Shown one piece after another: positions 1 through 64,000 of a DNA stretch of 64,000 nt (position 1 is its first letter; each line of letters opens with the position of its first letter). This stretch comes from Thermodesulfobacteriota bacterium (lineage in GTDB: Bacteria; Desulfobacterota_D; UBA1144; Nemesobacterales; JAJCZQ01): the NCBI GenBank assembly GCA_965215275.1, contig OZ244044.1, positions 1,728,001 through 1,792,000 on the forward strand, read 5' to 3'. Below the pieces are notes generated by a model. It was not told the DNA's origin and searched no databases. It was given only the letters and a program-made list of their open reading frames with translations. The translations under genes and the position numbers were made by a program.

Positions 1-32
1 ATTGCAGGAAAGGAAAGAAAAAGAAATTACAC

Positions 33-62
33 TTGACATTCGTTCATAATACGAAGTAAAAT
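33..62 (+). promoter_or_regulatory. sigma70-type promoter of S8-like adhesin copy 1
   Basis: TTGACA (33-38), 18-bp spacer, TAAAAT (57-62); same elements and spacing upstream of copies 2 and 3. Confidence 0.7.
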
Positions 63-71
63 ATCAGTGTT

Positions 72-170
72 ATGAAAAATTTCATGAAAAGTTCAAACAT
101 AAAAACACGTAGTTCCATTACCCCCCCCCGTGTATACCTGACCTTTCAGCCTGGTATAAGTGTTTTTTAA
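72..170 (+). CDS. leader uORF (32 aa, MKNFMKSSNIKTRSSITPPRVYLTFQPGISVF) containing C9 tract
   Basis: ATG 9 nt after -10 box; homologous uORF in all three copies with only in-frame indels; stops 5 nt before second ATG (176). Confidence 0.55.
   Translation: MKNFMKSSNIKTRSSITPPRVYLTFQPGISVF
121..129 (+). repeat. poly-C tract 1 (C9), copy 1
   Basis: CATTA-C9-GTGTATACC context, identical length in the three copies. Confidence 0.9.
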
Positions 171-175
171 GAACA

Positions 176-3100
176 ATGTTTAAGATAATCCCCCCCCCCA
201 TCTAAGTTAATCCTTTCTTTATTCTTATTTTTTCTGTGCATCATTACTATAGCTGCAAAAGGGCAGAGCAGCTTAGAAGAAACATTATCTGAATGCAGAG
301 ATATCAGTGCAGACACGGAAGATCCGTTATACGGATGTCAGTGGCATCTGAAGAACACGGGGCAGCTTATTTATTCAGGAAAGAGAATAACATCAGGAGA
401 AGATATAAACGTAGAGGGAGTGTGGAACGAAGACGTATACGGTACCGGAATTAACATAGCAATAGTAAGTGACGGTATCGACCTTTCACATGAGGACCTT
501 TCTGCTAAGGTCCGTTCCGGACCGAACTATGATCTTTCTGAAAGAAATAATTCTGAAGAGAACAGTTCAGAAAAAGATAATTCAGAAAGAGATGATCTTT
601 CATACGGTTCATCCTTTAGTGGAACACGAGCGGCAGGTGTAATAGCAGCAACTGGATATAACGGACTGGGAGTAAGAGGAACAGCACCTGGTGCGAGTAT
701 ATACAGTTACGGGTTAACTGGTGATCTCAGGGAAGCGGACGCGGTGGTCCGTAATAAGGAAATAACGGCAGTATCGGTTAACGGCCGGGGATCTGAGGAC
801 GGAGCTTTTTTTCAGGAGGCTTCATCTTCCTGGGAAGAAGGATTGGAACTTGGAATAAGTAAAGGGTTTTATGGTAAAGGAGTGTTTTACGTCCGGGGAG
901 CAGGGGACGGGCATGAGAGCGGAGATCAGGCTAATTTTAATGAATATTCCAGCTATTACGGAGTAACGGCCGTTTGTTCAACTGACGGTTTTGGAAAAAA
1001 GAGTATTTTTTCAGAAGAGGGAGTAAATCTATGGGTATGTGCACCTGGTTCTGATATCGTGACCACGGATAACGGTGGTGGCTACACCGTAACTTCCGGA
1101 ACGTTCCTGTCAGCTTCACAGGTTGCAGGAGTGGCAGCACTGCTGAGAGAGATAAACGGGCAGCTGAGCTGGAGGGATATAAAGCTTATACTTGCGGGTT
1201 CAGCACGGCAGAACGATTTTTTTGACATGAGCTGGGAGACCGGAGCTGTTAAATACGGTTCTGACGTGGAAAGATATAAATATAGTCCCAGGTATGGTTT
1301 TGGCGTGGTAGACGCGGAAGCAGCCGCAGAACTTGCCAGAAACTGGAAAGGCGTTGGAGAGATGAGGACCGTTACAGCTTCTTCAGATAATGAACTGACG
1401 ATCCCTGATGGAGAAGAAAATGGAGATGGAGAAGCGGACGGGGTACTTACCTCCGGACTTGTGATACCGGACCTGGAGGAAATATTTACGGAATTCGTTG
1501 AGGTAGAACTTGTTTTTTCTCATGACCGCTTACAGGACCTCAATATACAGATAACCTCTCCTTCCGGGACAGTATCGGAACTTGTAAGGGAGTTTTCAGG
1601 GGAGGAAGAAGGCGCTGAGATCAGTTACCTGAGAAGAACACATCGTTTCGGGTCGGCTAAACACCTCGGAGAAGACCCTTCCGGAGAATGGACCCTTAAA
1701 ATATCCGATACTGCTTCCGGAGATGGAGAAGCAGAAAATTCAGAAAATACCGGGACCTTACACTCATGGAGCATCAGGGTCTACGGGCATGTTTTTTTAT
1801 CAGACCGTGGCAAGGAGATAACTACTAAAATAATAACCTTGCCACTTATTAGTGACAAGGTCTACGAACAAGGTAGACTAGTAAGTGAAGTGATGCCTGA
1901 AGCAACGGGAGGGACCGCTCCATATAATTATAGATTTGCTTTTACTTACCCTCTACCTAATGGATTGGAATTTGATCGTGACACCAGAGTGTTAAGTGGG
2001 GTACCAACTACTGTGGGTGTGACCAGTGTTGTATATGTGGCAACAGATTCAAGTCCCCAGGGTTTTTCCCGCACCCGTCAATTCCATATAACGATAACTG
2101 CTAACCCCGTGCCAACCTTCGGCAGTGAGACGGTAGAGGATCAGACGTGGGTTAATGGCAGCGCAGTAACGTTAACTCTGCCTCAGGCAACTGGAGGGAA
2201 TGGAACTTTAACTTACAGTATAGAACGAACTGGTAGCGGTGAAGAAGGTTTACCTGCTGGATTGGACTTTACCGCAAGCACCAGAGAGATAAGTGGAACG
2301 CTAAACGTTCGTGGACAATTACCTGTAACTGCTACTTATACCTACAAGGTAACTGATGATGACGGAGACACGGATACTCGCACCTTCTCTATTACTATAG
2401 AAGCTGATACAGAGCCGAGCTTTGGAGGTCAGTCAATTCCTGATCAGATATATATTCAAGGGACAACGGCAAACCTTCCAGTAACACTGCCTGCTGCAAC
2501 GGGAGGGAATGGGACTTTAACTTACAGTTTAGTTCCTAAACTGCCGGATGGACTGATATTTACCCCTGCTACCAGAGAGATAACAGGAACACCGACCACT
2601 GCAACGTCTGAGACTGATTACACGTATACGGTTGCTGATCTAGATGGAGATACGGATGAAATAGAGTTCAATATCACGGTAAGAACAGAACCGAACACAA
2701 TGCCGACCTTCGGCAGTGAGAGTATAGATAATAAGGTGTACATTAACGGCATTACAGCAGTAATGGAAACACTTCCTGAAGCAACGTCAGGGAATGCACC
2801 ATTAACTTACAGTTTAACTCCTGCCTTACCTGCCGGATTGGATTTTACCCCTGCTACACAAGTTATAAGCGGAACACCGACTACTGCAACGTCTGAGACT
2901 GATTACACGTATACAGTAACGGACGCAGATAATGATACAGATAAACTGGAGTTCAGCATAACAGTGGAAGAAGACAGCGAACCGGACTTCAGCGTGACGA
3001 CGATAGAAGATCAGGTGTACATGGGGAGATCAATAAGGTTGCCGGTAGCAACGGGAGGGAATGCACCGTTAGTATACAGTATAACGCCTCCCTTACCTCC

Positions 3101-3458
3101 TGGGTTGAGATTGGACAGAAACACCGGGGTAATAAGCGGGACGCCCGCGAGTGCGTCGTCTGAGAGGACCTACACGTACACGGTAACGGACAGGAATGGA
3201 GACATGAAAGAGTTGACCTTCAGGTTCAGTGCAGCGGCTCCGCCACCGACAGGTAGTGATCCAGGCGGAGGTGGAGGAGGATGTGCCGTATCAGATCAGA
3301 GCAGTGTTGCTTATGATATTCTCGGAGTAATGACATGTCTGATGCTTATACCCGTGTCGGTATTGATCAGAAGGAAAAGAAGATCTCAGATTAAGGACAC
3401 ATGTCACGATGGAGTAAGTGCTTGTGGGTGGCCTTTTGATATACTCTGCCGCCTTTAA
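176..3458 (+). CDS. surface protein copy 1: inactive S8 subtilase domain + P-domain + 5 Ig-like repeats + GGGGGGC-TM-basic C-terminal anchor (frameshift in C10)
   Basis: ORF 420..3458 is open upstream to 189; S8 motifs IVSDG/SGT/GTF; P-domain GEWTLKISD..LHSWSI; repeated PEATGG..LTYSL..LP.GL.F...TREISGTP; C-terminal GGGGGGC, hydrophobic helix, RRKRR. Confidence 0.8.
190..199 (+). repeat. poly-C tract 2 (C10), copy 1, frameshifts signal peptide
   Basis: ATG176 reads MFKIIPPPI* with C10; with C9 it reads MFKIIPPPSKLILSLFLFFLCIITIAAKGQ... into the main ORF. Confidence 0.9.
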
Positions 3459-3810
3459 CTAATTTTGTGAAGTCTTGATGTAGAGCCTTATCGTCTGAAA
3501 CCAGTATGTTTACTCCGGTTACTTGTGCCAATGCGATAATATGTTCGTCGTTGGATTTAATAGTTTCCCTTAACCTGTCAGTTTTATCTTGAACTTTGTT
3601 ACTATTCTTTTCTATTTTGAGTTTTCCTGCTCGACTCCATTCTAGTTGTTGTTTTGTATTTATCCTTCCCCATTCTTGTTTGAATTTATCCGTATTGGCA
3701 ATAACAATTTTGCTGTTTTTTTTATCAAGCCATTTTCTGACGGGTGCCATATCCTCGTTATTAGGATTTGTTAATTTACCTAAACAATTGATGTCAAGAA
3801 TAATGCACAT
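3391..3810 (-). CDS. PIN-domain-like protein
   Basis: IILDIN, SNDEHIIALA, ILVSDD acidic pattern typical of PIN ribonucleases; 3 nt downstream of ATPase. Confidence 0.65.
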   Translation of the reverse strand: MCIILDINCLGKLTNPNNEDMAPVRKWLDKKNSKIVIANTDKFKQEWGRINTKQQLEWSRAGKLKIEKNSNKVQDKTDRLRETIKSNDEHIIALAQVTGVNILVSDDKALHQDFTKLVKGGRVYQKATHKHLLHRDMCP

Positions 3811-3813
3811 AGC

Positions 3814-5154
3814 TCAATCTTCGCTATTCCACAGTAACCTGTCCGTTTCTTTTAAGAAAAATTCTCTGTAAGATCCGGGAACTTCTGTTAAGTTACCCTT
3901 TTTGTCAAATTTGATGTTATGCACTTTAACATGTGCTCCTTTTGGTTCTAAATAGATTAGCGAGACGTTTTCGGGAGGGATATTGCCTCTTTGTATTTCA
4001 ATACGGGCACGGTCAATTATATAGTCGCTGTGTGTTTCTATTATAAAAGAATGTTTTTTTGTATTGACCGTATTAACAAATAAGGACATGAGTTCTGCTT
4101 GCCCTCTGGGATGTAAATGCACTTCTGGTTGTTGTAGAAGAAAGAATAAAGGATATTTACTGCTAAATATTCTGACAAGAATTGGCAGTATCTGACTTAC
4201 ACCATAGCCAACGTCCATAATGTTTGATCTTGGTCCCCTTACTTTGACTTGTATTTGAAAAGGGTCACTCATTGATTTACCATGCTTTTTTACTTCTATC
4301 TTATCAAATAACCCCGAATCTTCACCGAATGCGACTAGTTGCTGTTGTAGTCTTTGCCATTCAATATTTTTAGAAGACTTCATCCGCATTAATAACATTG
4401 GAATATCACTGCCTTCAGGATCTTCAAGTTCTTTTATCGGATCATAGGTGCGCTTAGGACGAGAGCGAACAGGAGCAAAACTAAATGGTCTTGAGAAATT
4501 TAACTTTCTAATGGTACTATCTTTTTCTGAAAGGAAACTATGTAGTGCTTTTCCCTCTGAGGATGATTTTATTTTTAACTGCCTGTCAAGGGTAAAAGAA
4601 ATATAATTGAGTACAAACATGGGGTTTATCGAAAAACCCATATTGCAACGGATATGGAATATCTTTTTGTTAATATTCGTTTTTTTAGTATCTACTACAA
4701 AAAATTCTTTTCTATATGCCTGTTGTGACCTGTCTTGAGTAAGGTGGATCTCACCATCATGAAATTTCAGGTTCATACATTCAAGTATTGGTTCGGCACT
4801 CTTTTCTTTTTCAACAATACTGATTGTGAAATCAACTTTTTCGTTGCTCTCAACCTCAAAACGGAAACCTAACTTGAATTTTTCACCTACGGGCCTTGTT
4901 CTTGTTACAATGTCCTTGAAACTCCCCATGGAATATGGTTCAACATTAAAATCCAAATTTAGGTTCCTACTTAAGGCAATGGGATCTGTTAAGGCAATGG
5001 AATCTGCCAAAACCTGAAAACATCCCATCGCAGTGCTTTTTCCCGTGCTGTTTTCTCCTACAAGGAAAGTGATAGGTCTGATATTAAATTCCTGCTGTCC
5101 GGCAAAACAACGGACATCTTCCATTACAAACTTTGTTATGTCTGGTTTTTTCAC
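3814..5154 (-). CDS. ABC-type (AAA_15/AAA_21, DUF3696-like) ATPase
   Basis: Walker A GENSTGKS, signature DVGYGVSQ, LLQQPEVHLHP, ETHS. Confidence 0.8.
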   Translation of the reverse strand: MKKPDITKFVMEDVRCFAGQQEFNIRPITFLVGENSTGKSTAMGCFQVLADSIALTDPIALSRNLNLDFNVEPYSMGSFKDIVTRTRPVGEKFKLGFRFEVESNEKVDFTISIVEKEKSAEPILECMNLKFHDGEIHLTQDRSQQAYRKEFFVVDTKKTNINKKIFHIRCNMGFSINPMFVLNYISFTLDRQLKIKSSSEGKALHSFLSEKDSTIRKLNFSRPFSFAPVRSRPKRTYDPIKELEDPEGSDIPMLLMRMKSSKNIEWQRLQQQLVAFGEDSGLFDKIEVKKHGKSMSDPFQIQVKVRGPRSNIMDVGYGVSQILPILVRIFSSKYPLFFLLQQPEVHLHPRGQAELMSLFVNTVNTKKHSFIIETHSDYIIDRARIEIQRGNIPPENVSLIYLEPKGAHVKVHNIKFDKKGNLTEVPGSYREFFLKETDRLLWNSED

Positions 5155-5181
5155 TTAACTACCACCACACCATATCATTAC

Positions 5182-5454
5182 CAAAGGGAATTATATACTT
5201 TTTACTTGTTTTTGTTTACTAAATTATATAATCCCCAATATTTATTCCTATTTATATTAAAATTTCCGTAGTGAGAGCAATATCTATTATCACCATTTTA
5301 CCCTACTTCTGCTCCTCAAAAGCTTTCTTGCTGATTCCTCATCTGGAAACATTTTAAAGAATTTATAAAATCCGATTTTATAGTGTTGTGTTCTTTTATT
5401 CTCGTCAAATGATCCATTTGAAATCTTGGATAGTAAAGTATATAATTCCCTTTG
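5182..5454. mobile_element. MITE-like relic bounded by IS1595(ISNwi1-type) ends
   Basis: perfect 20-bp inverted repeat CAAAGGGAATTATATACTTT at 5182-5201 and 5435-5454; no target duplication seen. Confidence 0.6.
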
Positions 5455-5562
5455 TTTATGTATATAACTCCCATAAATAACTGGTAAATTGCCTGCATAA
5501 AATAAGGTATAAAATGGATAAAAACCAAACTATACTTATGGTGATGGGGAGCAATAAGACAG

Positions 5563-6792
5563 TTGCCTGATTGGGACTTTGGTGGAGCGGAAAAAGAGCG
5601 TCTTATACACAGGATACACAGCTACCCTGCTAAATTCCCCAGCTTTATAACCACAGAAGCTCTGAAATATGCAAAGAAAAAAGGTATAAACGTAAAGACT
5701 GTTGCAGATGTATTCTGTGGTTGCGGTACTACCGCAGTTGAAGCGAAAAGGAATGGCATAAGATTTTGGGGGTGCGATATAAATCCAGTTGCCGTAATGA
5801 TCTCTCAAGTCAAAACCAGGCGATATAAAGAAGATATGTTGAAAAAATACTTCTTTAATATTGTGGAGAGATTTGATTCAATAAAAATAAGTGAGCAAGA
5901 CACTGAAAATATAAACGACAGAATAAAATATTGGTTTAATGCAAAAACTATAAAAGACCTGTTAAAGTTAAAGAAGGCAATAGAAGAGGAGGTATCTAAT
6001 CGCAGTAAGTATAAAAATTTCTTTCTTTGTGCTTTTTCCAATATTCTGAAACCCACATCCAATTGGTTGACAAAGTCAATAAAACCACAGATAGACCCTG
6101 ATAAGTTACCAAGTAATGTAATAGAAGAGTTTGAGAAGCAGTTCAAGTTCATGGAAAAAGCCAGCGAAGAAAACATTTTTTCTAAGCAGGACACTCCTCA
6201 AATCCAAATAATACGGAGAAACTTCCTCTCAATAAATACCCGTAAATATAAAGCTGACCTGATCATTACAAGTCCACCATACGTTACATCTTATGATTAC
6301 GCGGATATACATCAATTATCAATTTTATGGCTTGGCTTTTATTCCAAATACCAAGACTTGAGAAAAAACATGGTGGGTAATATTTATGGTGTAGCAAAGC
6401 CCTCAAATGAAAAATTACAGTCTTTACCTTCTGTCGGAGAGCAGATATACAAAAAACTTCGTGAAAAACATAAGGCTAAAGCAAATTCCACGGCAAGATA
6501 TTTCATAGATATTAGGGAGGCAACTGAAAATTGCTATAAAATCTTAAACAAGAATGGAATGACAGTATTTGTGATAGGTAACACGAATTATAAGGGCGTG
6601 GAAGTGGACAATGCACAGTTTTTGGGAGACTGTATGGAAAGTGCCGGATTTAAGAAGATTGAAAAAATTCCTCGTAAAATATCATCTAAGACATTAACGC
6701 CTTACAGAGATGCCAAAGGACGTTTTACCAGAGATAAAAACCACAGAAAAGTATACAGTGAAGAATTTATTTTTATAGGCAGGAGGATGTGA
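5563..6792 (+). CDS. amino-DNA methyltransferase (probably m4C, motif I before SPPY)
   Basis: HSYPAKF, DVFCGCGTT (SAM binding), TSPPY (catalytic). Confidence 0.85.
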   Translation: MPDWDFGGAEKERLIHRIHSYPAKFPSFITTEALKYAKKKGINVKTVADVFCGCGTTAVEAKRNGIRFWGCDINPVAVMISQVKTRRYKEDMLKKYFFNIVERFDSIKISEQDTENINDRIKYWFNAKTIKDLLKLKKAIEEEVSNRSKYKNFFLCAFSNILKPTSNWLTKSIKPQIDPDKLPSNVIEEFEKQFKFMEKASEENIFSKQDTPQIQIIRRNFLSINTRKYKADLIITSPPYVTSYDYADIHQLSILWLGFYSKYQDLRKNMVGNIYGVAKPSNEKLQSLPSVGEQIYKKLREKHKAKANSTARYFIDIREATENCYKILNKNGMTVFVIGNTNYKGVEVDNAQFLGDCMESAGFKKIEKIPRKISSKTLTPYRDAKGRFTRDKNHRKVYSEEFIFIGRRM

Positions 6793-9014
6793 TGGACAAA
6801 ATATCCTTTCGTCCCTACGCACGGCTCCTGACAATGTTGGGAGATCAGCTCATCAAAAATGAACGGATCGCCCTCGTGGAAATTATCAAAAACTCCTACG
6901 ATGCAGATGCCGACTGCGTTAAGGTGAGTTTTGAAAATTTCAATGATGATATGTCGACAAATGCAAACTCAAAAATCATCGTTGAAGACAACGGCAGAGG
7001 TATGTCCCAAGAAGAAATATGCAATGCTTGGATGAATCCAGCCACCCCGCAAAAATACAACAGAAAAAAAGAAGGCAAGAGAACAACACCTGAGAAGAAG
7101 CGTGTCATACAAGGCGAAAAAGGGATCGGACGCTTTGCAGTTCTTAAACTGGGAAAGAAGATAACAGTAGCAACCAAGACTAATGGTTCAAACTTTGAAT
7201 CAGTGCTTGACTATGATTTTACAAGATTTGATGACGAATTCACTGAAGAATCAGGGACGGCAAAAGATATTTTTCTAGATGAAATTAAAATAAATTACTC
7301 AGAATCCGACCCTCCCAAGTTAGTAAAAGAACCTCATGGAACTCTGATAGAAATATGTGGACTGAAAGGTTCTTGGAGCGACAAGAGCATTAAAAAACTT
7401 TGTGGAGATATATACAACTTGACAGACCCTATTTCAAAAATTACAGGGAGGAAAAATGACAATTTTGACATACACATCACATGCAACGGTGAGATTAAGC
7501 CAATAGAATATGAAAATGCAGAAGATATTAAAGCACTGATAGAGGACAAGTCTGTACTAAAAATACAAGGAGAATTTAATTCTGACAAGAATGCTTTTAT
7601 CTTTACCGATGATGAAAATGAAAGTCATGAAACGGAAATACAACTGAGCGATACAAAATTAACAGGTTTGTGGATATATAGAGATAGGTATAAAGAAGAA
7701 CAAAACATGGAAGAGGACAAAAAGTATAATTGTGGTAGTTTCAAATTTCACTTTTACATTTTTGACTTTTCACTAGGCATATCCGGGAAATATGAACTTA
7801 ACCGGGAGCAGAGAAAGATGCTTAAAGACCATAGAATTTATCTTTACAGGGATGGCGTGCGAGTTTATCCCTACGGTGACCCTAATGATGATTGGTTAAA
7901 CATAGACATAGCTAGAGGAACGGGAAGAGCGGGAGATTTTTTCAGCAACGATCAGATGATTGGCTGGATAGATATTACCCAGGAATATAACCCAAATTTA
8001 AGAGACAAGACCAATCGAGAAGGTCTTATTGAGAAAGAAAATGCCGTAGAACACTTCATTTTTCTTATATCAGTTTTTTTATCTTACATAAGGCAATATC
8101 CATATTCACGCTACCAGCAAAAAAAGAAAGATAAAAGTGCGGTTGAATTGGCACAGAAGCGATTGATTTTCAAGAATCTGTCTGATTTGAAAAAAAGTCT
8201 TTCCGAACAAGGGCTTAGGTCGGAAGTTGACAAAGTCGGAAAGATAGAAAAAAAGTACAAGAAAGAAAGGGATTACTTGGTTCAACGTGCTGAAACCGTG
8301 GAAGATTTAGCCGGCGTCGGTCTTTCAGTGGAAATGACATCACACGACATAATGCTCATGATGGGTAGGGCTCAAGACACTTCAAAAGTGATAGCAAAAC
8401 TTGCAAGAGACCATTGTAATGAGCAAATTCAAGAGAAAGCCAATATGCTGGTGGGAATTTTGTCTCAGGTAAGCGATGGAATGCAAGACATTCAAGGTCT
8501 ATTCAAATCGGCAAAAAGGCGCAGGAAAAACCTTAAAATTGAACCTATACTGGACAAGATTTTTGACCTCTACAAGGGGTTGCTCGAAAAGAGGAAAATT
8601 CATTACGAGAAAGAAGTTTTATCTGGTTCTCCTCTGATAGCCGACACGACGGATGCTGTTATAATGCAAGTCTTAATAAATCTTTTTGACAACTCTTCAT
8701 ACTGGCTTGATACCGAGACTGAGACCAAGAGCGAAAAACGAAGAAAAATAAAAGTATTGCTAAACGGTAATCAAGGAGAGCTAATCTTTGCCGACAATGG
8801 TCCGGGCATAGACAAAGAGGATATTCCTTATATCTTTGAAGCTTTTTACTCTGGAAAAGGTCAAAAAGGGAGAGGTCTGGGATTGTATATAGCTAGACAA
8901 TTGCTTGAGAGGCATGATTACTCTATTTCTATAGTTGAGCGAGAAAAGAACAAACTGCTGTCTGGAGCTAACTTTATCGTTAGTTTCTTCAAGGAGGGTG
9001 ACAATGGACATTAA
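6789..9014 (+). CDS. GHKL (MORC/HSP90-like) ATPase fused to C-terminal histidine kinase
   Basis: N-term EIIKNSYDADA, DNGRGM, GEKGIGR; C-term H-box TSHDI, N-box NLFDNS, DNGPGI, GRGLGL; no TM segments. Confidence 0.85.
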   Translation: MMDKISFRPYARLLTMLGDQLIKNERIALVEIIKNSYDADADCVKVSFENFNDDMSTNANSKIIVEDNGRGMSQEEICNAWMNPATPQKYNRKKEGKRTTPEKKRVIQGEKGIGRFAVLKLGKKITVATKTNGSNFESVLDYDFTRFDDEFTEESGTAKDIFLDEIKINYSESDPPKLVKEPHGTLIEICGLKGSWSDKSIKKLCGDIYNLTDPISKITGRKNDNFDIHITCNGEIKPIEYENAEDIKALIEDKSVLKIQGEFNSDKNAFIFTDDENESHETEIQLSDTKLTGLWIYRDRYKEEQNMEEDKKYNCGSFKFHFYIFDFSLGISGKYELNREQRKMLKDHRIYLYRDGVRVYPYGDPNDDWLNIDIARGTGRAGDFFSNDQMIGWIDITQEYNPNLRDKTNREGLIEKENAVEHFIFLISVFLSYIRQYPYSRYQQKKKDKSAVELAQKRLIFKNLSDLKKSLSEQGLRSEVDKVGKIEKKYKKERDYLVQRAETVEDLAGVGLSVEMTSHDIMLMMGRAQDTSKVIAKLARDHCNEQIQEKANMLVGILSQVSDGMQDIQGLFKSAKRRRKNLKIEPILDKIFDLYKGLLEKRKIHYEKEVLSGSPLIADTTDAVIMQVLINLFDNSSYWLDTETETKSEKRRKIKVLLNGNQGELIFADNGPGIDKEDIPYIFEAFYSGKGQKGRGLGLYIARQLLERHDYSISIVEREKNKLLSGANFIVSFFKEGDNGH

Positions 9015-10173
9015 AGAACTTCTATCAGGGATTGCTGTTGTGATTGACGATGCCCTGAAAAAGGAAAAAGATGAAGGAAATGGTGATCGCATCTTTGATA
9101 TAATAGATAAAATAAAAGAACAGGATATACCTCTGTACATGGAAAGCGAAATTCCATCTGATAAAACTTGTGATAGTTTGTTAAGGTCTGCAAGTTTTGT
9201 GCTGTTGGATTGGAAACTGTGGGAAGCAGTAGGAGATACATTAGAGAAAAAGAAAATTGAAGAAAATATAGAGTTTCTTGATAGAGCAAAGAGACATTTT
9301 ACTCCTGTCTTTATATTAACAAACGAGAATATTGACGACATAGAACAGCATCTTGATTGTTGTAAATTTTATGATAAAAAAGACTCAAGAAAGAATTTTA
9401 TTTTTATTGAAGACAAGCATAGGATGAATATAGACAATGTTTTTAATCCTATTAAAGAATGGATGAGTACAAATGCTTCAGTCTATACATTGAAAGCTTG
9501 GGAGCAAGCATTCTATAAAGCAAAGGAGGATTTTTTTTGCTCTATGTATGAAAAAAGTCCTAGTTGGCCTATAGTATTTTGGTCATCTTACAAAGAGGAT
9601 GGTGTGGAGCCAAGTTCACTCATTGCCAATCTTATAAATAACAATGTATTAGCACGTATGAATAACAGTATTTTTAAGGAAAGTGTTTTAAATAGAGAAC
9701 AAGGCGAAACAGATAGAGAACAAAACAACATAGACCCCCAAGATGTTAAGTCTGTTTTAGCAGGATCAATTTTTATACCAGAAGAGAACCTATCCAAAGA
9801 TGAAATAAGGGCTGGGGATATATTTAAAAAGAAAAGAAACAAATATTTAATTAACATTCGTGCAGACTGCGATTGTATACCTAGAGATGAAACTTCCTTA
9901 GATGATATTGCTCTATTATGCATTGAAGGCAGTTCTGTCAATCCTAAAAAAGTCTATGATTTAGAAAGGGTCTGGCAATCTATTGTGTTCGGGATAGATA
10001 AAAAAACTGTCCAGTTTGATTTTAGGAAATTTATAAGTATAAAATATGGAAATGTGTGTTGTAAACGTGTTGGACGTCTAAATCATCCCTATATAACAAG
10101 AGTCCAGCAACGCTTTGCGTTTTACCTACAACGTCAAGGACTTCCCAGAATACCAGAAGAAGTGATAAATTAA
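9004..10173 (+). CDS. receiver-domain protein with uncharacterised C-terminal domain
   Basis: ATG 9004 with GGAGG RBS, overlaps kinase stop; VVIDD, LLDW, FILT receiver motifs. Confidence 0.7.
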   Translation: MDIKELLSGIAVVIDDALKKEKDEGNGDRIFDIIDKIKEQDIPLYMESEIPSDKTCDSLLRSASFVLLDWKLWEAVGDTLEKKKIEENIEFLDRAKRHFTPVFILTNENIDDIEQHLDCCKFYDKKDSRKNFIFIEDKHRMNIDNVFNPIKEWMSTNASVYTLKAWEQAFYKAKEDFFCSMYEKSPSWPIVFWSSYKEDGVEPSSLIANLINNNVLARMNNSIFKESVLNREQGETDREQNNIDPQDVKSVLAGSIFIPEENLSKDEIRAGDIFKKKRNKYLINIRADCDCIPRDETSLDDIALLCIEGSSVNPKKVYDLERVWQSIVFGIDKKTVQFDFRKFISIKYGNVCCKRVGRLNHPYITRVQQRFAFYLQRQGLPRIPEEVIN

Positions 10174-10175
10174 GA

Positions 10176-11098
10176 GGACTATATACTTAATTACCCAAAA
10201 AGATCTAACTACTTGTTATCATTAACTTTTAATTTTTGATTGTCTTTTAGTTTATTTTTAACTTTTCTTGCCTTGATAATAGCCTTTTGTTTAGAAAATA
10301 TAGCATCCACTACCTCTTCCATAGTAGCTTTTACAGGCTGTATTAATTTTGGTTTTCTTCCCATTTATCCTCTCTCTTTATATATCCGTTTATCTGATTA
10401 ATTCCGCATATTTAAGACGCTTACCTGAAAATCCTTTTATGACCTTTCCAATATGATCCATAGTAGCTAATGCTCTGTTATTGTGTCTGCCCGCATACTC
10501 ATCAACGTAGCGTTGCAAGTGTTTCTTGCTCATATAGTGATATGTTCCAACATATCCCCTCTTGAACATAGACCAGAAATTCTCTATCCCGTTGGTATGT
10601 GCTTGACCCCTCTGTAACTGTCCCTTCTATCATATTCTGTAGTTCTTCCTTCTTAACAGTTTCAGTTACCTTTGCTTTGATATTCTTATCTACCCTTGAC
10701 TTTATCCCTACTACTGATGATTTAGTCTTAATGCTTCTACCTTGTGTCCCTTTTATCTTCTTACTTGCGTGTTTGTTTTTTGATAATCCACCTACATAGG
10801 TCTCATCAACCTCTATTGGAGACAGTAAAGCATTATCCGACTGCTCTTCAAACGCTTTTCTTATCCTGTGCGCTAAAAACCAGGCTGTCTTCTGCGTTAC
10901 TTCTAAATCCCTTGATAGTTTCAAACTTGAAACTCCTTTCAGATTCGTGGTTAACAAGTAAACAGACATAAGCCAAATCTGGAGCGGTAATTTGCTTTGC
11001 TCTAATATCGTCCCCTGTCTTATACTAAACCTCTTTCTGCAATCCTTACATCTGTATGGCATTGCATGTTTAGATCTTACAGTCCTCACACTTCCACA
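10176..11098 (-). mobile_element. defective IS1595-family (ISXO2-like) element
   Basis: Zn-ribbon half CGS..YRCKDC, EVDETYVGG, then after frameshift HTNGIENFWSMFKRG..HLQRYVDE ending 10390; end motif GGACTATATACTTAA at 10176; 5' truncated, internal deletion. Confidence 0.85.
10209..10364 (-). CDS. small basic ORF (51 aa, MGRKPKLIQPVKATMEEVVDAIF...) inside IS1595 element
   Basis: read from sequence; GAGAGGA upstream; lies between transposase stop and IS end. Confidence 0.45.
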   Translation of the reverse strand: MGRKPKLIQPVKATMEEVVDAIFSKQKAIIKARKVKNKLKDNQKLKVNDNK

Positions 11099-11344
11099 GG
11101 GGCCTCTTCTCAGCCATATTTCAGGATCTTCAATCCGTGGATACAGCAGAGGAAGTTCGACCCTGATACGATCTATATAAAAAAGTGGCTGCCGGAGCTA
11201 AATAAACTGATCCCAAAGGAAATACACGGTATGCATCTCCGCAGAGCTGGTCCAATCATCCGGCAGTATCCTTCTCCGATCGTGGACCATGAGATCGAAG
11301 CCAGAAGGTCAAAGGAGGTCTATGCAGAGTTGGCAAAGTCGTAA
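11091..11344 (+). pseudogene. phrB: C-terminal remnant of DNA photolyase
   Basis: STGASSQPYFRIFNP..Q..KFDPD..YIKKWLPEL..YPSPIVDH is the photolyase FAD-domain terminus; 5' part absent. Confidence 0.8.
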
Positions 11345-11556
11345 ATTTGGGAGCGGCGACGTGGACCACTGGCAAGAATAAAGTAATATGTTGTTCTTTG
11401 CGTGACAGACCCGTGTATCATGCACGTATGGTCTGGCGATTTTTGTTATTTGGTCAGATGGGGTCTTTAGTCTTAATTTCGTTGAATTTCTCTTTTCTTG
11501 TGGTTATACTATAAAACTGCCGATCAAGCGGCTGCTTAAAGTATCAGGAGGGAATA

Positions 11557-12402
11557 ATGTCAGATTATACACATCCGGAAGTATTGGTCAGTACCCAGTG
11601 GGTGGCTGACAATTTAGACAGTCCAGACGTTGTAATGGTTGAGTCGAATGAAGATATTCTGCTCTATGAAACGGGACATATACCAGGTGCCGTGAAAGTC
11701 GACTGGCAGAATGAACTTCAGGATCAGCTTATCAGGGATTATGTCGGAAGGGAAGAATTTGAAAAACTGATGTCCGAGAAAGGAATTTCCAATGACCACA
11801 CGGTCGTTTTTTATGGAGATAAAAGCAACTGGTGGGCGTGCTATGCTTTCTGGACCTTTAAAGTGTTGGGACATGAAAAGTGCCTTATAATGAATGGAGG
11901 AAGGCAGAAGTGGGTAGAAGAGGCCAGACCTTTGACGAAAGACGTTCCGAGCAGAGACCGCACTGATTACAAAGTTCACGCGGTTGACGAATCCATCAGG
12001 GCCTTCAGAGATGACGTGGAAAAGCACGTAAGTTCCAGCAATCCGTTAATTGACGTAAGATCTCCCAAGGAGTTTACGGGCGAACTTACGCACATGGAGA
12101 ATTATCCACAGGAGGGGTGTCTGAGAGGAGGTCACATTCCGGGAGCGAACAACGTTCCATGGGCCAGAGCTGCCAATGATGACGGAACGTTCAAGTCCGC
12201 TGATGAACTTGCCGATATCTATAAGTCCGAGGTGGGCATAAAAGAGGATGACGACGTGATCGCGTACTGCAGGATAGGTGAGAGGTCTTCACATACCTGG
12301 TTCGTTCTGACCTATCTGATGGGATTTAAGAACGTTCGCAACTATGACGGTTCCTGGACCGAGTGGGGTAACCTCGTAAAGGCTCCCATAGAAAAACCCT
12401 GA
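11557..12402 (+). CDS. two-domain rhodanese sulfurtransferase (SseA/CysA-like)
   Basis: GHIPGA twice, active site [17 protein letters not shown]. Confidence 0.9.
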
Positions 12403-12496
12403 CTTTTTGAAATATCTTTTTCCTGTCGGCACCGGTGAGGTGTGAAGTGGTGACACTGTTTATTTTTTGTAAATGGGTCGTTACTATCTTGGTGTG

Positions 12497-12922
12497 ATGA
12501 ACAAGCTTGGAGAAATTATAAGCCAGTTCCAGGATGCGGATTATCAGGAAACATTGGAACTTCTGCTGGATTATTCTGAGAGTTTACCTCCCGTTCCGGA
12601 GAGGTTCAGTGGTGAACTGGACAAGGAATCCAAACGTGTGCCAGAATGTGAAACGCCCGTTTACGTCTGGGTCGACGTTAAGGACAGCACAGTGAAGATC
12701 TACGCGGACGTTGCTCCTGAATCCCCGACGGTAAGGGGACTTGTCTCAATACTCGTTACAGCGTTTGATGGCAGTACACCGGAAGCGGTCGAACTGGCCC
12801 CTGCGGACCTGCTCTATCAGCTTAGGCTTGGACAGAAACTCGGAACACGAAGAATGTATGGACTGGGTGCCGTTTACCACAAGATTAAGGCCGAGGTAAA
12901 AAAACAGGCTTTGCTTCAGTGA
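12497..12922 (+). CDS. sufE: SufE-family sulfur acceptor
   Basis: RVPECETPVYV, ESPTVRGLV, RR.YGL; start taken at ATG 12497. Confidence 0.8.
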   Translation: MNKLGEIISQFQDADYQETLELLLDYSESLPPVPERFSGELDKESKRVPECETPVYVWVDVKDSTVKIYADVAPESPTVRGLVSILVTAFDGSTPEAVELAPADLLYQLRLGQKLGTRRMYGLGAVYHKIKAEVKKQALLQ

Positions 12923-12929
12923 GGTTCTG

Positions 12930-13325
12930 ATGCTACATGAAGAGTTGATGGACGTTATCATGGATCACTATGAGAACCCCAGAAATTACGGGCAATTGGA
13001 TAATCCGGATGTTCAGCAGACGGAAAGCAATCTCGGTTGTGGTGATCATATAACGGTTTATTTAAATATACAGAGCGGTATAGTGGAGGATATTAAATTC
13101 GAGATCAAAGGCTGTATCATAAGTCATGCAGGCACTTCACTTATATCGGAATTCGTTAAGGGTAGAACAACGGGGGAAATAAAGAATACCGGTCTTGACA
13201 AGATGAAGGATTTTTTAAGTAAGGATATTGTAATAAGAAGACCTCAATGCGTTGGTTTGGGGATAGATACGATAAAAAAGGCGATCATAAAGTATGAAAA
13301 GCAAAGAGGTCTTGTGAAAGTTTGA
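12930..13325 (+). CDS. IscU/SufU-type Fe-S scaffold protein
   Basis: DHYENPRNYG, CGD, GCIIS, RPQC (three Cys). Confidence 0.85.
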   Translation: MLHEELMDVIMDHYENPRNYGQLDNPDVQQTESNLGCGDHITVYLNIQSGIVEDIKFEIKGCIISHAGTSLISEFVKGRTTGEIKNTGLDKMKDFLSKDIVIRRPQCVGLGIDTIKKAIIKYEKQRGLVKV

Positions 13326-13491
13326 TCTGAACTCTTTTACTCTTTTTTATCCTGGTCTGTAAACTGTATCGGTTCTTCGTAATTTTCCGTACGAAAGGGT
13401 TTATTGCTGTAAATGTAAATTTAACTGTTCAAATTATCTGAATTTTTTGTTATCCTAATAGACCGAAAGTCAAAGATGGAGGAATTAAGTA

Positions 13492-14844
13492 ATGGCGAGA
13501 AATGGAAGATCAAAGAATGGAACGGAAGATTTTAACAGCGACAGAATTCAGAAAGCATTAGAGTACCCGTTGTTCGATTCAATATTTAACAGAAGGTCCA
13601 GACGTTTTGGACTCGGCATGGAACTTGCCGACAGCACTCTTGAGTTTAAATCAAAATATGATCCGGTGGCGCTTAGTGAACTGGAAGAGGCACTGCTCGT
13701 GTGGTCTGGTACGGGACTTACGGGACTTTGTCTTGCCGACCTCCCACCTGAAAATGGCATAGACCTTCTTTGCCAGTGGACGGGAAGGACCTGGCCATCT
13801 GCTTGCAATAACCACGGAACGGAACTTTTCTTTACGAACGATGATGGACTGTATCACGTAAACGTCAAGGAGATGCTCCCAAAAAACCATGAACTGGATG
13901 TTTTCTTCAACATGTCTCGTGATGATAAGATCGAAAGACTGCTTGAACTTTACCGTGAAAGTCTAAGTAAACTGGAAGACGGGAGAGCAGAACTTCCTGA
14001 TAAAATGCCCGGATTATTTGAATTTAATCAGTGGAACACGAACAAGCCTGGAACCACCGTCTTTATTCCGGTTACGGATATAACGGAAGAGTATCTGAAC
14101 CTTCTGACCCTTTACTGCAGTAACAGCTATGGGTTTAGTATAATTGACGATCTTACCGGGAAACCAGCCGGGGTGGAAAAATGGATTAAAAAAGGCAGGT
14201 TAAAGGGAGAAGTCAAACTGTCTCTCTTTGATCTTGAGGTCCGAATACTGACAGGGCTTAATGTTGAGCAGGCTTTTATATGTCAGAACATGGCACTTGC
14301 TCTCCAGCCCCTGGGACTTGCCGGCTGGACTTTCAGTGGTTTTATACCAAGGTTTGCAATGGGAGCGGCTCCGAATTTGTTCAAAGGGCTTGGTTTTAGA
14401 TTTATTCAGCCGAAAAAAGGGAGTATTGATCCCCCGACCACGGTTCCCGTGGGCAGAGACGGAGTGTTTGAATCGTACAGTCCTCCATATTATAAAAATA
14501 TGGACGATGCAATAGATCATTTCCTGGAGCATAAATGGGCTGCGTGGGAAGAAGACAAACCTTTCCCGTACACTGAACCTGATAAACATCTTATGAAAGC
14601 TCCAAGACCGACCGATACAACTATTGAGATAGTAAGGGCGGTTGCAAATTATATTTACGATAATTACGGTAGATTTCCCGCCTTTGTGGACCCTATGTAT
14701 ATGAGGCTTGTTTTTCAGGCAATGCACATTGACCTTGATTTTTACGATAAGTACTATCCAAAAGGGTCATATTCGGACAGGCACATTGATACCTTCCTTT
14801 CGCTTCATCCCAAGGAAGGGGGAAGATTTAATAATAATAAATAG
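13492..14844 (+). CDS. conserved hypothetical protein, nitroreductase-like fold possible
   Basis: 450-aa ORF with GGAGG RBS; RRSRRF and WPSACN resemble FMN-binding motifs of nitroreductases. Confidence 0.5.
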   Translation: MARNGRSKNGTEDFNSDRIQKALEYPLFDSIFNRRSRRFGLGMELADSTLEFKSKYDPVALSELEEALLVWSGTGLTGLCLADLPPENGIDLLCQWTGRTWPSACNNHGTELFFTNDDGLYHVNVKEMLPKNHELDVFFNMSRDDKIERLLELYRESLSKLEDGRAELPDKMPGLFEFNQWNTNKPGTTVFIPVTDITEEYLNLLTLYCSNSYGFSIIDDLTGKPAGVEKWIKKGRLKGEVKLSLFDLEVRILTGLNVEQAFICQNMALALQPLGLAGWTFSGFIPRFAMGAAPNLFKGLGFRFIQPKKGSIDPPTTVPVGRDGVFESYSPPYYKNMDDAIDHFLEHKWAAWEEDKPFPYTEPDKHLMKAPRPTDTTIEIVRAVANYIYDNYGRFPAFVDPMYMRLVFQAMHIDLDFYDKYYPKGSYSDRHIDTFLSLHPKEGGRFNNNK

Positions 14845-14904
14845 ATATTAGTGTTACATTAGAGAATTATTAAGAAGAGTTGACAGAAAGGACTTGACAA
14901 ACAC

Positions 14905-15162
14905 CATTATACAACAAGAACCTGTTCTGAATGTGTAAAGGTAAATGCAAAACTGCCACTGTCTCAGAGAGTATTTAACTGTATGTATTGCGGTTATTCA
15001 GAAGACAGAGATATAAACGCAGGTAAAAATATCAATACTCTTAATGAAGGAGACTTCATATCGGGTGGAAATAAGGTAGAAATACTCCCGATGAGTGCTA
15101 AGAGTATTAAATCAAAGAAGATCGGGGATAGAGGAGTTCTGCCATCAGAACAGTATAGGTAG
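14905..15162 (+). pseudogene. tnpB: TnpB (IS200/IS605) C-terminal remnant
   Basis: manual translation HYTTRTCSEC..LPLSQRVFNCMYCG..EDRDINAGKNI = Zn ribbon + RuvC-III; no start codon. Confidence 0.8.
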
Positions 15163-15165
15163 TTT
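15044..15165 (+). ncRNA. putative TnpB omega/reRNA scaffold
   Basis: overlaps tnpB 3' end; stems ATGAAG-GAGA-CTTCAT, ATCGGG/CCCGAT, TTCTG-CCAT-CAGAA; homologue at 62333. Confidence 0.5.
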
Positions 15166-15330
15166 TTAACTTTCCTTTATAAATCCCTTACATTATTGGA
15201 GCGAAGATTTAATAGGGAATTATGTGTATATAAAGTAAGAATGATCTGTATATCCTGATAGATCTTTGTCAATTAAAAACAGAGAAAGAAGTTAATACCT
15301 GATATTTACAGTAGAACAGAAGTAAAACAT

Positions 15331-15341
15331 GGGGGGGGGGG
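15331..15341 (+). repeat. poly-G tract (G11)
   Basis: AT-G11-ATTATCT, reverse complement of the tract-2 context. Confidence 0.85.
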
Positions 15342-15362
15342 ATTATCTACTTAAAAGCAATT

Positions 15363-16403
15363 ATGTTTAAAAAGTTAAACATAAAAAATTTTAAAGTTTT
15401 AAAAGATTTTACCTGTGATGATTTAAAACCTGTTAATACCTTTTCTGGTAAGAATAATTGTGGAAAGTCAACTTTATTAGAGGGGATTTTCTTATTATCA
15501 GCTTGTTCAAATGCTGCTGTATTAGTTGATAGAATATTTCCGTTTAGGCAAATGACTATCAACCAATCAAGAGACCTGTCTTTCTTCTTTTCTCAGTTAG
15601 ACTTCAGTGAAAAAATTAGCTTTAACGGTACTTTTGAAACTGATAAGATTTATGTGGGCTACTCTCCAGTATTAGAAGATAATAAAAAGATCAATGGTTT
15701 AGATATTGAATACAAATACAACAATCAATCATCTGGCAAGAGCCAGATCAGATATGCTCCTCAAAAAACACAACTATCCGTTCCAGGACTAACTATAGAG
15801 CAACAATCCCCTTTTGTTGTAAATATAGAAGATAATAAATCTTCCAAGATTATTTCGGCAAAAATTCTCAATTCTGGATCATTTACTGAAAGTCTTAAGG
15901 AAGTTATAGAAGTTATAAGAATGGGAAATAAGGGCACATTCCTGAAAGTGTTAAATGATGTGTTTGATGAAGAAATAATAGATGTTTTCCAAGCAGAAAA
16001 TGTGATTGAAGTTTTTCTTAAAGGGATTAAAGAGTCAATTCCTTTGAATTTGTTAGGAGGTGGAATGAATAGAGTAGTTCCTTTGTTGTCATCATCAATC
16101 TCACCGGATTACGAAGTATTACTGGTTGACGAAATAGAAAATGGACTTCATCACTCTGTTATGAAACCCATTTTAGAAGTTCTGTTTCAAGAAATCATCC
16201 GCAGAAAAAAACAAATATTCATAACTACACATAGTGAAGATATATTGAAAGCCATTGCGGAAGTTATACAGGAGAATGAAGATTTTTCAGATAATTATAG
16301 ACATCATTCATTAGTTATAAAAAATGATACTGTTCGTTGTTTTTCTTATAATTCAGAACAATTCTTGACGGCTAGAGAAACTAATTTTGACGTGAGAAAC
16401 TGA
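15363..16403 (+). CDS. ABC-type AAA_15/AAA_21 ATPase, no partner gene
   Basis: GKNNCGKS, LGGGMNR, LLVDEIENGLHH, TTHS. Confidence 0.8.
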   Translation: MFKKLNIKNFKVLKDFTCDDLKPVNTFSGKNNCGKSTLLEGIFLLSACSNAAVLVDRIFPFRQMTINQSRDLSFFFSQLDFSEKISFNGTFETDKIYVGYSPVLEDNKKINGLDIEYKYNNQSSGKSQIRYAPQKTQLSVPGLTIEQQSPFVVNIEDNKSSKIISAKILNSGSFTESLKEVIEVIRMGNKGTFLKVLNDVFDEEIIDVFQAENVIEVFLKGIKESIPLNLLGGGMNRVVPLLSSSISPDYEVLLVDEIENGLHHSVMKPILEVLFQEIIRRKKQIFITTHSEDILKAIAEVIQENEDFSDNYRHHSLVIKNDTVRCFSYNSEQFLTARETNFDVRN

Positions 16404-16477
16404 TGCTAACTTTTTTGGAAATTATTCCTACATCCTGAATATCATTATCATTGCAAGAAAGAGAAAGAAACTCATAC

Positions 16478-16507
16478 TTGACATTTATTCATAATACGAA
16501 GTAAAAT
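16478..16507 (+). promoter_or_regulatory. sigma70-type promoter of copy 2
   Basis: TTGACA-18-TAAAAT. Confidence 0.7.
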
Positions 16508-16516
16508 ATTAATGTT

Positions 16517-16609
16517 ATGAAAAGTTCAAATGTAAAAACAAAAACGCATAGTTCCATTACCCCCCCCCGTGTATACCTGAACTTTCAGCCTGGTATAAGT
16601 ATTTTGTAA
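16517..16609 (+). CDS. leader uORF (30 aa) with C9 tract (16560-16568), copy 2
   Basis: MKSSNVKTKTHSSITPPRVYLNFQPGISIL*, homologous to 72..170. Confidence 0.55.
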   Translation: MKSSNVKTKTHSSITPPRVYLNFQPGISIL

Positions 16610-16614
16610 GAACA

Positions 16615-19600
16615 ATGTTTAAGATAATCCCCCCCCCCATCTAAGTCATTACTAACTTTAGTCTTTATTCTTCTGTTTATACTGGTAATAGCTGCAAAAG
16701 GGCAGAGCAGCCTGGAAGAAACATTATCTGAATGCAGAGGCATCAGTGCAGACACGGAAGATCCGTTATACGGATGTCAGTGGCATCTGAAGAACACGGG
16801 GCAGTTAAGTTTTTCCGGAAATAGAATAACTGCAGGAGAAGATATAAACATAGAGGGGGTGTGGAACGAAGACGTATACGGTACCGGAATTAACGTAGCA
16901 ATAGTAAGTGACGGTATCGACCTTTCACATGAGGACCTTTCTGCAAACGTCCGTTCCGGACCGAACTATGATCTTTCTGACAGTTCATCCTTTAGTGGGA
17001 CAAGAGCGGCAGGAGTAACAGCAGCAACTGGATATAACGGACTGGGAGTAAGAGGAACAGCACCTGGTGCGAGTATATACAGTTACAGGTTATCCGGTGA
17101 TATCAGTGAAGCGGACGCGGTGGTCCGTAATAAGGAAATAACAGCAGTATCGGTTAACGGCCGGGGATCTGAGGACGGAGCTTTTTTTCAGGAGGCTTCA
17201 TCTTCCTGGGAAGAAGGAGTGGAACTTGGTATAAAGCAAGGGTTTTACGGTAAAGGGGTGTTTTACGTCCGGGGAGTAGGGGACGGGCATGAAAGAGGAG
17301 ATCAGGCTAATTTTAATGAATATTCCAGCTATTACGGAGTAACAGCCGTCTGTTCAACGGACGGCTTTGGAAAGAAGAGTATTTTTTCAGAAGAGGGAGT
17401 AAATCTGTGGGTATGTGCACCTGGTTCTGATATTGTAACTACTGATAACAAAAACGATTACGTTGTAACTTCCGGAACATTTCTATCAGCTTCACAGGTT
17501 GGAGGAGTGGCAGCACTGCTGAGAGAGATAAACGGGAATCTGAGCTGGAGGGATATAAAGCTTATACTTGCGGGTTCAGCACGGCAGAACGATTTTTTTG
17601 ATATGAGCTGGGAGACTGGAGCTGTTAAATACGGTTCTGATACGGAAAGATATAATTCTAATCCTAAGTATGGTTTTGGCGTGGTAGACGCAGAAGCAGC
17701 TGCAGAACTTGCAAAAAGCTGGAAAGGCGTTGGAGAGATGAGGACCATTACAGCTTCTTCAGATAATGAACTGACAATTCCTGATGGAGAAGGAGAAGCA
17801 GACGGGGTCCTTGTTTCCAGACTTATGATCCCGGACCTGGAGGAAATATTTACGGAATTCGTTGAGGTAGAACTTGTTTTCTCTCATGACCGCTTACAGG
17901 ACCTTGATATAAAAATAACCTCTCCTTCCGGGACAGTTTCGGAACTTGTGCGGGAGGTTGCCGGGGAGTCTGTAAGGGGATCTTCGGATGAAGAAAAAAA
18001 CTGCGTCAGTTACCAGAGAAGAACACATCGTTTCGGGTCGGCTAAACACCTCGGAGAAGACCCTTCCGGAGAATGGGTCCTTAAGATCTCCGATACTGCT
18101 TCCGGAGATGAAGAAGATGAAAAAAACACTTTTACCTTACACTCCTGGAGCATTAAGGTATACGGGCATTTTTATCAGGGACCTGGCAGTGAGATAAGTG
18201 CTAAACATCATGATTTCAGTTTTGGTGGTGCGACAATTCAAGATCAGGAGTATCAAATAGGAGTTCAGATAACACCATTAGAACTGCCTAGAGGAACTGG
18301 TGGGGGTGGTGGAAGTAGATACAGGTTAGAACCTAATCTGCCTTCTGGATTGAGGCGTATCATCGACACAATAAGTGGCACACCAAATACTCTGATGTCT
18401 GAGACTACTTATACATGGACTGGTACAGGTCTTAATGGAGATAGTGAAAGTATAACGTTCACCATTACGGTGGTAACAGAACTTAACTCAGAACCAACCT
18501 TCTCAGGAGCAACTGTCCCAGAGCAGATATGGACGGAAGGGGTAAGGATACCAACGTTACGTTTTCCTAATGCAACTGGAGGTAACGGAACTTTAACATA
18601 CTTTTTAAGTCCTGCGCAGCCAGTTGGTATCAGCAGACAGGACAACAGGTTATTCGGAACACCTACGGAACCTCAAAGAAGATCTCTTTATACATGGACA
18701 GTCAGAGACAAAGATAATGATGAAGATATTATTGAGTTCTATATTACTGTAAGAGAGAACGTCCCTACCTTCGGAGGTCAGACCATACCTCAGCAGAATT
18801 ATATAGTAGGCAGAACAATACAAAGATTAGTATTTCCTCGTGCAACGGGAGGGAATGGAACTTTAAATTACAGTTTAACTAATAGTATAGGTGATCCAAT
18901 TAAAATTAATGGATTGGATTATAACGAAAACACCAGAACGTTAAGTGGAACGCTCAACGTTTCTCCAAGTGGATTACCTATAACTCAAACTTATACTTAC
19001 AAGGTAACTGACTCTGACTCAGATGATGACGGTGATTCTGACAGTATTACTTTCTCTATTACTATAACGGCGGTCCTGGCCTTTACCCGGCCTGTATTTA
19101 GTCTTTATACGTTTGTAGCGGGTAATTTCCACTCCACAACTCTGCCAGAGGCAACGGGAGGGAAAACTCCCTTAACTTACAGTTTAACACCTGCATTATT
19201 TGATGGATTGGAATTTAATCCTGCTACCAGAGTGTTAAGCGGAACACCAACTGATGCAACAAAGCCTAGGAAGACTTATACATATACCGTTACTGACACA
19301 GATGGAATTACGAAAGAGCAGACGTTTGATGCTCAGGTAAGAGCAAATATTACTAACATAACGGTAGTAGATAAGGTATATAAGGTCGGTACAGCAGTAA
19401 CGGACACACTGCCTATTGCAGCGGGAGATGGTGGTGGAATATTAACTTACAGTTTAACTCCTTCTTTACCTTCTGGACTGAGTTTTAACAATAACACCCG
19501 AGAGATAACTGGAACGCCAGATACTGCAACTTCCAGAATAACTTACACTTATAGAGTAACTGACACAGTGGGAGATACTGCTCCTTTAACCTTCAATATC

Positions 19601-20383
19601 ACGGTAGTAAGAGCAGAACCAGACACGGAACCAACCTTCGGGAGTGAAACTATAGATAATAAGGTGTATATAAACGGAGAAGCAGTAAATGAAACACTGC
19701 CTGAAGCAATGGGAGGGAATGCTCCATTAACTTACAGTTTAACTAATAGTGTAGGTAATCCAATTAACATTCGTGGATTAAGTTTTAACAGAAACACCAG
19801 AACGTTAAGTGGAACATCCACCGTCAGTGTACATCTACTTCCTACAACTAAGACATATACATATAAAGTAACAGACAATGATGGAGATACAGCAGAGATA
19901 ACGTTCAGGATAACAATAGAAGAAGACAGCGAACCGGACTTCAGCGGTACAACAATACCTGATCGGGTGTACACGGGGAGAACAATAACGCTGCCGGAGG
20001 CAACGGGAGGAAATTTACCAGTTACTTACAGTATAACACCTGATCTGCCAGCTGGATTGAGATTTAACGAAGTAACGCGGGAAATAAGTGGGACACCCAG
20101 GAGTGCATCATCTGCTGCTTCTTACACGTATACGGCAACGGACAGGAATGGAAATACGGATGAGGTGAGTTTCATGCTCAGTGTAGAGGTTCCTTCTACT
20201 CCACCAACACCACCACGAGGACCAAGAACATCAGGTACTGATTCAGGCGGAGGTGGAGGAGGATGTGCTGTATCAGAGCAGAGCAGCGTTGCTTCTGATA
20301 TTCTCGGAGTAATGGCATGTCTGATGCTTATACCTGTATCTATAGTGATCAGAAGGAAGGGAAGGTCTCAGATAAAGATGTAG
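16615..20383 (+). CDS. surface protein copy 2: inactive S8 + P-domain + 7 Ig-like repeats + C-terminal anchor (frameshift in C10 16629-16638)
   Basis: ORF 16859..20383 open upstream to the C tract; C9 gives MFKIIPPPSKSLLTLVFILLFILVIAAKGQ. Confidence 0.8.
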
Positions 20384-20648
20384 CAATGAGGTCCCTTTCA
20401 AAGGCGTTGAACTGACTGAAATCTTTCCCATCAGAATATCTGCTGGCTGCTTACGGGAGAAAAAGCGGTATCTTTCTGTTAAAATCCTCTTTTCTTTTGA
20501 TGTTAAATGTCCTTATTACATAAGGGTCTAACTACAAGGTTTTTCACTCGGTACGAATATAATCTTGTTAAAAATGTCTTTTTTATTCATTTAGCATAGT
20601 TACACATATTATTCCCCATCCTTTTGCGTCTGATCTTCAATTTTCATC

Positions 20649-22466
20649 TTATGAAGTCAGCAGCGTCTTGATTTCTGCCGGCAGTGTAACATTAAATCTT
20701 TTCTCGAATTCAGTTACGCTTTTGTACTCATCGTGAAAAAAGTAGGCAATATTAGACCATTTTCTACTAATGGTCAGGTCTGCTTTAGCACTTTCCCATT
20801 TACTCATGCATAGTTTCATAATTGCCCGTTCATAGTAGTTGCGATCTTCATCTGGATCAATTTCTATTGCCTTGTCAAATTCCTTAATTGCTTCCTTGTA
20901 TTGTCCAAGGCTGCCTTTGGCACGTCCTCTGTTATAACAAATGCAGGGATAGATACGTTCTGTAAATCCCGGATCAAGTTTTATTGCTTTATTAAGGTCC
21001 TCAACTGCTTCCTCGTGTTGCCCAAGACTGCTTTTGGCAAGTCCTCTGTTGTAATAAACATGGTCATAGAGTGTATCGCCCAATTGGGGATTGATCTCTA
21101 TTGCTTTGTCATAGTCCTTGATCGCTTCCTTGTATTGTTCTTTTGCCTTAGCAATATCTTGTTCTAAATCTCTCAGTTGTTCTCCTAGTCCGAATCTGCT
21201 ATCTCCTCTGTTATAGTAGAATTTTGCATCTTGCGGGTCTATCTTTATTGCTTCGTTAAAATCCTTAATGGCTTCCTCGTATTTTTCAGATTGTAACTTG
21301 GCATTTCCTCTGCTGTAGTAAATTTCCGCATCTTGCGGACCTGTCTCTATCACTTTGTCAAAGTCCTTGATCGCTTCTTCGTAGTATCCAATCTCGTATT
21401 TGATAATTCCACTGCTGTAGCAGACTTCTGCATCTTGCGGGTCTATCCCTGCCGCTTTATCAAGATCTTCAATAGCTTCTTCTCCTGTCTTTTCTATAGT
21501 TTCGTCTAATTTTTCGTCCCGGCTCCCAATACGTGGTTCATACATAACTTTGGTAAGTTCTTTAGCAAACAAAGCTCTGGAAAGTCCTCTATTATAGTAG
21601 GCTACTCCGTCTCGCGGGTTCATATCTATTGCTTTGCCAAAGTCCTTGACCGCTTCCTCGTATTGACCAAGCAGGATCCTGATATACCCTCTGTTACAAA
21701 AAGATTCTGCGTCTTGAGGATCGATCTTTATTAATTCGTCAAAGTCCTCGATCACCTCTCCGTGTAACTCAAGCAGTTTTTTGGCAACCTTTCTGCCAGC
21801 GTGGGTAAACAGATGCTTCGGATAGACCTCTATAATTTTGTCAAAATCCTTGATCGCTTCTTTGAGTTTTCCAAGATTTCCTTTGGCATGTCCTCTTTCA
21901 TAATAACAGTGAAAATACGCAAATTGTGGGTCGATCTTCATAACTTTATCAAAGTCCTCGACCGCTTCCTTGTATTGTCCAAGTTCGTTTTTGGCAAACC
22001 CTCTGTTATAGTAAATATCTGCATCTTGCAGACCTGTCTCTACTGCTTTGTCAAAGTCCTCGATCGCTTCTCTGTATCGTTTAATATAGGTTTTGGTAAG
22101 CCCTCTTTTATAATAAACCTCTGTATCTTGCGGACCTATCTCTATTGCGTTACCAAAGTCCCTAATTGCTTCTTTGTATTGCCAAAGTCGGGTTTTAGCA
22201 AATCCTCTGTCAGTGTAGGATTTTGCATCCTGTGGGTTCATCTCTATTGCTTTATTAAAATATTCAATTGCTTTGTCGTACTGCTCAAGTTTGACCGCGG
22301 CAAGCCCTCTGCCAGCATATGCTCTTGCAAATTGAGAATCAAGATGGATCGCCTCATCTAGATCATCAATAGCTTTTATGAACTCTCCTTTGTTCAAAAA
22401 CGCGTTTCCGCGTTCAAAGTATCCTTTTGCATCTTTTGGTTCTGGCAATGTATTTGATTTGTCCAC
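20649..22466 (-). CDS. tetratricopeptide repeat protein
   Basis: more than a dozen 34-aa repeats YYNRG.AK..LGQY.EAI.DFDKAIEIDP. Confidence 0.92.
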   Translation of the reverse strand: MDKSNTLPEPKDAKGYFERGNAFLNKGEFIKAIDDLDEAIHLDSQFARAYAGRGLAAVKLEQYDKAIEYFNKAIEMNPQDAKSYTDRGFAKTRLWQYKEAIRDFGNAIEIGPQDTEVYYKRGLTKTYIKRYREAIEDFDKAVETGLQDADIYYNRGFAKNELGQYKEAVEDFDKVMKIDPQFAYFHCYYERGHAKGNLGKLKEAIKDFDKIIEVYPKHLFTHAGRKVAKKLLELHGEVIEDFDELIKIDPQDAESFCNRGYIRILLGQYEEAVKDFGKAIDMNPRDGVAYYNRGLSRALFAKELTKVMYEPRIGSRDEKLDETIEKTGEEAIEDLDKAAGIDPQDAEVCYSSGIIKYEIGYYEEAIKDFDKVIETGPQDAEIYYSRGNAKLQSEKYEEAIKDFNEAIKIDPQDAKFYYNRGDSRFGLGEQLRDLEQDIAKAKEQYKEAIKDYDKAIEINPQLGDTLYDHVYYNRGLAKSSLGQHEEAVEDLNKAIKLDPGFTERIYPCICYNRGRAKGSLGQYKEAIKEFDKAIEIDPDEDRNYYERAIMKLCMSKWESAKADLTISRKWSNIAYFFHDEYKSVTEFEKRFNVTLPAEIKTLLTS

Positions 22467-22614
22467 GTTTATTCTCCGGAAGTCGCATTCTTTACTGACT
22501 ATTATACAGTAAAATTTGCAGAAGGTTTATATAGTCTGACAAAAATTGAACTCTTTTACCATAACTAAAAGGTCGGGATTTAATACTCCAATCAGCCAGT
22601 TACCTATGCTACGG

Positions 22615-22642
22615 AGTGTATAAAGCATTTTCTTTATACACT
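22615..22642. other. 11-bp perfect inverted repeat hairpin/operator
   Basis: AGTGTATAAAG-CATTTT-CTTTATACACT upstream of TPR gene. Confidence 0.5.
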
Positions 22643-22766
22643 AAACAAACTTCTTAAAAATCTCTTTTTCAGCGATCTGCTGGCACGCTCTAAACCTGCA
22701 ATGGCTTTATTAGATTGATTAATCTTGATTTTGGCATGTCCACTACTATAAATGTAGGTCTGCAGC

Positions 22767-22875
22767 CCTGAATTTGTTTATCAAATAGATTTAGCAGAGC
22801 GTATTATGCGTGAAGAGACCATGATATTTTCAAAAACTGGCTGATTAGTGGCTGAACCACAGACTGGATTGTAGA
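22767..22875 (+). pseudogene. degraded AbrB-type antitoxin end / Doc-like toxin start
   Basis: frameshifted PEFVYQIDLAERIMRE.DHDIF..LAD* followed by overlapping GTG-AEP..WI. Confidence 0.35.
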
Positions 22876-22884
22876 AAATAGTGT

Positions 22885-25800
22885 TTATTGAACTTTTTTG
22901 CAACCTGGTCCTGCAAGAGAACTGCGACCGCCGGAGACAGGTGTTATGGTTATCTGTGTGCTTATTCTTCCCTTCAGTGCAGATACGTGGGAAATGATTC
23001 CAATAAGTTTATCCTCCTGCTGGAGTTCGGATAAAGTTTCCAGAGCAGTCTCCAGAGATTCTTCATCCAAGGTACCGAAACCTTCATCAAGAAACAAGGA
23101 ATCCACTCGAACTTTACGGCTAGCCATCTTGGAAAGCCCTAGTGCCAGTGCAAGACTTACGATGAAACTTTCCCCACCGGATAAATTCTTGGTCGATCTG
23201 ATTTCGCCGGCTTGGTAATTGTCAATGACGTTCAATTCCAAGGGACGTTCGTCATCAAGAATAAGCAGGTAACGGTCTTTCATCGTTTCCAGCTGACGGT
23301 TTGTATGTGAAACCATCAACTTAAAAGTTAGTCCTTGGGCAAAGTTACGGTATTTTTTGCCATCAGCAGAACCAATTAAACTATGCAGATTATTCCACCT
23401 GTTACACTCTTTTTCCTGAGCATCTACGGCTGTCTGCTTTTCTTTCTCTCGCTCTTTAGCGGCTTTATTCTCACTCAATTTATACTTGAGACCGGCAATG
23501 ACATCTTGCAGTTGTTGCAAAGATTCTTCATTCTCTTCTAATTGCGGTTCCAGTTCCTCAAGAGGTTTATCCGTAACCTTCTTGTTCATTTCCGAGTCTA
23601 AAAGCCTTTCACGGTCTTCTTGCATGACCTTGATATCTCTTTGTCTGTCATTCAGTTCTTTTGCTCTGGCAGACAGTACCTCCTGCTGCTCTGCTGTTAG
23701 TCTGGCTTCAAAAAACTCTTTTTCATCTGAAAAACCAACCTGTGCAAGAGTTGTAGCAAATTTGGATTCTGCATCTTCCAGTTTTGGACATCTTTGGTTT
23801 ATTTGTTTTTTCAGTAATTCCACACGAGTATTTGCAGTGTTCAATTTCTGCTGCGACTCATCGCGTAATTTTCTTGTCTTTTTTTCTATTTCTTCAGCAT
23901 TGTCAATAGCCTCTTTCAAGCGAATCTGCTCACTGTCAGGATCTTTATCACCATACTTTTCTTCCCGCCTATTACTTTCAGCAGTATATTCCTTTTTTAA
24001 GGTCTCAAGGGTTTTCCTTTCCTCGTTCAATTGGTTGTTTTGGGTTTCTATAATTGCTTCAAGACTCTTAATCTCGCTGTCAAATTCTGCAATTCGGTTT
24101 TTAATTTCAGTCTTTTTACTATACTGACGTTGCCACTTGTCAAGGCGTTTCTTGAGTAGCTCAAGCAGTGATGAAACATCATCAGGAACTTCTGAAATGC
24201 CAAGCATCTGAAGTTTATTAGATACATTCTGTTTTAATTCAGTAAAATCATCACGAACTTTTTCTAAGCTATCTATAGTCTCGGAAAGAACTTTCTCGGC
24301 AACCTTTTTATCATTAGCTGCTACTGCTTCCAGCTTTTCACTATCCGTCAGATTTTTGCGGGTAGCAACTTCAGTTTCCTCAAGTTTTTTAATAGAAGCC
24401 TCCTGATCTACAGATTTGGTGATCAGTTTAGCAAGTTCTTTGATTTCTTTTTCGGTTTCATCGGGTATTGAAATGTTCCCTTTCACAAAGAGGTGTTCTT
24501 TCGCACCACAGAACGGATAAAGATCGCCGTCCCCTGGTTTATCCCGATAATTTCCAAGTTTCTCAAACTTTGACAGAAAAGTCATTCCACAAAGCAAGCT
24601 TTTTTTCTTGGTGTGGTATTTTTGCAGCAGTTGGTTACTCAGCAATTTACTCTTGCTCAGTAACTTGCTCAAAGTATTCTTTTCTTGCTGAATGTATTTT
24701 GATATGTTCTCTTGTTTTTGTTTGCAGTTTCTGCATTGCTCCGTGCACTCTTTGAGTTTCTTTATCGCCTGATCAAGAACCGTGTTAGCCTCTCTGTGGT
24801 CAACTTCTTTGTTGTTAATCTCCGTTTGTCTGGAGCACAGGCTGCCTAGCTGCTCTTCGACACCGGCAAGACCGCTTATCAGCCATTCGTCCTGTACATA
24901 TTTCTTGAGATAACTGTCAACTGGTTTCAAGCTTTTTTCTGCCTCAGTACGCTTTTTCTTCTCTTTAAGTATTTCTTGTTTATTAGCCTCAATTTTTGCC
25001 TCATATTTTTCACAGCTACATTCACTTTCATTAATAATCTTTTCCTGTTTAGCAAGATGAGCATCAAGTGAGCGAATTTCCTGAATGAGTGGTTCAGCAG
25101 CGTCCAGTTCCTCTTTGACTTTAATTATTTGCTGTTCGGCTAATTTAAGTGATTCAGCATGTTCTTTAGCGAAAGATTCCAGTTCAGGAAGAAGCACTTC
25201 TTCAGATTCCAAGTCCTCCTGATCGTCTGACTGCTGCTCTCGGGTTGTCGTAAGTTCTGCATACAAACCATCCAGTAAAGAAGCCTTTTTTGATCGTTCA
25301 AGTTTTTCACGCTCTGGTTTGAAATCATCTATATCACTCTGCAACTCAACTTCTTCTTCAGAAAGTCTGTTAATTTCTTTCTTTAACTTATCAACAGTGT
25401 TGAGCCATGTAATAGCTTCTTTCGTTTTGGTTAATTTATCATTAAGTTCTGTTTCTTCTTTTTTCTTTACATTGAGTTCCCGTTCAATCTTTTTTTCCTG
25501 TTCCGGTTCCAGAACAGTAATGCCTGATTTTTCGGCCTGAAGCAGATTTAACTTCTCTTCCTCTTCACGCCGTCGTTTGTGGACACGCTGTGAAATTTCC
25601 GAATAAATCTCTGTGTCGGTGATCTGCTCAAGAATCCTTGACTTTTGTTCAGTATCCGCCTTTAGGAAAGCATCAAAGTTACCTTGAGCCAGCAGCATGG
25701 AACGGATAAAACGATTAAAGTCCATTCCTGTTTTTTCTTCAATTACTTTGGGCACTAACCTCTTTTGGGTTTCAATAAGTTCGCGGGTATCACCATCTGC

Positions 25801-26148
25801 AATCCAGTGCTCTTGACTCTGTAGATCACCTTCAGCACGTCTCCGTGCACGACGCTGCTCCCAGTGACAAAGGAAACGGCCAGTCTGGGATTCAAACACC
25901 ACCTCGGCATAGCATTCTCCGGTCTGACGCGACATAATCCCGTTCTCACTCTTGGTTATTTTTCCAAGGCGAGGCGTTGAACCATACAAGGCAAGGCAGA
26001 TGGCATCAAGAACAGTTGACTTGCCAGCACCTGTAGGTCCGGTAAGAGCAAAAATCCCATTGGATACATATTCTGGGTCTGTAAAGTCAATGAACCATTC
26101 ACCGTAGAGGGAGTTGAGGTTTTTAAATCTGAGTTCAAGTATCTTCAT
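22885..26148 (-). CDS. sbcC: SbcC/Rad50 ATPase
   Basis: GPTGAGKS, LAQG.F, long coiled coil, LSGGESF, FLDEGFGTLD, IISH. Confidence 0.93.
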   Translation of the reverse strand: MKILELRFKNLNSLYGEWFIDFTDPEYVSNGIFALTGPTGAGKSTVLDAICLALYGSTPRLGKITKSENGIMSRQTGECYAEVVFESQTGRFLCHWEQRRARRRAEGDLQSQEHWIADGDTRELIETQKRLVPKVIEEKTGMDFNRFIRSMLLAQGNFDAFLKADTEQKSRILEQITDTEIYSEISQRVHKRRREEEEKLNLLQAEKSGITVLEPEQEKKIERELNVKKKEETELNDKLTKTKEAITWLNTVDKLKKEINRLSEEEVELQSDIDDFKPEREKLERSKKASLLDGLYAELTTTREQQSDDQEDLESEEVLLPELESFAKEHAESLKLAEQQIIKVKEELDAAEPLIQEIRSLDAHLAKQEKIINESECSCEKYEAKIEANKQEILKEKKKRTEAEKSLKPVDSYLKKYVQDEWLISGLAGVEEQLGSLCSRQTEINNKEVDHREANTVLDQAIKKLKECTEQCRNCKQKQENISKYIQQEKNTLSKLLSKSKLLSNQLLQKYHTKKKSLLCGMTFLSKFEKLGNYRDKPGDGDLYPFCGAKEHLFVKGNISIPDETEKEIKELAKLITKSVDQEASIKKLEETEVATRKNLTDSEKLEAVAANDKKVAEKVLSETIDSLEKVRDDFTELKQNVSNKLQMLGISEVPDDVSSLLELLKKRLDKWQRQYSKKTEIKNRIAEFDSEIKSLEAIIETQNNQLNEERKTLETLKKEYTAESNRREEKYGDKDPDSEQIRLKEAIDNAEEIEKKTRKLRDESQQKLNTANTRVELLKKQINQRCPKLEDAESKFATTLAQVGFSDEKEFFEARLTAEQQEVLSARAKELNDRQRDIKVMQEDRERLLDSEMNKKVTDKPLEELEPQLEENEESLQQLQDVIAGLKYKLSENKAAKEREKEKQTAVDAQEKECNRWNNLHSLIGSADGKKYRNFAQGLTFKLMVSHTNRQLETMKDRYLLILDDERPLELNVIDNYQAGEIRSTKNLSGGESFIVSLALALGLSKMASRKVRVDSLFLDEGFGTLDEESLETALETLSELQQEDKLIGIISHVSALKGRISTQITITPVSGGRSSLAGPGCKKVQ

Positions 26149-26159
26149 AATCAGCCTCT

Positions 26160-27401
26160 TTATTCCTCGTTTACATCTTCTTCTATAAGAGAGTTTATTA
26201 TTTCTTTATAGGATGCCATCAACTCATCCCGTTGCTCCTCATTCGATATATTGGAAGTGTCCATATAAAGAGAAAAAACATCAAATTCATCCAGATCATC
26301 AAGAGTTTCATTCTCAGTAAGACTATTAATGGTTCGTTCAATAACTTGTTTGTTTTTGATCCGCCGGATTTCCATGTTGGAACCGGCCAGAGTTTCATAT
26401 ATTCTGTCTCGAAGGTTACTGATGATTTCATTGCCCGTATATTCAATCTCAAGCCAAGCACTACTTTTTGTTTTCTTAAGTTCTTCCAGCTTTGCATATA
26501 TATCATCCATTTCCCCCGCGATGCGGATCAATGGCTGAAAACACGGCACTTTGATTTCTTTAATGTTTGGAGTAGTACTGTCGAACTCAATCAGAACAAC
26601 CTTCTTTTCTTGAGTTGCCTCACCGTAACCCATCGGAATAGGTGACCCGCAATAGCGAATATGTTTTTTCTTGCCAACAGTTTGAGGAATATGTAAATGT
26701 CCCAGTGCAAGATAGTCGATTGATGAAGGAAATGCTTCCTCACCTACATATGCTAATGAACCTACATAAAGTTCCCGGACACCATCTCCATCAACTGTCT
26801 TACCACCTTTGGTATATAGGTGTCCCATAGCAATGATAGGAATATCAGCATGTACATCTTGTGAAAATTCAGACCTTTTCTGCTCTGCTACGGAACAGAT
26901 GTCCGCATAGTGTTTTTTCTGTCCCTCAATGAGTTTTGCACCTTTATTGTCAATAGTGTCTCCAGGCTCAACTGTACAAATATCCTTATCACGCAGATAC
27001 GGCACCGCACACACAATTACCTCCGGTTGTTCATCCTTGTAAAGAACGATCACTTCATCTGCCAAGTTTTCTGTCATGGAACCTACAACATATACATTCA
27101 GTGCTCGCAGCAATTCCTTAGGAGCATTCAGAAATGACGGTGAGTCATGATTTCCAGCAATTACAACAACATGTCGGCAACAGGAAGTAGAAACCTCGAA
27201 GAGAAAACGATAGTAAAGTTCCTGTGCCCGATTACTGGGTGTACTGGTATGAAAAATATCACCAGCCACAAGAAGGATATCGACCTCCTTTTCTTCAACC
27301 GTTTTGGCCAGCCATTCTAGAAATTTGGCAAACTCATCATAGCGTTTTCTGCCATAAAGAGAATGACCTAAATGCCAGTCCGATGTGTGAAGGACTCTCA
27401 T
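26160..27401 (-). CDS. sbcD: SbcD/Mre11 nuclease
   Basis: HTSDWHLG, AGD, GNHDS, ALGHLH, YCGSP. Confidence 0.95.
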   Translation of the reverse strand: MRVLHTSDWHLGHSLYGRKRYDEFAKFLEWLAKTVEEKEVDILLVAGDIFHTSTPSNRAQELYYRFLFEVSTSCCRHVVVIAGNHDSPSFLNAPKELLRALNVYVVGSMTENLADEVIVLYKDEQPEVIVCAVPYLRDKDICTVEPGDTIDNKGAKLIEGQKKHYADICSVAEQKRSEFSQDVHADIPIIAMGHLYTKGGKTVDGDGVRELYVGSLAYVGEEAFPSSIDYLALGHLHIPQTVGKKKHIRYCGSPIPMGYGEATQEKKVVLIEFDSTTPNIKEIKVPCFQPLIRIAGEMDDIYAKLEELKKTKSSAWLEIEYTGNEIISNLRDRIYETLAGSNMEIRRIKNKQVIERTINSLTENETLDDLDEFDVFSLYMDTSNISNEEQRDELMASYKEIINSLIEEDVNEE

Positions 27402-27503
27402 ATAAACTCCTAGGTTTCTTCTTTAAGAGGATCTTCTTTTACGCCAATGCTTTGAAGTAAATCCCGATACTGATCTGAGTCATTTTCCCTCAAATACACA
27501 GTT

Positions 27504-28664
27504 TTAACCATAAATAAATTTGTCTATATACTTCTCCTTAAAATGTGATAAAACTTCATATTCTCCGATTACTCCTTTAAAGTAAGCATTGCGGTAAATT
27601 TCCTTTTCCGGTGGAGAGTAAATAGGTCTGGGAGATCTTCCTTTGTTTTGTCTTCCCATTGTTTCTTTGATTTTTTCTAATTGTTTTTTCTCTTCAATAG
27701 CTTTATATTCGTCTTTTAATTTTCGTTTGAATGACGAGTATTTGTCCCATGAAATAGTTTCTTGAGTAAACAAACGTGTGAAAATTGCCAAACGGCTTAT
27801 ATGGTATTTTTGTGAATAAGTTTTAATTTGCTGGTTATCGTAATTTGGGTCTTGTTTGAATATATCTTGCAATTCTTCTTCAAAATCTGCTGACAGAAAA
27901 GTAAAGGCAAAATCATTACACCATTTTTCTACATCATTTAATGATCCATGGTTTGTTTTTATATCGAATGGCTGTTCGTCTAATTCTTCTTTTGTTAATA
28001 AATAATGCCCCAACTCATGTATCAGGGTAAATATCTCTCTCTTGAATGATCTCTGTTGTCTTTTAATAACTATGTTATTAGGTGTAAGAAAAAAACCGTC
28101 TATATTAGCTCTATCCTTTTGATTCGGATACTCTATAAATTCCAAGACCAGGATATTGTGTTCTGCAAAGTTATTAATTAGGGTTTTTAAAAAATCCCTA
28201 TCTTTTGGGATATTGCGTTCTATAGGATAGATCTTCTTTCTTATTTGAATGGCAACTTCCTGAGGGGGATCTGTTAGGCTGGATTTATCAAGTTTCTTAC
28301 TTAGTTTATAGTTAGAGAGTTTAGATAATGCAGATAAGGAACGAATACGTGTTTCCATTTTGCTAACGACCTTCCTGTCTTCTAAACTTATAGTAGAATT
28401 AAAATTTGTTTTTCTGAAAAATATGCTCGCTTTATTTTCTTCTTTTGGTTCGTTAGGATCGGTATAAAAAGAAAGTCCTTTATCAAAGATTCTATCTATT
28501 TTTTTGAGATGACTTTCTTTTATGTTGTCGTTAAATATTTCTTGTTCTTTGATGGGATTTTTTAGTTTCTCACTTATCTTTTTCAATAGTTCTTCTTTGG
28601 AAAGTCCAAAGAGTTTCATCTGATATTTAATTCTTCGAGGATTTATTGTTATATGTTCAGTCAT
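27504..28664 (-). CDS. ImmA/IrrE-family metallopeptidase with N-terminal HTH-like region
   Basis: FTLIHELGH, E.WCNDFA, ISRLA. Confidence 0.8.
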   Translation of the reverse strand: MTEHITINPRRIKYQMKLFGLSKEELLKKISEKLKNPIKEQEIFNDNIKESHLKKIDRIFDKGLSFYTDPNEPKEENKASIFFRKTNFNSTISLEDRKVVSKMETRIRSLSALSKLSNYKLSKKLDKSSLTDPPQEVAIQIRKKIYPIERNIPKDRDFLKTLINNFAEHNILVLEFIEYPNQKDRANIDGFFLTPNNIVIKRQQRSFKREIFTLIHELGHYLLTKEELDEQPFDIKTNHGSLNDVEKWCNDFAFTFLSADFEEELQDIFKQDPNYDNQQIKTYSQKYHISRLAIFTRLFTQETISWDKYSSFKRKLKDEYKAIEEKKQLEKIKETMGRQNKGRSPRPIYSPPEKEIYRNAYFKGVIGEYEVLSHFKEKYIDKFIYG

Positions 28665-28711
28665 AGTACAACTCCTCTAATCTTCTTGATGTTTGTCTGT
28701 ACAGAGGAAGT

Positions 28712-29401
28712 TTAAATATTAGCACATTCCGTCAAAAAACTCTCAAATATCCGCTTTGACTGCTTGGTGTCTTCCAGTTCCGGGTGCCACTGGATCCCTA
28801 AAACGAACTGAGTTTTGTGCTCTATGCCTTCTATGACCCCATCGGGTGAAATGGCATTGATGATAAGCTTGTTCCCTAGTCTGTTCACTGCCTGATGATG
28901 GTAGCTTTTGACGTTAAACTCTTTGTCCTTCACTATGCCGTGCAGTCTTGACCCTTCCTGTATTTTAACAGGGTGTTCCGAACCTTTTTCATGGGTAAGG
29001 GAAGTTTCAATTAATGACTTTATATCCTGATACAGAGAACCTTGGAAGAAAACGTTTATAAGCTGCATACCACCGCATATACCCAGAACGGGCTTTTTAT
29101 TTTCCATAGCGATTTTCAGAGCAGCAAATTCGGTCTCTGTTCTTTCTTTGTTCATAGGATTTATCTTTGGATGAGGTTCCTGCTGGTAGTATTGAGGGTC
29201 CATGTCCCTTGAACCAGGTAAGAACAAACCGTCAGTTTTCTTAATTGTATCGGTAAGGTAAGAATACTGCCGTTCAACGGTCGGTATAAGAACGGGTAAT
29301 CCGCCGTATCTGACTATAGCCCTGGAATAATATTCTTCAATAGAATTGTGATCGTCCTTAAGGTCGGTTGTGATTCCGATAAGAGGCTTTGCCCTTTTCA
29401 T
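28712..29401 (-). CDS. peptidase C26 / PuuD-like glutamine amidotransferase
   Basis: LGICGGMQ, SYHHQ, QWHPE. Confidence 0.9.
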   Translation of the reverse strand: MKRAKPLIGITTDLKDDHNSIEEYYSRAIVRYGGLPVLIPTVERQYSYLTDTIKKTDGLFLPGSRDMDPQYYQQEPHPKINPMNKERTETEFAALKIAMENKKPVLGICGGMQLINVFFQGSLYQDIKSLIETSLTHEKGSEHPVKIQEGSRLHGIVKDKEFNVKSYHHQAVNRLGNKLIINAISPDGVIEGIEHKTQFVLGIQWHPELEDTKQSKRIFESFLTECANI

Positions 29402-29422
29402 AAGGTCAGGGGTCTATAGAGA

Positions 29423-30271
29423 TCAGGACATTCCCATGGATAAGTCTTCCAGCTTGCTGATCCTTTCTTCCGTTGGTGGGTGTGTGCTGAACAACCTGGC
29501 AAAACCTTTACCGACCAAGGGGTTTACGATCATCATGTGGGCGGTGCTGTCTGCCGTCTGCTCACTTACACTGGTAGGAGCTTTTCCCGATGCCCGCTCC
29601 AGTTTTCTCAGTGCTTCAGAAAGGTAAAGTGGGTTACCACAGATCTCCGCACCGCTTTTATCCGCCACGAACTCCCTTGTTCTTGATATGGCCATTCTTA
29701 TAAGGCTTGCAGCCAGGGGTGCAAGTATCATCATTGCAATAAGTGCAATCGGATTACCTCGTCCTCTGTCGCTTCCTCCTCCAAAGAACATTGCAAAATA
29801 TGCAAGGTAAGTAATTGCAGTGGAAATCGTAGCAGCGATACAGCCAATAAGAATATCCCTGTTTTTAATATGAGCTAGTTCATGGGCAATTACACCTTTG
29901 AGTTCGTTTCTGTTTAGCAGTCCCATTATTCCCTCAGTGAAGGCAACTGCTGAATGGTCTGTATCTCTGCCAGTTGCAAAAGCGTTGGGTGTCTGCTCTG
30001 GTATTATATAGACTTTTGGCATTGGAAGTCCTGCTTTTTGAGCAAGCTCCTGAACATCTCTATAAAGTTCAGGTTGTTCTGTATAGGTAACTTTTTGTGC
30101 ACCGTACATTTTCAAGACGATCTTATCACTCCACCAGTAGCTTGCGAAGTTCATCATCAAGGCAAATCCAAGTGCTATAATGGCTCCGTTCGGTCCGCCG
30201 ATATACCCGCCCATCCATATCAGGAGAGCAGATAAGGACGTGAGAAGTATTATGCTTTTTAATGTGTTCAT
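29423..30271 (-). CDS. htpX: zinc metalloprotease HtpX
   Basis: PNAFATG, HELAH, SRTREF.AD, STHPP..ERI. Confidence 0.95.
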   Translation of the reverse strand: MNTLKSIILLTSLSALLIWMGGYIGGPNGAIIALGFALMMNFASYWWSDKIVLKMYGAQKVTYTEQPELYRDVQELAQKAGLPMPKVYIIPEQTPNAFATGRDTDHSAVAFTEGIMGLLNRNELKGVIAHELAHIKNRDILIGCIAATISTAITYLAYFAMFFGGGSDRGRGNPIALIAMMILAPLAASLIRMAISRTREFVADKSGAEICGNPLYLSEALRKLERASGKAPTSVSEQTADSTAHMMIVNPLVGKGFARLFSTHPPTEERISKLEDLSMGMS

Positions 30272-30487
30272 TGATTTCCCCTTTTGGTCATTAAATTAAC
30301 AAACTCTATACTCACATAATAATAACTACTTGGCGGAGGTCAATACAAATTTCTTGATATTGATAGTTCGTTGACCCGGCGGAAGTTTTTTATTAGTGTA
30401 GTAAGCGGATAAAGTATAAGGATCTGATTCGTTAACCAACACCCACTGTAAATCAGATCGGGAAGGTTGTTATAGAAGGAAATTAAT

Positions 30488-31093
30488 ATGCCTAAAGGGT
30501 TAAGGAAACTTGTAGAGAGTTATGTAAATAAACAAAAACACAAAGTTGTAGAGTTTTATCAGGATCATGTCGTTTATAGTATAAACAACAAAAGATCAAT
30601 GAATTGCTATAGAGGGGAAGAGGAATTTGTCAGGGCTTATCTTATCGCTAAACTTGTTAATGAATTAGATTACGACCCTGAGAAGATTGAGATAGAAGTT
30701 CAATATCAAATAGGAAGACCCAGTAGGTCGGCAGCAGAAGTTGATATTATAGCAAGAGATACTAAAGGTAATGCTTTTTTATTTATTGAAGTAAAAGCTC
30801 CATATACATACAAGAATGAAAGAGAAAAAGCAATAAAAGGACAGTTGTTTGATGTCGCATGGCACGAGTATAGAAATAATAAGGTTAAGTATTTAGTCTA
30901 TTACACTCTGGACTTTAGTAGTGGTTCACTTAAAGACGAATGTACAGTTATAGATTTTGAGAAGTTCAAAGACTACGATACATGGAATAAAAAAGGACAA
31001 GACTTTAGTAATGAAATACCAAAGATAGGTGGCAAGTCTAAAAAGAGACTTTATACAATATGTTTTCTTGTTATGATAATTCTAATCATATGA
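30488..31093 (+). CDS. stand-alone HsdR-N-like PD-(D/E)xK domain protein, probably truncated type IIG/I R-M fragment
   Basis: EEFVRA..L...L.Y..E.I..E, VDII, FIEVK; ends in hydrophobic tail, no MTase domain follows. Confidence 0.6.
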   Translation: MPKGLRKLVESYVNKQKHKVVEFYQDHVVYSINNKRSMNCYRGEEEFVRAYLIAKLVNELDYDPEKIEIEVQYQIGRPSRSAAEVDIIARDTKGNAFLFIEVKAPYTYKNEREKAIKGQLFDVAWHEYRNNKVKYLVYYTLDFSSGSLKDECTVIDFEKFKDYDTWNKKGQDFSNEIPKIGGKSKKRLYTICFLVMIILII

Positions 31094-31432
31094 TTATGGG
31101 TAGATGTCCTGTGCTTGGGTTAGATGTTTCAGATGCCAATATTGGTGGTAAAAAGATGTTGATCTTGTAGTTGATGAACTAAAAGAAGTTATAGATTGGT
31201 TTATTTCTGATGTTAAAGAATGTGGTGGAGTGTCTTATAGTCCGTTTTTAGATAAAGATATTAGAGCTTAATTGGATATAAACATATGAAAAAACAAAAA
31301 GATAACAAACAGAAAAAAGAAGACTTAGATATGAAGTGGCAAGTAATAAGTAAATAGATAAATAATTGTTTTATATATTTTAGTATATAATTCCCTAATC
31401 TCTTATCCAAAGGAACATTAGATAATTTCAAG

Positions 31433-33358
31433 ATGAGCATATCATACTCAAAAACCCATCAGATAATTGTGATTGGAGGCGGTCACGCGGGCTGTGAGGC
31501 GGCTTTGTCGGCGGCAAGGGTCGGATGCAGGACCTTAATGCTTACTGCAAATATAGATACTATAGGACTGATGTCCTGTAATCCCTCTATTGGAGGTATT
31601 GGAAAGGGACATCTGGTTAAGGAGATAGATGCTCTTGGTGGGGAGATGGGAAAAGCCGCGGACCACAGTGCGATCCAGTTCAGACGGCTTAATACACGAA
31701 AGGGTGCCGCCGTCCAGGCAACGCGTATCCAGGCGGACCGGCAGGCTTACAGAAGCTATATGAAGAAAGTCCTTGAACTGGAGAAGAACATTGATATCAA
31801 ACAAAGAATGGTAGATGAATTTATTACACAGGGAAGTTCGGTAATTGGCATAAAAACCAGTCTGGGTGAGGAATTCTTCGCCGATGCGGTAGTAGTGACC
31901 CCAGGAACGTTCCCAAATGGCCTGATCCACTTTGGTTTAAACCAGGTATCCTCGGGAAGAGCGGGTGAAGTTGCCGCAAAGAAGATCTCAGGTTCATTTA
32001 AAAGACTTGGTTTTAAGGTCGGACGTCTGAAAACGGGCACACCGCCAAGATTTGATGGCAGAACCATAAGGTGGGAAGCTACTGAGGTTCAAAAAGGTGA
32101 CGAACGACCCGTTCCATTCTCTTTCTCGAACGACACGATCAACAGAGAACAGCATTGCTGTTATATAACGTACACTAATAACGGAACGCATGAGGTCATA
32201 AGGGATAATCTGGATAAATCTCCTTTGTTCTCAGGACAGATAAGCGGCATTGGTCCAAGATATTGCCCGTCAATTGAAGACAAGGTCGTAAAGTTCCCTG
32301 ATAAGGACCGTCATCAGATATTCCTTGAACCTGATGGTGCGGATACTTACGAGATATATCCAAACGGAATATCCACCAGTTTGCCTCTGGAAGTTCAGTA
32401 TGGATTTGCAAGAACCATAGAAGGGCTGGAAAAAGTGGAGATCATGAGGCCCGGATACGCGGTTGAATATGATTATATAGAACCCACGCAGCTAAAGCCG
32501 ACCCTTGAGTCAAAGTTCCTCGACGGTCTTTATTTTGCAGGGCAGGTTAACGGTACAACGGGCTATGAAGAGGCTGCAAGTCAGGGGCTTGTTGCAGGCG
32601 TGAACGCCGCGCTGAAAATAAAAGGTGAAGACCCGTTTATACTGGACCGCTCCCAGGCCTATATTGGGATTTTAATTGATGACCTGATCACAAAAGGAGT
32701 GGACGAACCGTACAGGATGTTTACCTCCAGGGCTGAATACAGATTGATGCTTCGTGAGGATAACGCGGATCTGAGGCTCCGTGAGACCGGTTACAATATC
32801 GGCCTTGTATCTCATGAGGATTATGAAAAATGCAGAACGAGAGAAGGGAGGATAAAAGAGGAGCTTGACAGGCTTGAACGTACAAAGGTTGTACCGTCCG
32901 TAAAAGTTAACGATATCCTGAATGGTCTATCCAGTGCCTCTATTAAAAAACCTCAGACTCTCAAGGAACTGCTGAGAAGACCTGACCTTTCGTATGAAAA
33001 ATTAGCGTTCCTTGATCCGGATTCGTCAAAAAGCGCAGGCACGTCCGTTGGTTTTCAAGTGGAGCTGGAAGTGAAATATGAAGGATATATAAAAAGAGAG
33101 CTTGGTCAGATCGAAAAATTTCAGAAACTTGAGAACGTAAAGATCGCTGAAGGTTTTGACTACAGCAACGTTCCGGGTTTATCAAAAGAGATCGTTCAGA
33201 AGTTAAGTTCACTCAATCCGAGTTCCCTTGGTCAGGCAACAAGGGTGTCCGGTGTAACTCCAGCTGCAATATCCGTTCTGATGGTCTATTTAAAAAAGGA
33301 TGAAGAGGCTAGAAACTCGGCTTATTCAGGTTCTTCCATCAAGTTCAGTTCTTCGTAA
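31433..33358 (+). CDS. mnmG: tRNA uridine-5-carboxymethylaminomethyl modification enzyme
   Basis: [44 protein letters not shown]. Confidence 0.97.
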
Positions 33359-33495
33359 TCGGTTTCTTCGAGATCTTCCAGTTCTTTATCGTAAAGATCC
33401 ATTTCGTCTATTTCTTCGCCTACGTACTTGGCGTCATCTGGATATTCCAGCATCTCAAACAGATCTTTTATTTCCTGATTCCTTCTCTGTTGCAT
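33322..33495 (-). CDS. small highly acidic protein (57 aa)
   Basis: [21 protein letters not shown]...EEPE*, 23/57 D+E, GGAG RBS; below ORF-track cutoff. Confidence 0.55.
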
Positions 33496-33629
33496 AATAT
33501 GTCTCCGCTGTTTTAAACATTTCTGCTTGGTTTTTCACTTACTTTATATTTAAAAAATTTTTTTGGCAATACCCGAAAAAATTATTATTAAAGGTGCAAT
33601 TTACTTCATAAATGTATCTGGATTTAGCA

Positions 33630-33900
33630 GGCAGTATTGGCGGTCATCCTTGATAGCCTAATTAAGGTTGTACATTGCCACGGAGTTACCGGAAGGCACT
33701 GCACCGTCGTATATTTGTTTTTGACGAACCAGGAGCCTTTCCCCGCCTGTGGGTGTGAAATAAAACCCAAATTATCCCTGTCCCAGAACAGGTCTATCAT
33801 CTTATCCGTAAGTTCAATGTCCTAGCTTAAATATTTCAATTCAAAAGTGATTTCATATAGCTCTATCAATTCCCACATCAGAAAGACATAGACGTCAATT
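33630..33900 (-). pseudogene. decayed ~270-bp duplicate of an internal part of the YyaL-like gene (35518-35787)
   Basis: direct near-identity by eye with substitutions and a 1-bp insertion. Confidence 0.85.
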
Positions 33901-34080
33901 TTACTGGAATTGTTTTAAACCCACTTAAGGATACAACAACAAATTCTCTTAACATGTATGAATTTTTACCTTTAAAATAGGTAGTAAGAAGATCAACAAG
34001 AATTGAGATTATATTTTGCTTTGACGTACTAATCAGCAAATCGTTCAATCTTCTATGAACTAAATATCTTATCAGTTATT

Positions 34081-34608
34081 TTGTGGAGTCAAGTATATAA
34101 GTCCCTAAAAAATAAGGAGGTTGTAAACATGGCAACACTAAATTGTAGTGATTTTAAAGAAAAAGTAAAAGAAATTATTTATATGAGAAGAGTAGATTGT
34201 GAATTGTCTCATTCAGATAAAGGACACAATGATGGTGACATTGTAATAGAAGACATTAAAAACAGAATTAAAGTTACAATAACTTATGCTCTGTCAAATT
34301 ATCTTTATTATATGATTTTTGAGTTAAAAGATGGTAGTGAAAAGTTTTTTAGAAGTAATGGAGAAGATTGGGAGGAATGTAATAGTGAGAAAGAATGTTA
34401 TGAATATGTTCCAGAAGAATTTAAAAGTAAGAAACATAAATTAAAACATTTATATTATAAAAGATATGTTAATAAAGAAAATATTCATAATCTTGTATTT
34501 TTAAGTTTCATTATGTCGTCATTAGGTTTATTGTATCATGTGTTTTTTAATTAAAATGTATAGAACAGATAGGACTTACATAATTTGTGGAGTTAAGTAT
34601 ATAATCCC
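34081..34608. repeat. direct repeat of IS1595-type end (TTGTGGAGTYAAGTATATAA(G)TCCC) at 34081-34105 and 34585-34608
   Basis: seen directly; brackets one gene. Confidence 0.8.
34129..34554 (+). CDS. hypothetical protein with C-terminal TM helix (141 aa)
   Basis: AAGGAGG RBS, ATG 34129, very AT-rich. Confidence 0.55.
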   Translation: MATLNCSDFKEKVKEIIYMRRVDCELSHSDKGHNDGDIVIEDIKNRIKVTITYALSNYLYYMIFELKDGSEKFFRSNGEDWEECNSEKECYEYVPEEFKSKKHKLKHLYYKRYVNKENIHNLVFLSFIMSSLGLLYHVFFN

Positions 34609-34616
34609 ATTTTTTA

Positions 34617-35099
34617 TTAGCCTTGTTTCTTAACTACTATTTCCTCGTTTACTCTATTAGTAAAATCGTTGAGAACTCTAGTTAATTTATCTATAGTTTC
34701 CAACTGGGAAGCAAATTTTTTATTCATATCTTCCAAATGAGAATCTAATTTTCTGTCTATATCTCTCAGCTGAGAGGTAATTTTTTTGTCTTGAAAAGCA
34801 AATTTTTCAGCAAAATCCTTTTTAACTTCCTCAATCTTGTCTGAATATTCTTTCAACATTTCCTTCTCCTTTATACTTAACTGGTTGTCTATATATATTC
34901 TGATAAATAAAAATTCAGCAGCGACTATTGACGTTGCTAATAATACAAACGCAACTAAATTTTTTCTAATTCCTCATAATAATTATAATAAGTCGCTATA
35001 CCAACAACACATATACCAACAACACATATACCAACAACACATATACCAACAACACATATACCAAGCACAAGGTATATAAATATCAAAACAGTTAACAAA
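34617..35099 (-). pseudogene. frameshifted two-TM / coiled-coil protein gene
   Basis: LLTVLIFIYLVL(GICVV)4GIATYY..ELEK, shift in A6 run (34960-65), NLVAFVLL.. continuing into ORF 34617..34859. Confidence 0.45.
34997..35064. repeat. 15-bp tandem repeat TATACCAACAACACA x4.5
   Basis: perfect head-to-tail units. Confidence 0.95.
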
Positions 35100-35151
35100 C
35101 TGTTTTACTCGTTTTTTTGCAGCATCTGTTTTCCGCTCAGTACTATCGTCT

Positions 35152-37233
35152 TTATTGCCTGATAGATTCAAGCATAGTATGCGGGTCGTTAGTGGGCACG
35201 TTACACGTAAAGTCTTTACAGATGTAAGCGGTAGCCTTATCGTTAACTGGAGTTTGTAATTTAGTAAACGGTGCGATCTTTTCTATATCGGTGGAATCTT
35301 GCTCTCGGAGAAGCACGACCTTATTGGGGAAATAATCCTCACGGAGTTTTCTGATCATGGCTTTTGTATCCTCTGCTTCTCTGTTGCCTGAAATTACGAT
35401 CTCATACGACGTTCCTACTACGAACTCCAGTGCCACCATAAGCATGGTATGGGACATAGGCAAGTTGTTCAAAGTGGAGGAAAAAGCAGACGAGAGTTGT
35501 CTTGAGAGTTTTTCATAGGCAGTATTGGCGGTCATCCTTGACAGCTTAATAAGGTTGTACATTGCCACGGAGTTGCCGGAAGGCACGGCACCGTCGTATA
35601 TTTGTTTTTGACGGACCAGGAGCCTTTCCCCGTCAGTGGGTGTGAAATAAAAACCAAAATCGTCCCTGTCCCAGAACAGGTCTATCATCTTATCCGTAAG
35701 TTCAATGGCCTGGCTTAGATATTTCAGATCAAAAGTGGTTTCATACAGCTCTATCAATCCCCACGTCAGAAAGGCGTAGTCGTCAATATTTGCCATAATG
35801 CCTGATTCTCCATCTCTGTATCTGTGCAGGAGACGAGAATTGTGATATAAGTTCTCATTGATAAAATCTACGGAATTTTTTGCAGCTTCGGTATATGATC
35901 CATTTTCAAAGACCCTTCCCCCTTTTGCCAGTGCGGCTATCATAAGACCGTTCCAGTCAGTAATTACCTTATCATCTTTATATGGATGAATTCGCTTTTC
36001 ACGAATTTCAAACAGTTTTTTTCTTGCCTCTTCCAGTCTTTCATTAAGCTCATCTTCAGAAACGTTCAGGTCCTTTGCAACCACATCAAGGTTTTTACTG
36101 AGGTGAAGTATATTCGTGCCCGTTTTCCTGCCAGTTGCTTCATCAGAGAAGTTCCCTTCTGTTCTTATGTTGTAAACTTTTAGTATTAAATCTCCATCGT
36201 CCTTGCCGAGAGCATTGAGTATTTCTTCTTCGGTCCACAGGTAGAATTTTCCCTCTTCTCCTTCGCTGTCGGCGTCTTCCGCGGAATAAAATCCACCCCG
36301 TGAGGAGGTCATGCCCGTCATCACGTAGTTGAAAATACGTTCAGTAATTAGTTTGAAATTCTCTTTTTTGGTCATCTGGTATGCTTCCGTATATGCCATT
36401 GCCATCAGAGCCTGATCATAAAGCATTTTTTCATAATGGGGGACAAGCCATTTCGGGTCGGTCGAGTATCTGTGAAAGCCAAATCCCACGTGATCAAAGA
36501 TCCCTCCTTGTCCCATTTTGGTAAGGGTATTTGTTACCATGTCCAGAGCATGTGAAGTTCCGGTTCGTTGTGCATATCTCATAAGGAACAGAAGGTAATG
36601 TGGAGTAGGGAACTTTGGTTTATTGCCAAACCCTCCACAACTGGTGTCATATCTGTGCGTGAGTTGTTCATAGCAGCGTCTCAAGGTCGTTCCGTCAGGA
36701 GGTTCTTCGTCTGACCGGACCTTTGTGGGGTCTACGGCGATTGCGAGTGTTTCGGTAATGCTGTCTGCTGATCTTAGAAGTTTTTCACGGTCGTCCGTCC
36801 AAAGCTTTTTAACTCTTGGGATCAGGTCCATAATACCGATCTTTTGGTATATGCTGTTCTTAGGCAGGTAAGTGGCGGCGTAAAAAGGTTTTTTATCATA
36901 AGTCATTAAGATGTTCAGAGGCCACCCGCAGTTACCTTGTGACAGGACTTGACAGGCGGTCATGTAAAGATTGTCAATGTCCGGTCTTTCCTCTCTGTCA
37001 ACTTTGATCGCGATAAAGGCATCGTTCATTAGTTCTGCCACTTCCCTGTCTTCAAAGGATTCGTGTTCCATTACGTGACACCAGTGACACGTTGAATAGC
37101 CAATGGAGAGGAATATCGGTTTATCTTCCTTTTCTGCCTTGTCAAATGCCTCCTTGCTCCATGGATACCAGTCAACGGGATTCTCTGCGTGCTGAAGCAG
37201 GTAGGGACTTTTTTCATTCTTAAGTCTGTTCAT
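35152..37233 (-). CDS. YyaL/SSP411 thioredoxin-domain protein
   Basis: [41 protein letters not shown]....WNGLM. Confidence 0.93.
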
Positions 37234-37564
37234 TTTTTATCGTTGTTATTGTTAATCAGGGTTATCAGTTAAGATAACCTGTAAAGATCATCCGTAAACT
37301 TTGAGCAGGTGGTTGTTGTGCTTATCATATAGTATTCTGGTTTTCTTCCGTGTGTCAGTATATCTTATTTTGAATTAAGTTTTATATTATTCTCAAAAAG
37401 GACGACAAGGCGGGATAAGATTTTTATCTCAGAGGAAAATGACAGGTTTTTAACAGTAAGTTCAGAATAACGGAGGTTCAGTTACATTGACATTAAATAT
37501 ATCAGTGTGATAGTAATATCTGTTTTGTGTACACGATTTTTGTTTGGGTTTAGGAGATTATGAA

Positions 37565-38584
37565 ATGATTGTAGTAATGAAAAATACTGCGACCAATGAA
37601 GAGATTGAAAAGGTCAAAGCAGTTATTGAAGATCTGGGCTATAAACCTCATCCAATAGAGGGAATTTTAAGAACTGTAATAGGCGTCGTTGGTGATGACA
37701 GAGGTAAACCCCATCACGCGGATAATATAAAACAGTTAAAAGGCGTGGAGAAGGTTCTTCCTATTGTCCAGCCTTACAAACTTGCGAGCAAAGAGGTTGT
37801 AAACGAGACGTCCAGGATAGATATTAACGGCGTTAAAGTAGGAAGTGAAAATATATCCGTTATAGCTGGACCATGCTCGGTTGAAAGTAAAGAGCAGTTA
37901 CTGACGATTGCCAAAAGGGTTAAAGAGTCAGGAGCAACAATGCTGCGGGGTGGGGCGTTTAAACCCAGAACCTCTCCATATTCCTTTCAAGGTCTGGGTG
38001 AGGACGGGCTGAAGATACTTGCAGAGGCAAGGGAAATAACCGGATTACCAGTCGTTACGGAATTGATGGACCCGAACGATCTGGATCTGCTTGAGGACTA
38101 CGCGGATGTTTTTCAGATAGGGGCCAGGAATTCTCAGAACTATTCACTGCTGAAATTAGTTGGAAGATCAAAAAAACCAGTTCTTTTAAAAAGAGGAATG
38201 TCAACAACGATCAACGAGTTTTTAATGTGTGCCGAGTATATTCTATCCGAAGGGAATCCCAACGTAATGTTGTGTGAAAGAGGGATAAGAACCTTTGAAA
38301 CTGCCACAAGGAACACTTTTGATCTCAATGCCATACCTGTACTGAAGGAGAAGACCCACTTACCGGTGTTTGCTGATCCGAGCCACGGAACGGGTTACTG
38401 GCAATACGTGGCTCCGGTAACCCTTGCAGCCATTGCTGCTGGTGCCGACGGACTTGCCATTGAGGTACATGATAATCCTGAAATCGCAGTAAGCGACGGC
38501 GGACAATCCTTAAAACCTAATAACTTTGATGCTCTTATGAAAAAAGCTGCTTCCGTTGCAAAAGCAGTGGGCCGGTCCATATAG
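37565..38584 (+). CDS. aroF: DAHP synthase class I-beta with N-terminal regulatory domain
   Basis: AGPCSVE, KPRTSPY, GARN, CERGI, DPSH; AGGAG RBS. Confidence 0.95.
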
Positions 38585-38641
38585 AGAATTAAATTGGTCA
38601 GAAACAGAAGCGAGTAGTGTAATGTTCGTAACTATAGCAAA

Positions 38642-39877
38642 TTAAATTTCGAAGTCTGATGTTTTAAAATTCAGCACTTTGTTCTTGATATTAGGATTTA
38701 GTTTTCTCTGCTTGAGCCAACGTTTTTTCCAATAACTGACAATCTCTTCTTTAGAATATTGATTGTATTTCAGACGTTTATGTTTTCCTTGAAGGAATTG
38801 AATACTATTTTGCGCCAATGGGACAAAGTAAATTGTTCTTTTAAAAGAGTGTTGTAAGAGGAAATTAGAATCAAAGTTCAACAGATCTCCAACTGTTCTA
38901 ATTATACGCATTCTCCAGCTGGGACCATCTCCGAATTTATGCCCTATGTATATGCCTTTCCTGGCAAGGTATTTACGCATTAAATTTATTGTCCGTTCTG
39001 TTAAGTGCAATGTGCCATATCCCTTGGTTTCGCCTATGGGTTTGTAGAGGAGTTCTCCTTGATATTTCAGACGGTTATACTGTGAACTTTTCCCGTATAA
39101 ACCTGTAGTGAATAAGCAGGCTAAATCATATGCTTTACGTTTGTTTATAATGGTGATCTGGTTTTTGTATTTGTTTTTGTAGACAGTTCTAATTTCTTTT
39201 GATGTTAATATATAAGAAATGAGTTTGCCTCCAAGAAGATAGTTATAAGGCGGAAGAGCTCCTATTACATACGCATCCATTGCATAAATAAGATTGTTTG
39301 TTCTTGTTTTTTTATCCCATCCAATATAATCATCTCTTTCGGGTATATGTATAATCGGGCTACCTAAAGCAGCAATTCCAATAATGGGTTTTTTCGGTAG
39401 AGCTGCATCGCGGATCAGCAGTCTGATTCTCCTTCCTACATATTCACTATAAGGAGATGACCAGTAATAGCGCAGCATACGAAATAGGCGATGTTGTTTC
39501 TCTGTTTTACAAACTTCAATAACAGGTCGGATTTCAGATTGGAAAGCAGAGATGCCATCAGCAAGATTTTGACGGGCAAAGTCAATGTTTTTGTCAATCC
39601 ATGATCGGTTATTAAGAATAACTTCACTCCGTTTTACCCCCATGGATTTTCTTATGATTTCTTTGTCATAGTATTGAGGAGGTAATATTTCAACTTTCCC
39701 TCTTTTGAATTCAGCTACCCAGCCTAATTCAAGCAAATCTGAAACTATTGAGTCTGTGACTTGTTTTTCAAGAAACTTATTGTCACGGTCTGACCTGATA
39801 GCTTCTTTTTTTTTAAGGTCAGTGTGTAATTTTAATGCAGCTGTCCGATCTCTGTTTATTCCAATTTTGCTTTCCAT
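38642..39877 (-). CDS. DUF4338 / Druantia DruA-like protein
   Basis: WSSPYS..VGRR, IGI.ALGS, GALPPYN.LLGGKL, TT.LYG.SSQYNRL, G.T.GYGT.H. Confidence 0.75.
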   Translation of the reverse strand: MESKIGINRDRTAALKLHTDLKKKEAIRSDRDNKFLEKQVTDSIVSDLLELGWVAEFKRGKVEILPPQYYDKEIIRKSMGVKRSEVILNNRSWIDKNIDFARQNLADGISAFQSEIRPVIEVCKTEKQHRLFRMLRYYWSSPYSEYVGRRIRLLIRDAALPKKPIIGIAALGSPIIHIPERDDYIGWDKKTRTNNLIYAMDAYVIGALPPYNYLLGGKLISYILTSKEIRTVYKNKYKNQITIINKRKAYDLACLFTTGLYGKSSQYNRLKYQGELLYKPIGETKGYGTLHLTERTINLMRKYLARKGIYIGHKFGDGPSWRMRIIRTVGDLLNFDSNFLLQHSFKRTIYFVPLAQNSIQFLQGKHKRLKYNQYSKEEIVSYWKKRWLKQRKLNPNIKNKVLNFKTSDFEI

Positions 39878-41913
39878 TTCTCAGTAAGGATCCAATAATA
39901 ATTCTGCTTTCCTTTGCTTGGATGTTCACCTTCTCGACGCTGTACTTCATGGCCAAATATTTGTGAAAGTAAAGGGGTGTAAAGCTGATCTTCTGATCTA
40001 GCTTCATCTTGAAACTTTGGCGATTCTTTAATCTGTTTAACAAAGTAGTATAGTTGACCTTGATATATTCCGGTCAGATTTTCATTTGGCGATTCCAATA
40101 CACTAAGTTGCTTTTTTTCTTTCTTTAACAATGACAATAATTCATTAGCCATTTTATTTTCTCTTTCCTCTAATTTCTCTTTTATTTCTACGTCAGCGGA
40201 TTTCTTGAATGGGTCAGCATTTTCGTCAGTTACGATGTGTTCTTTGTATAAATTCTCAAAATTGCGGACTCTTACGGATAGAACGAATGGTTGTTTTGGG
40301 GCACTCCACATATAACAATTTCCGGGAATTGGTTCTCCTATTATATGGGCAAGTACATCATGTGAAAAATGGGAATTATATTTCCCAAGAGTTGAAGTAT
40401 CTCCTTCTGATAATAAATGAAAACTGAACCAATTGTCTGATTGGCTCATAATCTCAGGAGCCATTGATCCCGGTTGCTGTGTTATCAGAATCGCACCCAA
40501 GTCATATTTTCTGCCTTCTTTAACCCATTCTACAAATGGGCTCGATTCTTCAAGTCTTCGTCCCAGAACGCTCTGTGCTTCTTCTATTATTACATTTACC
40601 GGTAATGAACTTTTTCCTGTGAAGTGCTCTTGATTAAAATTGAAAATTTTACGCATAAGAAGTCCGGCAATATGGTTCCCAGCAGTTGAACTGAGCATAC
40701 TGATGTCAACTATGACAATCAGCCCCTCCCGCAATTTATCAATTGTTCCATTAATTAACTGACTCTCCGGATCATGAAGGAGGTTCACCACATTGAACAT
40801 ATTGCTTTTTGCAGCAGCAATTTCCGCAGAGTTGGAACTGGCATCACTATCTTTATAACCTAATAGCTTGGCTATATCTTTTTCATCTGCCTGTAAACCA
40901 TTATCAGAAATTAATTCAACCATTTCACGCCAATTTGTACTGTTTAAACTTTTCAACTTCGCAATGTTTTGCTGATTTTGTCTGTCAGAAGAAACAGCTA
41001 TTCCAATCACATCTCTTGGTAACAGACCTCTAATGTCTAATTTTACAATGCCGGCTTTCCAGCTTCCGTAGTAAGGGCTGGGATCAGGTCTGTTCGTAAA
41101 GACGGTAATTTGTTCTTTCAAGTCTGGTACATCGCAGAGCCCTGGACGGCCTTTATTGTCTGGCCAGAAATACTCGCCGTCAGCATCAAATATGAGAGTA
41201 CCAACCTTTTTCTCATTGTCGGTTATTGCATCCTTGCCGTTGTCTTTATAGAGTTCAGAAATTAAATATTTGATGAGATTGGATTTTCCGTATCCTGCTC
41301 TTGCAAATACGACAGAACGTTTGGCAACTAGGTTGTTGATGTTAAAGGTCACTTTTAGTTGCGGGCTGATCTGCCTGAACATTTCGGTTGATTCGGTTGT
41401 GTTACCTGAATACACGAATTCTCCAAGTACATAATTACCCAAATCAGTACTACCGCCACTTAAAGAGCAGAGTTCTTTAAGGACGTCATCGCTCGGTAAA
41501 GCGACTTTCGACCCTAAGTGAGGTAGACGTCTTTGAGATGGAACGAAGACGATATTCTCCTCCCCGTTTTTTGTACCTACTTTTACAGCTCCTAATAATT
41601 TGATTTCAACACGGTATTTTAGTTTGTCTTTTTTTAAGTCCTCAGGAATTTCTTGTTCTCTTCTTTGCATTGTGCTCAGATAATCTTCCCCTTCGCCTGT
41701 TGCAAGTAAGCCTGTGGGGAAAAACTTGGTTATTCGTCCTAACGAAGCTTCTGTAGGGTCTCCAAGTTCTATTAACAGGAATTGGCCTAGTTGAGGTTTT
41801 TCGAGCATAGAGGCGTCGTAAGGAGTTACAATTTCTGCGGCAAATTCATAACCTCTTTCCGTAAATCCTTTGAATACACCCATAAGCTTTGATTTTGCGA
41901 ATAATTCAGGCAC
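39856..41913 (-). CDS. HerA/DUF87-like ATPase
   Basis: N-terminal HAS-barrel-like region, FARAGYGKS, FDADGEY, IIEEAQ, EGRKY, ITQQP. Confidence 0.85.
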   Translation of the reverse strand: MPELFAKSKLMGVFKGFTERGYEFAAEIVTPYDASMLEKPQLGQFLLIELGDPTEASLGRITKFFPTGLLATGEGEDYLSTMQRREQEIPEDLKKDKLKYRVEIKLLGAVKVGTKNGEENIVFVPSQRRLPHLGSKVALPSDDVLKELCSLSGGSTDLGNYVLGEFVYSGNTTESTEMFRQISPQLKVTFNINNLVAKRSVVFARAGYGKSNLIKYLISELYKDNGKDAITDNEKKVGTLIFDADGEYFWPDNKGRPGLCDVPDLKEQITVFTNRPDPSPYYGSWKAGIVKLDIRGLLPRDVIGIAVSSDRQNQQNIAKLKSLNSTNWREMVELISDNGLQADEKDIAKLLGYKDSDASSNSAEIAAAKSNMFNVVNLLHDPESQLINGTIDKLREGLIVIVDISMLSSTAGNHIAGLLMRKIFNFNQEHFTGKSSLPVNVIIEEAQSVLGRRLEESSPFVEWVKEGRKYDLGAILITQQPGSMAPEIMSQSDNWFSFHLLSEGDTSTLGKYNSHFSHDVLAHIIGEPIPGNCYMWSAPKQPFVLSVRVRNFENLYKEHIVTDENADPFKKSADVEIKEKLEERENKMANELLSLLKKEKKQLSVLESPNENLTGIYQGQLYYFVKQIKESPKFQDEARSEDQLYTPLLSQIFGHEVQRREGEHPSKGKQNYYWILTEKWKAKLE

Positions 41914-43060
41914 TTTTATACCTTCTGTTTATTAGATTTTGGCCGAGGTACCTCATTCTAAATATCCGTTCTTTCTCTTGCGATGATAAATTCTGAGTTA
42001 TTCCATCAAATAGTATGTCTTGCAGTATAGACACTTCAATTCCGCTAATTGATGCAAAATCATGTGCTTTTTGAATACTTTGAGGAAAATCAGGAATAGG
42101 GAACCCTGGTTGTGCATCATTCAATAGTTGTCCGATAATTCTGTCTGCATCGCCTTTATCCCACTCTGCCAGATCTATCGGCCACACAGGAGCAAATGGG
42201 CTTTCTCCAAATTTTGCTAAATACAGTTTACCCATTGATTGGTATGAATAATTGCCATCTTCGTTCGGTTCACTTGTTTCTAAAGTGTCCAGCCAAGTAC
42301 GGTCAAAATTGTAACATTCTTTTTCTATCGCAGGAGGTACTTCTGCATAGCATGGAAAAGGCTTGTGGAATGTTGCTTCCAGTTCCAAGGCTGTTGCCAG
42401 TCTGTTTAATACAGCGTTTTGCTTAGCAACGCCAACTATTGAAACATTTACACGTTTCTCTCTGTGTTTCTGACATATGCTCCTAATTTTTTTGTCAATT
42501 AATGGAAATATATCCCTTCTAAAAGATTTGGTTCGGAGCATCCCTTCTCTGAGAATAATAGTGTCCGTTCCCCATTCTTTATGTAAAAGTTCATATAACA
42601 CAGCCCACTCTACTATATCTCTGTATATACGGACAGCACTTGTGCTTTTTCCTCCTTCACCCAAGCCTTTTAATAAGTATGATAACCCAGTAACATCTCT
42701 GTTAAGGTCCTGACAAAACTTTTGTAGTGGAGCTACTGTCAAGGGACCGTTAGGACTTCCTCTGTCATTGAGACTGTCGCACTTGTCGTTTCCCGCGATA
42801 GCATCAAGAGCACATTGATTTCCTCTTGAATCCACTACTCTGACAAGTTCTATGACCGCAGGATTGAAATACAACCTGTTGTCTCCACCATCTGCAGATA
42901 CAAAAGATACTGAATTGACGGGATAAGGTCTTATTTGTTTGATATTGTTTTTAAGTTGTTTTGCAAACCCTCTGAGTTTGTCTATTACAGGTTGTTCGAC
43001 TTTATAAGCCGATCGAATCCTATTTCTTATTTGCTTAAGATCATCGTCTGCTAGAGCCAT
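41906..43060 (-). CDS. NurA-like nuclease
   Basis: SADGG, LREG, VGVAK, FP..IQKAHDFA; overlaps HerA start. Confidence 0.7.
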   Translation of the reverse strand: MALADDDLKQIRNRIRSAYKVEQPVIDKLRGFAKQLKNNIKQIRPYPVNSVSFVSADGGDNRLYFNPAVIELVRVVDSRGNQCALDAIAGNDKCDSLNDRGSPNGPLTVAPLQKFCQDLNRDVTGLSYLLKGLGEGGKSTSAVRIYRDIVEWAVLYELLHKEWGTDTIILREGMLRTKSFRRDIFPLIDKKIRSICQKHREKRVNVSIVGVAKQNAVLNRLATALELEATFHKPFPCYAEVPPAIEKECYNFDRTWLDTLETSEPNEDGNYSYQSMGKLYLAKFGESPFAPVWPIDLAEWDKGDADRIIGQLLNDAQPGFPIPDFPQSIQKAHDFASISGIEVSILQDILFDGITQNLSSQEKERIFRMRYLGQNLINRRYKSA

Positions 43061-43322
43061 GATCGTTCCTTAATCTTTAGGCGGCAGATTCCAAAGATAT
43101 TATTTTTAATCTCGCGAAAATAATTTAATTCATTTAGGAATTATATACTACTTGCCCTAGAAGTAGAAACCATATAACAGTAGCTGTATTAAACTTGGGA
43201 AAATATGTATTTAACTATCGCATTTGACTCTTTTTCAATCTGTATAAAAACCAGCTTTCTTTACTTACTTCACTGTCAGATAGTTTTGTAAGTTATTTTT
43301 AAGAAAGTTCCTTCAGTTAATT

Positions 43323-43613
43323 TTACGAAAAGGAACGTGCCAGATCAAAAAGAAGTTGAACTATAGTGATCCTTACCAGGTGTATAAGAACCAATACAAC
43401 TATTGGTGATATATCCACGGTGCCGCCGATAGGTGGGATTATTTTTCGTGCGTACCTCATTACCGGCTCGGTAGCCGTGTGTAGGAAATTAACGATCGGG
43501 TTATAAGGGTCGGGATTTACCCATGAAATGATAGCCCTTCCTATTATAAGAAAGGAGTAAACGTTGAGCAGCATATCAATAACAGTTGCCAGAGCTTGTA
43601 TTAAGGCCGTCAC
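43323..43613 (-). CDS. yggT: YggT family membrane protein
   Basis: SWVNPDPYNPIV.FL...TEP, DISPIV. Confidence 0.93.
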   Translation of the reverse strand: MTALIQALATVIDMLLNVYSFLIIGRAIISWVNPDPYNPIVNFLHTATEPVMRYARKIIPPIGGTVDISPIVVLVLIHLVRITIVQLLFDLARSFS

Positions 43614-43834
43614 TATATTCCCTCCTCTTTTAGTTTCTTTGCCAATTCAAGCATCATTATATCCTTTTGCAAACACTTTATATCTTTAGATACCTCATCA
43701 AAGTATTTTGATAATGCCGCAAATATAATACTATCGTGTGTATGTGTAGACATTTTAAGGTCTATGGAACGTAACATATCCTCCTTCTTACTTAATTCCT
43801 TTTCTAATTTCTCGACTTTCGGAAGGTTGCTCAT
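43613..43834 (-). CDS. hypothetical 73-aa coiled-coil protein in AT-rich insert
   Basis: ORF with AAGGG upstream, stop overlaps yggT start. Confidence 0.45.
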   Translation of the reverse strand: MSNLPKVEKLEKELSKKEDMLRSIDLKMSTHTHDSIIFAALSKYFDEVSKDIKCLQKDIMMLELAKKLKEEGI

Positions 43835-43951
43835 TCCCTTTTACCTGTCCATCCCGCAATTGCTATTGTTTTAAAAACATTTTTACCCATTTTTCAACAG
43901 CTTTATCTTTTATCAAGTAAAGTCCGTTAACATAACCTAACCAAAAAACAC

Positions 43952-44791
43952 TTAGTTCTCCTCTTGTTCTGATAGTTCTTTGGACCTGTTAGTGCCGGCT
44001 TCAACGGCTGAGATCACGGCGTTCCTAATTCCGAGTTTTTCTAATTCGTGTATTCCTGCAATGGTGGTTCCGCCGGGTGACGATACCATATCTTTCAGTT
44101 TTGCGGGATGAACTCCCGTTTCAAGCAGCAGTTTTGCGGTACCGAGGATCGTTTGGAAAGAAAGTTTTGAGGATGCTTCCCTGCTCAAACCCATCTTTAC
44201 ACCTGCGTCCGCAAGTGCTTCTGCGAAAACAGCAACATAGGCTGGTCCGCTTCCGCTGAGCCCGGTTACGGCATCGATCAGATTTTCGTCATCCACGGTA
44301 ATGATCTCTCCGATAGGGCTAAATATGTTCTCTACCACTCTTTTATCTTTGTTGCCGATGTGCTTGTTAAAATATATACCATAGGCACCTTCCTGGACTA
44401 TGGCCGCTTTATTTGGCATAACTCGTGCGATCTTAAGGTCTTTCTTCAGGTTGTTTTCTATAAAGGACGTCTTTATGCCCGCGGCGATCGATATATAAAG
44501 CTTTTTTCTGCTAACCTGGTTTTTAATTTCCCGCAGCATATGTTGAACGTCTGCAGGCTTGACGGCAAATATTATAGTTTCCGAACGTTCGGACAGCTCC
44601 TTGTTACACCTTGTTGTGCTGACGCCGTGGTCGTCTTTTAACTGGCGCAGCCTGTCGTTGTCCAGGTCGCTTAAAATGATCTCATTCTTACCGTAGGTTC
44701 CGGACGTCAGTATGCCCCTTACCAATGCACCTGCCATTTTACCGGCACCTATTATTCCCAGTTTATACACTTTAGCTGTTCCTGTTCCCAA
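43952..44791 (-). CDS. proC: pyrroline-5-carboxylate reductase
   Basis: IGAGKMA, AVKP, RVMPN, SGSGPAY, SPGGTT. Confidence 0.95.
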   Translation of the reverse strand: MGTGTAKVYKLGIIGAGKMAGALVRGILTSGTYGKNEIILSDLDNDRLRQLKDDHGVSTTRCNKELSERSETIIFAVKPADVQHMLREIKNQVSRKKLYISIAAGIKTSFIENNLKKDLKIARVMPNKAAIVQEGAYGIYFNKHIGNKDKRVVENIFSPIGEIITVDDENLIDAVTGLSGSGPAYVAVFAEALADAGVKMGLSREASSKLSFQTILGTAKLLLETGVHPAKLKDMVSSPGGTTIAGIHELEKLGIRNAVISAVEAGTNRSKELSEQEEN

Positions 44792-45494
44792 ATATTGCCG
44801 AACCTATTCTAACGATCGTTGCACCTTCTTCAACTGCGACCTCGAAGTCCCCGCTCATCCCCATTGAGACCTCATTTGCCCCGGGATGGTCTTTTTTCAC
44901 TTCGTTGCTGAACAGCCTGAGCTTCCTGAAATGAGGGCGGGACAGCTCTGGGTCGTTATTATATGGTGCCATTGTCATAAGTCCCTTAAAAACGATATTT
45001 TTCAGGGCGTTTATCCTGTTTATCAGCTTTGCAGCGTCTGTGAACGACATACCCGTTTTTGTTCTTTCACCGCTTGAGTTTATCTCGATCAGAATACTGG
45101 TGTTTACTCCCAGTTTTTCCGAGCGTCCGTTGATCTCTTCCGCCAGACCGAGACTGTTTACTGAGTGTATTATAGCTGTTTTTCCAACTATGTATTTTAT
45201 TTTGTTCCTCTGAAGATGTCCGATGAAGTGCCACTTTATATCACTGAATCGCTGGTTTAAATGGGCGTATTTATCTCTGAATTCCTGTGCGTAGTTTTCA
45301 CCAAAGTGTAAAAGTCCCGCGTTATATGCCTCTGTTATCAGCTCTTTTGTTATCTGTTTGCTTACACCGAGCAGAGTGATGTCGTCAGGGTCCCTTCTGA
45401 CCTTTAAAGCGGAAGAGGCTACCTTTGCACGGATAAGGTCAATGTTTTTTTCAATTCTCATCAGTGGTAAAACTCTTGTTACGTTATCGTTCAA
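44772..45494 (-). CDS. yggS: PLP homeostasis protein
   Basis: VSK, FGENYAQE, WHFIGHLQRNK, SMGMS.D, VRIGSAIFG; true start may be downstream. Confidence 0.93.
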   Translation of the reverse strand: MNDNVTRVLPLMRIEKNIDLIRAKVASSALKVRRDPDDITLLGVSKQITKELITEAYNAGLLHFGENYAQEFRDKYAHLNQRFSDIKWHFIGHLQRNKIKYIVGKTAIIHSVNSLGLAEEINGRSEKLGVNTSILIEINSSGERTKTGMSFTDAAKLINRINALKNIVFKGLMTMAPYNNDPELSRPHFRKLRLFSNEVKKDHPGANEVSMGMSGDFEVAVEEGATIVRIGSAIFGNRNS

Positions 45495-45571
45495 AATTTT
45501 TCAACCACTTTTAAATAAGATGCTTAACGGATACACTCTATCAGTTCTTTCTGGCTTTTTAAGTTCTTGCC

Positions 45572-46423
45572 ATGCAGCTAAAAAACATATATATTAAAGG
45601 TAAAACCCTGTTACATCAAGCTGGCGTCTCCGAACCGGCTATTGAGGCTGCATCCCTGCTGTGCAGTGCAGTTGGACTGAACAAGATGTCAATTTTTTCC
45701 AACCCGCAAATGCAACTTAATGAGGATTCTGTATCAAAATTTAACGAATTTATAAACAGAAGGATAAAAGGAGAACCCAACTCTTATATAACCGGAGTGA
45801 AAGAGTTTTACTCAAGGGAGTTCATCGTCAGCAGGGACGTTCTCATACCAAGGGCTGAAACTGAACTCGTTGTGGACGAAGCACTGAAAGTGATTACCGG
45901 ATCCGGTGAGTATTTCGTTGCAGATATATGTGCGGGTTCCGGCTGTATAGGGATCGCACTGGCCTCAATGAAAAAGAACGTCAGTTTAATATCCACCGAT
46001 ATATCTTTTTCAGCCGTTCAGGTAGCAAATAAGAACGCAAAACTGAACCGCGTGGCTTCCCGGTCGGTATTTTTAAACGCTAATTTTACCGACTGTATAG
46101 AGGATGGTTCGGTCGACCTGGTGGTCTGTAATCCTCCATACGTTGCCACAGGGGACCTTATGGGGTTACAGGACGAGATCAGAGACCATGAACCTGAACG
46201 TGCCCTTGCTGGTGGTGAGGATGGGCTTTTTCATATCAGGGAAGTTGTAAGAAGGTCAAAGAAAAAGCTGAAGAACGGCGGGTGGCTGATAATGGAAATA
46301 GGTATAGGACAATGCCGGAGCGTCATGGAACTTTTAAAGCTGGAGGGATACGACCGGCTGGATGTAACTTTGGATATGTGTAACATTGAGAGAGTGATCA
46401 AAGCACAATGGAAAAGATTTTAA
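45572..46423 (+). CDS. prmC: release factor glutamine methyltransferase
   Basis: VLIPR.ETE, D.C.GSGCI, NPPY. Confidence 0.93.
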   Translation: MQLKNIYIKGKTLLHQAGVSEPAIEAASLLCSAVGLNKMSIFSNPQMQLNEDSVSKFNEFINRRIKGEPNSYITGVKEFYSREFIVSRDVLIPRAETELVVDEALKVITGSGEYFVADICAGSGCIGIALASMKKNVSLISTDISFSAVQVANKNAKLNRVASRSVFLNANFTDCIEDGSVDLVVCNPPYVATGDLMGLQDEIRDHEPERALAGGEDGLFHIREVVRRSKKKLKNGGWLIMEIGIGQCRSVMELLKLEGYDRLDVTLDMCNIERVIKAQWKRF

Positions 46424-47664
46424 TAGAAGGTGGAAAAAGCCTGAAGGGAACCGTGAAAATAAGCGGTGCAAAAAATTCCGTGCTGCCGCTGATGGCCGCG
46501 TGCATTTTAAATTCTGGCGTAAACAGCTTTACCAACGTTCCTGACCTTGCCGATGTACGAACAATGGCAAGACTGCTTGTAATGCTTGGAGCCAGGATCG
46601 AGTTTGAAAAAGGAAACCTGATGGTCGATTCCTCCAGTATCAATAAGTGGGAGTCTCCTTACGATCTGGTCAGAACGATGCGTGCTTCCGTGCTGGTACT
46701 GGGACCATTGACCGCTCGTTTTGACAGGGCCAGGGTATCTTTTCCCGGAGGTTGTGCCATTGGCGAACGGCCGATCGATCAGCATATTAAAGGGATCAAG
46801 TTACTGGGTGCGAAGATAAACCTGGATCAGGGATACGTTGAAACAAGGGTGAGAAAGCTCAGAGGAAAAACCGTACCTTTTGACGTCTCCACGGTCACGG
46901 GTACTGAGAACATAATGCTGTCTGCCGTTCTGGCAAAGGGAGAGACGGTCCTTTTCAACGCTGCATGTGAACCGGAGGTCGTGGAACTGCAGGACTGTCT
47001 GAACAGGATGGGTGCCAGGGTATCAGGCGCGGGAACCGACATTATAACGATCCAGGGCGTTGATAAGCTTAACCCCGTAACTGATTATGAAATTATGCCT
47101 GACAGGATCGAAGCGGGTACTTTTATGGTAGCGGCAGTTTTTAATGAAGGCGACTTGAAGATCTTGAACTGCAGGCTTGAGCATATGGGAGCACTTGCTG
47201 GTAAACTGATGCAGACCGGGGCTGAAATAAAAAAGATCAAGAACGGCGTGAGGATCAGGGGAGTTGACAGACCGGACAGCGTTGATATTTCCACTTTGCC
47301 CTTTCCTGGATTTCCTACGGATATGCAGGCACAGATGATGGCGCTTATGTGTATTTCAAAAGGGAAGAGCATTATCACTGAAACGATATTTCCGCAAAGG
47401 TTTATGCATGCGGCGGAACTTCGCAGAATGGGGGGCGATATTAAAATGGCAGGCAGCAGCGCGGTTGTCAGAGGGGTGCCGAAATTATCAGGTGCAAAAA
47501 TAATGACCAGCGATCTCAGGGCAAGTGCATCTCTGGTACTCGCAGGGGTTGCAGCAGACGGAATAACGGAAGTTTCCAGAATATATCATCTTGACCGGGG
47601 TTATGAAGGTCTGGACAAAAAGCTGGAGAATGTGGGTGCTAAAATTTGGAGGGAAAAAGATTGA
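46408..47664 (+). CDS. murA: UDP-N-acetylglucosamine enolpyruvyl transferase
   Basis: SGAKN, MRAS, PGGCAIG.RP, PGFPTDMQ, DLRA, DRGY. Confidence 0.97.
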   Translation: MEKILIEGGKSLKGTVKISGAKNSVLPLMAACILNSGVNSFTNVPDLADVRTMARLLVMLGARIEFEKGNLMVDSSSINKWESPYDLVRTMRASVLVLGPLTARFDRARVSFPGGCAIGERPIDQHIKGIKLLGAKINLDQGYVETRVRKLRGKTVPFDVSTVTGTENIMLSAVLAKGETVLFNAACEPEVVELQDCLNRMGARVSGAGTDIITIQGVDKLNPVTDYEIMPDRIEAGTFMVAAVFNEGDLKILNCRLEHMGALAGKLMQTGAEIKKIKNGVRIRGVDRPDSVDISTLPFPGFPTDMQAQMMALMCISKGKSIITETIFPQRFMHAAELRRMGGDIKMAGSSAVVRGVPKLSGAKIMTSDLRASASLVLAGVAADGITEVSRIYHLDRGYEGLDKKLENVGAKIWREKD

Positions 47665-48290
47665 TCACAATTGCAATATCAAGGGGAAGATTACTGTCCG
47701 AGGCGGTCGAGTTATTTAAAAGGGCAGGGATAGATATTTCCAGGGTGTATGAAGATCCGAGGAAACTGATCTGTGAATTTGAGGAACAGGGGCTCAGAAT
47801 ATTAATTATCAGACCGACCGACGTGCCTTCTTATGTTGAATACGGAGCTGCGGATTGTGGCATTGTTGGCAAGGACACATTGTATGAAGCCCGGGCAAAT
47901 CTTTACGAACCTCTGGACCTCAAGATAGGAAAATGCCGTCTTGTCGTGGCAGCTCCGGATAATTTTACTCTCAAGGACATCAGATCGTCCGTCAAAGTTG
48001 CAACGAAGTATCCCAGGACGGCAAGTGATTACTTTGTTAAGAAAGGGGTCAGCGTGGAGATAGTAAAGTTGTACGGTTCGGTCGAACTGGCACCGAACGC
48101 CGGACTGTCAGACGTGATCGTGGACCTTTCTGCTACCGGGCGGACCTTAGAGACGAACAATCTTAAAGAGATCGAGACTATCACGGACGTGACGGCAAGA
48201 TTTGTTGTTAACAAGGTCGGATTTAAAATAAAGTCAGAGAAAATATTGGGACTTTTAGCAAAGCTCAGGGAAGCCAGGGACCTTATGTGA
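47661..48290 (+). CDS. hisG: ATP phosphoribosyltransferase, short form
   Basis: GIVGKD.L.E, VATKYP, LYGSVELAP; TTG start overlapping murA stop. Confidence 0.93.
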   Translation: MITIAISRGRLLSEAVELFKRAGIDISRVYEDPRKLICEFEEQGLRILIIRPTDVPSYVEYGAADCGIVGKDTLYEARANLYEPLDLKIGKCRLVVAAPDNFTLKDIRSSVKVATKYPRTASDYFVKKGVSVEIVKLYGSVELAPNAGLSDVIVDLSATGRTLETNNLKEIETITDVTARFVVNKVGFKIKSEKILGLLAKLREARDLM

Positions 48291-48296
48291 GTAAAT

Positions 48297-49562
48297 TTAT
48301 ATGCCTTGCTCTGCTGATGGGTCGTTTTCCTTTACAAAGCTCATTGCAATAATTCCAGCTACGAAAAATACCACGAGGGACAGGACGCCCACCCGGCTGT
48401 TACCCGTTATCTGGCTGATGGAAGCAAAGACAAGAGGACCTACTATTCCGGCAAATTTCGAACTCATACTGTAAAATCCAAAAAATTCCGCCGTTTTGTC
48501 CTTTGGTGTCAGTGAGCAGAAAAACGACCTGCTCAGCGCCTGTGTACCTCCCTGAACGGTGCCGACGGCAACGGCGAGTATCCAGAAGTGAGTGGCGCTA
48601 CTGATAAAGTACGCTGAAAATGAAATTAAAGCGTAGACGGCCAGTCCGAAGCATATGGAGTTTTTAACTCCTATTGAACTTGACAGTCTGCTGAACAGTA
48701 AGGTGCAGGGAATACCGACGAACTGCGTGACGATCAGCGCTCCTATTAAAGACATGGAATTTATTCCGAGTTCCGTTCCGTAGATAATGGCCAGTTTGAT
48801 TATGGTCCCTATGCCGTCGCTGTATATCCAGAAAGCAATAAGAAAGAGAAAAAGGTTTTTATAGACCCTGATATTTTTAAAGGTCGAAGCCAGTCTGGAA
48901 AAACCGACCTTTATGTAGCTGTCCTTATAAGCTTTGCTGCGTGTTAACGGTTCATTGACGTTCATGATAAGCGGGACCGTGAAGGCAGCCCACCAGACCG
49001 CGGCTGACACAAAGGAAAGCCTGGCAGCTAATGAGGTATCGTCAAGGAACCTGAACATCAGCATGTTCATTACCAGCAAGATCCCGCCGCCCAGGTATCC
49101 GAGTGCGTATCCGAAAGTGGAAACCTCGTCTGTTCTTTCCGGCTTGCATATAAATTTCAGAAGAGAGTTATAAAATATTTCCGAAAGCGTAAAACCAACG
49201 TTTGCGACTATAAAGAACAGAGACGCGGTCAGCCAGTCCCCTGACCTGATCAGGTAAAGAAGTATCGTAAACACAACACCTACGGAAACGAACAGCTTGA
49301 TAAAGGATTTTTTCCTGCTTGAGTGATCGGATATTGCCCCAATAACCGGAGAAGCGACTGCGCTAATAACAAGAGCAATGGTTATCGTGTAACTCCAGTA
49401 GATCGTTGCAGTACCTGCCGTGAGCGTTGAGGCGGCTACTTTGCTGTAGTAGATCGGCAGAATGGCAGCCATTACCGTTGTGGCGAAAGCCGAGTTTGCC
49501 CAGTCGTACATTGCCCAGCTGATTATCTGTTTTCTGTTGTTCCCGAACATAGTATCAAACAT
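48297..49562 (-). CDS. MFS transporter (UMF1/ATG22-like)
   Basis: SWAMYDWANSAF, GG.QALSRS, AEFFGFY; about 12 TM segments. Confidence 0.88.
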   Translation of the reverse strand: MFDTMFGNNRKQIISWAMYDWANSAFATTVMAAILPIYYSKVAASTLTAGTATIYWSYTITIALVISAVASPVIGAISDHSSRKKSFIKLFVSVGVVFTILLYLIRSGDWLTASLFFIVANVGFTLSEIFYNSLLKFICKPERTDEVSTFGYALGYLGGGILLVMNMLMFRFLDDTSLAARLSFVSAAVWWAAFTVPLIMNVNEPLTRSKAYKDSYIKVGFSRLASTFKNIRVYKNLFLFLIAFWIYSDGIGTIIKLAIIYGTELGINSMSLIGALIVTQFVGIPCTLLFSRLSSSIGVKNSICFGLAVYALISFSAYFISSATHFWILAVAVGTVQGGTQALSRSFFCSLTPKDKTAEFFGFYSMSSKFAGIVGPLVFASISQITGNSRVGVLSLVVFFVAGIIAMSFVKENDPSAEQGI

Positions 49563-49724
49563 TTCAGTATGATAGTTTAGGGAATTACATGCATAAATAA
49601 AAATTTGGATGGATCATATACTTTGTTCACCAACAGTTGACCCGGCAGGTAAATAACGATCAGTTGTATTTATGTCAGGTTATCAATATGATCCTCTGAT
49701 AAAAAGGTGACAGGACCCCTGATC

Positions 49725-50788
49725 CTAAATACGGCTGAAGAGTTCCTGCTGTTTGTCATAGGGGTTCTTGAAGTGTTCTGCCGAGAGACCTGTTTTACTT
49801 CTGTTCATACCGTTCTTTCGGCACGATATGTTGAACAGGTCTTTAACATGTTTTGCAAAGACCCCCTTTCCGACCATACGGTCTCCAAATTCAGAACTGC
49901 TTAACTTTCCCTTTCTTACGGATATAATGCGGTTTAAGATCTTGTTCTTTCTATCTGGGAAGTGATTTTCTATCCATTCAGTAAAGAGATCGGAGACCGT
50001 GTGGGGCAGCCTTAACATAATATAGGCAGCTCTGCTTGCACCTGCACTGGAGGCGTTTTCAATGATCTTGGGTATTTCATGGTCGGTCAGCCCGGGAATG
50101 ACCGGTGCTACCAGTACCATTGTCGGGATTCCTGCTTCTGACAGTTTTTCAGGGCTTTCAGTCTGAGGTAGGGTCGTGATGTACGTGGTTCCATTTTGCC
50201 TGCAAGCCCGGGGTCCAGCGTTGTAATGGACAGTATCGCGACCGTGGCATTTATTTCAGACAGACCCTTCAGTATATCAACGTCGCGTGTTATCAGATGG
50301 TTTTTCGTGATTATTCCAACGGGATTTTTAAATTCCAGGAATACTTCAAGGCATTTTCGCGTTAGCCTGAACTGTTTTTCTGCCGGCTGGTAGCAGTCCG
50401 TATTGCCACTGATCGCAACTGTCTGAGGCTTCCATTTGCGGGAGCTCAGTTCTTTCTTCAATAATTCAGGGGCGTTCTCTTTGACGAAAATACGTGTTTC
50501 AAAGTCCAGCCCGGAAGACAGTCCGTAAAACTCATGCGTTGGTCTTGCGTAGCAGTAAATACAGCCATGCTCGCATCCCCTGTACGGGTTGATCCCAACT
50601 GAAAATCCGGTGTCAGGACTGTCGTTGTACGTCAGAATGGTCTTTGTGGTGTCTTTGTAAAATTCGGTCTTTGGCTTTTTAAGGTCGTCAGTTCCCGTGT
50701 CGTCAGCTATGTATTTTATCTTTTCGAATCTGCTTGTTAGATTAGAACCTGCCCCTCTGCCTTTGAAAGGTTTATAGGTTTTTCTCAT
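49725..50788 (-). pseudogene. radical SAM protein (PA0069/Rv2578c-like) split by 1-bp frameshift
   Basis: NPYRGCEHGCIYCYAR; adding one A to the A5 run (50145-49) joins KALKKLSEAGIPTMVLVAPVIPG. Confidence 0.85.
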
Positions 50789-50856
50789 CTTGTTCTGCTT
50801 CGACCTTTATAGTGTTTACTATGGCGCGGGTAAGACGAGAGTGAGGAATAAAAACG

Positions 50857-51684
50857 TTACAGGTACCATATGAAACTCAGTGAAAGCTTGGCTTCATCAC
50901 TGTCTATTTCCGCAGGGATCCTGATCCTTTCTTCACTGGCAAGGGTTAACCAGTCCTCTTTTTCGTAGAGGGTATAAAGTATCTCGCCCCGAATTGCCAC
51001 TTTCCCTCCGACCGATTTTTCCATACCTATGCCTCCCGTCCATGCGATAAGGTCCTGATCCTGATTCAATGTTCCCGGTGTAAAATCATCAGCCGTGGTG
51101 CAGGTAGTTACTCGTTGGCAGCCTGTATAATCAGCGTTAAATTCCGTTTGTACAAGGCGAACTCCGGCAATGGCGTAGATGTTTGATTCGTATAATGGTA
51201 TGAGATCCTGGCTTATACCTAACCTGATCGTCAGGCCATAGCTTTGATTTTTCTGAAAATTATAGTTCTCAGGCCAGTTCTCCCCTAACTGGTTCCGTCC
51301 TTCGGAATCCCCTGCCCCGTTTAACCGTCCTTCCACTCTGCCGTCGTGAAGTACCGCGTCGATCTCACCGCTTATGAAAACACCGCTATACCAGATCGGA
51401 ATACGGTAACCTGCTGATATACCAAGGCCATATACCCATCCGTCCGTGGAATCTTTATCACGGTAGATACGGCCTCGTCGTTCGGGCGGCAGGTCGTTGC
51501 TCGGATCAGTGTTGTCAACGGTTTTATCGTAAGATGTGTCAAGCCATTCTGCAGTTGTGGTTATCCCCAAGTAAAACTGACCACTTCGAGCAAACGAACT
51601 GTCCGTTAAGCCCAGTAGTGAAAGTATCGTTAAGATCAGAGTGGTTGAGAAGATTAGTTTGTAGTTTTGCCGTGTTGTCTGCAT
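50857..51684 (-). CDS. outer membrane beta-barrel protein
   Basis: signal peptide, alternating beta strands, aromatic C-terminus LSFIWYL. Confidence 0.7.
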   Translation of the reverse strand: MQTTRQNYKLIFSTTLILTILSLLGLTDSSFARSGQFYLGITTTAEWLDTSYDKTVDNTDPSNDLPPERRGRIYRDKDSTDGWVYGLGISAGYRIPIWYSGVFISGEIDAVLHDGRVEGRLNGAGDSEGRNQLGENWPENYNFQKNQSYGLTIRLGISQDLIPLYESNIYAIAGVRLVQTEFNADYTGCQRVTTCTTADDFTPGTLNQDQDLIAWTGGIGMEKSVGGKVAIRGEILYTLYEKEDWLTLASEERIRIPAEIDSDEAKLSLSFIWYL

Positions 51685-51764
51685 TTTCTGCCCTCTTAAA
51701 ACTCGAATTTTATCACTTGTCAGTATATCAACTGTAACTGATCTTTGTAAAATATGTTTTGATT

Positions 51765-51780
51765 TATGACAATTATCATA
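51765..51780. promoter_or_regulatory. Fur/PerR-like palindrome upstream of catalase
   Basis: TATGACAATTATCATA, near-perfect dyad. Confidence 0.35.
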
Positions 51781-51818
51781 CAACATATATACTGAATAAA
51801 AATAAGGAGAAACATAAA

Positions 51819-53333
51819 ATGTCTGAAAAGAAAACTTTAACCACGGTTCATGGAAATCCAGTTGCAGATAATCAGAATTCGCTGACGGTCGGTCCCAGGG
51901 GTCCGCTGTTGATGCAGGATTACCAGCTGCTTGAAAAAATGGCGACCTTCAACCGGGAGAGAGTTCCTGAAAGGGTTGTTCATGCAAAGGGTTCAGGAGC
52001 GTTCGGGACCTTAACGATCACCCATGATATCACTCGGTACTCCAGGGCGAAGGTGTTTTCCGAAGTTGGCAAGAAAACGGACGCACTGCTCAGGTTTTCA
52101 ACCGTTGCGGGGGAGCGAGGTGCTGCCGACGCCGAAAGGGACGTAAGGGGATTTGCCGTTAAATTTTACACCGAAGAAGGTAATTGGGACATGGTGGGTA
52201 ATAATACACCGGTATTCTTTGTCCGGGACCCGTATAAGTTCGGGGATTTTATCCATACGCAAAAAAGAGACCCTAAAACGAACATGAGATCCCCCGTTGC
52301 AATGTGGGATTTCTGGTCGTTAAGTCCTGAAAGTCTGCATCAGGTAACGATCCTGTTCAGTGACAGGGGACTGCCCGTTGGCTACCGTCACGTTAACGGT
52401 TACGGAAGTCACACTTACAGCTTTATCAATGATAAAGATGAAAGGTTCTGGGTTAAGTTCCATTTTAAGACCATGCAGGGAATAGAGTTCTATACCAACA
52501 GAAAGGCAGAGCAGGTCGTTGCAAAGGACAGGGAGAGTTCGCAGAAAGACCTGTTCGAAGCGATTGAAAAAGGTGATTTTCCAAAGTGGAGGTTCTGCGT
52601 TCAGGTAATGCCGGAGGAAGAAGCAGGAAGCTATCATATAAATCCATTTGATCTGACCAAAGTGTGGCCTCATGGGGATTATCCCCTTACAGAGGTTGGA
52701 ATTCTTGAACTTAACCGTAATTCGGAAAACTATTTTGAGGATATAGAACAGGCTGCCTTTGAACCCTCGAACGTGGTACCGGGTATAAGCTGGTCGCCGG
52801 ACAAAATGCTTCAGGCAAGGATAATGTCTTATGCGGATGCTCATCGTTACAGAATAGGGGTTAATTATTCATCGCTTCCCGTTAATAAGCCGAAGTGTCC
52901 CTACAGCACCTATCACAGGGATGGTAATATGAGATCGGACGGGAACGGTGGAGCTTCGGTCAATTATGAACCTAACAGCTTTTTGGGACCCATTCAGGAC
53001 CCGAGTTACTCGGAACCTCCCTTGGAGACGGATGGACACGTTGGAAGATATGATCACAGAGAAGGTAATGATGATTATACACAGCCGGGCAACCTGTTCA
53101 GGCTGATGAACAAGGAAGAGCGGTCCAGGCTCGTTTCCAATCTTACCGAGGCAATGCAGGGTGTGCCTGAAAGGATCCAGGCCAGGCAGGTTACACATTT
53201 TTATAAAGCCGACCACAGTTATGGCGAAATGGTCGCAGAGGCATTAGACCTTGACATCAGCAAAGTTCACAGACTTGCGGAGATGTCGCTAAGCGACCTT
53301 ATTGTGGCGACCCGGGAAGGTGAATACAGATAG
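51819..53333 (+). CDS. katA: monofunctional heme catalase
   Basis: [43 protein letters not shown]. Confidence 0.96.
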
Positions 53334-53416
53334 GCCTTGTACGTTCCGACGTGCGGAAACCCTGTGTTTATCCGAAATTCACAGTTTACCTGTAGACCGC
53401 TGGCAGGGATCAGAAT

Positions 53417-54145
53417 ATGACGTCCAGTAGCGAAGATATAATTGATATTTCCGAGAAAGGCAGACTTAAGGACGGCACTGCAATTTCAAGTGACAAGAGG
53501 CTGTTCATGCAGTTTCTGGCATTTGAAGGCTGCAGTGGTTCACAGGATCTTATCTCAAGCCTGAAAAGCTTTGGTCTGCAGGGTGTGTTGTACTCGGATT
53601 TAAATGACCCGTACAGCGTTGGGCTTCTTGTCATGTCGGAAAGTCCGGACTATTTCGTGGAGGATCTGAGAGAATATCTGTTGAACTATGGTCCTTTTAA
53701 GGACCTCAGGATCAAACCGGAATACACGATGTTCGGAAGAACATATTCGTTCGGACATGAGAGCGACCTTGAAGAGGCCTTGATATCAGGTCCAAGGAAC
53801 AAGGTCCTCAACAGCGACCTTGTATGGGCAGTATGGTATCCGCTGAGAAGGTCAAAGGGTTTTGAAACCCTGTCAAAGGAAGATCAGCGGTCCATTCTTG
53901 GTGAGCATGGTAAGGTCGGTTTTAAGTTCGGAAAAGCCGGCTATGCAACGGATATCAGGCTTGCCTGCCACGGACTTGATAAAAAAGATAACGATTTTGT
54001 TATAGCCGTTCTGGGTAAAGAGCTTTATCCTATATCTGCAGTTGTACAGGCGATGAGAAAAACAAGGCAGACCTCAATGTATATCGAGAGTATGGGGCCA
54101 TTTTTTATCGGTAAGGCCTTGTGGAAGTCAGAACCTGGACCTTAA
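53417..54145 (+). CDS. chlorite dismutase / coproheme decarboxylase family protein
   Basis: WYPLRR, EHG, GLD..DNDFV, MR, GPFF.G. Confidence 0.8.
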   Translation: MTSSSEDIIDISEKGRLKDGTAISSDKRLFMQFLAFEGCSGSQDLISSLKSFGLQGVLYSDLNDPYSVGLLVMSESPDYFVEDLREYLLNYGPFKDLRIKPEYTMFGRTYSFGHESDLEEALISGPRNKVLNSDLVWAVWYPLRRSKGFETLSKEDQRSILGEHGKVGFKFGKAGYATDIRLACHGLDKKDNDFVIAVLGKELYPISAVVQAMRKTRQTSMYIESMGPFFIGKALWKSEPGP

Positions 54146-54197
54146 CAGGCAAATGAACTTTAAAGCATTTTGATAAGGGGGCATATATTACTCGTTC

Positions 54198-55595
54198 ATG
54201 AATGATGTTCTCAGCTTAATTAACACCTATCCATCTCCATATTCAGATCTGGCTGTAGTTTTTGTTCTGTTCGTCTTTTTTTATCTGGTTGCCTTTGCCA
54301 TTTCCAGATTTGCAGAAGCTGAAAAGACCGGACCGGAGATCGCTCCGACCCAGGACATGGACCTGAAAGAGGATGATACCGCGGAAACCTTGAAAAGTGA
54401 CCTGCAAGGCATGGAAGAACCACCGACCCTGGAAGAGGTCCCGGCAGCAGAAAAAACTCCTCCAGAGCAGGTGCAGCCGGTTCCCGATCTGCAGGTTTTC
54501 AGAGCTCCTCAGACACTGTCCGATCAGAGAGTTGAGGTGGATGAAGCGGACACTGCAACGGAGGACCGGTCGCAGTACACAGTTCGAACGTACAGGAAGC
54601 CGGCAGATGAAGCAGACGTTACAACAGAGGACCGGTCTGAGAAGCCTCAGGAAAAAAAGCTGCCTTCCCAGGGTGCTTTCTCGAAACTGGTGCAGGGTCT
54701 GTCCAGGACAAATACGGGATTTTTAAGTAAACTTGAAAATATACTATCAGGAAAAGAGGTCGCAGCGGACCTCTGGGACGAACTTGAAGAACTGCTTATA
54801 TTGTCTGACATCGGCATGACAACTACTATGAACCTCAGAGACAGGATCGAAGCCTCGGTCTCTAAAAGATCCCTGTCCGACCCAGGTGAAATAAGGTCTG
54901 CCTTACAGAATGAGATCCTGCATATATTACAGAACGCCGAGGGAACCGTCGAGGTCGATCATAAGCCAATGGTCATGATCGTGGTGGGTGTCAACGGAGT
55001 TGGTAAAACAACGACGATCGGTAAGCTGGCGGATAAATTCGTCAATAAGGGGTATAAGGTTATGGTTGCGGCGTGTGATACTTTCAGAGCAGCTGCCACG
55101 GAGCAACTGCAGATCTGGTCAACAAGAGTGGGCAGTGAACTGATCAAAGGGAGTTCAGGGGCCGATCCGTCAGCCGTTGCATTTGATGCCCTGAGTGCTT
55201 CCAGAGCCAGGGGGGTGGATATTTTAATAATAGACACGGCTGGAAGGCTTCATACCAAGACAAATCTGATGGATGAGTTAAAAAAGATAAAGCGTGTGGT
55301 CGGAAGGGAAATGCAGGGAGCACCTCATGAAGTACTCATGGTGCTTGATGCCACGACCGGCCAGAACGCCTTACAGCAGGCAAAGATGTTCAATGAAGCT
55401 GTCGGAGTTACAGGGGTAGCTCTTACAAAGCTCGATGGCACGGCCAAAGGCGGGGTTATAGTTGCCATTGCGGATGATCTGAAAATACCGGTTAAGTACA
55501 TAGGGATAGGGGAGAGCCTTGACGACCTCAGGGAGTTTAACGCAAAGGAATTTACAGAAGCACTGTTCTTCAGTAGTGATGAGACTATCCATTGA
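54198..55595 (+). CDS. ftsY: SRP receptor with N-terminal TM and acidic linker
   Basis: GVNGVGKTTT, DTFRAAA, DTAGR, TKLDGTAKGG. Confidence 0.95.
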   Translation: MNDVLSLINTYPSPYSDLAVVFVLFVFFYLVAFAISRFAEAEKTGPEIAPTQDMDLKEDDTAETLKSDLQGMEEPPTLEEVPAAEKTPPEQVQPVPDLQVFRAPQTLSDQRVEVDEADTATEDRSQYTVRTYRKPADEADVTTEDRSEKPQEKKLPSQGAFSKLVQGLSRTNTGFLSKLENILSGKEVAADLWDELEELLILSDIGMTTTMNLRDRIEASVSKRSLSDPGEIRSALQNEILHILQNAEGTVEVDHKPMVMIVVGVNGVGKTTTIGKLADKFVNKGYKVMVAACDTFRAAATEQLQIWSTRVGSELIKGSSGADPSAVAFDALSASRARGVDILIIDTAGRLHTKTNLMDELKKIKRVVGREMQGAPHEVLMVLDATTGQNALQQAKMFNEAVGVTGVALTKLDGTAKGGVIVAIADDLKIPVKYIGIGESLDDLREFNAKEFTEALFFSSDETIH

Positions 55596-55658
55596 AAGAA
55601 ATCTCAACCTGCCGCTTAAAATCGGCCTTTATTGTAAGTGCCGTGATTATGGAACTTT

Positions 55659-56771
55659 ATGAGAAAAATAAAGGATAAAAGTACCGAGTTTATGGAACTT
55701 GCCCTGAAGCTTGCAAAAAAAGCGGAAGGTATGACAAGTCCAAATCCGCTCGTGGGAGCTGTGCTCGTTAAAAAAGGTGAGATAATAGGGCAGGGCTATC
55801 ATAAAAGGTCAGGGTCCGCCCATGCTGAAATAGAAGCCATAGACCATGCAAAGAAGAAAGGGCGAGCGGTAAAAGGTGCCACTCTTTACGTGAACTTGGA
55901 ACCCTGCTGTCATGATAAAAAAAGAACGCCGCCGTGTACCGGTGCAATAATTAAAAGTGGTATATCCAGAGTGTTTGTTGCCACTTACGATCAGAACCCA
56001 AAAGTATCTGGAAATGGCGTTTCTGTCCTTCGTGAAGCAGGTATTGAAGTTGATGTTGGACTGCTTGAACAGAAAGCAAAAGAGATCAATAAGATGTTCT
56101 TTAAATATATAACAGAGAAAATGCCCTATGTAGTGTTAAAACTTGCAGCGACCTTTGATGGAAAGATAGCCACTAACAGTGGAGACTCAAAATGGATCGG
56201 CAGCAAAAGACAGAGGGAAATCGCACATCAGTTGAGAAATAAAATGGACTGTGTATTAGTGGGAATAAATACGGTAATAAAGGATAACCCAAGCCTGAAC
56301 GTGCGAATAAAGAAAAGGAACGTATCGCAACCTGTACCGGTCGTTCTTGATGGTCATCTTAGGATCTCACCAGATTCTAACTTACTGAAAGTCCATAAAA
56401 GATGTATAGTTGTTACTTCTCCGGGATCAAGTGAGAAAAGAAAAAGAGCACTTGAACGAGCCGGTGCAAAGATCTTATGTTCAGAGGTGGATGATTTCGG
56501 GAAGTTGAACCTCAAAAGCACGATGAAACAGTTAGCGGACATGGAGTTTACAAGCGTGCTTATAGAAGGAGGAAGTAAAGTTGCCTCTTCTGCAATACAT
56601 GAAGGCGTGGTGGATCAGGTCGTTTTGTTTTACTCACCGGTCCTTTTTGGAGGGGACGGGGTCAGTATGATATCGGACCTTGCAGTAAGGGACGTGAACA
56701 AAGCTTTCAGATTAAGGGACGTTAGAATAAAAAGGTATGGAGATGAACTAATGATCGAGGGGAGCTTATAA
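55659..56771 (+). CDS. ribD: riboflavin biosynthesis deaminase/reductase
   Basis: PNPLVG, HAE, LEPCCH..TPPC, IEGG. Confidence 0.95.
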   Translation: MRKIKDKSTEFMELALKLAKKAEGMTSPNPLVGAVLVKKGEIIGQGYHKRSGSAHAEIEAIDHAKKKGRAVKGATLYVNLEPCCHDKKRTPPCTGAIIKSGISRVFVATYDQNPKVSGNGVSVLREAGIEVDVGLLEQKAKEINKMFFKYITEKMPYVVLKLAATFDGKIATNSGDSKWIGSKRQREIAHQLRNKMDCVLVGINTVIKDNPSLNVRIKKRNVSQPVPVVLDGHLRISPDSNLLKVHKRCIVVTSPGSSEKRKRALERAGAKILCSEVDDFGKLNLKSTMKQLADMEFTSVLIEGGSKVASSAIHEGVVDQVVLFYSPVLFGGDGVSMISDLAVRDVNKAFRLRDVRIKRYGDELMIEGSL

Positions 56772-56777
56772 TCTGTT

Positions 56778-57437
56778 ATGAAGAGGGTCGGTTTGTTTGG
56801 TGGCAGTTTTAATCCGGTTCATACAGGGCATTTGAGAGCTGCGGAAGAGATCAAGGAGAGGCTTTTGCTTGATAAGGTCGTCTTTATTCCTGCTTCTGTT
56901 CATCCGTTCAAAAAAAAAGGTGATATTACAGATAAGAAAAAGCGTTGTCAGATGCTCAGACTTGCCACAAGGAGTAATCCGGATTTTGAGATTTCTGAGA
57001 TCGAACTGCAGAGAGAAGGGGTTTCATACACAATAGATACCCTTAAACACTTTGCAGACAGCGACCCAGGTGCTCAGTTTTATTTTATTGTAGGAAATGA
57101 AAATTTAGCTCAGATCGAGAAATGGAATCAGTATCAGGATCTTTTCTTTTACGCGAACTTTGCCGTTATAGAAAGACCAGGCAGCGATACTGTAGAAGAA
57201 TATCAGCTTATTCCATCGGGGTTAAGACAGGCGTTTAAACTGAAGCGGACTGCAGAGGGTACAACTGTATATGAGCATAAAAGCTTGAAGGAACTGGTCT
57301 TTTTAAAGATCTCAGGCATAAATATATCCTCATCCGAGATCAGAAGATTGATAATGGAGAAAAGGTCCGCCAGATACTTTGTGCCGGACGAGGTTAATTC
57401 CTATATACTGAAAAACAACTTATACATCGGAGAATGA
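56778..57437 (+). CDS. nadD: nicotinate-nucleotide adenylyltransferase
   Basis: GGSFNPVHTGH, SYTIDT, ISSSEIR. Confidence 0.95.
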   Translation: MKRVGLFGGSFNPVHTGHLRAAEEIKERLLLDKVVFIPASVHPFKKKGDITDKKKRCQMLRLATRSNPDFEISEIELQREGVSYTIDTLKHFADSDPGAQFYFIVGNENLAQIEKWNQYQDLFFYANFAVIERPGSDTVEEYQLIPSGLRQAFKLKRTAEGTTVYEHKSLKELVFLKISGINISSSEIRRLIMEKRSARYFVPDEVNSYILKNNLYIGE

Positions 57438-57438
57438 A

Positions 57439-57801
57439 ATAGAAGCATTAGATAAGGCCATTCTTATAGCAAAGTCAGCTTTGGATAAAAAGGCGGAAGA
57501 TCCTGTGATCCTTCAGGTGATCGGGCAGAACGATTTTGCAGACTACTTTGTAATCTGCAGTGCCAGTTCGAAAAGAGGTGTGGAGGCTATTGCTGATAAT
57601 GTTGAAAGGACGCTCAAGAAGAACAACATAAAAATTATCGGTATGGAAGGCAGGATCAAAAAGAGTTGGGTATTGATAGATGCTTCAGATGTAATAGTTC
57701 ATATTTTTTATCTTCCTCTGAGAGAGTTTTATGATATAGAAGGACTTTATGTTAACTCTCCTAAAATAAGTATAGATTTATCAAAAGCCAATCAGAAGTG
57801 A
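57439..57801 (+). CDS. rsfS: ribosome silencing factor
   Basis: DKKAED, DYFVICS, WVLID..DVIVHIF, REFYD.E; after nadD; start uncertain (ATA 57439 or TTG 57481). Confidence 0.88.
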   Translation: MEALDKAILIAKSALDKKAEDPVILQVIGQNDFADYFVICSASSKRGVEAIADNVERTLKKNNIKIIGMEGRIKKSWVLIDASDVIVHIFYLPLREFYDIEGLYVNSPKISIDLSKANQK

Positions 57802-58369
57802 ATGCCAATACCTGTGAGTTTCAGAAATTTATATATAAACGGGTCTTTACTGTGTTATATAAATCCTGACTATAAAAGAGGTCAGTAAAATAAGGAAGAT
57901 AATCCACGAGGTTAAATATGTTTACTGTTATATACCCAATGATGTTATAAATGAACAAAATACCAGATAGAGATGTATAGCGAGTAACGGAGTAGAGACT
58001 TTCAATTTAATGTTTTATGAAGATGGAACAGGCAGATTTACTTATGTACAAGAAGGTTGCAGTTATAAGTTGGTAACTGATTCTAATTTAAAAGAAGTGT
58101 TTATATATGACATAGAACTGTTTTATAACGATCAAATATCTGTTTTGACTTTCGGAGAATAATCTGATGAATCTCCTGTTTTTGAAGGTGATAAGGTTTG
58201 TCAGTTATTAGAAGTTGATAGTAATGAAGTAACGACTACTTGCGAAAGAGAAAGTTTATAAAAATTTAAGGAATTATATACTTACATTACCTGACAATTT
58301 AGACTAATTATCTGTACTGACTTTAAAGTTTAGAACAGGTCTTGTCAGTATGAGATATAATTTATCCAC

Positions 58370-58399
58370 TTGACATCCGTTCATAATACTTGGTAAAAT
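58370..58399 (+). promoter_or_regulatory. sigma70-type promoter of copy 3
   Basis: TTGACA-18-TAAAAT with TG extension. Confidence 0.7.
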
Positions 58400-58408
58400 A
58401 TCAATGTT

Positions 58409-58495
58409 ATGAAAAATCCAAACATAAAAACACGTAGTTCCATTACCCCCCCCCGTGTATACCTGACCTTTCAGTCTGGTATAAGTATTTTTTAA
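58409..58495 (+). CDS. leader uORF (28 aa) with C9 tract (58446-58454), copy 3
   Basis: MKNPNIKTRSSITPPRVYLTFQSGISIF*. Confidence 0.55.
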   Translation: MKNPNIKTRSSITPPRVYLTFQSGISIF

Positions 58496-58500
58496 GAACA

Positions 58501-61500
58501 ATGTTTAAGATAATCCCCCCCCCCATCTAAGTCATTACTTACGTTAGTTTTATTTATTCTGTTTATAATGGTAATAGCTGCAAAAGGGCAGAGCAGCCTG
58601 GAAGAAAAATTATCTGAATGCAGAGTTAACAGTTCAGACACGGAAGATCCGTTATACGGATGTCAGTGGCATCTGAAGAACACGGGGCAGTTAAGTTATT
58701 CCGGAAAAGCAGTAACAGCAGGAGAAGATATAAACATAGAGGAGGTGTGGAACGAAGACGTATACGGTTCTGGAATTAATGTAGCAATAGTAAGTGACGG
58801 TATCGACCTTTCACATGAGGACCTTTCTGCAAACGTCCGTTCCGGACTGAACTATGATCTGTCTGACAGTTCATCCTTTACCGGAACACGAGCGGCAGGA
58901 GTAACAGCAGCGGCTGGATATAACGGACTGGGAGTAAGAGGAACTGCACCTGGTGCGAGTATATACAGTTACAGGTTATCCGGTGATCTCAGTGAAGCGG
59001 ACGCGGTGGTCCGTAATAAGGAAATAACCGCTGTATCGGTTAACGGCCGGGGATCTGAGGACGGAGCTTTTTTTCAGGAGGCTTCAACTTCCTGGGAAGA
59101 AGGAGTGGAACTTGGTATAAGTAAAGGGTTTTATGGTAAAGGAGTGTTTTACGTCCGGGGAGCAGGGGACGGGCATGAGAATAACGATCAGGCTAATTTT
59201 TCTGAATATTCTAATTACTACGGCGTAACTGCCGTGTGTTCAACAGACGGTTATGGAAAAAAGAGTATTTTTTCAGAAGAGGGAGTAAATCTATGGGTAT
59301 GTGCACCTGGTTCTGATATTGTAACCACAGATAACAACGACGATTACGTTGTAACTTCCGGAACATTTCTATCAGCTTCACAGGTTGGAGGAGTGGCAGC
59401 ACTGCTGAGAGAGATAAACGGGAATCTGAGCTGGAGGGATATAAAGCTTATACTTGCGGGTTCAGCACGTCAGAACGATTTTTTTGATATTAGCTGGGAG
59501 ACTGGAGCTGTTAAATACGGCTCTGACACGGAAAGATATAAATATAATCCTAAGTATGGTTTTGGCGTGGTAGACGCAGAAGCAGCTGCAGAGCTTGCAA
59601 AAAGCTGGAAAGGAGTTGGTGAAATGAGGACCGTTACAGCTTCTTCAGATAATGAGATAACAATTCCTGATGGAGAAGGAGAAGCAGACGGGGTCCTTGT
59701 TTCCAGACTTATGATCCCGGACCTGGAGGAAATATTTACGGAATTCGTTGAGGTAGAACTTGTTTTCTCTCATGACCGCTTACAGGACCTTAATATAAAT
59801 ATAACCTCTCCTTCCGGGACAGTTTCGGAACTTGTGCGGGAGGTTGCCGGGGAGTCTGTAAGGGGATTTTCGGATGAAGAAAAAAACTGCGTCAGTTACC
59901 TGAGAAGAACACATCGTTTCGGGTCGGCTAAGCACCTCGGGGAAGACCCTTCCGGAGAATGGGTCCTTAAGATATCCGATACTGCTTCCGGAGATGAAGA
60001 AAATGAAAAAAACACTGTTACCTTACACTCCTGGAGCATTAAGGTATACGGGCATGTTTCTTTTCAGGATTTTGGCAAGGGAATAACTACTAAAGCAATA
60101 CAATTTATTGATAGTCAGATTCCTGATGATCAGGTGTATAAACAAGGGGTTCAGATAACAACATTAAGGCTGCCTAGGCCAATTGGGTCCACTGGAACAG
60201 TAAATTACACCTTAACTCCTGCTTTACCTGCTGGATTGAGTTTTAGAACTGATGGTCATCGAGAGATACGCGGGACACCCACTACTGAAATGAGTAAGAC
60301 TGCTTACACTTTTTCGGCAACAGACTCAAGTGGAACTGCTTCGGTTACTTTCCATATTACTGTAAGAGATAAAGATGACGTACCAAGCTTCGGCAGTGAG
60401 ACGGTAGAAGATCAGAGTTATGTTAATGGTTCAGCAGTAACGTTAACTCTGCCTGCTGCAACAGGAAAGGATACTCCATTAACTTACAGTTTAGTTAATT
60501 CAGGTTCATCTCAGCTTAGTTTATTTCGTGGATTGGAATTTAACGCAAACACCAGAAAGATAACAGGGACACTTGACGAAGATTTAGCTGGATTTTTATT
60601 CAGGAGGCATACTTACACATATACAGTAACGGACAGTGAAGGAGATACTGATACACTTGAGTTCAGAATAACTGTAACAAGGAAATCCCCGCTTAGCTTT
60701 GGAGGTCAGACAATACCAGATCATACGTATGTAAGACTTCAGACAATAAGAAATCCGTTAACTTTTCCTGAAGCAACGGGAGGTGCTGCTCCCTTGACTT
60801 ACAGTATAAATCCTATGGTACAGACTGGACTTGCTTTCAGCAGTTCCACTCGGAGGATAACCGGGTCACCTGGGACTGTAAGGAGCAGAACTGAGCATAC
60901 GTATACGGTAACGGACAATCAGGGAGATACAGCTGAGATAACGTTCGGTATAACCGTAGAAGGAAATGACAGGAGGACGCGTTTCAGAGCAGGTGAGAAT
61001 ATCTCTGATAAGTTTTATTTTACAGGTGTTCCGATAACGCCGGTAACGCTGCCCAGGGCAACTAACGGGAACAGTCCGATAAGATACAGTTTAAATCCTT
61101 CTTTACCAACTGGATTGAGCTTTAACGCAAATACCCGGGAGATAAGCGGGACACCGACTGCTGCAAGCAGTAACACAGAGTATACATACAGAGCATCAGA
61201 CCTTGATGGAGACAGTCGTGATCTGAAGTTCAGTATAACGGTAACGAATGAAGCAGACACTGACCCAAGCTTCGGGAGTGAGACCATAGATAACAAGGTG
61301 TATATAAACGGAGAAGCAGTAAATGAAACACTGCCTGAAGCAACGTCAGGGAATGCTCCATTAACTTACAGTTTAAGTGCTGGTTTACCTAGTGGAGTGA
61401 TCTTTACCGCAAACACCAGAGAGTTAAGTGGAACAATTAAAATGTCTCATACATCCTTACTTCCTCTACTTTTCCTTTTACATATAAAGTAACAGACAAT

Positions 61501-62307
61501 GATGGAGATACAGCAGAGATAACGTTCAGTATCACTGTAAGACCAGCAGAACCTGACACAATGCCGACCTTCGGGAGTGAGACCATAGATAACAAGGTGT
61601 ATATAAACGGAGAAGCAGTAAATGAAACACTGCCTGAAGCAACGTCAGGGAATGCTCCATTAACTTACAGTTTAAGTGCTGGTTTACCTAGTGGAGTGAT
61701 CTTTACCGCAAACACCAGAGAGTTAAGTGGAACAATTAAAATGTCTCATACATCCTTACTTCCTCTAACTTTTCCTTTTACATATAAAGTAACAGACAAT
61801 GATGGAGATACAGCAGAGATAACGTTCAGTATAACAGTAGAAGAAGACAGCGAACCGGACTTCAGCGGTGTGAGAATACCAGATCGTGTGTACACGGGGA
61901 GAACAATAGAGCTGCCAGAGGCAGCGGGAGGGAATTTACCGGTTACATACAGTATAACACCTGATCTGCCAGCTGGATTGAGATTTAACGAAGTTACCAG
62001 AGTAATAAGTGGGACACCCAGGAGTGCATCATCTGCTGCTTCTTACACGTATACGGCAACGGACAGGAATGGAAATACGGATACATTGGATTTCATGTTA
62101 AGTGTAGAGGTTCCTTCTACTCCAGGACCAACACCACCACGAGGACCAAGAACGTCAGGTAGTGATTCAGGCGGAGGTGGAGGAGGATGTGCTGTTTCAG
62201 ATCAGAGCAGCGTTGATGAAGATATTCTCGGAGTAATGACATGTCTGATACTTATACCTGTGTCAGTAGTTATCAGAAGGAAGAGAAGATATCAGATAAA
62301 GACGTAG
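58501..62307 (+). CDS. surface protein copy 3: inactive S8 + P-domain + 7 Ig-like repeats + anchor (frameshifts at C10 58515-58524 and at ~61468)
   Basis: ORFs 58568..61492 and 61561..62307 join if one A is restored at 61468. Confidence 0.8.
61270..61832 (+). repeat. recent ~300-bp tandem duplication of one Ig module
   Basis: 61270-61532 matches 61569-61832 except CTACT vs CTAACT. Confidence 0.92.
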
Positions 62308-62312
62308 TAATA

Positions 62313-62435
62313 AAAGAGGTCTATTCTCTTTGTCGGGTGGGAATAAGGACGAGAGTCTCCCGATACAAGTTGGGAACATTTTATCAAAATAGAACGGAGT
62401 TGGAGGGACTCTGCTTGCAGAACAGTATAAATTAG
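62313..62435 (+). ncRNA. orphan homologue of the putative TnpB omega-RNA
   Basis: 62333-62429 aligns ungapped to 15061-15157 (68/97 by hand) with the stems retained. Confidence 0.5.
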
Positions 62436-62442
62436 TATTTTT

Positions 62443-63519
62443 CTATAGTTTACTTTTTTTTCTTATAAATGCAGGAATTTCAAATTCATCTTCCTCAAAA
62501 GCATCGGAAGGTATATCGGTAACTATATTTATGTTCCTTTCTTCGGTTTTACCTTTAATTCCAGTAGCTATTACAGTAATTTTTACTGAATCTTTTGCTT
62601 CTTCATCAAATACAAGACCGAATATAAGATTTACGTCGTTATGAGCTTTTTCCCTTACGTGTTCACAGGCACGGTTAAGTTCCTCTATTCCAAAGTCGGG
62701 TGAGGCGGTTACATTAAGAAGAATTCCCTTGGCACCGTCAATTGAGATATCTTCAAGTAACGGGCTTGTAATTGCCGATTCGGCTGCTTTCACTCCTCTG
62801 TCTGGACCATCACCATACCCTGTTCCCATTAGTGCTTTTCCACCATTTTCACTCATTATGCTCTTGACGTCGGCAAAATCAACGTTAATGAAACCCGTAC
62901 CGATAATGATATCTGATATTCCCCTTACTGCCTGGTAAAGAACTTCGTCAGCTTTCTGAAAAGCTTCTATAATGGTTGTTTTCTCCTGACTCGTGGACAG
63001 TCTGTTATTTGGGATAATGATCAAGGTGTCAACTTCTTTTTCAAGGTTATTGATCCCATCCAAAGCTTGCTTGCTGCGTCTGGGTCCCTCAAAACTAAAG
63101 GGTTTTGTTACAACACCTACCGTTAATGCTCCTAACTCTTTAGATGCTCTTGCAATTATTGGAGAAGACCCTGTTCCTGTACCTCCGCCCATGCCAGCCG
63201 TTATAAATACCATATCTGCACCGTCCAGGGATTCAGATATCTTTTCGACATCCTCCTCTGCAGCTGCAGCACCTATTAAAGGGTCGCTTCCAGAACCTAA
63301 ACCTTTTGTTTTCTTTTTACCTATCTGGATTTTGTTTGGAGCATTGGATTTTTTCAAGTCCTGGGTATCTGTGTTTACAGTTATAAACTCAACGCCACTG
63401 AGCTCTTTGGCGATCATGGTGTTTACTGCATTGCCCCCAGCTCCTCCAGTGCCGATCACCTTGATCTTTGCCTTCTTGTCTTTGTCTGATGCAGGAAACT
63501 CGATCTCAAAATTTGCCAT
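62443..63519 (-). CDS. ftsZ: cell division GTPase
   Basis: GGAGGNAV, GMGGGTGTG, INVDFAD, C-terminal EIPAFIRK. Confidence 0.97.
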   Translation of the reverse strand: MANFEIEFPASDKDKKAKIKVIGTGGAGGNAVNTMIAKELSGVEFITVNTDTQDLKKSNAPNKIQIGKKKTKGLGSGSDPLIGAAAAEEDVEKISESLDGADMVFITAGMGGGTGTGSSPIIARASKELGALTVGVVTKPFSFEGPRRSKQALDGINNLEKEVDTLIIIPNNRLSTSQEKTTIIEAFQKADEVLYQAVRGISDIIIGTGFINVDFADVKSIMSENGGKALMGTGYGDGPDRGVKAAESAITSPLLEDISIDGAKGILLNVTASPDFGIEELNRACEHVREKAHNDVNLIFGLVFDEEAKDSVKITVIATGIKGKTEERNINIVTDIPSDAFEEDEFEIPAFIRKKSKL

Positions 63520-63545
63520 TTTTTACCCCTTTTCTTAAGTTTACA

Positions 63546-64000
63546 TTACAGGAACTCTTTAAACCAGTTTTTCATTATTTCAAATACCTGCTTGAACGTG
63601 TTCTCGTCCCTGATCCTGATCTTTTTATTGTCAGTATTTTTTGCACTGTACTGGACCAGACCTACTCCGGTAGAGTATATAGGACTGCTGATGATCTCCT
63701 GTAACCCTCCTATCTGTCTGGGAATACCTAGTCTCACTGGCATAGCAAGTATTTTTTCTGCAAGTTCCACCGTACCTTCCATACTTACCGAGCCTCCTGT
63801 TATGACCGCCCCTGCCGCTAAAAAGTCTATATCGCTGTTGTTTTCTATTTCTCTTTTAACAAGGTTAAATATCTCTTCCATTCTTGGTTCTATTATCATT
63901 GCCAGGTCGCTTTTTAAAATGTAACGCTCTCTTTTTCCAACTCCATCTATTTTTATCTGTTCATCGTTATCGATTAATTCCTGCATGGCGATCCCATGTT
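63546..64000 (-). CDS. ftsA: cell division protein FtsA, C-terminal part (runs off window)
   Basis: IIEPRMEEIF, VITGG, PVRLG.P, YSTGVGL, amphipathic WFKEFL. Confidence 0.93.
   Translation of the reverse strand, partial: HGIAMQELIDNDEQIKIDGVGKRERYILKSDLAMIIEPRMEEIFNLVKREIENNSDIDFLAAGAVITGGSVSMEGTVELAEKILAMPVRLGIPRQIGGLQEIISSPIYSTGVGLVQYSAKNTDNKKIRIRDENTFKQVFEIMKNWFKEFL

Follow-up and report, generated by a model that had tools for sequence, protein, structure and literature searches.

Three genes for large surface-type proteins, spread over a 64,000-nt stretch of a bacterial genome (the window, in whose coordinates features are given below), pose the same problem: the long open frame of each begins at a run of cytosines without a usable start codon, and upstream of it a short reading frame runs through another such run. 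How could such genes be expressed, and what would two homopolymers in series do? The genome (G000) is a single contig of 1,990,023 bases, and its lineage is likely Candidatus Dadabacteria: the best named RecA matches (70%) belong to this group and a named homologue of NadD, from a cluster at 46%, does so too, although one record with 76% NadD identity carries the label Spirochaetia. We refer to the three cassettes, each with its downstream gene, as loci A, B and C; all their features lie on the forward strand.

An earlier note on this DNA had described one shared cassette at 33-260, 16478-16700 and 58370-58590, and at all three loci the sequence reads as described. Each cassette opens with P1, a near-consensus sigma-70 promoter of the form TTGACA-18-TAAAAT (33-62 in A, with 11 of 12 consensus positions; 16478-16507 in B; 58370-58399 in C). 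Nine nucleotides past the -10 element, ATG1 (positions 72, 16517 and 58409) starts a uORF of 32, 30 and 28 aa, respectively (72-170, 16517-16609 and 58409-58495), which passes through tract 1, a C9 run in each copy (121-129, 16560-16568 and 58446-58454), and ends at a TAA; this is followed by GAACA and then by ATG2 (176, 16615 and 58501), so that in A, with C9, the stop falls 5 nt before ATG2. Downstream of tract 1 lies a second promoter-like element, P2, which ends 9 nt before ATG2 and reads CTGACC-17-TGTTTT in A, where the -10 lacks its A (138-166), CTGAAC-17-TATTTT in B (16577-16605) and CTGACC-17-TATTTT in C (58463-58491). Tract 2 is C10 at all three loci (190-199, 16629-16638 and 58515-58524), and with this length the frame from ATG2 encodes only MFKIIPPPI before a stop (176-205 in A), which is the OFF state. 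A search of Rfam gave no match within the window.

The frame of the large gene opens at tract 2, and its first part is a hydrophobic stretch whose highest Kyte-Doolittle mean over 14 residues is 3.0-3.5; no ATG, GTG or TTG precedes this stretch in that frame in A, B or C. In pairwise comparisons the three copies share only 40-50 of the 57 nt of the hydrophobic segment, versus 57-58 of the 60 nt between the tracts, which bears out the statement that the segment has diverged as DNA yet remained hydrophobic and devoid of a standard start. One detail had to be corrected: with C8 or C11 at tract 1, the uORF was said to stop at once, but the actual stop lies three codons past the tract, 34 nt before ATG2.

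The open frame of gene A (189-3458) encodes a predicted signal peptide, a kexin-like S8 domain, a P-domain, He_PIG Ig repeats and a Cys-containing membrane tail; gene B (16628-20383, 1251 codons) has the same architecture. Gene C (58514-62307) is presently in two frames, 58514-61492 and 61561-62307, as a further frameshift near 61475, within the Ig repeats of the assembly sequence, splits off the membrane tail. The S8 and P-domain fold is recognizable by sequence (E 5e-31 to furin among PDB matches) and is common to the window proteins and the kexin/furin-like S8 proteases with a P-domain; by contrast with these enzymes, the window proteins lack the triad and add Ig-like stalks and a membrane tail. 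In the alignment of gene A to furin, Ser, Ser and Phe stand at the catalytic Asp, His and Ser, and Asp replaces the oxyanion Asn. Genes B and C show the same losses (Ser, Ser or Thr, and Phe across the three proteins). None of the three thus carries the Asp-His-Ser triad that defines an active S8 protease, so the predicted products are best called pseudoproteases; a role in adhesion would be a guess.

The arrangement extends far beyond the window. The genome holds 58 S8 frames (tblastn), two of which are halves of one split gene. A C-run precedes the signal peptide in 50 of the 58 paralogues, 22 with one run and 28 with two, in agreement with the proposal that the switch is shared by a gene family. 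The S8-Ig family occupies 176 kb, or ~9% of the 2-Mb genome. Genome-wide, there are 787 C/G runs of length 5 and 78 of length 6, but none of length 7 and 139 of length 8 or more, with a peak at length 9 (68 runs), whereas geometric extrapolation predicts ~7.7 runs at length 7 and 0.85 at length 8 or more. Of the 139 long runs, 78 sit at the 5' ends of S8-Ig family genes; runs at 5' coding ends thus stand far above chance, as in simple-repeat contingency loci (139 versus 0.85 expected). The presence of a tract is also linked to the state of the enzyme: Asp-His-Ser is kept in 6 of 7 aligned family genes without a 5' tract versus 1 of 50 with one, counting among the latter 2 genes that aligned poorly or without part of the domain. 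In this family, poly-C switches go along with loss of catalysis.

The earlier note had taken the tract lengths to be identical in all copies. This is true of A, B and C only and is a small-sample effect, since lengths vary across the family. Among the 28 two-tract cassettes, tract 1 measures 9 (14 cassettes), 10 (5), 11 (5), 12 (3) or 13 nt (1), and tract 2 measures 8 (1), 9 (13), 10 (9), 11 (4) or 12 nt (1). Nine of the 50 tract-bearing genes are in frame (ON), including 5 of the 28 two-tract genes; the other 41 are OFF, 26 requiring a shift of -1 and 15 of +1, so the expectation of a mostly OFF family held. It is uncertain whether one single-tract gene, G000 431072, is ON or OFF, as its run lies well upstream. 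If lengths were random modulo 3, the probability of 9 or fewer ON genes given an expected one third would be 0.013. The modal length of 9 is found in 5 of 17 tracts for which 9 means ON and in 20 of 33 others (P 0.07, suggestive only). The open frame to the C-terminal Cys-containing membrane tail is kept in 37 of the 41 OFF genes; repeat length thus sets the reading frame of genes that are otherwise intact. Frames for MutS (868 aa) and MutL (617 aa) are also intact, which may slow any switching.

Variation of the tracts in DNA is visible in sequencing runs. Five runs contain at least half of the sampled words; the data are contigs, and at tract 2 the comparison covers cassettes A and B in X1-X4 with paralogues pooled, since the tract-2 flanks are common to paralogues. 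Two unique tracts are more informative. At tract 1 of cassette G000 1505400, X3 has C12 and X1 has C11, on single-copy 5.19-kb contigs with 0 substitutions, and C11 recurs in X5, from a second study. A unique G11 run at window position 15331 is G12 in X4 and G11 in X1-X3, again on bridging contigs without substitutions. Repeat length thus differs between near-identical genomes, and these one-base differences between otherwise identical samples support slippage in DNA. Across ~24.8 kb of listed pieces (omitting one collapsed 768-nt piece with 3 differences), X1 shows no substitution and one gap, which is located at a tract; among bridged unique tracts, 1 of 7 differs in X1 and 0 of 5 in X3, a run that may be the source of the assembly. 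At tract 2, length variants also differ among runs, on flanks shared by several paralogues: for the B-type tract, C11 has contig depths of 0, 15, 103 and 115 in X1-X4, against single-copy depths of about 450, 10, 100 and 600, that is, single-copy depth in X2 and X3, about one fifth in X4, and absence from the contigs listed for X1. Taken together, these data show that the tract runs are hypermutable in DNA. The proposal that poly-C slippage at tract 2 acts as an on/off frame switch is supported.

Two explanations would dispense with such a switch. The out-of-frame state could be a systematic homopolymer error, a concern raised by a single-contig assembly whose read type is off record. However, the contigs of four runs carry mostly C10 at tract 2, and the form one base shorter is a minority in each of X1-X4, both for A (2098/12438, 54/309, 586/4091 and 1872/9540) and for B (472/15518, 21/308, 146/4162 and 499/15226), with paralogues pooled in all counts; the uniformly shorter tract that would have pointed to error is thus not seen. 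Moreover, unique C8, C9, C10 and C11 tracts are reproduced gap-free in X1, and copies with TA-C9 and T-C10 share the same OFF frame despite different run lengths. We regard assembly error as exceedingly improbable. Alternatively, the DNA could be fixed, and the genes could be expressed through programmed frameshifting of the ribosome or slippage of the polymerase at the C-runs, as the earlier note had suggested with a +1 shift. The mode of 9 nt and the excess of OFF genes with intact bodies would fit this idea, and some slippage at the transcript level is compatible with the DNA data. Yet instead of one fixed slippery run and one direction of shift, the family has lengths of 8-13, OFF genes that need opposite shifts and 9 genes already in frame, as well as differences in DNA between samples, and no conserved stimulatory structure was found 3' of either tract (fold z-scores from -2.2 to +1.5). 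Varying lengths, both directions and the lack of conserved structure make a programmed one-way frameshift very unlikely. By its sequence features, simple-repeat phase variation is the class into which the cassettes likely fall.

What tract 1 contributes depends on the DNA between the tracts. P1 typically has the form ACAC/ATAC-TTGACA-17/18-TARRRT-9 nt-ATG1, and the inter-tract DNA reads ATAC-(C/T)TGA(A/C)C-17-TAnnnT-9 nt-ATG2; the inter-tract segment is a decayed copy of P1. The cassette is thus a tandem duplicate of a promoter-ATG-poly-C module, which single-tract genes carry once. The 9-nt distance from the -10 to an ATG is peculiar to the family: throughout the genome, it is found in 44 of the 56 promoter matches linked to poly-C and in 1 of the 149 others. 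The genome otherwise relies on Shine-Dalgarno sites; general leaderless translation was not seen, since crudely defined operon-first starts show no clear -10 peak and have an SD-like motif before them in 167 of 568 cases. The -35 of P2 persists as TTGACC in three diverged cassettes and is decayed in 25 of 28, and its -10 is broken (TGTTTT) in 5 of 28, copy A included. Among 24 distinct sequences, positions 1, 2 and 6 of this -10 (T, A and T) are kept in 23, 21 and 24, while positions 3-5 vary. Tract 1 lies downstream of P1 and ATG1, and 8-12 nt separate its end from the P2 -35. At four loci, the ATG1 module continues directly into the sequence found past tract 2 elsewhere, as deletion between the runs would produce; three of them have long intact frames and, in a quick tree of the S8 family with one misaligned row, are nested among two-tract genes, an indication that a working signal peptide can be led by ATG1. 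The module probably arose by duplication and can collapse to one tract by inter-run deletion; duplication, decay and collapse of a switch module are thus all represented within this one gene family.

Across the 28 cassettes, ATG1 is always 9 nt behind the -10, and the ATG2 frame is always open from tract 1 onward. In the near frame, that of C9, the upstream stop ends between -5 and +1 of the SD-less ATG2 in 27 of 28, the few-nucleotide distance expected of translational coupling; its form differs by lineage (TAA at -5, TGA or TAA at -2, or an overlapping TAATG). All three predicted states of tract 1 are represented at present, with 14 cassettes near-stop, 8 fused in frame to ATG2 and 6 early-stop; the 5 ON two-tract genes comprise 4 near-stop and 1 fused. 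We compared the 6 most diverged copies with simulations, which treat related copies as independent, so that the P values overstate the case: the fused frame is open in 6 of 6 (P 0.023), while 5 of 6 retain the near stop (P 0.064) and 5 of 6 the P2 -10 pattern TAnnnT (P 0.013). Retention of the near stop is not significant taken alone, and a P2-like element stands before ATG2; the comparison of 0.064 with 0.013 favours a working second promoter. A translational gate on transcripts from P1 and a functional P2 thus both have support. Furthermore, since P2 has the same 9-nt spacing to its ATG as P1, the lack of a Shine-Dalgarno sequence at ATG2 is by itself no proof of coupling.

The promoter copy between the tracts consequently makes a second promoter the main competitor of translational coupling for the role of tract 1. 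According to this explanation, ATG2 is served by its own near-leaderless P2, tract 2 provides on/off control, and tract 1 serves only to control the additional output of P1 or to change the position of upstream A-rich elements with respect to the P2 -35, like the T-tract of Helicobacter pylori sabA. It draws on the match of P2 to P1 in sequence and geometry (-35, 17 nt, TAnnnT, 9 nt, ATG), the TTGACC of the diverged cassettes, the retention of T, A and T and of TAnnnT, and the short distance from tract 1 to the -35; the decay of most -35 elements speaks against it, as do the broken -10 elements, which include those of copy A and of 3 of the 5 ON two-tract genes, and a consensus promoter scan made no P2 call in copy A. 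The ON genes with a broken P2 -10 would depend on P1. We therefore consider a P2-driven gene unlikely, though it is the most credible of the alternatives. It is less probable still that tract 1 and the uORF simply came along with a duplicated promoter, which gene conversion then spread, and that only tract 2 matters. That 22 family genes manage with one tract, that near-copies inflate all conservation counts and that the two-tract label is scattered on the tree, with at least 4 forced changes, would agree with such an origin. However, tract 1 is at least 9 nt long in 28 of 28 cassettes although chance alone would yield few runs of this length in the genome, two frames are constrained across diverged copies, and P1 is the only near-consensus promoter. 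For the subfamily in the window, with P1 near consensus, P2 decayed and 3 of 5 ON genes carrying a broken P2 -10, we infer that a translational gate on the P1 transcript is the favoured reading.

On balance, the two-module cassette is probably a phase-variation switch in which tract 2 sets on or off and tract 1 gates the access of ribosomes arriving from P1. Replication slippage would change both C-runs reversibly. The length of tract 2 would set the frame from ATG2 into the signal peptide, so that slippage turns the gene on or off, and a given cell would display only a few of these membrane-anchored, catalytically dead S8-Ig proteins at a time (9 of 50 are ON in this consensus), in a combination that changes. 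For the near-leaderless transcript from the strong P1, tract 1 would decide how ribosomes reach the gene: a uORF stop within 5 nt of ATG2 would permit re-initiation, in-frame reading into ATG2 would yield a signal peptide ~26-37 residues longer, and a stop ~34 nt early would leave little product. Tract 1 may thereby supply the 'level' tier that had been ascribed to the switch. In the subfamily of the window, P2 would act weakly as a promoter or be a vestige of one. The more encompassing picture is tentative: a serial two-switch translational gate may act on 28 genes of a mostly silent, 50-gene repertoire of dead proteases, resembling antigenic variation, with the few predicted active proteases unswitched at their 5' ends. 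If this is true, an uncultured Dadabacteria lineage gains a large antigenic-variation-like system.

We also searched other genomes for the cassette. Its DNA was found in 0 of 30 relatives, and these contained no close S8 paralogues (best E 5e-13). The only same-genus genome among them is 80% complete in 190 contigs, so the absence holds for the genomes searched. Among 100 other genomes of the order, the two-tract pattern matched in 5, but no repeated two-tract module was found; of the matches inspected, all but two copies in one genome (G064) were low-complexity sequence or bore no relation to the start of a gene. A metagenome scan for the tract-2 junction returned 34 matches, none beside an S8 gene. 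Exact C9/G9 runs number 87 and 14 in two relatives of the order (G011 and G001), and several inspected C/G runs of order relatives lie in promoter spacers or just past a start codon. Several other genomes of the order are rich in long C/G runs, so the trait may extend widely through the phylum-level group. Among protein records, a pair of homologues from other assemblies (69-73% identity) have been given the same truncated starts as the OFF genes here.

Two candidate elements were considered and set aside. An antisense promoter across tract 2 came into question because the flank of the tract resembles the poly-G-spacer promoters of relatives, but spacers measure 13-14 nt in 10 of 11 matched S8 tracts, the eleventh having 19 nt, and in most cases no gene follows. 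Nor was a hairpin behind tract 1 conserved or significant.

Phase variation by homopolymer slippage is familiar in pathogens, usually with one repeat per gene. Paralogous surface genes whose 5' end or signal-peptide codons contain a homopolymer or short repeat include the Cpn1054/ppp family of Chlamydia pneumoniae and the neisserial pilC and opa genes, which comprise about a dozen genes or fewer with one repeat each; we know of no serial two-tract module among them. The scale and the doubled layout are unusual here: 50 of 58 members are gated, 28 of them by two runs in series. Among the matches listed from open-access literature, no serial two-homopolymer uORF cassette was found, and the best 20 literature matches listed, also open-access only, included no paper on phase variation in Dadabacteria. 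Should tract 1 indeed determine how translation starts, this would represent a form of control that we did not find in print within this limited open-access literature.

The closest parallel is sabA of Helicobacter pylori, in which, according to PMC4081817, a CT repeat in the 5' coding region provides on/off control and a T-tract by the -35 box adjusts the level. Both systems thus place a pair of variable repeats on a surface-protein gene. However, sabA is a single gene, its repeats are of two kinds and its rheostat is transcriptional, whereas here both runs are poly-C and lie past start codons, within a duplicated promoter-ATG-tract module on 28 paralogues. The position of tract 1, 8-12 nt before the P2 -35, may recall the sabA dual repeat, with the difference that the tract is itself predicted to be transcribed and translated from P1. 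Campylobacter poly-G tracts and Neisseria loci resemble the present case in their many G/C homopolymers, mostly in reading frames, in surface and DNA-modification genes (PMC6321876 and PMC5084427). One C. jejuni isolate has 81 putative variable repeats, 1.8 times the species median (PMC6321876), and variation affects 115 genes in N. meningitidis (PMC5084427); passages from PMC11868660 add nothing specific to the comparison. The present genome has 139 C/G runs, 78 of them on the 5' ends of one family, together with intact MutS and MutL; as the detection thresholds differ, this number can be set against that of the C. jejuni isolate only roughly. The class of mechanism is thus known, while the doubled module, its spread over 28 paralogues, the mostly OFF repertoire of predicted dead proteases and the lineage are, as far as we found, new.

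Across the 58 frames of the kexin-like S8-Ig family in the single-contig genome, genes that carry a 5' poly-C tract tend to be those that have lost the catalytic triad. Asp-His-Ser is retained in 6 of the 7 aligned tract-less genes and in 1 of the 50 tract-bearing genes, two of which aligned poorly or without part of the domain. The dead sites of the family follow three patterns, namely, S-S/T-F/V, D-R-S and D-R-A. About 48 of the 58 frames lie on one strand, whichever the replichore. Over the whole genome, long runs read on the plus strand comprise 108 C tracts versus 31 G tracts.

In one S8 gene of the His-bearing clade (genome positions 513689-518958, minus strand), a G13 run inside the gene splits it, and A9-G11 stands immediately 5' of its ATG; judging from this arrangement, it would be controlled by poly-G rather than poly-C. 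In the third S8-Ig gene of the window (58514..62307), an apparent one-base frameshift in the Ig repeats, at about 61475 as assembled, is located outside any homopolymer and cuts the gene body off from its membrane tail.

Homopolymer runs also accompany other genes of this genome. Members of a TPR-like family, so labelled from repeats judged by eye, carry internal C9-C11 runs (at 19539, 20737, 31545, 1068992, 1899949, 1901573, 1914729 and 1964984), which are in frame in some members and out of frame in others. At 570916, 734754, 1490289 and 1814694, poly-C closely follows the ATG of genes whose N-termini resemble, by motif, those of DNA methyltransferases, which suggests that methylation could be switchable. 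Within the window, a G11 run (15331-15341) lies 21 nt upstream of an AAA-ATPase gene that begins at 15363, and shortly 3' of a -10 sequence similar to that of the upstream promoter in the window's two-tract cassettes (TTGACA-18-TAAAAT). Comparison of contigs showed G12 at this site in sequencing run X4, and the run is a possible level switch in the 5' leader of the gene.

Elsewhere in the order, genome G064 contains two copies of paired C9 runs, about 65 nt apart (loci L141 and L150), in sequence unrelated to the cassette of the window. Genomes G001 (L167, L170 and L176) and G011 (L168, L171, L177, L186 and L189) carry G9 runs inside promoter spacers, the promoters reading TTGAC(A/T)...TA(A/G/T)AAT with a spacer of 14-16 nt at G9. 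These recurrent promoter switches, with G9 in the spacer, are porA-like.
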